Shown here one piece after another: positions 1 through 64,000 of a stretch of 64,000 bases of DNA. The DNA is from Auanema rhodensis (taxonomy: Eukaryota > Animalia > Nematoda): contig OZ059897.1 in the NCBI GenBank assembly GCA_964057225.1, positions 7,068,001 through 7,132,000 on the forward strand. The letters are read 5' to 3'. Below the pieces are notes generated by a model. The model saw nothing but the letters and a program-made list of their open reading frames with translations. It had not been told where the DNA came from and ran no database searches. Numbering within the stretch: the first letter of the stretch is position 1; each line of letters begins with the position of its first letter. Made by a program: the position numbers and the translations under genes.

Positions 1-3000
1 AGTTAATAATACTTTTTAACAAAAAAAAAGAAAAAAATACGATCAAGAGTAAGAAGGGGGGGGAGGGGGAGAGAAGAGGATGAAATGAATTATGAGAAGA
101 AAAAGAAGAATAAGAAGACAAAATAAAACAAAAAACCTGAGATAATACATAATTATCGTTTATTACATGTTTCTGCCTTCATATAAAGCGTTGTAAGGCC
201 AAAGCCTGTTCACAACTTTAGTCCATAAAAGGGAAAGTTTTTAAGGTTCAATGCAGTCTGAAGACGAAGTGGGACTGACGTGCTACTCGATTTTGCATCC
301 GACAGGCTTCAGCTTTCAAAACTAAAGATTGGAAACTGTTTTAAAGGAATCGCTGCTGACAATGCAATTGTGAATGCAAAATTTGGTTTTTTTATAAAAA
401 TAGAAGAGGACTTTAGAAAAACATAATCATAGCTGATCGAAAAAGGGAATCTGGCGCAAGAGCGAAGTGAAAACGTTAAGGAACAAGATGGGACGACTGG
501 TTCCGACAGTTGCCTTTGCCAACAATATTTTCGATTGTCTTAGAGAGTGAGAGGAAAATTATGGAAGAAACAGAGAGGAATTGAGAAAAAGAGGAAGTAG
601 TAGAAGGAAAAAGGGTGGATATCCAAGAAATTTTGAACACAGGCATTCTGGCTTCTAACTTTTAAATGAGAGGAAACTAAAGCAAGACGGCTTAAAAACT
701 CGTCATAGCTTGGGATTAATCCAAAGAAAAAAAGAAAAAATGATGAGTAGAAAGCGTTTTATAAATATATGAATATATAATCAACTATTTGGATTGAGAA
801 GCCAACATAAGGGGATTGCAAGTTTGGTTATAAACACAAGTTGAACGAGGACATAGTGAAGGCAGGCAGCTAACAGAAAACAAAAGCAAACCTTGAAAAG
901 GTGAGATATATGAAGAAAAAGGAGAGCAAGGAAGGGAACGAGTGTGTTGAGGCAGATAGAAAATTTCGAAAATCGTGCAGTATTCGGAAAAAACGAAACG
1001 AGAGATAATGAAGAGCAATATAGAATTCTGAAGTTGGGGCATAACAGGGACACAAGCAGAACAATTCTGGAGTGCCGCTGCAAGCTTCATAATCCAAAAA
1101 TCCAACTGACACCTTGAGAAGAATCGAGAACAAAGATAATATTATAAAAGTCAGAAACGAACGATGCATGCCTCATCTGACACAAAGAGATCAGAGAGCT
1201 AAACAAATATATTATTAATCAAGGAGTCAAATGGATACTGAATTTCTAGCTAAAAATGCTCAAAATCACAAATCCGTATTGCTTTTATGCTGCTAACTTG
1301 TAGCATATGCAGGATATGCTGCTGCAGATGAGTTGAAATCAACGAATTAAGAATCTGGGATAAAAGAGAATTGAGGGGGTACGAACGTCTAGATTATCCG
1401 CTTGATGACTTTAAGTCATTGCACATGTAGGAAGTCGAAACGTTGCTAAATCGTTCTCTGGAAAAGCCGGAAGACTAGCTTTCGATGGAACGACACGTCA
1501 AAGCGCGCTAACATTCCGGAGTTGGAAACAAGGACAGGAGCAAAGCCATCGACACAGTGAGCTGTCTCATTCTCTCGTACACCACTCGTCTATCGTTTCA
1601 GCGAACTGAGCAAACATAAGCAGAACTCGGACACCACGTGAAGCAATTTTCTACAATCGCTTTCCTCAATCCATGGTTTTGCGAGAGCGCAGAAAAGAAC
1701 GGGTGAGAGCGATCAAGTGAATGGGTGAGTATGAAAAAGAACTGTTGAAAGATCTTTACATTTCCGGATTTTCCGTTTCAGCCGGAACGCTAATATTGCT
1801 GTCTCCGTGATATTTCACGCGCTTGTCGCCTCTTAAGGCCACAATGAAGCCCCCGCATGTTTTGTAAAAGTGATATCTATCTCAGCAAGAGATCAAAAAA
1901 TGAAAAGAAGTGACAAGTTAGGCAAAATGTAATAAATGTTTTTTCCATCTATACATGGAACATCAATATGTCACATTGCACATTGGACCAGATAATCTGG
2001 ACGACATACTGTAAGAGAAAATAGAGAGGATGCGCGTAAAAACACACCAATGTGAAAAGCAATAACGACATAGGAGGCAAGTTAAATGAGATCTAGATCT
2101 AAGCTACATGTGGACTATTCATTCTCAATGTCTTCAGGTGAAAAACTTCAGAGTGTTCAACGAAAGAAGAAATGAAAGATATACTAAGAAACCAAGAAAT
2201 CTGGGCCATTGCAATGGGTAGAGAGCACAGCATATTCGCAAAGGCCATTTTCATGAAAGAGTGAAAAAGGAAGAGAGCGAATTTAGAAAGATGTGATCGA
2301 GTCAACACAGCTGATAAGAATTTCTGATAAGCACAACATGTAGACAGAGCCGTGGACACAACCAGAAGCTGATCGAGTGCTTGTCATCCAAATTGGCTGT
2401 TGATTTTAATTTTGTCGCAGTATTTAGAGCAATCATAAACAAACGATCGGATTATATTTTTATTTCTGCTACCATCAAATAATTTATTTTTGCTAATCTT
2501 CCGGAGACAAAAAATATTTAATTAGAAATAATAGCAAAAAAAAACTATAAAAAGAAGCAGAATAGTAGGAATTCAAAATGGTAAAAAATTGTTTGAATCT
2601 GATTTATCTGCTAAAAACACGAGAATAAATTTACTAGTTAATACGCCTTTGGTAAAAATTGATCGAGTTTTATTTGAAGTAATTACCTACTCACTCTGTT
2701 CACATGTTGGCCAAGCCCAAAGGAATTAACTACACTCGTCTTTTTCATCTTTTCTTCATATTGTCGTAGCAATGTTGTGTATCGAAGTAGTTAGACAATT
2801 CAAAAAGATGGATATGGAGCTTGGATACATCACTTATGCTTTACCTACCAAAATTGGACTGGAGAGAAAGAAAAGAGAATCCTGTTAGTGGAATAAATAA
2901 TCTGGCCTCTACTACTCAAGAAACGAACTAAGAATAATATTCTTGAGTGCTATGCAAAGTATATAGCACTAATCAAGAAAGTGCAATCAGAAGCATGAAA

Positions 3001-5285
3001 AAAATGCCTTCTGCACGACGATGAGAAGTAGTAAGAGTACAGAAAATGGAATGTTATCATGGAATCAAAATTAAACAAACGAGCGAACGAATGAATGAAT
3101 GAAGGAAGGAAAAAAGGAATAAAAATAATTCTAACGATTGTATGTAAGAAGAGAAGAGTTTCTATGTGTGTGCATGTAAGAAGATTCTATCCACTGCCAT
3201 AGCACTGAATACTATCAACCATAGGTATACACACAGCAAAGAACAAGCGTATAGACAAACATGTCCTTCAAGGCCTATATCAGTTGCACTATTCGAATCT
3301 CTTTAGGTTGAATTAATATTTTCAATTAGAAACTTCATTATTGTTTATTTTAGATACTATAAATCGTATATGGAATCAAGAATCAAGTATTACTTGCTAT
3401 TTGCGTGAAAAGAAAGCTAAAAACTGCAAAAAAAATTTAAAATAAGATAGCACTATCAAATTCTCAATTTCACATAGAATGAAATCTAAAAAAGAATGTT
3501 TTTTGAAAAGGGTAATGGATTCTGAAGTATAAACCTCAATAACACACTGGTCTTAGCAAATGAATAAAGTCAGTACGTTTTGTCCCAAGAAGTAACTAAC
3601 AACTGCCAGTTAATATCGACCGTGTTTTAACATAGAAAACAGGAGCTTGTGTGTACTTCAGGACAACTATGTATAGGCAGAATAGAAAAACGAGAGACAA
3701 CTAGCATCATGACCAAATACGAGAGAAACCGAGAGAGATGCCTTATAAAGGAGAGGTAGTAAGGAAATGAGAGAGAAAAACAGAAAGAAAGAGATCATGA
3801 CCCTCTCTTTAATCATATAGTTAACATCGTATCATATACACACACTGTATATTAATACTTGAAAATATATCGGATATTATTCAAAATTCGCTCTTAACGA
3901 TAAAAATTGAAATGAGAAAAGAAATCTAGTTATCAAGATATTGAATATGAAAACAAAAAACTGAGAAATATTACAAAGAAAATGCAACCATGTGACAGGC
4001 GAGAATCAGAAATAATATCATTTAAATGCATGTTCACGTGCATAATAACGTTTTCACGTGCGACGTCCGTGAAAAAAACAACACACGTGGAATTAATAAA
4101 AACGCTCTATGATTTAGTTCTCGGTTTAAAACAAGTTTAGTAACAGACTACAAGACAAAGTACTGAGTAAAAATTGGCAAAATGTCCTTTTATAAGGCTG
4201 GGCATATAAGACATTTATAGAACAAGACATAATTAGCAAATTAGGTGATTCAGTCGACAGGACGATCAAATGCCCTAAAGCTGTACTAGAAATGTTCGAA
4301 GATAAAAACAATGAGAGGGTCAAAAATTGAAAAAAAAAGTGACAAGTTGTAGAAAGCGAAAATGTGCTTTTAAATGAGAAAACTTGAATTCACGCTTCTT
4401 GCACAAAGAATAAGATGAAAATAATGGGCGAAATGTTTGATTGGAATAAGAATGGTGCATGTAGTAGCGTAGCAGTTAGGTTAAAGGTGCAACAGAATGA
4501 AAACGAATAAGATCTGAAGAGTAGTCGCAATGACGGGAAAGTAAAGGAAAGTTAGAAAATGAAAGCGATCAATCTATTGAAGATCTTCATTCTCTTCAAA
4601 ATCCTGATCCAGCATGCCATCGATACTTCCTTAGTCGTCCTTGGCGACGACAGCAATCATCGGATGTCGTTAAACAACTGGTATTACGACTTTGACGGCA
4701 ACTTTTTACAGAGCAGACATTAGGACCGTGAAAAGATTTTACAAAAAAAGGGCGAAAAGCAAGAGATTTTCTGAATGCGCCAAAGAACAGACAAAAAACT
4801 TTAATGCATTGGAAACATCGTAAATTTTAGTTGTTTGATTAGTTTCACTACGTTATTTGGTCCTTAAACTTCATTTAAATATGGAAAGAACTCGAATAGG
4901 TAGCAGATGAATGAATGCGGCACAATGGATGCAAGCAATGTGATTAAGATGTACACTGAAGAGCAGCTAAGGATAAATTGAGACCGTGTTTGGCCGTTTG
5001 TTTTTAAATTTTGTACATCTATTGTCAATATTGACTGACTTTATATTAAAATAAATTGTTTTTTCTACTGAATATATGAAAATTTGTGCTTTTACTCTCT
5101 TTCTTGTCGAACATTCTGACGAAATATTCAATCCATGATGAATGAAAATACTATTTAAATATAGAAATGATACCATTTCAGACTAAAGAGTCTTAAACAC
5201 GCATCAAAAAGAACAAGTTTACAGAAGCAAAATAAATAATTGACATTAAAAAAGTATAAAAGTATTAAAAACGATTTAGACGTAC

Positions 5286-5381
5286 TCGACTTTGAACTCC
5301 AAGACTGTGCTCAACCAACTTTTGACGATGTTCATCATCATCATTGCGACTACCGAATACACGGCCACGTAGCCATTCCAT
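5286..5381 (-). CDS. Isolated probable coding exon (possibly first exon) of a large-intron gene running off the left edge; product unidentified
   Basis: ATTTCAG acceptor (exon starts 5406), ATG at 5381, open frame MEWLRGRVFGSRNDDDEHRQKLVEHSLGVQSR, then phase-0 donor GTACGT at 5285. Bases 1-9300 are T-rich on the minus strand, like an intron. No downstream exon could be assigned. Confidence 0.45.
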
Positions 5382-8300
5382 GCCTCTTCTGCGACGTGGA
5401 CTTCTTCTGAAATACATGGTCATATATACTAAAGTAAAGAAAGAACAGAATCATAAAGGTTAAGGCGAGGCGAATGGAAAACAGTCGGTACCACTCGTGG
5501 CTAGAACAAAAAGAAAAAAAGAAAAAATCGAAAACAGATCAAATGGAGCTGATTGTATCGAATAAATGATGTTTTTCCTTATAATTGGGACGTTAGAATA
5601 ATAGAAAAGTTCATATAGTTGAACATTGCTCATGGATAAAGAAGGTTCAGCTTGAAGCAATATCAGAAAGAAGCACAAAAACATATAATCAGATGGATAT
5701 GATACAGACGATCAAAGGCGTTTGGCCCATAAATAGTCCCATTCAGCTAGCGGTCACACAATGCAGACACAATAGAAGATTTAGTTTAGAAGAAATGGAA
5801 TACATTAGTAAAATATCAAAATGAGAATAGGAAGGAGGAAAATGAATCAAGACCGGCTATAGAAGTGCTTGACAAAGATGAGACTATGCTCAGAGAAGTG
5901 GCATCGAAAGAGATGACAAGAGGGTGAATAACGATAGTCACTCCCTAACTTCCTCGCGCTCTCATACTATTATATTCCTTCCTTCAATCTATCTATCTCT
6001 TTTCCTGGTTCTCTGTCCCTTCCATCATCTTACATTGTTTTGTTTTGTTTTGTTTCTCATATTTTCCTATTCGGGATGTAATTGGTCAACTGCAAAAATA
6101 GTCAGTTCGTAAAACGAACAACAATGTTTCCAACATCTGACGACGAGCCCGTGCTAGAAGACATCTGACAGACTGATCGATGCTATTCCTACTACTTTGC
6201 TCTTCTCTTCTTTTACTCTTTCTTCCTCATTTCTTTTTCAAAGAAACACAGCCCAGAGGGTCACAAGACAAGCCCTGCAGCTTTATGGATCCAATTCTGG
6301 ATTGTTTGCTTTTTTTTTCATCACTCTGTTATTGAATCAAGTTTTTTTTAAAAACACATGTTGAATAAAAAGGAAAAGCGTCATCGTGGATTAAAATAGA
6401 GTCTGAATCGAAAAAATTAAGTTTGTGTAGTCCCATTAGAACTACAGGAAGCGTGTTTAGAGTAACGACAAACAGCGCAGTAGGGTAGTTTGAGCAAAGC
6501 CAAAGCTCATCCTGAATGATTTAGTTTTTGCTTCCACTCGTCCGCCATCATTTCCTTCAAGCGTAGTAGACAACTGATTCTTGATGTCAAACTTTGGCAG
6601 CTTTAGAAGCTCCAGACGGACGCTTGTTGTTCTAGTCGGAAACGGAAACAAATAGGAGGTTCATCAGCTCATTTGTGCCTTCTTTAGTACTACGCTCGTC
6701 ATTCTACAAAGACGCTGATACTCTACATATTCATGCATACAAAGAATATATCGAGAGCAGGAACGAATATGAATCCAAAGCATTTTTAGTCTTTTTTTTC
6801 GTTCTTACTAGCACACTATACCCAAAAGAACGATAATAGTGGCTATATAAAATACACAGGAGATTCTGAAGCATAACTACTCCAAAAATGGTCTCTGTCC
6901 CTTCGTAATCCAGACTTCTTTACGCTTTTCTCGCCAGTATAACTAGCTGTCATAGTTATGTTGTCGAGTTCAAGGAAAACCGACATCCGGTCTGCACTTA
7001 GTTTTATCCGAGGAACCGAAAGTAACAGAAATTATAAGAAGTAGAGAGCAGTTTAAAGAAAAAGAAAAAAGAAAACAAGCATGCCAAAAAGAAAAGAAAA
7101 CTACTCAACAAAATGGATTTGTATCAAAGGAAAAATTCAAATAACAAGATGATATATCATAAATACCAGTCAGGGAGTCTTTTATTAAACATGCATGTGA
7201 GAGTTTGGTACATCAATTCAAGAACCTTTCCCTCAAAGAATAGAGAATAGGAATAGTGGACGTCGCGAAATTAGAGGGATGGGTGTCGAAATGGGCCCCG
7301 TGAGGAAAGAAGATGACCAGCAGGGGAGCTGGAGCAACAGCAGGAAGTACTGAGCACTTAAGTTGATTACATAAAGTTGGAATTCATGAGCGGATGCAGA
7401 GTTAGACCAAGCATACAGATGATATTTCAAACAGGTACTATTGAAAGATACCGGATTTAGCAGTGGATTAAACGAACATGAACCTCAATCTGCCCTAAAA
7501 CTTGAGTTGTCCATGATTCTACATCTCTTGTAGAACCGGTTCAGATAAAAAGCAACAATGGCGTATCAAGAACAGAAAAACGTCAAATTTACGATGAAAA
7601 AAATGACAAAGTATTAGAAAATAAAAAGAAATAAAAAAGAAAACTAAGCTTACATTCAAGTTTACAACATAACTTTCATAAAGTTCAAAATATATATAAA
7701 TTAGAAAGTGTGTATTGAAAAACTAGAATACTCACGTGAATATACTAGGCAAGCGATGCAAACCGAGAAAACGCTTAAAGATGAATCTAAGCAAAAATAA
7801 TTTGAGACTGGTAACCGGAAGGTTGTGTCAATTCGGTCAGGCGACTGAACAAACATGAAAAAAGTATCGTAGCCTTTTTATAGTAAAAAATACTCGAAGC
7901 TACTAGATTATTAGCCGGGTGCGCGGCAGAATCATCAGTTCATCGAGCGACATCGTCGTTGTTAACGTCTTCTTTCTTCATGGACTGCATGGATTGAACG
8001 CAGAGCTACGGGCAAAACAACAAATTCCGATTGCAAGAAGCAAAAAAAAAATATAAAAAGAGGATAGAGAGTCTGAATAACGAACATTAAAAGAGAATGC
8101 ATGAAGCAACAGACGTGGCTGTCAACTGAAAGAATGAAGAAACAGTGAGAAAATCATGGCACAGCTGACACGGAAATATTGAGTAAAGTCACATAAAACC
8201 TTTGCTGATTGAATACTAGAGTTCATGACACAAGTAGTTTCAACTATTTGGAATTTGTGAGAAAAACAGGCCAATTCAAATAGAAAAAATTATAGAAGAT

Positions 8301-9297
8301 TGGAAAATTGGCATTGGAAGAATGAAAAAGGGAGAATGTCAGCAGGGCCGTGATGGGGAAAAGGCGGAGCGCGCTGGCAATGGCATACACATCGGCAGGC
8401 AGAGACAGAACATGAGAGGAATGAAGAGGAAAACTGGAAGAGACGCATACAGCATACATTTACACATATATACATACATATAATCTTCAGAACGCTTGGA
8501 CGGATCGTTGAAGACAAGAGATGATGCTTGGGTGATGGCTCATTCATATTAGTGCATGGACATGATCTTGTAGAGTCAACTTCATGAGCATGCAGTAGTG
8601 ATAGGATCCCACAGGTCATTAATAATGAGAACCGTGTTTCAGATGAGATGAGATAAGAACAAAAAAACCTACGGAATGGATTCTCCGGTTTGTTTATTCC
8701 TTGTATGCGAACGCAGTCTCATTTGTATCTCTCCTCTATAATAGTAGATTGAAAAATTTGTTGGGTGAAAAAGCAAGCGAAATGAAAGATATCGAAAAAG
8801 TAAGTTCCTTTGTGTTAAAAATTCGGTTTTACCGAATACGTATGTGTAAACGAATACTAGTTCAGAAACTATAGCAACAGAATGGCTGAGATCATCTCAA
8901 CAAATATAAAACAATTTTCTTGAAACACACACCGTTCTGACAAAATAAAGAAAATGATGAGTCGCAACAATGATGAAGGAACTTAAGAAGAGCAACAAAC
9001 AGATGTTCACGTTTCTTCAAAAACATTACAGCTAACATAGCATGAAGCACAGCTGCGAACGAGAAGGCAACTAAGCACAAAACGTGAATACAAGATTGTG
9101 CTCAAAAAAAAACAAAACGTTACAACAAATGGCGAAGAATAGATCTAGCTCCCAGAAAACAGGGAGCACCTACACTATTTAAAAAACAATGTGCTCGCGC
9201 CAAACCGTATAAAGAGTACATAGAAAACTCACTATGCCAAAAAACACAACAGAATATAAAACCGCCTTAAGACTGATCAAGAAAGATCAAAAACATA

Positions 9298-10583
9298 TCA
9301 CATGAAATCGTCAGAAAGGTTGCCATCGTTTGCTTCACTAGCTTTTGGAGCATTATCCCAATCAACGTCTTCGTAGTTTCGCATTTTACGCATTCGTTCT
9401 CTATCAGCTGCTTCCTTGGATTCTTTATCCTTTCGTTCTTTCTCAACTTTTCGTTGAGCTTGACGTTCCCTCGCATCTCGTTCATCCCTTTCAGCTCTAA
9501 AAATTTGAAAAAATGAAAAGACATTAAGATGAATTAATGCTCAATTTATAAAATAATTTACTTGTAGTCAATCTCTTCTTTCTTTTCGGTCTTGTTCAGA
9601 CGATTAATAATCTCATTTTTTCTCTTTTCAACGCGTACTTTCTTCACCTCTCGTGGAATATGAAAACTGACCTGAAACAACAAAAATAATAGAGAAAAAG
9701 CATTTTATGAAAAATTAAGCAGAGTAATTGCTGACATTTTTCTTGAACAATTTATTACACCTATCAATTATTCCACTAAACGCAAAACTGCTAAGCTTCA
9801 AAATACTTTGCTTTGCTCAAAAGTGAACAGATTTCTGCTATGAACAACCGTGACGGCTGTTTGCACAAATAAAAATCAGAAAGAGCTCATGTAAAATTAG
9901 AATATATCTCCGGTTGTTTTTACATGTGATGAAGAGAATGGCATTAATTTAAATTTGGAAATAATTTCAAACTAACTCCATGTAACGATGTTTTAGTTTG
10001 AAAAATGGCATAAAGTTCTTATTCAATGTCAAAAATGAAAAATGTGGCTATAGAACAATCAGAATGAGCCTTATTCGGTGAAGTATCAGAAGCAGCGTTC
10101 GACAATTTTTTAGAAACCATGCAAGATATTTTCAAGACAAAGAAATCTATATATTGAAAGAGTATCTTACCTGACCTATAGCCATATCACCCGTCTTTTT
10201 AAGATTGCTCCATTTCGTATAAACAACATCTACATTATTAATCTTATTACCCTCGATGGAATTAGCCTTAACCAGCTGAGCACAATCCTCAACCTTAAAA
10301 ACACAAAAAAGGTAAACAAAAGATGAAGCATTTTCATCTTACTAAAGACTCTGGCATAGAATCGATCGTCATCCCTTCTGACAATCGCACATAGACGTGA
10401 GCAGAAGAAAGTTTGTCAACGTGAAACCAAACATCTTCGGGCCATCCGTACTGAAAAACACATGAAAATACTTTACCAAAATGTCATATTTACTTTTATC
10501 AGGTGTTCATTTTCATGCTTGTCTACTCCCATGTATAGCAAAACTGGTGGACTAACGACGTTAGAAGTGAATTTGATTACCAT
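9298..10583 (-). CDS. CCDC25: Coiled-coil domain-containing protein 25 (NFACT-R domain), 5 exons
   Basis: Spliced translation [53 protein letters not shown]...[15 protein letters not shown]...[22 protein letters not shown]...[10 protein letters not shown], ending LSDDFM*. These are typical CCDC25 motifs. Introns are GT-AG. Confidence 0.95.
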
Positions 10584-11215
10584 ACTTAAACCTTAAAACC
10601 ACATATGAGTCTTTTGCAGTGTATATCAATACGATATATTTCTGGATGAGTTCGTAAACATCGACAAGTATTTCATCGTGAGTAGCATTCCATTCCCAAG
10701 GGAAAATGGATGAGCCGCCAAAAGTAAAGAAGCTTGAATGAAGGCAATAAGTCCGCAACGACTTGATTAATGAGTCTGCTAATCTTCTACACTTAAATTT
10801 TCAAATTCTTCGCGCATAGTCTCAATAATAAGCATGCAAGTACTTTTGAAGAGAAAGAAGAAAGATCAAAAAGCAACAGAACTATGATGAACAGTGGCCC
10901 TGCCAAATATCCCAGCGTCAAACGCTTTACAGCTTGTGTCAAAAACGGGAAACATTATTTTTAAAATTTACTCAAATAGTTGCTAGCTTTGTAATTTGAT
11001 AACAGTAAACAAATAACAATACAGCATCAGATCAGAAGGATACAAATATACCTAGATCTATCAGAATAACTACAATGATCAACTAGAATTAAAACTGAGA
11101 ATATTCGTGCTATGCTAACAATATCTATGAATTAATAAACATGATAATATCGTGCATGTCGTACAACAATCATCCAATTAATGAAAAACAAAAAATTAAC
11201 AAAAACAAAAAAAAT

Positions 11216-12450
11216 TTAACCAATCACTAATCCAACTCCAAATTTACCAGCAGCTTTAACGTGGCTGTAGAGACCGGATAGAGCTAAGGTGAAAGGTAAT
11301 TGACGACTAAGTCTCTTTTCGAAGACTCCACTAACGGTCCTGAAAACAGTACATATTAGAAACAAAAGATTATGTAAACGACATACCAGTTGGTATCAAT
11401 GCTTGATCTCATGGTAACACCCTCTTCAGGAAGTTCAGCTTGGTAAGCTAACGTTGTAACGGCCTTTAAGGGTAAATGGTTATTCATTGTTCTTAATATA
11501 TTCAACTTACTTCTCCAACACTAGAATTACACTCAAATTCAACTCCAAATGCCAAGTTTTCGTTTTGTTTATGATAATACGTCAAATGAGCTCCTGAGGT
11601 AACAATATTAAAACTTGTTGGAAAAGTAATGTAATACCGGTAACACCGAATGTGGCGGCGGCAGTCCAGAAATCAGTAGTGTACCGACCGACATATGAGA
11701 GAACAGTTATTTGAGATCCTTAAAAGAGAAAGTAAGTAAAGCATTCTTCAATGACTGGTTTACCTGGAACTTGTTTGCCATATTGGTAGACCAATTCAGC
11801 TCCTAAGTCGAGCTTGTGAGTTAAACGGCGTAAATACTGACCAACGCAAATACCACTTTCATTAACTAAATCAATGTTAGCTAATGTCAAACCCATAGTT
11901 GAGAGACGGCCCCTGGAGAAAATCCAGATTAGACAGAATTAATAAAAAAAATTCCAACCTTCTCTCGAATGTTCCTTGAGCTCCAGATAATTTTCCCTGT
12001 TGAATCTGTCCTAATAGACGCATTCTATATTTATCAGCAAACTGGTGAATAATAGTAGCTGATGTATTTCCTGAGACATCAGTCTCACCCATAAATATAG
12101 GGAAAGCTTCTTGTGGACCAACTTGTTTATCTCCTACAAAGGTGGTACCAAAGCGATAACCCGTATTCATCGCAGATATGGAAAGTGTATGAGTGACCTT
12201 GAAAAAACATTTCAAAAATAAACGTTAAATGTTTGAAATTACTTGAAAGTGTGAGCTCAATCCCTTTGAAACCATAACTTTGGCACCCTCGAAGCATGTA
12301 GGGAATACATCCTTAGTCTTGCGATGTAATTCATCGAAAGACCCTAATAATTCGATTATTAAGATTGTAAAAAATATTTGTAAAAAAACCTGGATTAGTT
12401 GATTTGGGCTCAAAGCCAGGAATGTCGTTTCCTGCATCGTAAGAAGCCAT
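11216..12450 (-). CDS. tomm-40: Mitochondrial import receptor subunit TOM40
   Basis: NPGSFDELHRKTKDVFPTCFEGAKVMVSKGLSSHFQVTHTLSISAMNTGYRFGTTFVG...; C-terminus SGLYSHVKAAGKFGVGLVIG*. Short GT-AG introns. Confidence 0.96.
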
Positions 12451-13501
12451 TCTACCCTATAAGCTTAAATTTAATAATATGCATATTTTCTTTCAAGTGG
12501 CAAGTTGAACAAATTAAGTTTTTAACAAAAAAAAATTGAAACGCAATACAAAAACTACAATGTTTATTCAGATTATTTAATATAAATTATTATATAATAA
12601 ATTAAAATATTTAAAAAATAAAAAGAAAATCCAACGAATTGCATCAAACGAATGCATTTCTTGCCCTCGTATTCTGTAAACGGCGTGCTACCTCTGTAAT
12701 CATCTTACATTTCGTACTCTTAAATCAAGACACAACTATCATTAATGAATAATGCTCATGGTATGTAATACAATGTTTCATGATTAGATTAAAACTTGAA
12801 ATCAGAAAATTCTTTATATGGTTGATATGGTTCAAATAATTGTCTAATGTTTGTTATTTAAAAAATAAGACATTGCAAAGTATTTTCGGATTTATCCACC
12901 AACAATATTCCTTATTAAATCCGATTTATAATTGAAACTTATCAAATTAAACAGCGATGAACAAACAATTCATTCAGTTTAATTTAGCAGTTTACGCGCG
13001 GTTTTAAATGAACTAATTAAGTTCTGTACCATGGGTTATCTTTTAAAATCATATTAAACTATATGGCGATTCGAACTGGTGCATATATACCGTCTGACTT
13101 TCATATGAATGTAAATTGAACGTATTATGCTTGTTCCAAATGTAAATTTCGTTGTTGCATTTGTTAATAGGACTGTCAAGATTATACAGAGGCTTATGTA
13201 TGTGATTTGTGAACTAACAGTTGTTGTTAATAACAAAAAAAAAGAAAAAATACAGATCAAAATATTCGTATGTATGCTCAAATGACATAGTTCCCTATAA
13301 TCTATGGAACAAACATTTTGTATCATACAATATTTTGCTTTTTTTTCTTCTTCTTTCTATAACTATTTCGAATATGAAGAAGGAAGTAACCGTTCAACTG
13401 TATAATACAGTTTATTTAGCATAGACTAGCATAATGAAAACTAATATCTTAATAAAATATATATACAAGTTCTATTTTTATGTTATTTAAAGAACTTTCC
13501 A

Positions 13502-14695
13502 TTATGTTAAACATTCTTCCGGGATCTCAAATGAATCATAATTGGGTATCTTTGCGTTCATTGTAGGGAACCAATATTCCTGCTTGAACAGTGTGAAATT
13601 TGAAGTATGTGGGAAGAAAAGATCCCATCCATATATCATAGCTGAAATTTAATTAGAACTTAAAAAAATCAAAGAAACCCATATATACGTGAGCTGCCTG
13701 ACGCAAATCCTCTGATAAGGGCAGGATGTTCTCCATTAACATCAGTATCCAATGGGGGTTCACCTTCATAGACACCAACTTCCCGGAATTTATTTTCAAT
13801 GGGCAATTTCTCAAGTTTAGCTCTTCTCACATAGTCTAGACCGAAGCTTAAAATGCATTCATTTGTATATAATGGGTGGTAATTTAGCTTACTCGCCAAG
13901 AAATTCTGCATATCCTCTTGGCATCTGAATGCAACGTCTCTTAGTCTGAAAAAAAAAAACAAAGTAATGGAAACTCTAAAAGATGGATTCTAAAACCTGG
14001 AAGAAGGTAATGTTCTCAAAAACGAAGAAGGAGTATTGCCAATCTTTTGGATTCAATCCAACACGATGGTAAAGTCTTTTCTTTTCATTATCTTGCAACC
14101 AAAGACATGAGTATGTATACGTCTAAAGTTTAATCATCCTCGGCAAAAAAAACCTTTTATTACCTTATAACCTGCATCCGTTCCAAGATCATCACCTGTT
14201 CTATATATCATAGTCAATGTTCCATTTGTGCATTCTTGATTATTAAAGATTGGGAAATTTTCTGGTAATACATAAGGAGTTTCGGGATTCTCTTCAGCTG
14301 AATACAATAAAATATTTAAAAGAAAAGAAAAAGAAAAGTTACCATTGATAATAGAATAAACAAGTGCTCCTGTGCAAGCACCAATGAAAATTCCAGCGAG
14401 ACTAAGTTTTATAAGAATAGTAGTGACCTGAACATGTTTTAGAAGATTCATAGAATAAGTTAAAGCTTAATGTTTATGATGTATCCGTCATTGAGGACAA
14501 AAGCTTATGGGGAAATAAAATATATTGAAAACTAACTGAAGCTTTCTCGTAACGAGTGAGAACTGAAACATCATCACCCCAATCTTCTTCATCATCAATT
14601 ATCTGTCTTAAATATATCGTTTACTAATATGAATAAGAGTGAAAAGAATAAACTAACCCATGTTTTCCACCAAGCTCATGCTCGTGTGAGGACAT
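13502..14695 (-). CDS. Uncharacterised type II membrane protein, possibly ependymin-related (LolA-like) fold, 7 exons
   Basis: Phase-consistent splicing gives MSSHEHELGGKHGQIIDDEEDWGDD..., a TM segment ILIKLSLAGIFIGACTGALVYSII, and a luminal part ...WLQDNEKKRLYHRV...YSFFVFENITFFQTKRRCIQM..., ending NYDSFEIPEECLT*. Confidence 0.8.
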
Positions 14696-15377
14696 CCCTG
14701 AGGCGAAAAATGAATAGTATTTGATATTGATTGATTGCCTATGATTGATTGAACGATAAGAGCTTATCAAGTAATGCCTTTTAAAAAGGTTTTCCTTTTC
14801 TTTCTCACATAAGAAATTGAATCCGGAAATACTAAAATGTCATAATAAAGTATGCCTTGGGTCCCTAAACAACGTATCTTATTTACAGTTGAGATTTTCG
14901 AAGAGTTGAAACGAAATCACTTCTTCAACTTTTCAAAAAAAAATTCAAGATGAAGGCAATCATTTGAAGTTAAATATCTATATGAACCCCCTACAATTGA
15001 AAATATTTCTAAGTTAACTTGAGCTTTTGTCTTTTATCTGTATAATTGCCTTTATCGACATTAAACTCAGAAATTTATTTAGATCTTGTTTACTCTGGGA
15101 TATTCACTTAAACAGAATGTATCTGAATAATAATCAGGCAGTAATTGGTTGCTATGAGCTAATCCGTGTCCAACACTCCACGGACGCATACCAATTTCGT
15201 ATTCACTGATGAACGATATACATCATATTATTTGCTAAGCATCTATAGTGCTCATGCTCAATGCTTTAAACGTTTTTAATATTTTGAAAGTTTGTCTCCA
15301 ATCTTTGAAAATTTTTATTATTTTTATACTGCAGATTAGTAATGGCAATAAGTGAGATATAGAATATCTCGAATATC

Positions 15378-16196
15378 ATGGGTCAACGAAGTGTATATGA
15401 TCCTCGTGATCCATGGGCTTTTCGTAATACATGGACTGGAGAAATACGAAACAGTTATGATGATCTGTTGGTTTCACTCGTAATATCATTAAAGATGCTT
15501 CTTCATTTCAGCTGGATCTGGTTGACACTAATAATTGGAATTACTCTTGTCGCTTTGTTACTATTAATTCCTCTTCTTATGCACAGATATTGCCGAAGTG
15601 AATTGTTTTGCCCAGTAAGTACTACTACTATAAGTCACGTAAAATACGTTAATCGCATGACGCTTGTTGACATTATCATTTTAGTATTGTTTTTTACGTG
15701 GAACGGTTGTTCACCATTTAAACGTTATATTTGTTGTTTCTAATACTTTTTATTTAAGAATTGGTGCTCATGTTTTGATAGAACCTTGTCAGTTGTGAAG
15801 GAGATTGAAAATGAGCGAATAGCTAAGAATAGAGAACGCAGACAAAGAAAGAGAGAATATGATAGACAATTTGGTAGACCTACAGCTATTAACTACGATG
15901 CAAAAAGGTTATATTCCGCCGCTATATAAATTATAATTTAGTGATTTAGAGAATTGAAAAATGGGTCCAAATCTTATCATCATTATCCGGATCCATGTTA
16001 TACCATGAATCATAATAATTGGACTAGAGAACCATATACGAAACATAATCTTCCAATTCATCCTGCCTATCCGTACAGAAGTCATTCACTTCCTCGTCAT
16101 AGCAATGCCAGAGGTCCCAGATATGAACGACGTAGCAGCTCAGTTGGACGAAGAGCAAAACATCGTCATCATATTCCAAGAATTACTTTAAATTAA
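15378..16196 (+). CDS. Uncharacterised single-pass membrane protein with Cys-rich juxtamembrane region and Arg/His-rich tail, 4 exons
   Basis: MGQRSVYDPRDPWAFRNTWTGEIRNSYDDL-WIWLTLIIGITLVALLLLIPLLMHRYCRSELFCP-NWCSCFDRTL...-ELKNGSKSYHHYPDPCY...RITLN*. All joins are phase-consistent GT-AG. Confidence 0.75.
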
Positions 16197-16428
16197 ACTA
16201 TTCCAGAACACTTGTCTATAATAAATGTATAAATCAAAACAGCAACAAAAATTCTCAGAGATTTATAAGTATGAATAAGGAGAACAAAAACAGCATGAAA
16301 AATCGCTTATGAAGATCTATATCTAATGAAAGAAATAAGAGTTCCGTTTATAAATACCTCATAACTGAAAAAAGAATGAAAAACATGTCTTAAACAAAAT
16401 AAATTCAATAATATTATTACGCGTGAAT

Positions 16429-17078
16429 CTAATCACATTTGAGGAAACAAGTTTCTGAACAGTCTACAACCTCACTAGGCTGTCAAGACAATCTTGCAGT
16501 AATTTTAAAAGTTAAAATACCATATGTTCATTATGCAAAATCATAGCTCTGGTGGCTTTTGTTTTCTGAAATGAGAAGAAATCATAAATTTTGACAATAA
16601 AAAATCTTACTGAAGCGAAAAACGCATCTTGCTAGACAAGTTAAAGTTATTGCTCCAACCACAGCAACAGATACACCACCCGCAATCCAAACCCACTCCT
16701 GGAACATAGTACAAACGTAAAGTTTTTTAGGCTGTCGAAACCTTTATATGTGTACAACAATGGGTTTCATTATTCGGACAACATGTTGTATATGTGAAGA
16801 AAGTGTCTATAACAGTTCCGTTAGTCCCTAGATAATCCTCATAGATGTATTGAATAAATTAATTTGAACAATAGGGATTTAAAATATAGTAAAAACTAAC
16901 ATGGTTTACAACTTCGAACTGCGTCATTATCACTGGGACAGTGATATGTTCGTTCTTCATTGGCTTGAAATTCTAACAGTTCTTCAGGTAAAGGCTCTTC
17001 TGTTGGCACATCAATAGTTGTAACCAGATATGGTAATAAAGAGAAAAAAACTAATAATACAGTACTTGATGGAAACAT
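16429..17078 (-). CDS. Signal peptide + six-cysteine (C-C-CC-CC) + TM protein, Shisa-like single-TM superfamily, 5 exons
   Basis: Signal peptide MFPSSTVLLVFFSLLPYLVTT; HCPSDNDAVRSCKPWTNGTVIDTFFTYTTCCPNNETHCCTHIK; TM EWVWIAGGVSVAVVGAITLTCLARCVF; stop TAG at 16431-16429. Confidence 0.8.
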
Positions 17079-18342
17079 CTATGCTTCAAGTTCTAAAAAA
17101 GGAAACTATTAGGCAGAAAACAAGACGAAGAAAGCCGCTGACGAAAGTAATATACGGATCTAAACTAGGGGGTGACATAGGAATTAGCTAAAAATCGAAC
17201 ATGTTGCGATCCACTTCACTTTTTCTATGAAGGTAATCATATCTTCTCAGTGTTAAATCTAACAATATTGGGAGAAAACAAAGTCTACAACCTCAAAGAA
17301 GATAGTTGAGAGAAAAAAGTGAAGCTATCTAGATCTGCTTAGCCTTCATCACTGAGAATATATGGGAGAACACAACTACTGACGAGGTAATGACGACGTG
17401 CCATATAACTAAAGGACTTAAGACACAGATTTTGACATGTAGAGTCCCTATACTTTGATGAAAAATAACGGCAGGTTTAGTGAATTGCTTATACTCTCTC
17501 CAGTCAAAGAACATGACCAGATGGAGGATTGTTGTGCACAACAATAGCAACATCATATCATATTTAACGAAATTCGACAGTAAAGTGCAAAACAAAAACT
17601 CAAAAAAACCACATTAATGTCAAAATATCATTAAATTCCAAAATACAAACAAAAAATATCAATAGTTGAAAAAATTCTTGATAAGTTTCAAAAAAAAATT
17701 GCAGCGGCTCAGTGGAATTGTGCCAATTACGAAGTCAGTTACTTCCCAAATATGTCAACAACTAAACTTTGTCTTGAGCCGCGCCGGACTTCTAGAAAGA
17801 TAGAACAAATGCTAGTTGCATATGGACATATCACATCGAGGGTATATGGATTGACAGCGAATAGAAGAAGGAGAGGACTTTCTATGGTTTGCAGAGGGCA
17901 ATTGATTCGAAGGCCGGATGCAAATTATAAAATCAGATCGCCCCAAATTGCCGACGTGTTCTTTCTCAGAAGATTCTTGTCGATATGTAATAAAACAGTT
18001 TTATACACCTCTACATGACTTATACGAAAACTAATATGTAAAGCCAAAACTGTTGGAACGAGATCAAACTATAAGTGCAAGCGACATTCTACGCTCAGAT
18101 TTAGAAACATTCGTGTTGCACCCTTTAAATTATAATAAACCGGATTTGGCAATCGCTTGGACTAATGCATTTGAACGATGCTCTCTACATTAAACGTCTT
18201 CTTATGAAAATTATTCTACCCCTATCACTAAGTTTTCAGAAATATTTTAATCCGTCTTCTTTATAAAAAGCTAGAACACTATTACAAAAATTTTGTTGGA
18301 ATATTCCTACAAAATCTACAAAACAAGAAATACACTGAAAAA

Positions 18343-19047
18343 TTAATGTTGTCCCGTGGCGGCCTTGATGAGAGCTTCAGCTACCTTAAAATTAAAACAG
18401 TTTGAAAAAAATTGAAAGTATAGTGTTACCTCGATTCTAATAGAAGCTTCGGCCTTAGCGACCTCGCTTCCTTCGTTACTAGCGCGCTGGGCCTCTTCAA
18501 GTTCTTTACGGGCAGCCTATAAATCGGAATATTACAAATTTAGAAGAAAAATACTGATATGGTAAAAACATAGTAATAATATCATTCAAAAACTTACAGC
18601 CTCATCAATTTCTTCAATAGTGGCAACCTCCTCAGCAAGAACTTGGCAGGATCCATCAATGTTCATGGAGAGGGTTCCGGAAGAAACAAAGACCTTCTTA
18701 ACAGATCCTATAAATATATAAAATATACTTTCGTTTCACAACAGAACAATGAACCATCTAATTCAGTGACTTGGACAACTCCTGGCTTAAGAACTCCAAT
18801 GGTTGGGACGTGGTTAGCCAAAACACCGACAACTCCGGCAAGAGTTGGGACATCGACTTGCTTAACAGCGACTCCGCTGTACACAGCCTTCAAAGGATAG
18901 GTAGAACATTGTATAACAATAAATTAAGATTACCTTGGTTGGAGAGGCAAAGGTAAGAAGAAGCTCTTCAGAAGCGCTCTTTTGAGCAGCAGCAGCATAG
19001 CCTCTGCGAGCAACAGTGGTGAAACGAGAAACTGTACGAGCCAGCAT
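18343..19047 (-). CDS. ATP5F1D: Mitochondrial ATP synthase F1 subunit delta
   Basis: Presequence MLARTVSRFTTVARRGYA; LLLTFASPTK-AVYSGVAVKQVDVPTLAGVVGVLANHVPTIGVLKPGVVQV; VFVSSGTLSMNIDGSCQVLAEEV; AKAEASIRIEVAEALIKATGQH*. Confidence 0.96.
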
Positions 19048-19289
19048 TATACCCAGCGATCTAAATACTAAAAAATTCAGAAAGTTAATGAATTTTCACA
19101 TAATAAAATAAACAAGAAAGAAATAGAACAATTATGAACGCGGAAAACTTCAATGTCTTTTAATGTTCTACTTGCGCTATACATTTCATTCACACAAGCG
19201 CCCAAACCTAAGTTAATTCAATGGCAAATTTTCCAGTTTATATTCTTAAAATAAAAAATATCAATTGTTTTGGCATATTATCAAAAAAC

Positions 19290-19410
19290 AAGCAATTTAG
19301 GAATATTTTATAGTGACCGCCCGTCTTAACAATCTTGCTCTCACGTCATTTCACGACCAAGAACTACAGTAACCTGAAAACCGCTATTTCGTTCAAGCGC
19401 GAAGAAATAT
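19290..19410. promoter_or_regulatory. Probable promoter of the ATP synthase delta gene
   Basis: CpG-enriched patch in AT-rich DNA about 250-350 bp upstream of the ATG, containing CTACAGTA (19364-19371) and TCACGTCA. Confidence 0.4.
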
Positions 19411-21400
19411 AGTTTGAATAAATTGATAAACGGTTGGGTATCATTGATAGCCAACTTTAGAGATATGAATACGGTAAAACTCTTTATTTATTTTCAGTTT
19501 AAATTTTCGAAATATATAACAAGGTACTTCTCCTTTATTTACTACTTATGCTATATGTACTACGGGTACTACTTATGCTATATGCTAGAAGCAATTCATC
19601 CTTTTAATCTGTGCTTTATTAATATATTATTGGACCCTTGTATCACATTTCATATGAAATTAGGTTCAAATAGCGTATTAATAGCTTATAAATTTATTGC
19701 TTATACTATAGTTAATTATATGCGCAAAATATGCTAATTATCATTTGAGTTCATCATTAATATGATTTCTTACTTTTGTTGTTAGACATTCAATGAGCGG
19801 TTGTATTCAAGTCATGAAGATTACGGTAAGAAATTATATTTATATCATGATAGAGAAGGATTCATAATTTCATCATTGCTGACTGTATTTGTGTGTATAT
19901 AAATATCTTATTCATCAAATTGAGCTTCTGACAAAGTACTCGCCGAACTTCATAGTTGTGAAATGTTTCTTTATCAAATTTTAGTGATAATGCTTGTTCT
20001 ATCATAATCTTCTATTTCTTCTGCTAAATTTACTCATCTGTTGTATATACTGTCTAGATTGTCATGTGATATACAAAAAAAAGGAACAGCAAGCTAGTGT
20101 CAAATAATTGATTGATTGATAATCACTGTCTGATGTTTAATGAAGTATATCCAGTATAATAGACATAACACCAACACCTTCAAATCTGACGAGATGTAAT
20201 CTGTTAATTTGATCTTTTCATTTACCAGATTTGTGTCTGATGGTAGTTCTTCAGTACAGATTATAGCAAAGCATAAGTGAAATTTGTCTGCGAAATGGAA
20301 CAAGTTTGCAAACCCATCATTTACTGGCAGCGTGAGAGCATGTAGATCTGAAACTTTTAGTTTATTTTTATCTCTTTATCTATTCGAAATGACGATATGA
20401 TGCCATGTAGATAGTTGTAACGAAGATATTTTTTAAAATCATCTAGTTTAATTCTAGTCTTGTTTGGATTATGTAGTGATTAGATAGCAAGTCCCTTTCA
20501 TTGGTAGTTTCAAAACTGATCACAAGAAGAACTTTATGAATATGAAGACAATGTCTTCCATCTCGGAAGATAGCTGCAAAACTGCTAAAATTGTCAGACC
20601 ATTCTAAAGATCTGTAGATAATGATGAAATGAAATGTAGCTGAAGATATGCATGTAATAATATTTATATTCTCGAAATAGGGCCGAGCCCATTTTTATGA
20701 TTTGCGCAGTCACGAGTTAAGCCTTTTTCCGAGATCTGCTGACCGACTTTACTGCTTATCACTTTATGTTATGTTTTTACGATTGAACATATCTATGCAT
20801 GCTTTTGCTTTGAGCCGAACTCATGAAAAAATTCCATGACTCAGTGGTATGTGAAACGCTCCCAGAATTCTAGATTTTTGAAAAATCAAGAAAACAAAGC
20901 TCACTCGATTGAACGAGTTTTATATCCAAAAAAAAGAGAAAGAATGTTGCTAAACGTCATTTCGAATTTTCTGATGTTTAACCAGAAACATTAATTGTTT
21001 TTTTCTTGAATAACTGTTGTAGGTTAGACTACTAAATCGCATCCGGCAAGAGCAGTTTAAGTCACCTGACTTTCCAATTTTGGCAACGAAAAAGTTATTT
21101 CTGAAATTAGATAAGCTAAGTGGAGAGAAAAAAGCTGTCAATTCTCTGAATTTTTCTGAGTCTAATAGATTACGTTGGTGTGACCTATCTTAACGGCATT
21201 TTTTCGTGTTTAAATTATTTTGGTCAGGTTCACTCTTTTAAACTATACTAGAACTTTACTTCTCATCGTAATCGAGGTTTTTCACATTATGATAGCTAAG
21301 GTCAATTAATCAATGTTTAATCGAAAATTAATCGGCAATGAATATATCAAATAAAACTGTAATAATCTGGACCATCTATCTATGAGAACTAAAAATGTTT

Positions 21401-21427
21401 CTCTCTCTATCTCTCTCTCTCTCTCTC
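21401..21427. repeat. (CT)n microsatellite
   Basis: ctctctctatctctctctctctctctc. Confidence 0.8.
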
Positions 21428-23679
21428 TTTTCGTTTTATCAACTGTGAAGAAAGAAAAAATTTCACAAAGATTGATGGAAAGAGAAACATTTTTAACACC
21501 TTGCCACGTGGTTCATGGCTGAGTTGTTCGACGAAAGTCAGAATTAAGCATCGGATAGAGAGAGATCTCCAAGAATCAGTTCTCACATATGCTACCTAAT
21601 AATACCGGCAGAAACACCTAATTCGTCAATCAATCGTAAATAACCATCAAACCCGGTGATGGGAGGTCATTTCGACCAGCATAAGACCCAAGACGCACAA
21701 GCTATCCGTCAAGTTGGAATTTACGCAGTTCAATTCATTGTGGTAAGTGCTGTCTCCCCGAGAATTTCCATCATCACAAGGTAGACAGGTAGCTTCGTTG
21801 TGCAAAGTATAGTTAAAAATTGAACGAGGTAAACTTATCTCCAAAGTTTTGCAAATCGATCCACGTGAACTCGTCAAGGCCAAATGCTTTTTGTGTCCAG
21901 GACACCTTCTGTAACCATTTAGCAAGAGATCGAGGCTTCTTCTTGGCGTGAAACAATACTGATCGGTTTTGCGTGTTCCGAGGTGGATACACCTAAGAGC
22001 ATTGAATCAGACACATTTTCTTATCCATTTGCTGCGAATTTCCTGATTTCTTCGTTTTATCATAAGCAGAGAATGTGAAAATTTTCAGTCTCCTTGAGAC
22101 ATACATCAGTATATATTGCATCAGACTACTGATCTAAAAAAAGCGAATAAGAAGAATAAATGTAGATAGAGAGATAGAGATTTTAGCGTTTCGAATTTGC
22201 AGAGAAGTTGTTGTTCCTTTCTACAGAACGGCTTTGCATTCGGTGATCCTTCCGCAACAGCTTGTGACCCTGAGATAATTCTCAACCTTACTCCAAGTTA
22301 TTCTATTTTGGGTTATCAGACGTCACACCCGTTATTCTTGTCTAGATTTGGAATCAAAAACGAATATATAAGCAGAACTATTTATAAGTGGAATGAAATT
22401 AAATTAACAACAAAAATTGTTTAACTGTTAGCATATGAAAAGAAATATTTTAAAAGATATCGTTCTCCAGGTTGTCGCCTCGAACTCGGATTAGTATTAA
22501 GATGTTATATGTAGAACAGTGTTTAAGAGGAGATCAAAGAAAAACTATGTTATATACTGTGCATTTATATACAGTGTATGTACAACAAACAAGAAAAAAA
22601 TGTTAAAACTTTCAGACATGATGATGATAAAACAATTAATATACAGTTATGTACAGGTTGTCCCCATTTCTTGGATATATAGTTGCATGAGTGGGGGCTC
22701 AACTGGATGTAATCAGCCCGATTTGTGCGGTTGAAGCTATAGTTTTCGCTTCGGTTTCTGAGGAATAACCACAAAACGTTTGATAGAGAATACCAACTCA
22801 GGTTACAGAACTAGAAGGCATCGTAGAATACTTTCTCGAATTCACAAAGTGTAGTGCCGGCGGCGGGGATTGGATCTCTTGTTGCTTAGTGAGTCCATGC
22901 GACGCTGTCGTTGGATGTCAGCGCTGGAGGTTTCGTCAGCGTAGTTTCCGATGATAATGTGGAACATCTTGAGTGAACTAATTGGTGTAGAACAAGAAAA
23001 ACTCAATAGATGAGGTAGAATCAAATAGAAGTAATTTAATTAGAAGCTCGGTTGATGAGAAACGCGAGAATTTACTTTGATCACAATCGAGTGAGAGTGA
23101 ACGATTGGAGTCGTCTACGGTGGTCAGTTGGTTCTCAGATTCTGCGACATCGCTTCATATAGTTGGCTGGCCAAGCTCCGCCCATTTTGCTTATCGTTTT
23201 CCACGGCGACGGGTCTGATAGGAGACAGATCGTTGATGCAAAAGACGAGGCGCCACAATCATTTTGATAGGCTGACATGCTATCTTATCTATGAAAACCA
23301 AGTACGATTCATAGTTTTATGTTAGTTGAGACAGGGTTGACAGCTTGCCAGTATCAGGATCTGAACGCTCTGGTCGCAGTTCGTGCAGATGCATCGCATC
23401 GTTCAACGACCTCGAATATTAAAAGAACGATGTTCACAATCTCGGCAGATTAATTCGAAAGTGAAAAAGATTAAATTTTCCATGAAAAGTCATTGACTCA
23501 TAAATGTGTACACAAGACATGGCGGTCAGTTATCTATGTCTTGTCTTGTTTTAGAATTGAAAAAAAGAAACAAAAGTAGCAATTCCAGATGTAAGCTGAT
23601 TTGTTCAAAAAGCTTAAACAGACAGAAATGATATCACAGACAGTTGTACATATTTAGTTGGCTCGGAAATTAATCTCTT

Positions 23680-24010
23680 GGGCTACCGCAATCTAAGCTC
23701 CACAGAGACGCTGTTTTGTCGCAAGGGGATTGCGCAAACCCTTATTAAATGTTGTTTACCTCTTGAGCAAATACATCTTGGAAGTCAAATTGTTTGCCCT
23801 TATTTTGCGGGAACCTTCTTACCTCGTGCGATTTACGTTTTGCAGAATTGGCGGAAATTCGCAGAGCGTCTTGACGCCGCCTAAATTCATTCCACTTAGA
23901 TTGCGTTGTTTTCGTTTTCAATTATTTTATTATATTAAAACAAAAATGTAATACTATCATAACTCATTATTTCCTCATACCATGCGTCTCGTGTCTGTTT
24001 TTACTGCTTC
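23680..24010. promoter_or_regulatory. CpG-rich promoter-like island with E2F-like sites
   Basis: Dense CpG, with GCGGGAA (23807-23813), GGCGGAAA (23850-23857) and TGCGTCTC (23983-23990). Confidence 0.4.
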
Positions 24011-24405
24011 TCGTGCAAAATGCAGTTTAGTAGCAACAATCTCTTATCGAAAATTTAATTGCCTCATAGTCTTAAAAGTGAAAAAAAAGCCCAAGGAAAA
24101 GCAGGAGAAAGTCAGTTTCCGTTCGTAATCGAAACCATTATCAGTTAATCATCATTTATTTTACAAAATCTGCAGTCAATATACATGTCAAAGCAAAGCA
24201 AATGACCATATGAAAACGTAAAAATTTTTTTGTTTATTTAGAAATATGAATATGAAGTATTATTATTATTATTATAAGCGAATTGATAAACAAAATGAAC
24301 TTCTTAGGAATATTTACAATTAAAAAGAATTATAATAATTTGTATCTAACGTAAAAATTTCTAGTTTTTACAGAAAATTCATCGTGATTTTTTTTATGTA
24401 CAACA

Positions 24406-25976
24406 TCAGGCGTAATGGGCATCCCCTTGTTGAATTAGAGCTTCAAGCTCAAACTCCCAATCAAGCAACTCAGCAAGCATTCTCACTCCATCATCACACT
24501 TTTGTTTCAGAAAAACATCTCTTCGATGAAAGAAATTAACGATTCATTTGATAAAAACGATTTATACCTGGTATTACTTTTGTGGCCATAGCACAATCCT
24601 TCAGAAGCCATTTCGCTTTTTCCAATTTGACCAGCTTCTTCAAGATTTATTAACAATCGAGGAACTTCTCCAGCAACCTTAAAAACAAGTTCATTTGATT
24701 TTTCATTAACAAATACTTACTTCACTTATCAAACCTGCAAATGGTTGTACTACCAGTGACGTTCCCATAATAATGAGAAGGTCGCATTTTGGAAAATCCT
24801 ACAACAAAACACATTTATCTCTTAAAATCTTGCAAAAAGACTTACTCTCATGGCACATTGAAAAAATCTAGCTGGAAGATTTTCACCAAAGAAAGTTATA
24901 TCAGGTTTCACAAGCCCCCCACAAGCACATTTGGGATATGGAAGACCTTTATCAAGCTCATCTAAGGTAATCTATGTAAAAAAAGAATTCATGTTCTAGA
25001 ATTACCTTCAACCCATTTTAAATCATATTTCTTTTTACATTTTAAACAAGTACTAATCCTGTGAGATCCATGTGCTTCAACAATATAATCTTCCGGAATT
25101 CCGGTCATGTGTTCCAATCCATCAATGTTCTGAAACGATCATTAAAAAAATTAGAAAAATACGGTTTAAAACCTGAGTGAACCAGCGTTTCAGCATCTTT
25201 TTTTTTGCCAAAAGGTGAACAAAATAATGCGTTGGAGTTGGCTACAGGAAAATATTTTAATTAAATCTTCTTATAAGATATAAGACAACCTTAATATTTT
25301 TTGGGAACATCTTTTGAGCCACTGAATAAAAAGGCTCAGGATTGCGTATAAAATAAGGTAAAGAGAATATTTCCATTGGATCGGAGAGATTGTATTCTTG
25401 TAGATTATCATACAAGCCAGTATCTTAAATATCATCTTCGCTTAAGCAACATGAGTACAATCTCATTTTTTAATTTATAAGTAAGAAGAGTATGTGCGTA
25501 CTACTCATGAAAAATTTAAAAGTAGGATTTTTTTTTGAATAAAGATTTGAGTAATAATTTAATGCCATACTTGGACTTCTAAAATCTGGGATTCCGGCTG
25601 ATGTTGAAATACCGGCACCTGTCATAACTACAATGTTATTAGGTTTATGTGTCTTTATGAATTCCGCCATCCCTTGAATAGTGAGCTCATTTAGTTTCTT
25701 TTTTCCAGTGCTTGCTCCTTAAGATAATTAATAGGCTAACTTTCCAATGTTAACAAACCAAGAACATTATGTAAGGCTCCTTCAAAGCTTTCCACAAAAC
25801 GATTAAACACAACACCTATTTTGTCGCTTGTGGATGATTTAGATGTATCTTCTGTGTTTTCAGATGTATTGTTGTCTTTAAAATTAATATATATTATTGG
25901 ATATTTCAATATATGAGCTACCATGTGATGATTCTTTAGATTTGTCGTGTCGATGTTTCAGGCCATCGTCACTCAT
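24406..25976 (-). CDS. SIRT2: NAD-dependent deacetylase, class I sirtuin of SIRT2/Hst2 type
   Basis: Motifs GAGISTSAGIPDFRSP, GLYDNLQEYNLSDPMEIF, PEPFY, PTPTHYF, TQNIDGLE, VEAHGS, CLKC...CACGGLVKPDITFFGENLP, DFPKCDLLIIMGTSLVVQPFA, PRLLINLE, RDVFLKQKCDDGVRMLAELLDW. Confidence 0.93.
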
Positions 25977-26375
25977 GCTAAAACATGTTCTCTTAGTTTT
26001 ATTAAATTTGTGAAAAAACTTATAGCTAAAAAGATTAAATAAAATGAAAAGAAAGATCATAAACAAATGCCTGAAATATTGTTTATATATTAATATTTGG
26101 AGTGTTATTTATTTATTTATTATGTTCTCGGTCTCAGAGCGAAAACCTGATTACGGTATAGAAATCTCTCGAAGTAACTGCTTCAGCTGATCGAACCTTG
26201 TTGTCAAGCAACTGGTAAGCAAACGGCTTACATTGCAGAACTTGAGAGGTTATTTTCTTTTTTGTTCTTCATGCTTCTTCGTATTCTGTAGATATTCAAT
26301 ATATATTTCTTATTAAATTTTAAAAATCAGAAAGCAAAATATTTTTCAGTAATTATTATTAGTGTAACAGCAACC

Positions 26376-27584
26376 ATGTATGGTGGAAATAATGATCCAT
26401 TTAGCGGCATGTTTAGGTTTGAATAGTCTTGAAGTAATTTTAAGCAAGTAATTTATGCAGACAAATGCATCGTCAAGTCCAGGAGATGGACCGTATGATG
26501 GAGAACATGATGGATCCATTCGGTATGATGGATCCATTTAGTATGATGAGACGACAAGCTCTTCCTGTAAGCTTCTAAGACTTTGGCATCTTTTTTATCA
26601 TGCAATTTAAAGCAGGGATCTGCCATGCCGCATGCAAATCATCAGCAAGTTACCCCATTCGGATTTGGTGGCATGGGTGGATTTGGTGGAATGGCTGGCA
26701 TGGGTGGCATGGGTGGCATGGGCGGTTTCGGAGGAATATTCAATGCCATGGTGAGCTTGTTACTCTGTTTCTTCATAACTGTACTTATTGATTCGTAGAA
26801 TATGATGCAGCAGCAAGCTTTGTCTGACCCCAATTGCCATGTTTTCTCTCACCAAAGCACTATGACTTTTGATGGAAATGGCAGACCCAAGGTTGTTGAA
26901 AGAACGTTAAAGACCAATGGTGATACTAGAGAAGAAAGAAGGTTGGCACTTTCTTTTCTTCTTAATTTATGTGATAAGTTAAGGCGATACATTGATAATG
27001 ATAAAGTAGAGACGGCAGTTCATCAGTCAATCGGAGATAGAACTCATATAGTTGAAAAGAAAAGAGACAAAGATGGAAAAGTACGCCGCCAACAAAAGTT
27101 TATCAATCTTGACGAATGTAAAAAACAAATAACTAAAATTCTTGTTAGTTTCAATCTATTTTTAGCTAATGTTGATGACTTCGAGCGAGAATTCTCTCAA
27201 CGCTCTCAGGGAAGAGGAACCCAACGTGTTCGGTATTTTAAATTATTTCAATATTATTTTGTACCTTTGAAAATTTGTTAGCTCTAATGGACCAGCTATT
27301 TGTTCTGCTGAAGAGGAATTCTCTGTTGCTCCTAGAAGTTCACGATTTGGCCAAAACGGTTATGCCGCAGGCCCTCGTGAAAATGCCCCAATCATAACCT
27401 TGCCAGAAGAAGACGAGTAAGTTTTTAATTATTGATTTATACAGGTGTTTACTTTAGAACTCCATCTGAGAGATATTCTAATGATCGTAATGGACCCGTT
27501 ATAAGAGAAATTAGTGAAGAGGAAGCTGAATCTAGTATTCCAAAAAGAAGACGTGGATTGAATGGATATGCTTCTGAAAACTAG
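26376..27584 (+). CDS. Myeloid leukemia factor (MLF) family protein
   Basis: Met/Gly/Phe-rich N-terminus (DPFSGMF, MMDPFGMMDPFSMM, GGMGGFGG), then SDPNCHVFSHQSTMTF...TREERR...HQSIGDRTHIVEKKRDKDGKVRRQQKFINLDE...DDFEREF, matching the MLF domain pattern. Divergent from the sirtuin. Confidence 0.85.
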
Positions 27585-27763
27585 ACGATCCTGAATTATT
27601 GGAGTCTTGTATAAAAATGTAAGAAAAAAAAGCTTGACTGGAATTGTTCAGCTATAAACTCTATTTTCCAATAAAACCCCTTTCGAATAGAATCAAAATT
27701 TTTTTAGCCGTAAGTATTTTATAACAACAAACAACAACAAAAATAACAAATAACAAGTAATTT

Positions 27764-30529
27764 CTATTCATCATCGCTCCAGGAGCCTAAGTCATTAACT
27801 TGATCAGGAACTGTAGCATCTGCTTTAGAAGCTGCAGGGCCAATTTTAACCTTCTTCCTTTTGGGCTTTACCACTTTGTCCTTAATATATTTATGAAGAC
27901 CTAGTTGTTTTCTGTTTAACTCACGTCAGCCACAACTACTTTTTCTACTGGCTTCTTCTTGTCCTTCTTAGTCACTTCTTTTTCCTAAAATGTTGAATAT
28001 TTAAGTATGTCGTTGTTATACCTTACCTTGTCTTGTGATGCTTGTTTCATCTTCCATACTTTCTCCCATTGCCTATAATAGGCACGTAATGGAGAGTCAG
28101 GGTTGTTCAAGTTGAATTTGAGCGCTCTCTGTAGATTATTGTTTTGAAATGTAATTTATATTGAATAAAACATACCACATTCATTTCATCAGATAAGTGA
28201 ACATCTTTACTTGAAACAACTTCCGTCACAAACTTTGAGTGTGCTTCAAATTTTTCAGTCAAGCCTTTGAACAATCGAGCAGCATCATTAGAGCGAACAG
28301 ATTTTGTAAAATGTCTCATCTGGAATAGCAAAGCTCATTATTTTTCACAAATTTTGTAAAGATGATGCATACCTGGGATATGATGGGCAAAATCAAGTCA
28401 GCAAAGGCTGGTTGATTACATAGAATATGGGAGGCCTATTGAATTATTATATTATATTAATTTATAAATATGAAGTGAACCAAATGCTCACCTGAAGTAT
28501 TAATCTAAATAAATGTTGACATAAATCGTTTCTGGCTATGGGATCTTCAATTTGTTGACTATTAATCTGCAATTCAAAAAATAAGTAAAGTTATGGCAAA
28601 AAATAAAACCTTGAGTACACAGGATAGATCTTTATGCTGTACTTTAACTTTGGACGTCTTAGGTTTTCTACGTAAAATCACTTCCAGGAAATCCAAAAGC
28701 TAACATATCAATGTTGATTAGCAAATATAAAATAATGGAAAAATACCTCACAGGATAGAGCTACTGTTGGTATAAAAGCCGTGCAATTGGCTTGAAGTTG
28801 GATGAGCATAGATAAACAATGGAATCGGAGAGGTAAAAATCTTTGAGATGGATACAATCTGTAAATACAAACATTGAAAATCATGCCCCTAAACTATATT
28901 CACTTGGAAACTCCAATTATAACCTGGGTTAAAGGATAGACAAGCTCACAAATGGATTCAGCTCCGTTAACTTCGTGGGCTTTTGAAATAACACGGACCC
29001 ACAAGTACAAACACTGAATCAATTGCCAGTTATACACTGTTTGAACCAAATCCTAAAACATATACATACATCAAGAATGAAAGAAATAAGAAACCTTTCT
29101 CTTTTTTGAAATTATGGCATTTCTTAAGTGAATAGCTGTTTGTCTGATATAAACGAAGGCATACGGATAGGCAACATCGGGAGAGACTAAAGTTAAATCA
29201 GCAAATGTTCTGAACAGAAAAAATATAATAAGATATGATTGTAAATAGCAATTACCTATGCATGAATTGCAACAGAGGCCACGTTTCTTCGCTTACCTCT
29301 CTTGCATTTGATACAAAGCCAAGATAGCATGACTAAAAACATGAAAATATTAAGAATTAGACATCATTATCAACCTTGTAAATGTGAGGAAAATTGTCAG
29401 TGCTCTGCTTGGCCAATTTGCTCAAAGCAATATAGGCAGCAACTCTACATTCAATTGTCTTACGTGACCACACTCGGACTAATGTCTAAAAAGTAAAATA
29501 TTAAGCAGAAGCGGACCGAAAACAAAAACCTTAATCAACTTCCTGACAAGCTTTGAGAAAAATTGATAAAGTCCAAGCATGCGAATTATCGCCTTTACTG
29601 TTGAAATAATGACAACATCAGTTTGGATTTCATTTAAAAACTAAATTTTCATAAAAATAATAATTTAGAAATCAGGCACTTACGGTCAAAACACTCTCCA
29701 AAAAAACTTTGATAGTAGTTTTAAATTTTTTGAAATTCCTTGTATTTCTTTTTTTTACATCCACACTTTCGGAATCTTCTGAAGGCTCAATGTGAATAAC
29801 TTTGTTGAAATAATCTCCTAAAGTTTGGAACACAAGCCGTACTGTTACTTCGAAAAGAGACTGAAAATACAATAATAGACATTTTATAAAGAAAAATAAC
29901 TTACTTGTTCGTTAATAACATATTTAGGTACATCAATATCTGCTCCAACTCGAGCAACACAAGCTAGAAAAGCTTCAACGGCAAGTTTAACATCAGCGGT
30001 TTCAGGCTTACGAGCCTAAAAAAAATTCTTTAAAGATATTCAATACCTAATTCCCACCTTCTTAGGATCTTCAGGATCAAAGACAGACTGCAAGTAACTG
30101 AATAGGTTACCATCGAAAATTAATCTTCCAGATGAATCTTTCTTAGCTTTTGGTATTCTAGATTTTTCTGAAAGTTTTATGTTAAGTGACTTTTTGATTT
30201 AATTTAGAAATAAAAAATTTCAAAGCACATTTGCAATTACTATTTCTGCTGTAACACTTACTAGATTCGTCTTCATCTTCAGACTCTTCTTCTTCATCTT
30301 CTTGCTCTTCATCTGACTCCTGGAACTCAAGAAGATCGGGATCTTCTTCTTGTAAGAACTTGAAGAAATCAGGATCTTGAGCTTTTAATCTGAATTTGAA
30401 TGGTTATACAGAACGAAATCATTATGGTTTTAACTTTGCTAAATCTGATTTGTGTTTCTTTCCAGTAATTTCTGGTTCATGATCCATTTCAGGAGCAGAG
30501 TCTTCTTGTTCGACGTCCGACATTGACAT
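27764..30529 (-). CDS. pro-2: Nucleolar complex protein 2 (NOC2L / C. elegans pro-2), multi-exon
   Basis: LKAQDPDFFKFLQEEDPDLLEF plus an acidic tract; YPYAFVYIRQTAIHLRNAIISK; VQTVYNWQLIQCLYLWVRVI; RLYPSQRFLPLRFHCLSML; ends LGSWSDDE*. The start is placed at the ATG after a TTTACAG acceptor. Confidence 0.93.
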
Positions 30530-31876
30530 TTCTGTAAATATTCAAAATTGTGAGTTCTAAAAATAAAAAAACAGGCTGTTTCGGTTCCGGAACCGGTTTT
30601 TATAAAGGGATATAAGAATGCACAGTAGATATAAACATCGTTTTTCAACGAATTAAAGATATCATATAAAATACATTAAATAACAATTTATTAATTTGGA
30701 CCACTAAAAAATTAAAATTATCCTCTTCTTTCCCATAAGCTCGAAGCTTTGTTATAACACACTATTCTTACTTTCCGTTTGGATGGTTTGCCGACCTTGG
30801 TCTTCTTTTTGAGAAAACGTTTTTTACAGGCTTCTGTAATAGTATACATTATTACTTTATATTATTCAATAACTATTACGAGGTCTCAATAAAAATATAT
30901 CAAACGAATTTCTAGTTTTTCACTCTTTTGATAAGGGTCAGGTGGTTTCTAACATATATTCAAATAAGCAAGAAGATCTTCTGTTCTCATTTCATTTCAC
31001 TCAAAAAGGATAATCCAAAAGAAGATTCGATATTCGGGGTAAAGGACATGAATTGTTCCGGACGTTTACGCGACCTAGATACGGGTAGCACATTGATTGC
31101 AAGATCAGAACGGGTAAGGGAGTACAGCCATCACTGAGAATAAAGAAGACATTTTCTATTCAATTCTAAAGAGAACTGACATTTCTCTTAAACATTATTT
31201 CAACATTTAAATGCTGCCAGAACTTCAAAAATAAAGGTAAGAGTTTCAAAATTTTCAAATGCCAAAAATTTAATTCCGCAAAATTACGTCTTTTCGAAGT
31301 ACACACGCAAAAATACTAATTCACACTCTCATCACTGGTACACCACGATATATTAAAATTTCCTTGGAAAGAAGAGATTTGAAGTTTTTCTGAAAATTTC
31401 CAAACTTGGTGAACTGAATTTTGTCAAAGTTTTCAGTTCCGTTGAAATAAATAGATTCTATAAGTTTAAAGTTAATCGATCCAGCCACAAGCTTAAATTG
31501 ATTTAAAGATATCATTCCGTATACTAATAATAAGGCGCATTTCTTTCAATCTTTCAAACTGAATTTGTTCAAAAACCTTGTACGTATTAGCATAGAGTTT
31601 TAGCTTATTATTGATAAATTTATCCACTCAATAACTATTGATCTTAAATATTTTGTAGCTTTCGGTCTGTTCGAAAATTCAAACCTGATGTGCTTTCATA
31701 AAATAGATGATATCCCAGAAATGAAAGAAAACTAAAACATACAAGTTTCTTAAGTTTGCGGGTGTACATTGCAAAGACATATCTTCGCGGAAATAAATTA
31801 CTGCCTACGGTGAAACATGAAATCTTACAAGTTAAAAAAGATATAACAAAAAATGATATCTTTCAGCTATTCGAAA

Positions 31877-32146
31877 ATGTTCACAGAATTAACTACTATG
31901 CAACATATTGTTGTGTCAATAGTTTTACATGTGGTAGGAATGAGTGCTGGAATATTTGTATGGCATCTATTTCCTCGAAATGTAAGTTTCCAATTCCTTA
32001 CAACTATTCTGAATTTTATGCAGCCTACGCGATACATAACTAAAATGCCCATGAGGAGATTATCACTGACTGTGACAACCGAAGATGAAACAAGAAAAGA
32101 GAATGTATACCTCTCACAACCAACAGGTATCCGAAACTATGGATAA
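31877..32146 (+). CDS. Two-exon orphan transmembrane microprotein (75 aa)
   Basis: TTTCAG 10 nt before the ATG; hydrophobic IVVSIVLHVVGMSAGIFVWHLF; 42-nt GTAAGT...ATGCAG intron (31982-32023); second exon PTRYITKMPMRRLSLTVTTEDE...NYG*. Confidence 0.6.
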   Translation: MFTELTTMQHIVVSIVLHVVGMSAGIFVWHLFPRNVSFQFLTTILNFMQPTRYITKMPMRRLSLTVTTEDETRKENVYLSQPTGIRNYG

Positions 32147-32286
32147 GTCTATTCATTTCGAAAACAAGAAAACAAAATCAACTATTATTCCATAATGTAC
32201 GAATAATTCATATCACACGTAAGACTTTAATAAAGAACTATAAACATTTTAATATTTTCAACGTTAGAACTAAGAGATCAGATAAT

Positions 32287-35200
32287 TTAAACACGAACAC
32301 CGGATAAACTCAATAATTCGTCCATGGACACAGGCCTCCAAATGAAAGTGGTAAGATCAAGAACATAAACTAATCCTTGATCTATGTAAATTGAAAGAGG
32401 GCCGAACCAGAAAACCTAAACAAAAATATTTTACATAACGGGTAAAAAAAGTTACATACTTGTCTTCCGTCTTTAAACCTGTCATTTTGGGGGATGTATG
32501 TTAGATCATGTCTGCGGGCCAACATTTCAATCATTTCCTTGAATGATAATGATTGTGTTGTAGGTCTTTGAGGAATAGGTGCTCTGAAATAGTTGATATA
32601 TTAGATTAAAAGGTAAAAAAAATACATTGGCTGAGGAAGCTGAGGTTCAACATTAGGCAACTTCGAAACTTTAAGTCCTTTCTCTGATTCAGCTATGGCT
32701 ACCATTGCTCTCCGGAGATTTTCTAACAAAACTTCAATTTAGTAACTTGTTTCATTTCAAATAAAAACCTTTAATTGTAGGGAAAGACATTAAAGATGGA
32801 GGAATACGTCCACACCATTCCATATACCATCGTTTGACTTCTTTCATATCAGCTGAACCTGAGTCTAACCAAGAACAGAGAAGATCGTACCACTGAAATT
32901 TTTTTCATAAGATTTCGAGAATAAATTAGCATCTCACTCTTGAGAAAAAAGCTCTGTTTATAACATTAACGATTGTATCGGGACAAATTATTTCAAGCCA
33001 AGCAATTACGGCTTTCCATTCAAGATAATGAATATTCTCACGAGGATCCAAATTCATTTTTGAAAGACACTCTTCCAACTGTAAATATAATAATCAAACT
33101 ATGTGATGCATAAAGTGGACAAACCTTAGGAACAACAAATCGTGCAACAAAAGAAGCCATCGTAGTCGGGACCCAAACTTTAACCCAAGGAATGAGCATA
33201 GCAATCGCACTTTCGTCATTTGCGCTCCACCTACGTTGCAGAATCTCTCCAAGTTTTTGACGAATGCTTCTAATTATAGGTTGTAAGCGGTCTCCTAATA
33301 CTTCTAGCCAAGGTATAATCCAGGAATGAATGGGAATATCATCTTGTGTAGGATCCCATTGATTAACCGCATTACCAATTCTTGGAATTATAACCTAGAC
33401 AGATGAAATATAATTTTGGTAGTGATAAAAATAGAACCTGCTCAAGAATATTCTCTTTCATCCAACCTGGTAACAATGGAAGCCAAACTTCAATCATTTT
33501 TAACATTTCTTCAACTTGTATCCTTGGATCCCAACGAAGAGCAGCTGATCGAACTGAAGGAATCCATCCTTCCCACAAAAGACGGTCAAAAGCAGATAAC
33601 TGATCTTCAAAGAATAATAAATACGGAAGCTATTTAAAATATATTACCGAAAGATTGAACATTAGAGGAGAATATACCCCTATCTTCTTTTTCAACCAAA
33701 ATTTCCTTCCACTCTTTCATAAGATCAATACCAAATATCAAATGATCGGGATCCAAAGGACGCCATTTTGAAAAATATTCTTTGATCTAAACATAAATTA
33801 CACAAATTCAGGATTTATAAATATGACGAATATACCTGAGGTAATACACAAGCAATAGCAATAGTATCCAAGCCGAATAGTTTGTATTCTTCTCGATAAT
33901 CAGAACGTAATGTCATGAATAAGCTTTGACACTCGTTAATAGTTGGTGTATTTTTTCCCTTTCTCTCGGAAAATCTAGTGATATAACATAAATAAACAAA
34001 AATAAAATAAAACAAATTACTTGTAAACCAGATCATAAACTTCTTTCAAACGATTATTTTCTTTCTCTTCACGATCAATTTCAATATTCAATCGTTGCAT
34101 ATCATATTGAAGAGCAGTTTGTTCATCCTAAAATTAGTCGATTGGATACTACAAATTTATATCCAAAGTTACCTGAAGTGTCCGGATTTGGGATCCATTT
34201 TTCCTGATTCCATCTTCAGTTAAATCCAGAAGTAAATTAATATTATATCTAAGTTCAGGTATATCAAAACATGTTCGTTCGTCATCATCACCTTCTTCGA
34301 CCTCTCTACAACGGTAAATGTTTTTACAAAAACTAATATAACTTGAAATACCTGGTTCTATTTGTAAAAGAGTCATATCCACTGTAAACTTTTTGTTCTT
34401 TTCCAGTCATATCAATAACCTGAATATATATCGTATAACGTATAAAACATGCTGATGGAATACTTTCTCTCTTAAAACTCCCTTTGATGGCTTCATTCCC
34501 GCATTTGCTCCTTCTTTCATGACTTCATCAAGAGTCTTATACTTGACTTTAGCCTAAAAAACCAAAACATAGAAACTTGAAAACTTTAAGAAATGAAATT
34601 ACCGCAGATGACTTCTTCCATCCACCCTTAACCCTAGGTTGCGAATCATCTACCTGGGGTCCTCCAGTTTCATTCTCTTCCGCCATTCGTTTTTGAGCTT
34701 CAGCTGCACTCTCTAAAGATAATTAGCATGGTAGATTTGAGATTCACAAAAAAAGCGTACCTCCGAACTTAGGACCTGTTGATTCTTTTCCGTAAGCTCC
34801 AACAGCTCCGCGACCTGCCCGAACAGCTGCTTGTACCGGTTCTACAATACCTTGACCAGAAACTCCAAGACCTTCTCCCTCTTTGTAACCCATTTTCTGG
34901 AGCGAGTAAGCATTTATTCAACAGTGGCAAGTCTTGATACCTTCATCATTTGCAAGACAACATTTCCTTTACCAAATTTAGCCCAATCTGCGAACTTATT
35001 CGCATCAACAGCTCCTCTAGTAGCGGACGTTCTCATACCTATAAATCAATTATGAAGAGCAGAAGCAATTTTTAAAAATACCAGCAAATACATTAGCTCC
35101 CGACGGTTTAGTCTGCTTCTTAGGAGGAGGTCTTGCCGCAGGTTCTTCTTGATATTCAGACTGAAAAAAGATCATATTTTTTTAGAGCTTAGCAAATTAC

Positions 35201-35634
35201 CTTATTTGTTGGTTCAACGGTATTTCCAATTTTAACTCCTCCGCTTACAAAGTTAACAGGGCCTGAATAATTAGGTTTTCTTTTGAAATCTCGTTTCCCC
35301 CTTAAAAAACACTTTAATAACCAACAAAAAAAAATGAAAACCCACTTTCCCTTTGTAGTTATCAAATCATCGTCATCATCGCTCTCTTGTTCGTTTGCTG
35401 CCCAAATACCTAAACATAAAAATCATGCCAATTGAAAGTAAGGCATTAAACATTAAGATATTGATCAAATTTCAGTTATAATTGTAAAGTAATTTCATTT
35501 GAGTTGCCAGAAGAATATCTCACCCCACCATATATAGCTTGATTCTTGCTCTGAAAATGCCTTCTAGCACCAGGATTCATCGCCCTCTCGAAATCTTCAT
35601 CGTCAACGTCAAAACTCTCGAAGCCATCGTCCAT
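32287..35634 (-). CDS. stip-1: Tuftelin-interacting protein 11 / STIP (G-patch spliceosome disassembly factor)
   Basis: [21 protein letters not shown]...QAIYG; G-patch [36 protein letters not shown]; [15 protein letters not shown]; [13 protein letters not shown]; [18 protein letters not shown]; C-terminal [10 protein letters not shown]. Confidence 0.95.
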
Positions 35635-35804
35635 TTTCAATTCTGAAAGTTTTGAATGTAATAAACAGAAAATTGATATGGAGAAACATATACATGTTTT
35701 GAAGAAATGTATCTTATTTAGAAAACAAATGGCTTAGCATTATTCAATCTAATAAAGTGGAAACGTTTCCAAGTTCATTTTTTAATTTTTCGAATGTGGA
35801 ATTT

Positions 35805-35935
35805 ACACCATAAATGCGTCAGTGTGTGCGCGAAAGACGTCTATGACGCGCGACACGTGATTGCGACAACAGCGACATCGCGAAAACTGGCGACTAACGG
35901 ATGCCCCGTTTCAGTATTCGCGCAATTTTACGTTA
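35805..35935. promoter_or_regulatory. Bidirectional promoter between stip-1 and flcn-1
   Basis: Sharp CpG-rich island between two divergent ATGs, with an E-box CACGTG (35854-35859) and several CGCG sites. Confidence 0.6.
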
Positions 35936-36534
35936 TTTCTTCAAATAATTAGTCGCAGATAATTTTTTATTAAAAGGAAAAAAATATAATTTGCGTATCA
36001 TGCTACTTATTTCAAAAACTACCGTTTTATATATATATTTTTGTTTTATAATCTACCCTGGCTGTTTTATCATTAATTTCCTATAGTTATTGATATGATA
36101 CAAAAAAGCGAAACTTTAATTTTATGCATTAATTAATTATTCCTCTTGTACTCCGAAATTTTTAAAAACAAATTTTTAATATTTTTATAAAGATAAGTAT
36201 TGCTTTGCCCTGATATTTACAAAAATGAGTGAACAAACTTATTTATTCATTGATGAAATTTGCTTATATGTGCATTTTGATTATATAATTTTTATTCAAT
36301 TATATTCTGTTTATAATAACAATTTAAACATAAATTTACTTTTTATTTAATTTGAAAATTTATTTATGCGCACGCCTGAGTTCATTTTCAAAAGTGCGTC
36401 TTAAGTAGGTGGTCGTTCTTTTGGCTCCCTTGTTTTTAGCTCTATAATTTTTTTCTTTGAAATGTATATGAAATTGTATAAATATAAATTTATTTTTTTA
36501 CAGGACACATAGGCAAAGATTCTGTCGATGAGAT

Positions 36535-39500
36535 ATGCAGGCTGTAATAGCTTTGTGCCATTTTTGCGAAGATCATGGACCTCGTGTACTCGTTACATGT
36601 CAACCAATGCGGAATATTCCTGCAGTCTACCCCAATCCTAGTCCTCCTGCCGAGAAGTTAGAGGTATACCATATTGTGCTGATTTAAAACTAATACATAT
36701 TTTTTAGCTCTCTCCTAGTTCAAATCATGATAGGAATCGACGGATACAACGAGATTCTATAGTGAAGGAACCAGACAAGGAAATACCGATATTCTATGGT
36801 GATTGTACCCGTGCAGTATATGATACAGAAGAAAGGTATTCAAACGACAGCAAGTGATTTAATAAGATTTCGCGTTTAGGTGCAACGCATGTACTTCATA
36901 TGGAAATGGGCCTTGTTTATTATCTAATGATCACGAAAATAAAACAACATATATTAGTTCACAGGTAAATTATTCTATTTTAGCGGTTCTAATTTTTATT
37001 TGAAGGTGGCTTTAAAAGAGCAAGTTTATGATCGTGTTAAGAATGCTTGCATAAGGTCGCTAAGTTGTGAGATTACGAAACCAGCGCCAGAAACTATTAG
37101 TAATGCTACTCAGCGTAAGTAAAAATATTTCAAATTAATATATCTGAAAAATTTAGCTATGAGAATTGGTGGAGCTGCTTCTCCTGAAACAGAAGTCCTA
37201 GACATTGAAAATGTTAAGAAAAAAGACGGGTATACAATTTAATCTCGTAATATCTCTTTATTGGAACGTGTTCAGGTATCTTATGTTTGGTGATTCAGAT
37301 ACGGGCTACTGTTTATCATATGCCTTTAGGTAATTGTTCAATATTGAATATCAAGCACAATATAAATAATTTCAGATTACAAGATGCTAAAGCTCGTGGA
37401 TTTTTAAGATTGTTCTCTTTACTTATTATGACTCAAGATATGGCTTCTATGACAACCAACCATGACTTTTTTTTAGAAGCTTTGAGGATAATGAAAGACA
37501 AACTGCAGGTAGATTGAGTGGGAAAATGTTGAAAACATCATGTTTCAGGGATTGACTGCTTCCCATTATCAGACAGAAATGAAAGAAATGGATGCAGTTG
37601 CTCGTCCTGATCATGCAAGCATGAGTTGTCGATTGCCTCAGCAGCAACTTTTCATCCAACGAAAGGTAATTTACAACTTCTGCTGAATGAATCTATAGTT
37701 TCTTTAGATAATCATTGACACAAACCGCAACCTGCAAACGATAACTGGAAATGATAACATATGGTGTTTGTTACATAAGTGAGTTCATACTTTAAAAATA
37801 AGTCTTACCATTTCATATTCTTTTTGCTACGATTTGCGCGCTTACGGGGGCTAGGCCAATTCTTCTATTCTTTCATTTTCTGTTTTCTTTTTACTCGACC
37901 GATTTTTCTCTTCGCTATTCTGTGCGGAAGGAGATCGGGGGCTTCTTACTGCCAAGTGTTTGTTAGTGAGGTTGAGAACAGTAGGGTATCGCATTCGTGC
38001 AGATGAAATGTTGAGAGACGGAGAGCAAGTATTGCATACTCTCTTTCTTTATTTCTAATCCTTTCACCACCAGTCCTTGACTGATATTTCGAACTGTAAA
38101 TTAATTTTGAATAATACCCCAAGCCTTTTTATTCATATAAATTTTTATTCATGTGTAGTAAAGTACTAAAACACTCCCAGAGAATACACTCTTGGTGTGA
38201 ACAGCTTCATTCCCTTATCAGTTTCATCCATTTACCGTTATAATCTTGTTTGAATAAGCTGTTGTTTACTCAAGAATGCAAAGGATTTTGATTTTGAGAT
38301 TTAACTATACCTTAACCTCTAATCGTATGGATCGTTCAAATAATTAGAAGATGTGAAGCAGGAAAATTCAAGGTCAGAGAAATGTGATTGGTGAGTATTC
38401 AGTATTTTCGGTCATCTTACTTAGCGCCGGAGGTCATTCAATCCTTTTCTTTGTTGAAACGATCTCTATGATTCCAAGATGTTTACAATTATATACTCGA
38501 TATGATGTTTGTAAACAATCCGATCATCATATTTTGTATTCTCAACTATGTTTTCTTGTAATACTGTTATTGTTTTCACCTCGATTAGTTGAGTAAGAAT
38601 ATTACAACTACAATTCTTTGTGAGTCGTGCTATATCTACAGTGGTGCAAATCTTCTAAGCAGCCCTTCAGTTTGCAGGTGCTAGATGAATAGGCATACTG
38701 TTTGTAGCGTATGTATCATCTTCCCTCGTGTTCGATGCATAATAAAAAGAGTTTGTAAGAAGTATCCTGTTCCATTCTTTTAGATCTAGCGCGAGAGAAT
38801 TAAAATGCACTGCGGAAAATTTTCTTTATGGACAGAATGTCTACTATTTTTGAGCCGTGTCTGCTAGGGTCCGCAAAGAAGCTCGACAAACAAGTCGAAT
38901 ATTGCCTGCTCAAAGTGACTCTACATTATCTAAAGTTCCCTTTGAGGTGTATGAGAGTCCTCGAACAAACGACTATGAAAATTGTAGAAATGTTTATTAT
39001 TTCATCTATTTTCCAATTTTACTCCATTTGTGTTGTACTTAAAATGTTTTGCCAAAACTAAATTGTATAAAGACACGAGCAAAAATACTGCAGTTGCTAG
39101 CATAAGCAAATGAAGAGCAGATTGTTCATATCACATCTGCTTTTTACGCCTAATGAAATGTAGCAGTATAGGAAGAAGTGTTAAAATACGAAGCTAGGTC
39201 TAGAACATTCGGTGGGCTCGAGTGTTCTGTGATTGCGACTTGAAAGGTAGTAGTCACTCATCGTGGTGATATCGATGCGGTTGGCTTGGCGCCTGCCCTC
39301 CGTGAATCGGACGACGACTATAAGGCAGGGCCATCGATTGTGCCAGTCCCGAGGCTGTCGTTAGGATTGCTTATGAAATAAGCGACTTAGTTTCAACAGC
39401 ATCCCATAGCAGTCTTGGCCGTGGAATAACAATTCTTTCTATATATCCATCCATGCCTATATATACTTTAAATATATTTATAATACTTGTTTTTATGTAT

Positions 39501-42500
39501 GCCTTGCTCATTTTAATCAAAAGTCTGTTACCTTTTATGGTATATGTTCAATTTGCTTAACGACAATTTCGAAATGCAAAGTAGCAATCAGAGCCATATG
39601 ATTATTGATGTTTTTTCAACTGTGGAATATACTTCATTGATTGATATCTCACCGATTTCCTAACTATTTGTTTTTAATAATGGGTGTTGCGACACATTTC
39701 CTCTCCTTATCTGAGGTTTTCCCCACCGTTTTTTCATCTAGACATCAAGGCATTTATGGATGTTTGTTAGCAAGACTAAGAGTTCGCTGTCTTCATATTG
39801 AAGAAAGATGTATCTCTTCTAGGTTTTCTGTATTCCTCTCCATTCCTGCTCCATCATTTCCTACTCTCCGTCCCTATCGCGTTGGGGCGGGACTTCTGTT
39901 CACTCTCTGGCTCTTACATTGTCATTAGTTGCCTGGGCTGAACCTCGCAGCATTACCCGCTTCGTAAGATTCTGTTCCATTCCTGTAATTGTGTATTTCA
40001 TTTGAATTAAAAGGTTTATCTTGTTAGAGCTGTTGTTTTTAATGCTGTGAAATATGTCCATAGCATTGATGGTCGTTGGCCACATTTGAGATCAAACTCA
40101 GCTGTCTCATCTTTTTTCATTTTTTCAATAGGTTCCTCTTACTCGCGAATGCACCTCTTTGAAACCAGAATTAACTGTTTTTTTTCGTTTTGCTTGCGAA
40201 AATGTACGAATATTGAGGCAATATCGAATGGTTACGCCTTGTTTCTCTGTTTGTTCTGCCTTGAATGGTCTACAGTTTCTTTAATAGTTTCGTTTACTAT
40301 AAAGTTTGATTTTATATGATATTTCAGGCTAATGATGTGGACGTTGAAAACCCAAACCCTTCGTTACATGGACCAAGTAATGGAGGGAATTCCAACGCAG
40401 GATATGCTGGTCAGTAGCTTTTCTGTTTTGAACTTATTTTCCTAATGACATCACGCATTTCCATCAGATTGTAGAGCGAGATTTTATACTTCCCGTTTCA
40501 ACTTTTAAACTTAATATTTTCAATTAGAAATCAAGACATGTTTTATTATCAGAGCTCGTTTGCGCGTATTGGTGTATTTGTTATTTGTTAGTCATCTACG
40601 TATTTGGGTCTAGATGTAGCCGCTTTCTGCGATTAATTATATTGACAGATATATATATATATATATTTATTATGTAATGTTCAAGGATATCTGTTAAAAT
40701 ATTTAATACACTTAAGCTGCTATTTCTGGGCAACCTTTTCAACTGTCCTTTCCCAGGGAATTATATTTAATTGAGGTTACTGACTTGCTGGGGCAATTTT
40801 TACCAATTACATCCATTTATGTTTTGTCTGTTTTGAATCGTTACATGTTCCAACTAGGAGGTCCTAAATTTCACTCAGTCAGCTGCCAGTTTTGTCGTTT
40901 TTACCATCGTAGGAATAAGTCTGATTCACTGGCGCTGACGAACTGACTTCCCCTCTTTATCTAGTGACCTTTTCTTTCTTTACGGTCAGTCATTATAGGT
41001 CATGATGGAAATGGAGCACTCAGACATTGCGGAATTGGATCTGGATCTACCTAACCAAACTGAGGTACGTGTTGGGTAGAAGAAAGCTTGATAGGTTAAC
41101 AATTTTTAGCTTACGCATCTGCAATTAGCTAATCTTAAAGTGATTGCTATGGCTTTCGCGCAGAAAGAAATGAAAGACTTAGATATTCTCATTCGGCAGG
41201 TCATTACTGGCAGACAGGTGGGTTAATGTTTGATTATCTGCTGTGTACGAGCTTAGCTCCCTTTCAATATTCATATATATCCAGCACATCTGAAGCCTGT
41301 AAATAATCTGAATTGATATTGATATGTGGGGGGTACGGTAGTCCTTAATTTGACGACAACTGGTTTTCTTGCTTCATGTATATGGGGCGAAAGATACGCT
41401 TGATGAATATTGAGAGTATTTTTCGAGTTACTGTAGCTTTAAGAGTTGTTTCAATTGTTCTTGTCGTTGAATTTGGGTTTGCAGTGGTTTTGTTCGGATT
41501 ATGAAATTTTATGCTCGTTATATGGCATGTTGATTGAGTACAAATCAGATAATGCGCTTTCGAACTAATGTTAGTTTCGTACTTTTGAAGCTAAAATTTA
41601 GCTGAGACAAAGGGTGACGAATGTTCCCTCTTATCCGTGTAGAAATCGTGATGTACTATCCTAGCTGCCTTGTTGCTGCTTAAATGCGAAAACTACCTCT
41701 TTCGTTGTTAGGTCTGGTCTTTTTTTAGCTCATGCAAGAATAACTATTTTGAGAGCCAAAGCTTATCCTTCTCGATCTATTCTCTCATTTTTCCGAATCA
41801 TCATTCGCAATTAAATTCTTATATTGGTTAATAACGAAGAGCTAACGTTATCTGATACTTTTCTCTAGATGTATTTAATTTAGAATGAATTTAATTAAGT
41901 TCTGCATATTTGGAATGATCTTCCGATAGCGTGAAATAATTGGGATCAATTAGTTTATACATAGTGTTGTTTGCAGAAGGGTTGCAGCTGCCATCTGCTA
42001 ATAATTTATCACGTCAATTATATAGTGCATCCTTTCCGGGATGTTTTCCGTGTTGGGTGCCTTGAACTTCTCACGCAAGAGGAAGCCTGTTGTATGCTTG
42101 AAAACGCATTTTCTTTCTGAGATTTTTTGGGAAAGAAAAACAATCTTTTTAATCTTTTGGCTCAACATTGCGTTCTAAGTTTATCAAGAGTTTCTTCTAG
42201 CTCTCAATTTTAAACCAGAACGAAGCTCGTTGTCTATGTGACTTGAGGGTGTGCTTCGTTTTGAGCTTGTCAGAAATCTAGCTGATTCAATTTTTGCTGG
42301 CTGAAGGGGGAAAATAGAGAAGTGGCTCTTAGGTATCTTGTAATTGATGTTTCACTTGTGTTCCAAAAACTAATGAAGACATGTGTGAAAAATCAGATTT
42401 TTCCCATCTGACTGGATGAGTCCTTTTATTATCGTGTTCTACGGCACTGTAAACGGCGATTTTTAGTTAGTGGCCTTGAAGAAACATATAAAACTAATGT

Positions 42501-45500
42501 TCTGAGCATAGGATTCAAAGGTGTTGACCAGCTGGGGAGTATTGAAAACATCTTAACGGCTTTTCGTTGTAAATGTCGGCTTAACCTTTTATTTTCAGCT
42601 CATCGTAGAAAGTGATCATCAAATTTTGGCGAAGCAGTTTATTCTTGCTGTTACCAACCTTCTACCAATTGGCTGTTTGCGCATTAATACATGCGCGGAC
42701 CAACATTACCAGTCGTTTCAGTAAGTTTCTTTACATTTTCACATTATTGCGTTGACGGTCGTTTGATGTAATGGACGGTTCGAGGAGCGAAAGAGACTTT
42801 CAAGGAGGTATCGTAATTGCTGTTGATAGTCAGTGCCAATCCACCTGTCGACAAGGGACAGATGTTTATAAGGGTAGTAGTAGAGAAGCTGTTGCTAATC
42901 TCTATTCGGGAAGTTCGGTATTGCGCATTAGAGAGGACGATCTTACTTTTTGATTACGTGAACCAATCAACCATATATACTCATGAAACAGACCTTGTTC
43001 AATACGGTAATTCACAAGAAAGTGTTTTCTGGTTAATTGTCTCTCACCCTAGCATCACTTCCCTATCTCTACACGGTTCGTGATCGTCGGGGTTAGGATA
43101 GGATAATCATGGAAATTAGTTTATCCAATTGACAAGCGTAGAGGTCATATCTGTCGAGGAAGAAGACTACAAGTAACATGTCATGGTCGAGCGTTGTTGT
43201 TAGATTAGTAAATTGGGGTAATTATTCTTGAATACGGCAGAGTCTATTTTGAAGTATATTTGGACATGTTCCCTGATTTTTTTGCCTTTAAATCAACAAC
43301 TTTTATTGATATAAAAGTTGGATATAACGGAAAACGAAGCAAAACAGAGAATACGATCGTGTTTGTTGAAATATAGGCACTGATTTTCATTCTTTAAATG
43401 CTTGCTCATCTGGCGAAACGCGGAATATATCTCGTCGTATGTTTTGTTCAAATCAAAAGATTGAATTGAGGTGAAATAGAGAAAATAGTGAGGCGGGCGA
43501 TCAAAAGAATATTGACTTGCTGTAGGATTAATGTGATTTTCCGAAACCTGTAGAGAAGAATACTGAGAGTAGGCAAATTATTCCCACTAGTTTAACTCTT
43601 CTAGTCGTCATCCTCTTCGCATGGCTGACTGCCGTGCTGATCCGATTTGCTCGTCAAACAGCAATTGGTCTGAAAGATTGTAGCTATGCGAAATCGAGAT
43701 AAAGATATATCGATATTTCGAGAGAACGATAAAGGGCATGTTCATTCTTTTAAATGGAAATAATTGTTATTTAGATTATATGCAGCTTCATTGTTTTGTT
43801 CACATGTAAGTTGAAGTATGCTATTTGCGACTGCGTGTAAGCCTCACATGGAGAGCAAAAATACTTTACGAGTTTGTCGGTACTTCATTCGAGCAAAGAA
43901 TTGCCGATTTGTCTTCAATGGCTAATTCATGAATTTTGATTTATTATTCCTATGATACACAAGATGCTAATTATGTAAAGGGCTCTTTCTGGCTGATATG
44001 AATTATGGGCTGGCTAACAGCGGGATGGGCTTTCCAAAATACTGTGTCAAGACAAGACGTATTCTGCATTTAGTTTCCTCGCTATAGGGTCAAATTGCAT
44101 TTTAGCTGGAAATATCACTTAATATCATATTTCTGAGTGTGTTGTTTTTGTTCTCTGTTTGTGAAGGTTACATGTTTTCTAGAAACACTTCCATTTCTCC
44201 TATTAAATTAAAATCGGATTTTTTCCAACGGCATTTCCTCTTTGTACGAACGAGTTTTTCACCTATTATGTGCTTTGTATGGAATGAATATCGAATGAGA
44301 TGTGTACGGTCATCTCTGCGTTTTCCTGTCTTTTAGCTAGTCATACCAGAATGAAAGTTATTAAGTCATTATTCGAGTGACAGCTTTGTTGCCTTTGTGT
44401 AATTTAAAACTTATTATTCACACAAGTATATGTTCTACAATTTATAGGGCATGAAAGTATCTATATAACCTGAGTTTTTGTATATCTAGTTGTTGCATTT
44501 TTATGCCAACAAAGAGATTTATTGTTACTGGATGGAAGCAGCAATTTTAGGCTTTTTTTTTTTGGATAATTCTTTCTTAGGATATCAAACTGTGCCATAT
44601 GGGAAATTCATATCGTGTTATACGTTCAGAACGGTTGTGCTCTAGATTTTTCCAATTTTTCCTTCTCCTTATTTCTTCTTACATCCTTTCTTATTCTTTC
44701 TCACCATCATCTCTTTTTCAACGATCCATTGTACACATACGCCATAGTTTCGATTCACAGCTTGTGGTCTTTGATCTCATGCTCTTATGGAATAACAGGC
44801 AGATGGGATTCTTGTTTGTTCTTTGTGTTTACCATAATGTAGTAAATTTATTCATGGTAGTAGTGAGAATTTATAGGATCGCTATGTCAATCAAGGTGGC
44901 GTTAAATAATTGATAATTGCGTATTTGTCGGAGAGTTTGAAAACATGGTAATCCATTATCATGTTTGTTTATTTTGGGTTCTAAAAAGATATGCAAATCT
45001 AGTTCTTGGTCATTATGTATAAAGGAAGGTTCAGTACCATGAAAATTTAATATCACGCCGAAATCATCGCAACCCTTCATTTCCTCTCAGTTTTGGATTT
45101 CGAATGAAACAAGGCAGAATTTGTTAACAATGGAAAAGACAAGTACGGAGATGATTCAAGGACCTGTGTGCATTAGATATGTACTGGAGTGAGTACATTT
45201 ATGAAGGAGCAGATGCTATTGTTGCGTGTTTGATTAATCATCTTCCTTGTTTGGCTTAGGTGTGGTATCTCTAAGACAAAAGCTCTTTCTAAAAAACTAA
45301 AGCATACATAAGATCTTGAAGCCGATTACGACTTAGATAAAAATACTAGGGACTTGCTCTTTCTTTTTCAAAGATCGAGCAGCAGGGTAGTTAAAAAATG
45401 GTTTAAGTTTAAAAATAGAAGTTCAGTCAAGGGAATTGTGATGGATATGCAATTGATTCGCTCTACAATTCATAGCTTTCGAACAAAATTAGATATGAGA

Positions 45501-46374
45501 GTATGGAGTAGAAGACAACTAACTATGAATCTTTCAGATATAATATGCTCGGAACAACGGTGCCTCTTCATGTGCCATCTAATGAGGATGTTCTTATTGT
45601 TCGTGTATCATCAGCATCTGAAGAAGAGCCTACAGGATCTCTGCTTGGTTGTGACTTTAGTGTCATTCGTCGACCGGAAGCTAGAAGCGTATACGATAGA
45701 CCTTTACTATTGGAGCGGTACAAGAAGCTTCTATTAGGTTTGTTTAACTTTTTGCTGCTGCTAATCCTCATAAGTGATTGCTCAGCTACTTGTGTCTTTC
45801 TACATTCTCTGAACTCTTAGTTATTGCATTGTTTTTAGACATTGGGATTAACATTCATTGTCTAGAAGCTACTTTGCGATCCACCAGGGACCAATGGATT
45901 GCACGAGCAAAGCTGCTGTATCAGCTTGAAAAACAACGTCTTCGAGATCCCCGAATGTTTCGCGGAGACCTGATGCAGTTGATTCGCGGGTGCACTGAGC
46001 AGGTATAGTTTTTCAAACATTTTCTCATGATTTGAAAAGTTCTTTGCCGTTTTTTTTCGAAATCCATTAGATTTTTTTGTAAGAGGAAGGGAATGCTTCG
46101 CTTCGCATTCTAAAATTTTTCTTTCGAAATTATTATCTGCCGCGGCATGTGCCTCATTATGACAGACTAAAATCAGACTGCTGTCTTCTCTTGTCGGCTT
46201 CTGCTTTGAATCAATTTTCTTGGCTTTGCATATGTCTCGCACATCAAATCATTTGCCGTTCATGTTGCATAATACAATATGTTTCAGGATCGCCACGTTT
46301 TGACATTTTGGCAAAGAGGACTGTCCAAAGCTTACAAGACTCATGTTATGGCAGTTGTTGATGAGTATGTTTAA
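36535..46374 (+). CDS. flcn-1: Folliculin, 16 exons
   Basis: N-terminus MQAVIALCHFCEDHGPRVLVTCQ; CNACTS; VKNACIRSLSCE; LQDAKARGFLRLFSL; LHKLMMWTLK...VMEGIPTQDMLVMME; LLPIGC; C-terminus DRHVLTFWQRGLSKAYKTHV. Late exons at 40328-40409, 40999-41064, 41110-41217, 42599-42720, 45538-45738, 45839-46002 and 46288-46374 are phase-consistent. Confidence 0.94.
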
Positions 46375-49300
46375 GGAAGATGTACATACACCCTTAGTGT
46401 TGAAGATATACCCCTAATTCGAAATATCCACCTGAATTCCGAAATAATGCCGTGAATTTGAAAAAAAACGGCTTATTTTGTCTTCTTAGCTCTAACCAAG
46501 CAAGTACCAATTCCCAATTTGCATATCATACACCTTTTGTTTTTTTTTTTGGTCAAGCATACCGATGGTGGGTTGCGTCTTCTACACTGGTTACCATTTT
46601 TCTTTTAACTACGCATTTCAACATTGCTTCTTCACTTTTAAAATCAATAATCGGCTGGTCTCCGACTTGGATTTGTGGGCTTCTTCAATTGTTTAGTTTT
46701 TCCTAAGGATTTCCTGTTCAACCCAATGCAACGTATCCGGACTCTAGTATTTTAAAATAGTTATTAGGTTCTGGTGCTGGACACCCTGTGAGATCCGGGT
46801 CTAAAATTTTTCCTGGTTATCAGATATAGTCTATTTTTCATTATGGCCCAGATTGAAATGCTGTAAGTTGGGTCCCTTACAGCATTTTTTCGCAATCTCA
46901 AAACCAAATATAAACTGTTCGTTTTCGTCATCATTCACTATGTTTCGCCTTGCCCCGTCCGTGCACGTATTCCTTACCTACAAATCTTATCATATAAATT
47001 ACTGTGATGTTATTCTGTCATACCGTACAACCGGTATCTAGGCTTTAAATCCTTGATTCGTCCTAATATAGTTTTTACGGGAAGTTTTCCTTCTGAATTT
47101 TTTTTCTGTCTTATGCTACCTCTTTAAGGCACGTATACGTGTTAAAAGTTTTATCAGGGCCAGTTTTTAAATTGGATCTGAGCTTTGTATTCAAGTATAG
47201 CCTAGTATTATTTTTGATTCTCTATTTTTCTCAAGAAGTGATTCTAGTCTGTTTCTAGTGCTCCTTTACGGTATGACATGTTTATTTTTTCTTATAGTAT
47301 TATCTATTTCTTGTCGGTGATTTCTCTTCATGTCAACTGTTTTGTCACCAAAAATAGCTTTTTTGAAAAATGGGTCGAGTTTTAGTGTATCAAACCATTT
47401 TTAATGTTTCTCTTGTACTATAGTATATCCTTGTATTTTTATAGTTGTTTTCTAACTTTATAACGATACTTTGTGCTTTCAACCAGAACTTGGTGAAAGC
47501 AAAATGTTTATTTTTCCAATTTTGTTGTTATGTTTCCTCATCTTTATCATGTGATAGTCGGGAAATAGAGTCTTTAATAAAAGTGTTTTGAATACCGTCT
47601 TTTCGTTAGTTTCAAAGGTTTTCAGGATAATTCGGCGTATTCTTTGAAGAATACTGCTTCATCTATTATTGTTTATTCGTCTACTTCATCGAATAACAAG
47701 GCAGAAACAACAAATGACTTCTATTTTACCTTCTGATTGTATGCTTGAGTTTGGATATGCTGCTATACTGGAGAGTAAGTTGGTTGGTATGCATGCGAGC
47801 TTCTCATCTTTTTTCAAAGCATTCTATTGGAAATATTCAGCGTTGTTGTATATCATGCACAAGCGTGTGAGAGAAAACAAATTTTTTTATGAAAATCCAG
47901 TTATTTCAAAAAAGTTTTTTAATTAACTTACTTAATAACTAAATTGTTGAAATTGTCGGCTTTCAATTACAGCTTATTAGCACACTCTGTGCATTAATCA
48001 TTTTTTTCTTTCTTTTTCTTTTTTGAATTTCAAACTTTTCAATCATTTTTTTTTTGAAAAATCAGAAATTATTTATCAAAAATGGGATGAAAATAGAAAT
48101 AGTTTCGTTGTAGTATTTGGAGTTGTATGCATTTCACTCTAAAATGACATCAATGGCAGTACTTGTTCAATAGTCACAATGAAAAAAATCTAAACTTGAT
48201 GATGTCGCTCTAAACGATAACTATAAGTCAACAACTTCCTTTTTAAAGAAAAAGGTTACATGTTCTCAATATTCTTTTTCTCTGTGTTCTTGATGCAACT
48301 ATGACATTCAGTATGATTGCTATTTCTCATCTTTTTCGAGGCTTGTAAAGAGACTCAACAGGTTCTAGAACTAGAACGTTTCAACTGTTGTAAACAAGCA
48401 GCCTGAAGATTTAACCAAGCAAACAATCTCAAAATACTTTTTTTCCTCCGATGAAAATTTTTATAAAATATAATTTCGAACCTGATCAGATTATGGTTGT
48501 CTCATAATTTGTTTCGAGAACTGCCTTCTCATATTCACTCAACTGTGACATTTAGAATTTTAATATTAAAGGAAGATGAGTTTTCTTGTAAAATATTTAA
48601 ATTAATCATTAAATCATAAAGAACTCAGACATTTTGCACTTCCCAATACTCGGTCCACATATATATAATTGAATTAAAAGTTTACGAAGGAACATCATCA
48701 GAGTAGGTCTTAAGAGGTTGAGAAGAGTAAAGATGAGGGAAAGTACATAACGTCTTTTAACTCCGAAAAGGTCCTCTACATTCCATTTTGACTTTAATAT
48801 CTGAGTTCATTGAAGTATGTCCCACAGATTACTTGCCCCAACTGATATCTGAAATACTCTTGAGATTGAGTATATAATCAATAAAGAGAAAACGCAAAAT
48901 GAGCATAAGCAAAACAAAAAAAAGAAAAGTGCCATGAAAATTTGAAAGGAGGCGGAGGTTCAATTTGAAAATCAGGCTTGTTTTGTATTTTGAAACAACT
49001 TGGAGAGACAACTTGATGAAAATTATAGTTGATTTCTTTTGTTTTTCAAAATTCCTACACCTATCCAATAGTTTGAAGAAGAGTTAAAAGATTTTAGAAG
49101 ATTAGTACTGGTTTGAAACACATGTCTTGTCGTTGTGTCATGTCTTTAGTTCCGACGAAGCAATTTCACTCATAAACCATCAATGACATTTTGAACGATC
49201 ATGAAGGTTCTGATGGAAAAAAGAAAAGACATGAAAAGTATTCAAAAAGATTACAAATTCATAAAAAAATCAAATTTATCGATGTGATTATTCATTTGAA

Positions 49301-49637
49301 CTTTTATTCTTTAATACACTCATGTATTCCCACTGTTCGCTGCAATGTACTCAGAAAAAAAGGGTGAAAATTCAGAAATTTGGAACCATTTTCTGAGAAA
49401 AAATATATTTCATCTTGTGATTTAATTTTTTAATCATATTTGCAATGTAGATTACATCACTGGAAAAAGTGAACATAAGATTTATGGTCTCTATTAATTA
49501 GTTTGATAAATATTTTGGTTAGTGATTTTGATGGTAAGCGTTTTATTGCTTTTGGAGCCAAAAATTAATAATATTCTTTTAAACAAAAGTTAAAAAAACG
49601 TTTTAATATAAAGCATATATTTATGATGTCAAATAAC

Positions 49638-51440
49638 TTAGTTTGGGCAGAAGTTTTGAACATCACATGTCTCTCTCTGGCAGTAATAGTCCTTTGCTGT
49701 TATGCATCTAGTGTTTTGCCAGCAGAACTAAAATTAATTGTTCGTAATCATTATAATTGTTATAAACTTACTTTAGTTTCTAAAGTATCAGATGGAACTT
49801 CCATAACACATGTGTTTCCAGAAGTCTCTGTGCCGTCAGGGTATCCAGGACACCATCCGAAGCTGGTGTCATTTTGCTAAATGGCGCAATTCTAATGATT
49901 AAAAGCTGAAAAGAAACTTACAGCCCATGGAATTTGAGGTTTTCCATTTTCTTGTTCCCATACCCACTTCTTGTTGACGTAGCTCATGCCAATGTAGAAC
50001 ATATGTGGTTTCTTGAAAGCGGTTTCAGACTTGACTTGAGCTAAATAGACTTTATACGAGAATATTTATATTTTAATATTACTTGTAATGAAGTTGTGCT
50101 TCATGATGTTCATTTCATTCAACAGGAAACTGGTAGGAGCAAGGCTAGTACAAGCGTGCTTAGCAGCTACCCAGATAGCAGGAGCATTACCTGAAAACTC
50201 AAACATAATTTAAAGTTAACATATATGATAAGTTTACCAAGCTTAGTGCAGGAACCGTATTTCTTGCCATTTGATTGGAAGTTAGCCCAGGTAGAAGCAC
50301 AGAAACAATTAACTAAAAACAATTTAAACATTAATCAAGACAGCTTCTCGAAACATGTTCATACCTTGGCAAAGAGCTTGCTGAATCTCTCCAACAAGGT
50401 TGGGATCGGAGTTGGAGAAAGTCATTCCAGGTGATCCGAATTTCTTTGCACATATGCTAACTTTGTTGTTTCCTAAAAACAAATAGGATTTTGAAAAATT
50501 GAATGAACAGCGATATGTACAACCGATTTTAGTTAATTTTGAATTAAAAGTGAAAGTATGTGGGTGGATGGGCATTGCAATCGGTTGTGATTAGCATATC
50601 ACGTGGAAAAGGAAACAAAAATTTGATAAAAATAATGATAAAACATACCGATTTGATCGAATCCAACCATGATAATCGAAATATCACTTCCCTTAATATC
50701 ATCGGCAATGACAGTTGGATCATCATCTCCTGGAGTATCACTAGAATAGAACATGTATCAAGTGTTTATGAGTATTGTTGAATATTACTCGCAAGTCGCG
50801 GTGTACACAATGATAACTTGACGGAAGTTCTTGCGTCTTCCATCCGAACGACCAGAAGTTAAGGCACTGAGAGCTCCAGCAAGACCAGCTTTCAAGCTAG
50901 ATTGAGGTGAAGTAGTATTAGTATTGGAAATGTCCCAGATGTTATTCATAAAGTCATTATTAGAAGCAAAAGAATTTAGTGAAAAACGCTAAGAATATGA
51001 AATTTAGACATTTACTGTTCTAATAGCTTACAAGTGTGGATTTGGTGTCGAAAGTTGAAATAGCAATTCTGGTAGTCTGGCCAGGTGCTGGTCCAGTATC
51101 ATTTCCAATAGCTGTCATTGGAAAAATGGATACTATATCTCCCAATGTCTGAATAGAGAAATCTTAATCTTTAAGCATATCAAATTAAAAATACCATAAC
51201 TAACGAATCACTACTCATACCAGCTGATGCATCAATAGCAATAGCAACATCTAACCAAAGACCTATTCCATCATCTTTAGTACATGGACATTCTCTTTCG
51301 GTATACACTCCAAAAACAAGAGCAGTACAAGCTGAATAATTAAATAATATTAAAATTTGAATTAAATTTATGAAATTTTAAATAATAGAATCCAAATTAA
51401 TACCCAGAAACAATGTAGCAGTCGATATTACCCGGACCAT
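49638..51440 (-). CDS. Secreted VWA-domain + C-type lectin protein (nematode VWA-clec family)
   Basis: Signal peptide; ERECPC...GLWLDVAIAIDASAGM (VWA start); EIQQALCQVNCFC; YGSCTKL...WVAAKHAC; FYIGMSYVNKKWVW; ends FCWQNTRC...YYCQRETCDVQNFCPN*. Confidence 0.9.
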
Positions 51441-51519
51441 TCTGAAAAGAAAAATAGTAAACTTTCATACATATTAAAGCTCGATAAGAAAAATTCAGTA
51501 GTTCAGAAAATGAACTGTC

Positions 51520-51560
51520 TTTATATATTAAAGCTTTTATACGAGGGAAATGCCTTATCA
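51520..51560 (-). promoter_or_regulatory. TATA box and TGATAA GATA site upstream of the lectin gene
   Basis: Minus-strand TATATAAA at 51527-51520 and TGATAA at 51560-51555. This pairing is typical of ELT-2-driven intestinal genes in C. elegans. Confidence 0.5.
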
Positions 51561-52757
51561 GAATGTTGAATACTGTAAAAAGTTTGAAAGATAACCAATG
51601 CTATTAGATGTAAACCAGCAGAATATATACAAGAGAGTGTTCTCTCTCTCTCTTTGGGGAAAGCGAGAGCACACACTCTCTCTCATACTCTTTCTCTCTC
51701 TCTCTCTGTCTTTTATTAAAATAATATTTTATTACAATCTGAATATATAAGTTAAACATAAGGATTGACGTTATAGAAGTACACTTTCTGATATCTTTTT
51801 AAAAACAGCTGAAAAGAAATCATAAAATATATCTTAAAGGTATGATATCATAATTATGTATAATATAAAGATAATGAGCTCTCTCTCTCTCTTTCTCTTT
51901 CTTTCTTTCGTCCTTCTTCCTTTCTTTCAGCTTCGCCAAGTTATGCTGACAAATCAATCTACTTTTTATCAGAAGATGATGTTCGACGATTTTTTGATCA
52001 GTTTTTTGTGAAAAAACACAATGTGTTCCCTCAATAACGCTTATGAAATATAGATGATTTAAGTCATACACTTGTTTGGAAATATCTTTCTTTTCAGAAG
52101 AACTTAACCGAACGTTAATGGATTTTCAGCTCTATTCAGAGCTCTCAACTGCAAATGACGTATTACTAGATGATATAAATATTGAAGGAGAAGCAACTCG
52201 AAATCATCATCCAAGCTAGCAGAAACAGGCAGCTTAGAAGCTTTAAAGCAACTTATATTCTGCCTAAATAGAGCTGTCAATCACATAACCTACTCTTCTT
52301 CTTCATCTACTACTACTACTACTTGGTTCAGTGGTTCATCGGGCTTGGTATGTTCATAATCCTTCCAATATCATAGATACTACTTCATCTACGTGTTTGT
52401 ATCTGTCTAGACGTCTCTTCATTTAGATGTAGATAGTCCAATTTCCACATAGCTCATATCACAGGTCTATCTATCTGGACAAATCTATAAATTGTTGTGT
52501 TTTTTTCAAATTTTTTTAGGCATATTGAGTCAATTATATTGATCAAACTCATCTTTTGTAGTTTGCTTTCTTAAATCTTAGAGCATTTTATGGTTCAATC
52601 AGTGCCATTCATGAGCTCCTCTATTGATTATCCTATTTTTTTGCCATTCTACTTTTAGTAATAAAGAGCCTTTAGATCATTTATTATCAAAATTATCATG
52701 TTTCATCTCATTTTTTCCTATTCTCTTCACTTTAGTTGGATATATTTTAGCCTGCAA

Positions 52758-55700
52758 ATGGTGTATGGATTAACTGATGCTTTAAAGAATTTGAATTCAT
52801 ATTGTCAATCAACTAGTAATCGCTTACGTGATTCATTTTCTCCCAGTCGTAAGTCCATGTTTTACAGTTGTTTTTTTGTTTTTTGATATATAATCATTTA
52901 AAGGACAAGGATCAATTCCTAGTATAAGTTCACCGTCCACTCCTTCTAAGAATAAAAGCTCAAAAACTCAGGACGAATTGGTAGAAGATATGTCGTCCGA
53001 AGACAGTATGCCAGATAGTAACATGGGTTAGTTTTACATATAATTTTTATTATATTTTATTTTATTATTACTATTATATGTAATAATTATATATTTTTCT
53101 TCCTTTAGGTATGTCCCGTACACAATTCCGTCGTTTTGGAAAAGAAACTGTCGATTACATAGCTGATTATATGGAAACTATTCATAAGAGACGTGTTGTA
53201 CCAGCTATTGAACCTGGATATTTGAAGGTTATTCTATCTTATATATGATATTTTAATCAATATTTGTGTAAATATAGGATTTAATACCATCTGATGCTCC
53301 TGATAAACCAGAATCCTGGGAATCTGTCATTGATGATTTTGAGAAGTTGATTATGCCTGGAATTACTCATTGGCAACATCCAAGGTATGTTTAGTTGTTG
53401 TTTTGTTTTTGATGTTTCTGAGTATTTTACACATAAACATGTTTAGATTCCACGCCTATTTCCCGGCTGGTAATAGTTTTCCATCAATTTTGGCTGATTT
53501 GCTAGGTGACGCATTGGGATGCGTTGGATTCAGCTGGGTATGATCTTGGTAACTTATCCACAAGTCTAGTTCTATATTTCAGGCTTCATGTCCAGCTATG
53601 ACGGAATTAGAGATGATCATGCTTGATTGGTTCGGAAAAATGATTGGACTTCCCAAAGAGTTTTTACCTTTGACTGAAGGAGCCAAAGGTGGTGGGGTTA
53701 TTCAGGTATAACATACACAATGACATAACCTCCAATATCTGCTGAAACTTTGTAGGGATCAGCCTCTGAATGTAACTTCGTTTCGTTACTAGCTGCTCGA
53801 TTTGAAGTAATGAAAGAGCTTCGTCAACGTTTTCCATTTGTTGAAGAAGGTCTATTGCTCTCAAAACTGATTGCATATTGCTCTAAAGAGGTCACAAGCA
53901 TATATTCTCAGAAGCCTCTCTCATCAATCTACTTATTCTAGGCTCACTCATCTGTTGAAAAGGCTTGTATGATTGGAATGGTTAAACTAAGAATACTAGA
54001 AACTGACAGCAAGTTCAGATTACGCGGTGAAACGTTGAGAAATGCCATTCAGGTTCGATTGACGAGAGTCAAGAAAATTGAAAAAATATTTTTCAGGAAG
54101 ATAGAAATCTGGGACTAATCCCATTCTTTGTTTCTACAACATTAGGAACAACTTCATGTTGTTCATTCGATGTACTATCTGAAATAGGACCTGTATGTGA
54201 AGAAAATGAGTAAGAATACCTGAATGTGTGACTGATGTTTACAATAATTTTTCAGACTTTGGTTGCATGTTGATGCAGCTTATGCTGGTTCAGCTATGAT
54301 CTGTCCAGAAAATCGTCATCTGATGAACGGCATAGAATATGCCATGTCCTTCAATACTAACCCTAACAAATTTATGCTAATTAATTTTGATTGTAGTACT
54401 ATGTGGTAAGTTCTAAGTTGCTCTGGGCTAGTAATTAAAAAAAAATGTTTGTAGGGTCCGTGATCGTTTTAAACTAACTCAAGCATTGGTAGTTGATCCA
54501 CTGTATCTACAACATAGTTGGATGGGTAAGATTCTAAGTTATCAGTCAGCAGTATCAACTTCTATATGTTTAGATAAGTCAATCGATTATCGTCATTGGG
54601 GTATTCCACTGAGTCGAAGATTCCGTTCTTTGAAATTATGGTTTGTCATCCGTATGTATGGAGTTGAAGGTCTACAACGCTATATTCGAGAGGTATCATT
54701 GAGTAATGATACTATTTTGAATCACACATCATGATTTTCAGCATTGTCGATTAGCTAAGAAGATGGAAGCTTTAGTTCGTGCTGATCAAGTTTTTGAAAT
54801 AGTTGGCGATGTTCATCTTGGTTTAGTATGCTTCCGGATGAAAGGTGATGATGAACGAAATCAATTACTTCTGACTCGATTAAATAGTTCCGGACGTATA
54901 CATATGGTTTGTTGAACATTTTACAACTTTTTAAAGTTTCTCTTATCAAGGTTCCTGCTTGTCTTAATGATCGTTTCGTCATTCGCTTTTGTGTTTGTGC
55001 TGAAAATGCTTCTGACAAAGATATTGAAATAGCTTATGATATTATTTCCCAGGCAGCTCAACATATATTACGTAAGTTGATCTCGAAACTCAAGATATAT
55101 ACAAAGGAATAATGTTATAGATGAAAAAGCTGCTGAAGTTTTGGTTGAAGATAGGGAAGCTGAAGAACTCGAAGAAGAAGCCTATAAGGCTGAAGAAGAA
55201 GGCAGAGAACGCAAGGTATACAGATCTAGATAGCATGTACAAGATTCATTTGTAATCTTTTCTATAGATTTCTTTGGATAATGTTCCAACTCATCCACCT
55301 ATGGAGACTCAAATATCAAAAGAAGAACTATTGGCATACAAACAACAGGAAAGTTTAGCCAAGAAAAGGTAGGTCAAAATACATTATTGTTATGATTGAT
55401 GATGGTGTACAGTGGTGAAGCATGTTTCTAAAAGTTATGTTGTTCAGAGTGTCGTGCTGTAGAGTAGGACCATGCCCATGTTTAGCATGAATCGTGTGAA
55501 TGCAATTCGTTTTGTTTTCTTAGGAAAATATTTTTTCTAACCCTTTTTACGCATAATCATATCTTGTTTATACAGACTTTTGTTATCCTTGTACTTTTTT
55601 TTTTCTTACTAATACTAATCAAAAGAATTATATTTTCATCAGCTATGCTAAATAAATTATCATTACTAAATGTGTTTGTGTTTTGTGGTTGTGGTTGGGC

Positions 55701-56280
55701 TTGTGGTTGGACTTGTGATTGGACTTGTGATTGTTATGAGATTTAGTTAGTTTCTTGATTGTTATCATAGATGGCTGGATACTAGTTTGATATTCTTTGA
55801 AACTGATGTTTAGTAGTAGCTAAAGCTGATAGTAGATCTTCAGCATTTTCAACTACTTTCTAATACGTACAAGAATGTAACATTCTTTATCTCTAGATCG
55901 TTTCTTGTGCGGATGGTTTCCGACCCCAAATGCTACAATCCAAAAATTATTCGTCATTTGAACATGGCTAATCATCGAAAAATGAGTCAGGATCTCTTTA
56001 GAGATAGAACCTTAATGTGGGCAATGACTTACGACATATTGAGTTAGAGTTTCATTTTATTTCAGGCAAACGATCTCTCATAGCCAAAGACCAAATCGAC
56101 TTTCTAATCAATCGCCTGGTTCAGGAGGTTCCGGTAAGAGAATACAATAGATAAAAGCTGTTTTGGTTGTTATATAACGATGTATTTCCAGCAGCAAATG
56201 CAAATGTTTTCACCTATGAAGATGAGGAAGATACTGTCTGTGTGGCTCTTCAACAGACTGGTTTACAGACACCAATCTAA
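52758..56280 (+). CDS. tdc-1: Tyrosine decarboxylase (PLP-dependent group II decarboxylase)
   Basis: [17 protein letters not shown]...; [13 protein letters not shown]; [25 protein letters not shown]; [11 protein letters not shown]; PLP lysine in SFNTNPNK; [21 protein letters not shown]; tail [17 protein letters not shown]...QTGLQTPI*, as in nematode TDC-1. Confidence 0.97.
55683..55733 (+). repeat. 12-bp tandem repeat (TTGTG[G/A]TTGG[G/A]C, about 4 copies) in a tdc-1 intron
   Basis: ttgtgg ttgtggttgggc ttgtggttggac ttgtgattggac ttgtgattg. Confidence 0.8.
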
Positions 56281-56467
56281 GAGTGGAGAGTTTAATCGTA
56301 CAGTTTAATAAGAAAATATTCTGAATATTACAATTGTTGTAGTTTTGTTTTTATCCGCGAAAAAAAATAATTTTTTCTTTTAGATTTATCAGTTTCGTAA
56401 TTAGATTGCTTTTATTTCTTCTAAGTTTTCATTATTATTAAAGGTATATGTAACATTTGAACAACAT

Positions 56468-58130
56468 GAAAATCAATAAATAATTCATTTTTAGATAAAA
56501 ATCATTTGCTTAATTACAATAAAACATTTAAAATGTAAAATATAATGAGTATAAGAGACTATAATCTCATACAAATTCGAGAAAGATCAACACAATGCTA
56601 GAATAATCGATGAGAAAAATCTTTTGTTAATTATTTATTTATATGAAATAATTACATTTTTCATTTAAAAATAAAACTTTAGACATGTTAGAGAATATTC
56701 CAGAGATAGTTATTGATTGAATAAGAATAACATCATCAGCTTTTCTTCCACGAAATGGTTTCTGAAAGAAACTTTTTTAAAACTTGGCGTCATAACTAAA
56801 CTTTCAAAATAATATTAGATTAGGTACAATTATATGAAACGGAACAAAAAAATGTTAAGAAAAGACCTGTATTAATAAGAAAAAAATAATAACAATTTAA
56901 AAAAAAGTGTACACATTACCAGTAATATCATAAAAAAAGAAAGAAATTCACATTCAACAAAAAAAAAGAAGGAAACAACTAAAATTAAAAAAATGAAAGA
57001 GGGGTTTCCTTTCACTTACGTCAAAAACTTAATTTGAATATATGTAAACGTGAATGTTAAAATAGTATTTTAATTAAAATAGAAGAATATTTAATATAAA
57101 ATAATTTTTATTTATTAAAATTAAAAATATAAATATTTATTGAAATAAAAGTTTATTTTTATTCTTTACAATCCATTTCATGCAAATTTCAATTAATTTA
57201 TTGCCATACTTTCTTAGAGCATTAATTTCTTGAGAATTACAAAGACAACTAAGCTCATAACATTAATTTTTTCGAAATTCACAATGCTACCAAACTCCAA
57301 ATTATAAAATCTTAGTCTTAGTTTCTCTAAGAATATTGATCATTTTCTACAAATTAGAATTGCTTACTCGCTCCAATACTTTTTGAAAATTTCTACATAA
57401 AGACAGTTAACCTGTATAGGGTTGTCATCACCGAATGCAATATGAACAATTAGCATTTTAGGATAATGACTATGTATAGATATATCTATTTCAATCAATT
57501 CTAAATAAGCCAAATAAACTTTTATTAAGTTGTTTTGAAATGTTCGAGGAAGTTCATGTTGTTACTGTTAGCGTCATCATTTTTGTAACAATGTACTGTA
57601 AAGTGACATTTCTTTTTCTTTGACCACTGATGTCAGAGTTGTCTCTCTGTATGTTGATCTTCTTCTTTCTCTAATGTATTTCTTTGAGTGATCAGAGATC
57701 TTGGAAGCTTTTTTCGTTAACTGAGGGCATATCTTGAGTGTAGTATGTTCGAACATAAGGTCAAAAAATAAAAATAACATAAGACAAACACGGAAAATGA
57801 TTTTTATGTTGTTGTATTACATCGCACTATGACAAAACGATTATTAGTACACGAAGTAGGTTTTTGATTTTTGTTTATCAACTTGTGATATGATGTATGG
57901 TTATTCATTTGGTAAACGCTTTTAGTTTTTATTAGTTTCTTTAAGTTTATTTTAAAATTTTAGTACAAAAAACCGATGTTCTTGTACACTTTACAGCTCC
58001 TCCCTCATTATCATTTTGTATGGAGCATTCAAACAACACGAAAATCAATAAATAATTCATTTTTAGATAAAAATCATTTGCTTAATTACAATAAAACATT
58101 TAAAATGTAAAATATAATGAGTATAAGAGA
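56468..58130 (+). repeat. Exact 91-bp direct repeat (56468-56558 and 58040-58130)
   Basis: gaaaatcaataaataattc...atgagtataagaga is identical in both copies, 1572 bp apart. Confidence 0.95.
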
Positions 58131-59371
58131 TCATTCATCCACCAAATGGTTTGAAATAAAGCGAATTCTGAGAATCTTAATCAGCTTTATCAGCATCATC
58201 CAGCATACACGAATTGATTACGTTTAATCAATTATAATTTGAAAAAAAAATTTCTTGCATTGAAAGTTATATGTACTGGATCCTTGGGGCGATGCTATCA
58301 TGTAAGGATAAGAGTTAGAAACCAACAATTCAGATTCAAATTTTCATTTTTCGTTTCGAGACAACGATGAGCGGTTGTTCTTCCAATAGAAAAACTCAAA
58401 ATTCTTAGTTTTCAACCCAACTTGGATAGTATTCCAGGAATTCTGATTAAGCATTAGCTGAACTGAGGTATAAACTCTTCAGGGTTCAGAGAGATAAAAA
58501 TGGGATAATTACCTGATAAGAGTACTTCTGACCTCATCATCGTTTAGACATTTCATCTGTTTATCAGTTACTGATTGTATCAAAACTATTCCTTTATGCT
58601 CAATAGGTCTACTAGTATGTGCTGAGTCTTCAGTCTAAAGTACCTGAAAATAAAGGAAAAGCTTGCAGATGATTTCATAAAAGCTGTGCTGTGACAGTAC
58701 CGAAGAGTAAAAAGCCTATGAATATTAAAACAAGGAACTCACCCTCTCTGTATTACCATTTATCTCTCTTTCTCTCTTGCTCGTTCCCTCTCTTTTACGA
58801 TTCATCTCTCTCTATTTCTCTTTATCTTTCTTCTATTTCCTTTTATCTTTCTCTTTTCTTTGATCTGTGCCTCCTTGCCTCTCTTCTTCTCAAATATTTT
58901 TAATATTTAATAATAAAGTTTCTTATTCTTCTATCTTGAATACTCTTGTTCGCATTCCTCAACCATAATCTAATATTCTTTTTCAGCCAATGTTTGATAA
59001 AAGCAAAGAAAGTAACCATCTTTCAGTATATAATATTCAAAAGGAAATTTGGGGTCTGAAAAAGTATGCGCACAATAGCAAGAAGGGCGGAGCTTTCTAA
59101 TTAGATATCTAAATTATAAATTAGCTGCATGGTTCAATATACTTTCATATATAAAAATGTTAAATGATAAGTGAATTCTGTTTCAAAATTGTTTGTCTTA
59201 ACTATTTATTAGGAAATAATGAAATAACAACCATAAACAAGGTGGAAAACTAATATCTAAGTTGTTTTATAATAACTTATAATATATAAACAACATAATA
59301 AATATTAAATACATATAATATTATTCAAGAGAGTCATATGGATAATGCATGCTACAATCATAGTTAATGTT

Positions 59372-60076
59372 TCAACTCAACTGAATCTCTTCTGTTATTA
59401 GTCTTTCTCCTCCCACCTTTGTAGCCCTAGCTTGCTCATCGTTAACTAAATCATTCGTGGCATCGTCAGTACTTTTGTTTATATTAAGATTTTTGATATT
59501 AGTTTTACGAAGAAGTTCAAAAAATTCCTGGGAGTTTTTAACCGTAAATCCTTTAAGAAGCACTTCACCACAATCAATTGCAAAGTATCGTGGCAGTGAT
59601 GGGCGACAACATCTGATAATATTTATTCCAATGATTTCGATTACGTTTAAATCCAAATTACAAACCTGCTCGGGTCATAATTCCACCAAATATTATCTCT
59701 TACACCCCATGTAACCATTTGGGATGAATCTTTTATCTGTTCTATGGATTGAATAGATGAAATAGCTATTCGTTTCTGAAGGCCTTTAGGAAAATAATAA
59801 CATTTAAGGATAATACAATCTTGACTTAACTGTAAATGAACAAAAATGTTTAATTTTATACTTGAAAATGGAAAAGGAGAACTCTGTTTTCTGCTGACTA
59901 ACCTTGCAAAATCGATCCTCATACACAACATCAATGTCATGCTTCTCATCTTCTGACGTCGGATCTTCATTATATTCCGAACAATCACTAATAACACAGA
60001 CTCGTGTGTTATTCCTTTTGAAATCATGGGAAGGAGCAGTAGCAGGTGAGGGCGTAACTCCATCCTTCCAGGGCAT
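59372..60076 (-). CDS. Small conserved hypothetical protein (YYFP...WG...WW...KGFTV pattern, probable PH-like fold), 3 exons
   Basis: Exons 60076-59903, 59829-59666, 59612-59372: ...VVYEDRFCKLSQDCIILKCYYFPKGLQKRIAISSI...TWGVRDNIWWNYDPSRCCRPSLPRYFAIDCGEVLLKGFTVKNSQEFFELL... Confidence 0.85.
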
Positions 60077-60481
60077 AGCTTTGATAAATAAGTATAAGTT
60101 AGTATAAATGTGTTTTCAAATATATATATATATATTGGTCAACGATTGAGAGAATATAAAGTTTTTTTTTTGATTGCTAAAAAGAGTAAAAATATGAAAA
60201 ACAGTATATAAATCTGACAATAGATTTTTAATAATGAAAGGTAATGACAACATACCATCTAAGAGGTAACCATGGTGATATATTCGTAATAATTTTTACT
60301 GATATTCTACTATATCTATACTATGTAAATATAATTTGTATATATACAAAACAACATTATTTTCTTTTTTTGGAAGAAAATTATTGAATGGTTCGTAATA
60401 CAAAAATAAATTTAAAAAATATTCCATATAATCAATTTATTCGACTAAATCATATTTAAAAATTTCTGTTAGCACATTATT

Positions 60482-61272
60482 TCACTGATTTTGGCATGTA
60501 CATTTTAAGCTGGATGCTCGACGTTCAAAACCATAATGCTCTAGATCGAAGACATCGTAGCTATCGAGACCAAATGTTCGATGAGTTCCTGAAATATGCA
60601 GACATATTATTTGATTTGATTGCTTTGAATCTTTGAATGCTTGTCTCTTTGCATCAATAGTTCAAACTTATTTTGCATACGAAAAATCTCTTTTTTTGCT
60701 ACACAATAGAGCTAATTGGATGTGGATTAAAATTTTGGAACAACATGCATGAAAGACAATGTGTGCTATGTTGAGGGAGAGAAATATTTTCTTGGCTATA
60801 ATTGAAACTACATTAAGAGAAATCAACACACCTGTCTGATTTCGAAAATCCCACATCTCTAAAAGGCATGCCGGCTTTACGATAACAGCAACAGCTGCAT
60901 CATCCCACTACACAAATTATCATGATAATAAGGCTATTTAAGATGCTCAATTGTGATTTACCATTGCTCCTAGAGCGCCATTTCCATTGATACGAACGCG
61001 AAAAACATCTTCAAATGAGCAGTTTGCTGAAGAAAAGACAAGAGCACAACAAGCTGAACATTTCGTAAGAAGCGTTGGCACGCATCCAGAAAATAAGGAA
61101 GATGAGACAGCGACCAAAAGAGAACAAATCAGAAAAGGAATGAGAATATAATTCTGCTGAAAATTGAAGGTTAGCAATCAATGTAGTTTACAATTAAGAA
61201 AAAAAAAGGTTAGCCAATCATTCGAATAAGATATTAAAAAAACTAAAAAGATTAAAAAGTGTGTACCTTCAT
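60482..61272 (-). CDS. Secreted Cys-rich syncollin / beta-gamma-crystallin-like protein (127 aa), 4 exons
   Basis: Exons 61272-61267, 61156-60962, 60907-60832, 60588-60482 splice in frame to MKQNYILIPFLICSLLVAVSSSLFSGCVPTLLTKCSACCALVFSSANCSFEDVFRVRINGNGALGAMWDDAAVAVIVKPACLLEMWDFRNQTGTHRTFGLDSYDVFDLEHYGFERRASSLKCTCQNQ*. The first exon is uncertain. Confidence 0.8.
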
Positions 61273-64000
61273 ATTCTTTAAGTGAATATTTACTATTTAT
61301 ATTTTGTGTGAAGAAGAAGTTCGAAGGGGAAATAGTTACAAAAGTATTTTTAATATGGTTAATGAACCGTTTTAGAATAAAAATATTTATGCTAGATATA
61401 AGAATAGTGAAAACAGATCGATTGTGTGTTAAGAATCGCAATGACATTTATCATTAGCTCTCTAGACTATAAGAACCAGACATGCTGCTGTAACAGAACT
61501 CAAATCAATTTTTAAGAATAAAAACACAAATTGGATTCAGATGTTTCTTTTATTATTTATTATTATATATGCATTTGTCATGTAGATTATTATCTCGTCA
61601 GTTGTCCACTCTTAATCTGTTAAGCCTGTACGATGATCAGGCTACACACTTGTTTTGACACTCCTCCTCCCCTCCCTTTCTTCAACTTTATCTTTGACTT
61701 AGTTTAGGCGTAATGCGTATTAGGATAACATTGCGAATTTCTTTTTCTTTTTTGTTGAATTTATATGTTTATATAGTGTATCACAGCAATTTTTATATTC
61801 CAGAAAAAAAACAAAAAATGGGGAAAACATAACAACTGAAAACGACCATCATATTTTATTCGAGACTTTAAGGATTGGTGAATATGTACGAAAAAAAAAA
61901 AGGAAATAGTATAGTAGTTGCAGTGTGTATGTGTATGTTAGTATGGGACGCTAGTGAAAAGGAAAATAGTAGAGAAAGGAAGACATATAGAGAGACAGAG
62001 TGATAGTAGAATAACACTGAGATAGATTAAGAAATAGAGAAAGAGAGTAAGACATATAGATAAATGAAGAGATCTTTATAGAAAAAAGAAAAAATTAAGT
62101 AGGAAAATGCATGTTTGCAAACGCTTTTTCTCTGAAAGAATATGAAGCTTAACTTTCTTATAACTATATAAAGAAAGCATTTGATAGAGGCAGATTCAAA
62201 CACTCAAAATAGTTAGATTATACAGTAATTCATTAAGGTAATAAACTAATGTTCATAGATAATTTCATATAACAAGACTATGAATCTTCTTTTACACTTT
62301 TAAAAAATGGTCTGATTACGATTGTTTAGTTAAGTATATACATCTGTATAGTTTTTCATTCATTGAATTCTTCATTTTTCTCTTTTCAAATAATATCACA
62401 CATAATAGATTACAATTGGATATAGAATATTACTTGATAGATCATACATATTGTTATATATGTCATTCATAATACTTTTTTTTCCCAATAGCAAAACTAA
62501 GGTACACAAAGCAAAGTAGTCAATATTTTGAGGTCACGTACACATACATGCCTCCATCTTCCACAATTGTTCCAATTATACTTCATATGTTTAAACGGAA
62601 TAGTCTGAGTTTATGGGAATATAACTAATGTATATGATAGATACTTCTTACTGTTCGAAAGTGAATATCTAAATTGCAATTCAGCGCAAAATGCTGTGAA
62701 AGAATGAAAGATGAGGAAGTTTGTTTTCAGCGTCATTTAGCGGCGCTTTTCAGGAGAAAAATTGAATTACTCAAAGATCTAAATGTCTCTCTGCTATGTT
62801 AGTTCAAATGTTAACCAGTAACAACATGTGGCGGAAGTACACTTATTTTTATTTGTAATTTGGTTATGAGCGGTTGTATTTCTTCTATTAGCTGAATGGT
62901 CCAAATTTCACAATCTGTTGTTCAACAATTAAATGCCGGGTTAATAAAGGAACAAAGTCCATGTTACGAGGGAAAAGATCAATTATTCTAAAATTTCTCA
63001 TGAAAAATTAAAAAAGAAAAAAGGTTTTTTTTAAAGTTTCTGACACACAACATAAGATTATTATACACTTCATAAAATCTATACGTTCATCCAACCATCT
63101 ACCCTTACGTTTATTCATTGTCTGTGGCGTATGTGTCGGCCTTTCGTGTTGTCCATGTATTGTTGGCCTTCGTAGGATTCCGCAAGATGGCGATTTTCCT
63201 TAATCTATGAAACTGTCATTTGAAATAACAATTTTGGAGAAATCTTGTAAGAAAAAAAATGAAAAAAAAAAAAAACTTTTCAGAGAAGAATGAGAAGATT
63301 AATATTAGTTGGACTTCATAATAAATAACAACAACAAGGATCACGCAAAACGTAATAGATGTGTTTCTTTAAAATAAAGTATTTAGATCTTTATTGCAAG
63401 AAAGGTTGAAGTTAAGACGTCTTGAATCCAAATTTTCACTGACTGCTGCTATAGTATTCTAATTGAGTCAAACCTAGTATAAGAGATGCAAATGTAAGTG
63501 CATGCAACGGAAAAAAAGGGGATATGACAATAAACAAGAGAACACAGGAATGAAAAAAAATTATTTAAAGTTATAAATATAATTCTTAATATATATATAT
63601 TCATTTTTTAACGTTATTCATCTTTTTCAAGAATTTTAGCTGCACAATAGGATAGAATTCTCAAGTGTGTATTGGTCTATTTGTGAACACCATGACGCGA
63701 TAAAATACAGCTTTAAATGTATTTTTCTTAACGTTAAAATCAAAAAATGAAATTGAAATTAGTGCAGTTGGATAGAGCATAACAAGGAGATTTGAATGAT
63801 ATAAAAGTTTTAAAAAAATATTTGCGTATATAAGTTTTCCACAGCGTCGAGAAAACTCTGAATTGTAAAGTATGCTTTCTTAGAACTGTTATAACATTTT
63901 ATAAAATTAGTTACATGACTAATAACATATACCATTCGATAGAAAAGAGTTTAAGGAATCCAAATATATAAAATTTGGTAAAAAATATATCAGGTACGTA

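Follow-up and report, generated by a model that had tools for sequence, protein, structure and literature searches.

In the window, the stretch of 64,000 nucleotides of Auanema rhodensis DNA that was analysed here as a whole, four exons were identified on the minus strand which, judged from their sequence and its conservation, form a real protein-coding gene (Table 1). The spliced coding sequence amounts to 2 + 65 + 60 = 127 codons with introns of the GT-AG type, and the exon translations give a protein with a hydrophobic N-terminus, a following domain of about 100 residues and eight cysteines. Four exons coding for a signal-peptide protein of 127 residues had been proposed before in a sequence-only reading of the region; the same layout was found here, and the motifs quoted in that reading are all present in the exon translations. 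The gene region is AT-rich, with about 30% G+C, and the gene is single-copy in the 181-Mb genome of A. rhodensis. The earlier description of the gene as unannotated holds for the A. rhodensis genome, whereas orthologues from elsewhere carry an annotation as hypothetical proteins. In word searches, the window's own protein was absent from the matches in the protein collection, which fits this description without proving it. No match was obtained in a word search with the open frame of 76 residues that surrounds exon 2, the length window of which shuts out relatives of 127-140 residues.

Table 1. Features at the locus, with positions in the window and, where present, the counterparts in locus L003 of Auanema sp. 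JU1783.
Feature	Position	Strand	Description
Second conserved non-coding block	63132-63243	minus	83% identity over 117 nt with L003 4504-4617; about 1.9 kb upstream of the gene
Conserved non-coding block	61396-61512	minus	78% identity over 122 nt with L003 5742-5858, even though synonymous sites are close to saturation; 125-240 bp upstream of the ATG
Exon 1	61272-61267	minus	ATG AAG (Met-Lys), then GT donor; identical micro-exon (ATGAAG followed by GT) annotated in Auanema sp. JU1783, L003 6001-6006
Exon 2	61156-60962	minus	65 codons; TTTTCAG acceptor, GTAAAT donor
Exon 2, signal-peptide part	61156-61088	minus	about 23 codons that finish the predicted signal peptide
Exon 2, mature part		minus	next 42 codons; predicted first Greek-key motif and five of the eight conserved cysteines
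Exon 3	60907-60832	minus	76 nt, phase 1 at the end; predicted strand bearing the sixth conserved Cys; conserved sequon N-Q-T
Exon 4	60588-60482	minus	ATTTCAG acceptor; remainder of the predicted second Greek key, A-S-S motif, terminal C-T-C, TGA stop at 60484-60482
AATAAA polyadenylation signal	60441-60436	minus	41 nt past the stop; read directly from the sequence
Downstream gene	~59510-60076	minus	exons ~60043-59897, 59835-59662 and 59590-59510; counterpart L003 6934-7510
Open frames	54486-55112	plus	resembling the C-terminal portion of an aromatic-amino-acid (pyridoxal-dependent) decarboxylase

Exon 2 contains no in-frame ATG before its hydrophobic stretch, so that an upstream start exon is required, and the nearest compatible one is the exon of six bases, ATGAAG. 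An alternative first exon in phase 0 at 62586-62548 had also been considered in the sequence-only reading; it has no counterpart in Auanema sp. JU1783 and is disfavoured. A gene start at this exon of 13 codons, and hence a longer N-terminus, is very unlikely: the exon contains an ATG and an open frame, fits phase 0 and is followed by a GTATGT donor, but it shows no conservation against the JU1783 DNA, whereas the ATGAAG exon with its GT donor, lying 110 nt ahead of exon 2, is conserved in both sequence and position. In addition, a less suitable signal peptide would result from 13 polar residues preceding the hydrophobic core, and the conserved promoter-like block sits between the two candidate start exons.

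In the family alignment, the closest member is P0010, the protein encoded at locus L003 of Auanema sp. JU1783. The identity between the two proteins is 80% in exon 3 and 82% in exon 4, and in the mature part of exon 2 they agree at 34 of the 42 residues. The L003 gene also consists of four exons, including the same micro-exon, and its three intron positions and phases are identical to those in the window. The introns have lengths of 110, 54 and 243 nt in the window and of 89, 176 and 64 nt in JU1783. When the DNA of the window was aligned with L003, only the exons, the downstream gene and the two upstream blocks aligned, and the introns did not. Counts summed exon by exon between the window and P0010 resulted in a pN of 0.17, a pS of 0.63 and a dN/dS of about 0.14, with synonymous sites near saturation; on these values, the gene is under purifying selection. 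The gene order is kept in JU1783 as well, with a small gene on the same strand being followed by a convergent gene for a pyridoxal-dependent decarboxylase.

At the transcript level, the second junction, between exon 2 and exon 3, is confirmed in the orthologue of another nematode. Two spliced Logan contigs from different runs, L004 (SRR15275139) and L005 (SRR15275156), are 99% identical to the genomic contig L006 until the donor of the second intron, and run straight into exon 3 at the point where L006 shows GTACGT. Support for the exon layout and its junctions as proposed earlier is therefore present in three forms, namely the gene structure of the orthologue, the purifying selection and a spliced transcript contig of an orthologue. 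It is extremely improbable that the model arose as an artefact of splicing prediction or describes a pseudogene in decay, with the four pieces not being one expressed gene in A. rhodensis: the transcript support comes from an orthologue, the first exon has six coding bases only and no entry for the window's protein turned up in the searches of the protein collection, but the frames are intact, the exon layout and phases are identical in JU1783, the dN/dS is low, the exons are conserved and the introns are not, the gene order and the upstream block are conserved, orthologues are predicted in more than 10 nematodes, and an orthologue is spliced at the second junction in transcript contigs.

In L004 and L005, the end of exon 3 coincides with that in the window, and unrelated sequence follows in place of the usual last exon. 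This sequence may come from an alternative 3' exon or from a retained intron of the non-GT type, or may reflect a chimeric assembly.

The conserved non-coding block closer to the gene has an invariant core of 25 nt, which includes TGATAA (61453-61448). TGATAA is the type of site that is bound by intestinal GATA factors in C. elegans. By its sequence, this block is a candidate promoter element of the GATA type. The second block, which is located further upstream, could be an enhancer or a small RNA of a new type. For both blocks, no match was found in Rfam, the tRNA scan was empty and the folding energy was not unusual. A scan for promoters and terminators of the bacterial type revealed no enrichment and is irrelevant to a eukaryote.

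Proteins similar to the one encoded in the window have been identified in a number of other nematodes. A phmmer search of the full library with exon 2 led to P0003, a protein of 120 residues from Nippostrongylus brasiliensis, which is continuous across both downstream junctions. Further members were obtained by word searches, with P0003 as seed and then with an alignment of the relatives of P0003. Members were found in the strongylid parasites Nippostrongylus, Haemonchus, Cylicocyclus, Parelaphostrongylus, Necator and Ancylostoma, as well as in Heterorhabditis, Auanema, Caenorhabditis auriculariae, C. bovis and C. angaria; among the matches listed, no family member originated from the Elegans group of Caenorhabditis. 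The database labels of all members are hypothetical, uncharacterised or mutually unrelated automatic names. In the open-access literature, no paper was found which ties syncollin or secreted crystallin-fold proteins to nematodes, and a search for the locus tags of the orthologues likewise gave nothing relevant. Since the family is present in the free-living Auanema and Caenorhabditis, its core role would not be the manipulation of a host.

Nine members of the family are full-length. Common to them are eight invariant cysteines, arranged as C-x7-C-x2-CC-x8-C ... C ... C-x-C, a domain 98-102 residues long and an N-x-S/T sequon in the second half, which is N-Q-T in the window. The domain is neutral to acidic, with a pI of 4.7-7.7 in the orthologues and with nine Lys and Arg versus 11 Asp and Glu residues in the window protein. 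In three Caenorhabditis members, P0011 from C. auriculariae, P0012 from C. bovis and P0016 from C. angaria, the domain is followed by a C-terminal tail of 40-60 residues, which is rich in Thr, Ser and Pro, mucin-like and missing from the other nematode members. The composition of these tails hints at a glycosylated, possibly matrix-associated form of the protein.

For the Pfam, ESM Atlas and AlphaFold analyses, full-length orthologues from the database were used as queries, and the window protein was examined as single exons. A first AlphaFold run on five sequences gave a pLDDT of 46.8; it was discarded and not used in the fold search. With an alignment of 15 rows, designated A2, an AlphaFold2 model with a pLDDT of 81 and a pTM of 0.68 was obtained. 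In A2, P0010 forms the first row and the window exons are included as separate rows, so that the modelled protein is the orthologue, which is about 80% identical to the window protein in the mature part. The model consists of an N-terminal helix at residues 4-24, corresponding to the predicted signal peptide, and a beta domain.

A Foldseek search of the PDB with this model gave top matches that are almost all beta-gamma-crystallin domains, with TM values (by target) of 0.6-0.7. The matches comprised Neurospora APP, clostrillin, flavollin, hahellin, nitrollin, spherulin 3a, protein S, lens crystallins, DdCAD-1 and Schistosoma IPSE/alpha-1. Superposition by VIA-align resulted in Z scores of 8-9 and an rmsd of 2.6-3.6 Å over 80-91 aligned residues, by which whole target domains were covered; the beta-gamma-crystallin type of fold that the sequence-only reading had suggested is thus borne out by the AlphaFold model. 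When 48,161 representative chains were scanned with VIA-align, the top 30 ranks were all of the beta-gamma-crystallin type (Z 9.0-4.4), and unrelated folds were found from a Z score of 3.7 down. Because the first 30 ranks belong to one fold and the Z score then drops, the fold assignment is firm for the predicted model. According to this model, the mature part of about 100 residues is one beta-gamma-crystallin domain built from two Greek-key motifs.

The second Greek key contains the sequence W-D-F-R-N-Q-T-G, followed by A-S-S. In comparison to the classical signature, Y/F/W-x4-Y/F-x-G with a conserved Ser in either motif, the Trp, the Gly and the Ser are kept, and a Gln takes the place of the aromatic residue. 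In the first Greek key, which is degenerate, a Cys replaces the aromatic residue and V-A the expected Ser, so that the signature is retained only by half. Calcium-binding beta-gamma-crystallins of microbes contain paired N/D-N/D-x-x-S/T-S motifs. This motif is kept at neither site in the family: the first site reads D-D-A-(A/P)-V-A, without a Ser or Thr, and the second E-x-x-A-S-S, without a second acidic residue, the equivalents in the window being D-D-A-A-V-A and E-R-R-A-S-S. Up to four disulfides would be possible among the eight conserved cysteines, and the conserved N-x-S/T sequon is located at the predicted hairpin in the second Greek key.

The fold predicted for the worm protein is present in a number of single-domain beta-gamma-crystallins from microbes and invertebrates, namely the APP domain from Neurospora, spherulin 3a, clostrillin, flavollin, nitrollin, the Ciona crystallin and geodin. 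The worm protein keeps W-x4-Q-x-G and the later A-S-S in the second Greek key. The identity to these proteins is only 12-20%, however, and the worm protein differs from them in being secreted and, by prediction, braced by disulfides, and in not keeping the calcium motif. IPSE/alpha-1 from the eggs of Schistosoma mansoni (PDB 4el6, 4aka) is likewise secreted by a helminth, and its beta-gamma-crystallin fold contains disulfides. It aligned with the P0010 model over 86 residues with a Z score of 7.0 and 20% identity, a likeness at the level of structure; IPSE/alpha-1 is a flatworm protein which acts on the immune system of the host, whereas free-living species (Auanema, Caenorhabditis) are among the carriers of the nematode family. 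Small, secreted and disulfide-rich Greek-key proteins with antimicrobial activity were also found among the fold members, namely the antifungal protein AFP1 from Streptomyces tendae, MiAMP1 from plants and the yeast killer toxin WmKT (Z 4.5-5.4), with MiAMP1 being present in the ESM Atlas list as well. Compared with the matches to the crystallin domains proper, they are far weaker, and show only that the fold can carry an antimicrobial activity.

The only Pfam family that recurred in the searches is Syncollin (PF15138), which matched seven of the nine full-length members with E-values of 8e-5, 1.4e-4, 4.3e-4, 6.5e-4, 0.01, 0.017 and 0.056. The sequence-only reading had described the protein as syncollin-like, and in this respect the Pfam search agrees with it, at scores below the curated cut-off: the matches reached 14.1-23.3 bits, all of them under the Pfam gathering score of 32.8, so that the nematode proteins are not members of PF15138 by the rule of Pfam. 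The alignments to the profile are collinear and cover positions 5-112, 13-112 or 16-112 of its 112 positions. For P0003, the alignment stops at residue 117, which is the last Cys of the C-T-C motif and corresponds to position 112, the end of the profile. The remaining two full-length members gave no match to PF15138. The three long exons of the window, submitted singly, gave no Pfam match either, since single exons are too short for it. One match to Porin_3 (E-value 0.33) was the sole other Pfam match among the nine members, and the families Crystall (PF00030), Crystall_3 (PF08964) and Inhibitor_I36 matched none of them up to an E-value of 10.

When the whole genome was scanned in six frames with PF15138, neither the scan nor its controls gave a match, so that the scan is uninformative. 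A sequence search of the PDB with the family profile gave nothing relevant, which implies that no relative, including syncollin, is detectable there by sequence. Matches of exon 2 to leucine-rich repeats in the PDB sequence search consisted of summed scores without a significant single stretch, and were rejected as spurious.

In the ESM Atlas, the chordate Syncollin cluster was the second-nearest cluster to P0003 overall, behind an unnamed nematode cluster, and the nearest named cluster to P0010 by features, with scores of 0.93 (197 of 256 features in common) and 0.94 (207 of 256 features), respectively, on a scale on which 0.9 or more arises for 4-10% of shuffled proteins. Syncollin was also the first row in the Atlas structure search with P0010, with TM values of 0.63/0.65 and 101 residues aligned over residues 23-125; both sides of this comparison are predicted models, so that it counts as evidence at the level of a lead. 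Most rows from the crystallin families align 88-94 residues in this search, and the 101 residues of Syncollin take in the stretch before the crystallin core. The other named matches in the Atlas were Crystall, Crystall_3 and Inhibitor_I36, and the top ten named matches all belong to the family or clan of the best match. The families of the same fold follow close behind Syncollin, with feature scores of 0.90-0.91 and TM values of 0.55-0.63.

Taken with the recurrence of PF15138, the position of Syncollin as the nearest named Atlas cluster, both by features and by predicted structure, supports the syncollin-like reading in the form of a remote homology. On these profile and model comparisons, the nematode family is supported as a remote relative of vertebrate syncollin which is closer to syncollin than to the remaining described beta-gamma-crystallin families. 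The reading as a whole, comprising a real gene, a secreted beta-gamma-crystallin domain, a nematode family that is a remote relative of vertebrate syncollin and nearest to it among the described families, and a stable binding module as the presumed nature of the product, is given a probability of roughly three in four.

The alternative that competes most directly with this reading is a secreted protein of the beta-gamma-crystallin fold in which the likeness to syncollin extends to the level of the clan only, so that an independent nematode family with a function unrelated to that of syncollin would be present. The protein might then be a component of the matrix, the eggshell or the cuticle, bind metal or calcium, or inhibit proteases in the manner of the I36 family. 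This alternative is unlikely, although several observations speak for it: the Syncollin scores never reach the Pfam cut-off, other families of the same fold are close behind in the Atlas, the domain is not cationic, the long mucin-like tails rich in Ser, Thr and Pro in the three Caenorhabditis members suggest an attachment to the matrix, and inhibitors, killer toxins and adhesion proteins are also among the structures with this fold. It is opposed by the Pfam result, where Syncollin is matched by seven of nine members, nearly over the full length and ending at the C-x-C motif, while Crystall, Crystall_3 and Inhibitor_I36 are not matched up to an E-value of 10, and by the Atlas, where Syncollin is at the top of both searches with P0010 and aligns over more residues than the crystallin families. 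For a calcium binder in particular, inspection of the alignment revealed that the canonical motif is not kept.

Syncollin (SYCN, PF15138) is a protein of the zymogen granules and the neutrophil granules of vertebrates, and has in common with the nematode proteins a signal peptide and a single domain of about 100-110 residues, with about 130 residues in total. Syncollin contains seven cysteines. In contrast, the nematode family has eight conserved cysteines with an extra N-terminal C-x7-C-x2-CC arrangement, a conserved N-x-S/T sequon, a neutral to acidic domain and, in some members, the mucin-like tails, and the worm gene contains three introns. Whether vertebrate syncollin serves in granule maturation, in pore formation or in antibacterial defence is still debated.

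The protein encoded in the window is predicted to enter the secretory pathway by its N-terminal signal peptide, and its mature domain to fold as a compact, disulfide-rich beta-gamma-crystallin unit. The protein would work outside the cell, or in a lumen or a secretory granule, as a stable binding module. Syncollin has been reported to oligomerise and to build doughnut-shaped structures on bilayers, and its peptidoglycan binding, membrane permeabilisation, oligomers and restriction of bacterial growth have been described (bioRxiv 10.1101/2022.02.14.480106). By analogy, the likeliest single role of the nematode protein, though still a tentative suggestion, would be that of an oligomer which binds cell-wall glycans or membranes of bacteria in gut defence. 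Expression in the intestine, with which the conserved upstream TGATAA element would fit, would be in line with such a role, and the neutral to acidic domain counts against a classical cationic, membrane-active mechanism.

A stronger version would hold that syncollin is no invention of the vertebrates and that a true orthologous lineage exists in nematodes, in the form of a gut-secreted oligomeric effector which binds peptidoglycan and damages bacterial envelopes. This version is doubtful. If it were true, syncollin would be an ancient bilaterian protein of defence or of granules, open to genetics in a culturable worm such as Auanema. A description of syncollin outside the vertebrates was not found in the open literature, and a nematode family next to syncollin in fold would extend the lineage to invertebrates. 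It would also give a name and a fold to proteins in at least 11 nematodes, including the livestock and human parasites Haemonchus, Necator and Ancylostoma, and the free-living, culturable genus Auanema offers a place to test what such proteins do. Since secreted proteins of the beta-gamma-crystallin fold are common, the gain would be modest if the relation were one of the clan only.

Directly downstream on the same strand, the next gene starts 406 bp past the stop codon (182 bp in JU1783), so that the two genes may form an operon. It has at most 76% amino-acid identity with its counterpart in Auanema sp. JU1783, and its exons gave no match in Pfam. The decarboxylase-like open frames on the plus strand are convergent with this gene pair; in the equivalent arrangement in JU1783, L003 7710-10691 is annotated as Pyridoxal_deC.
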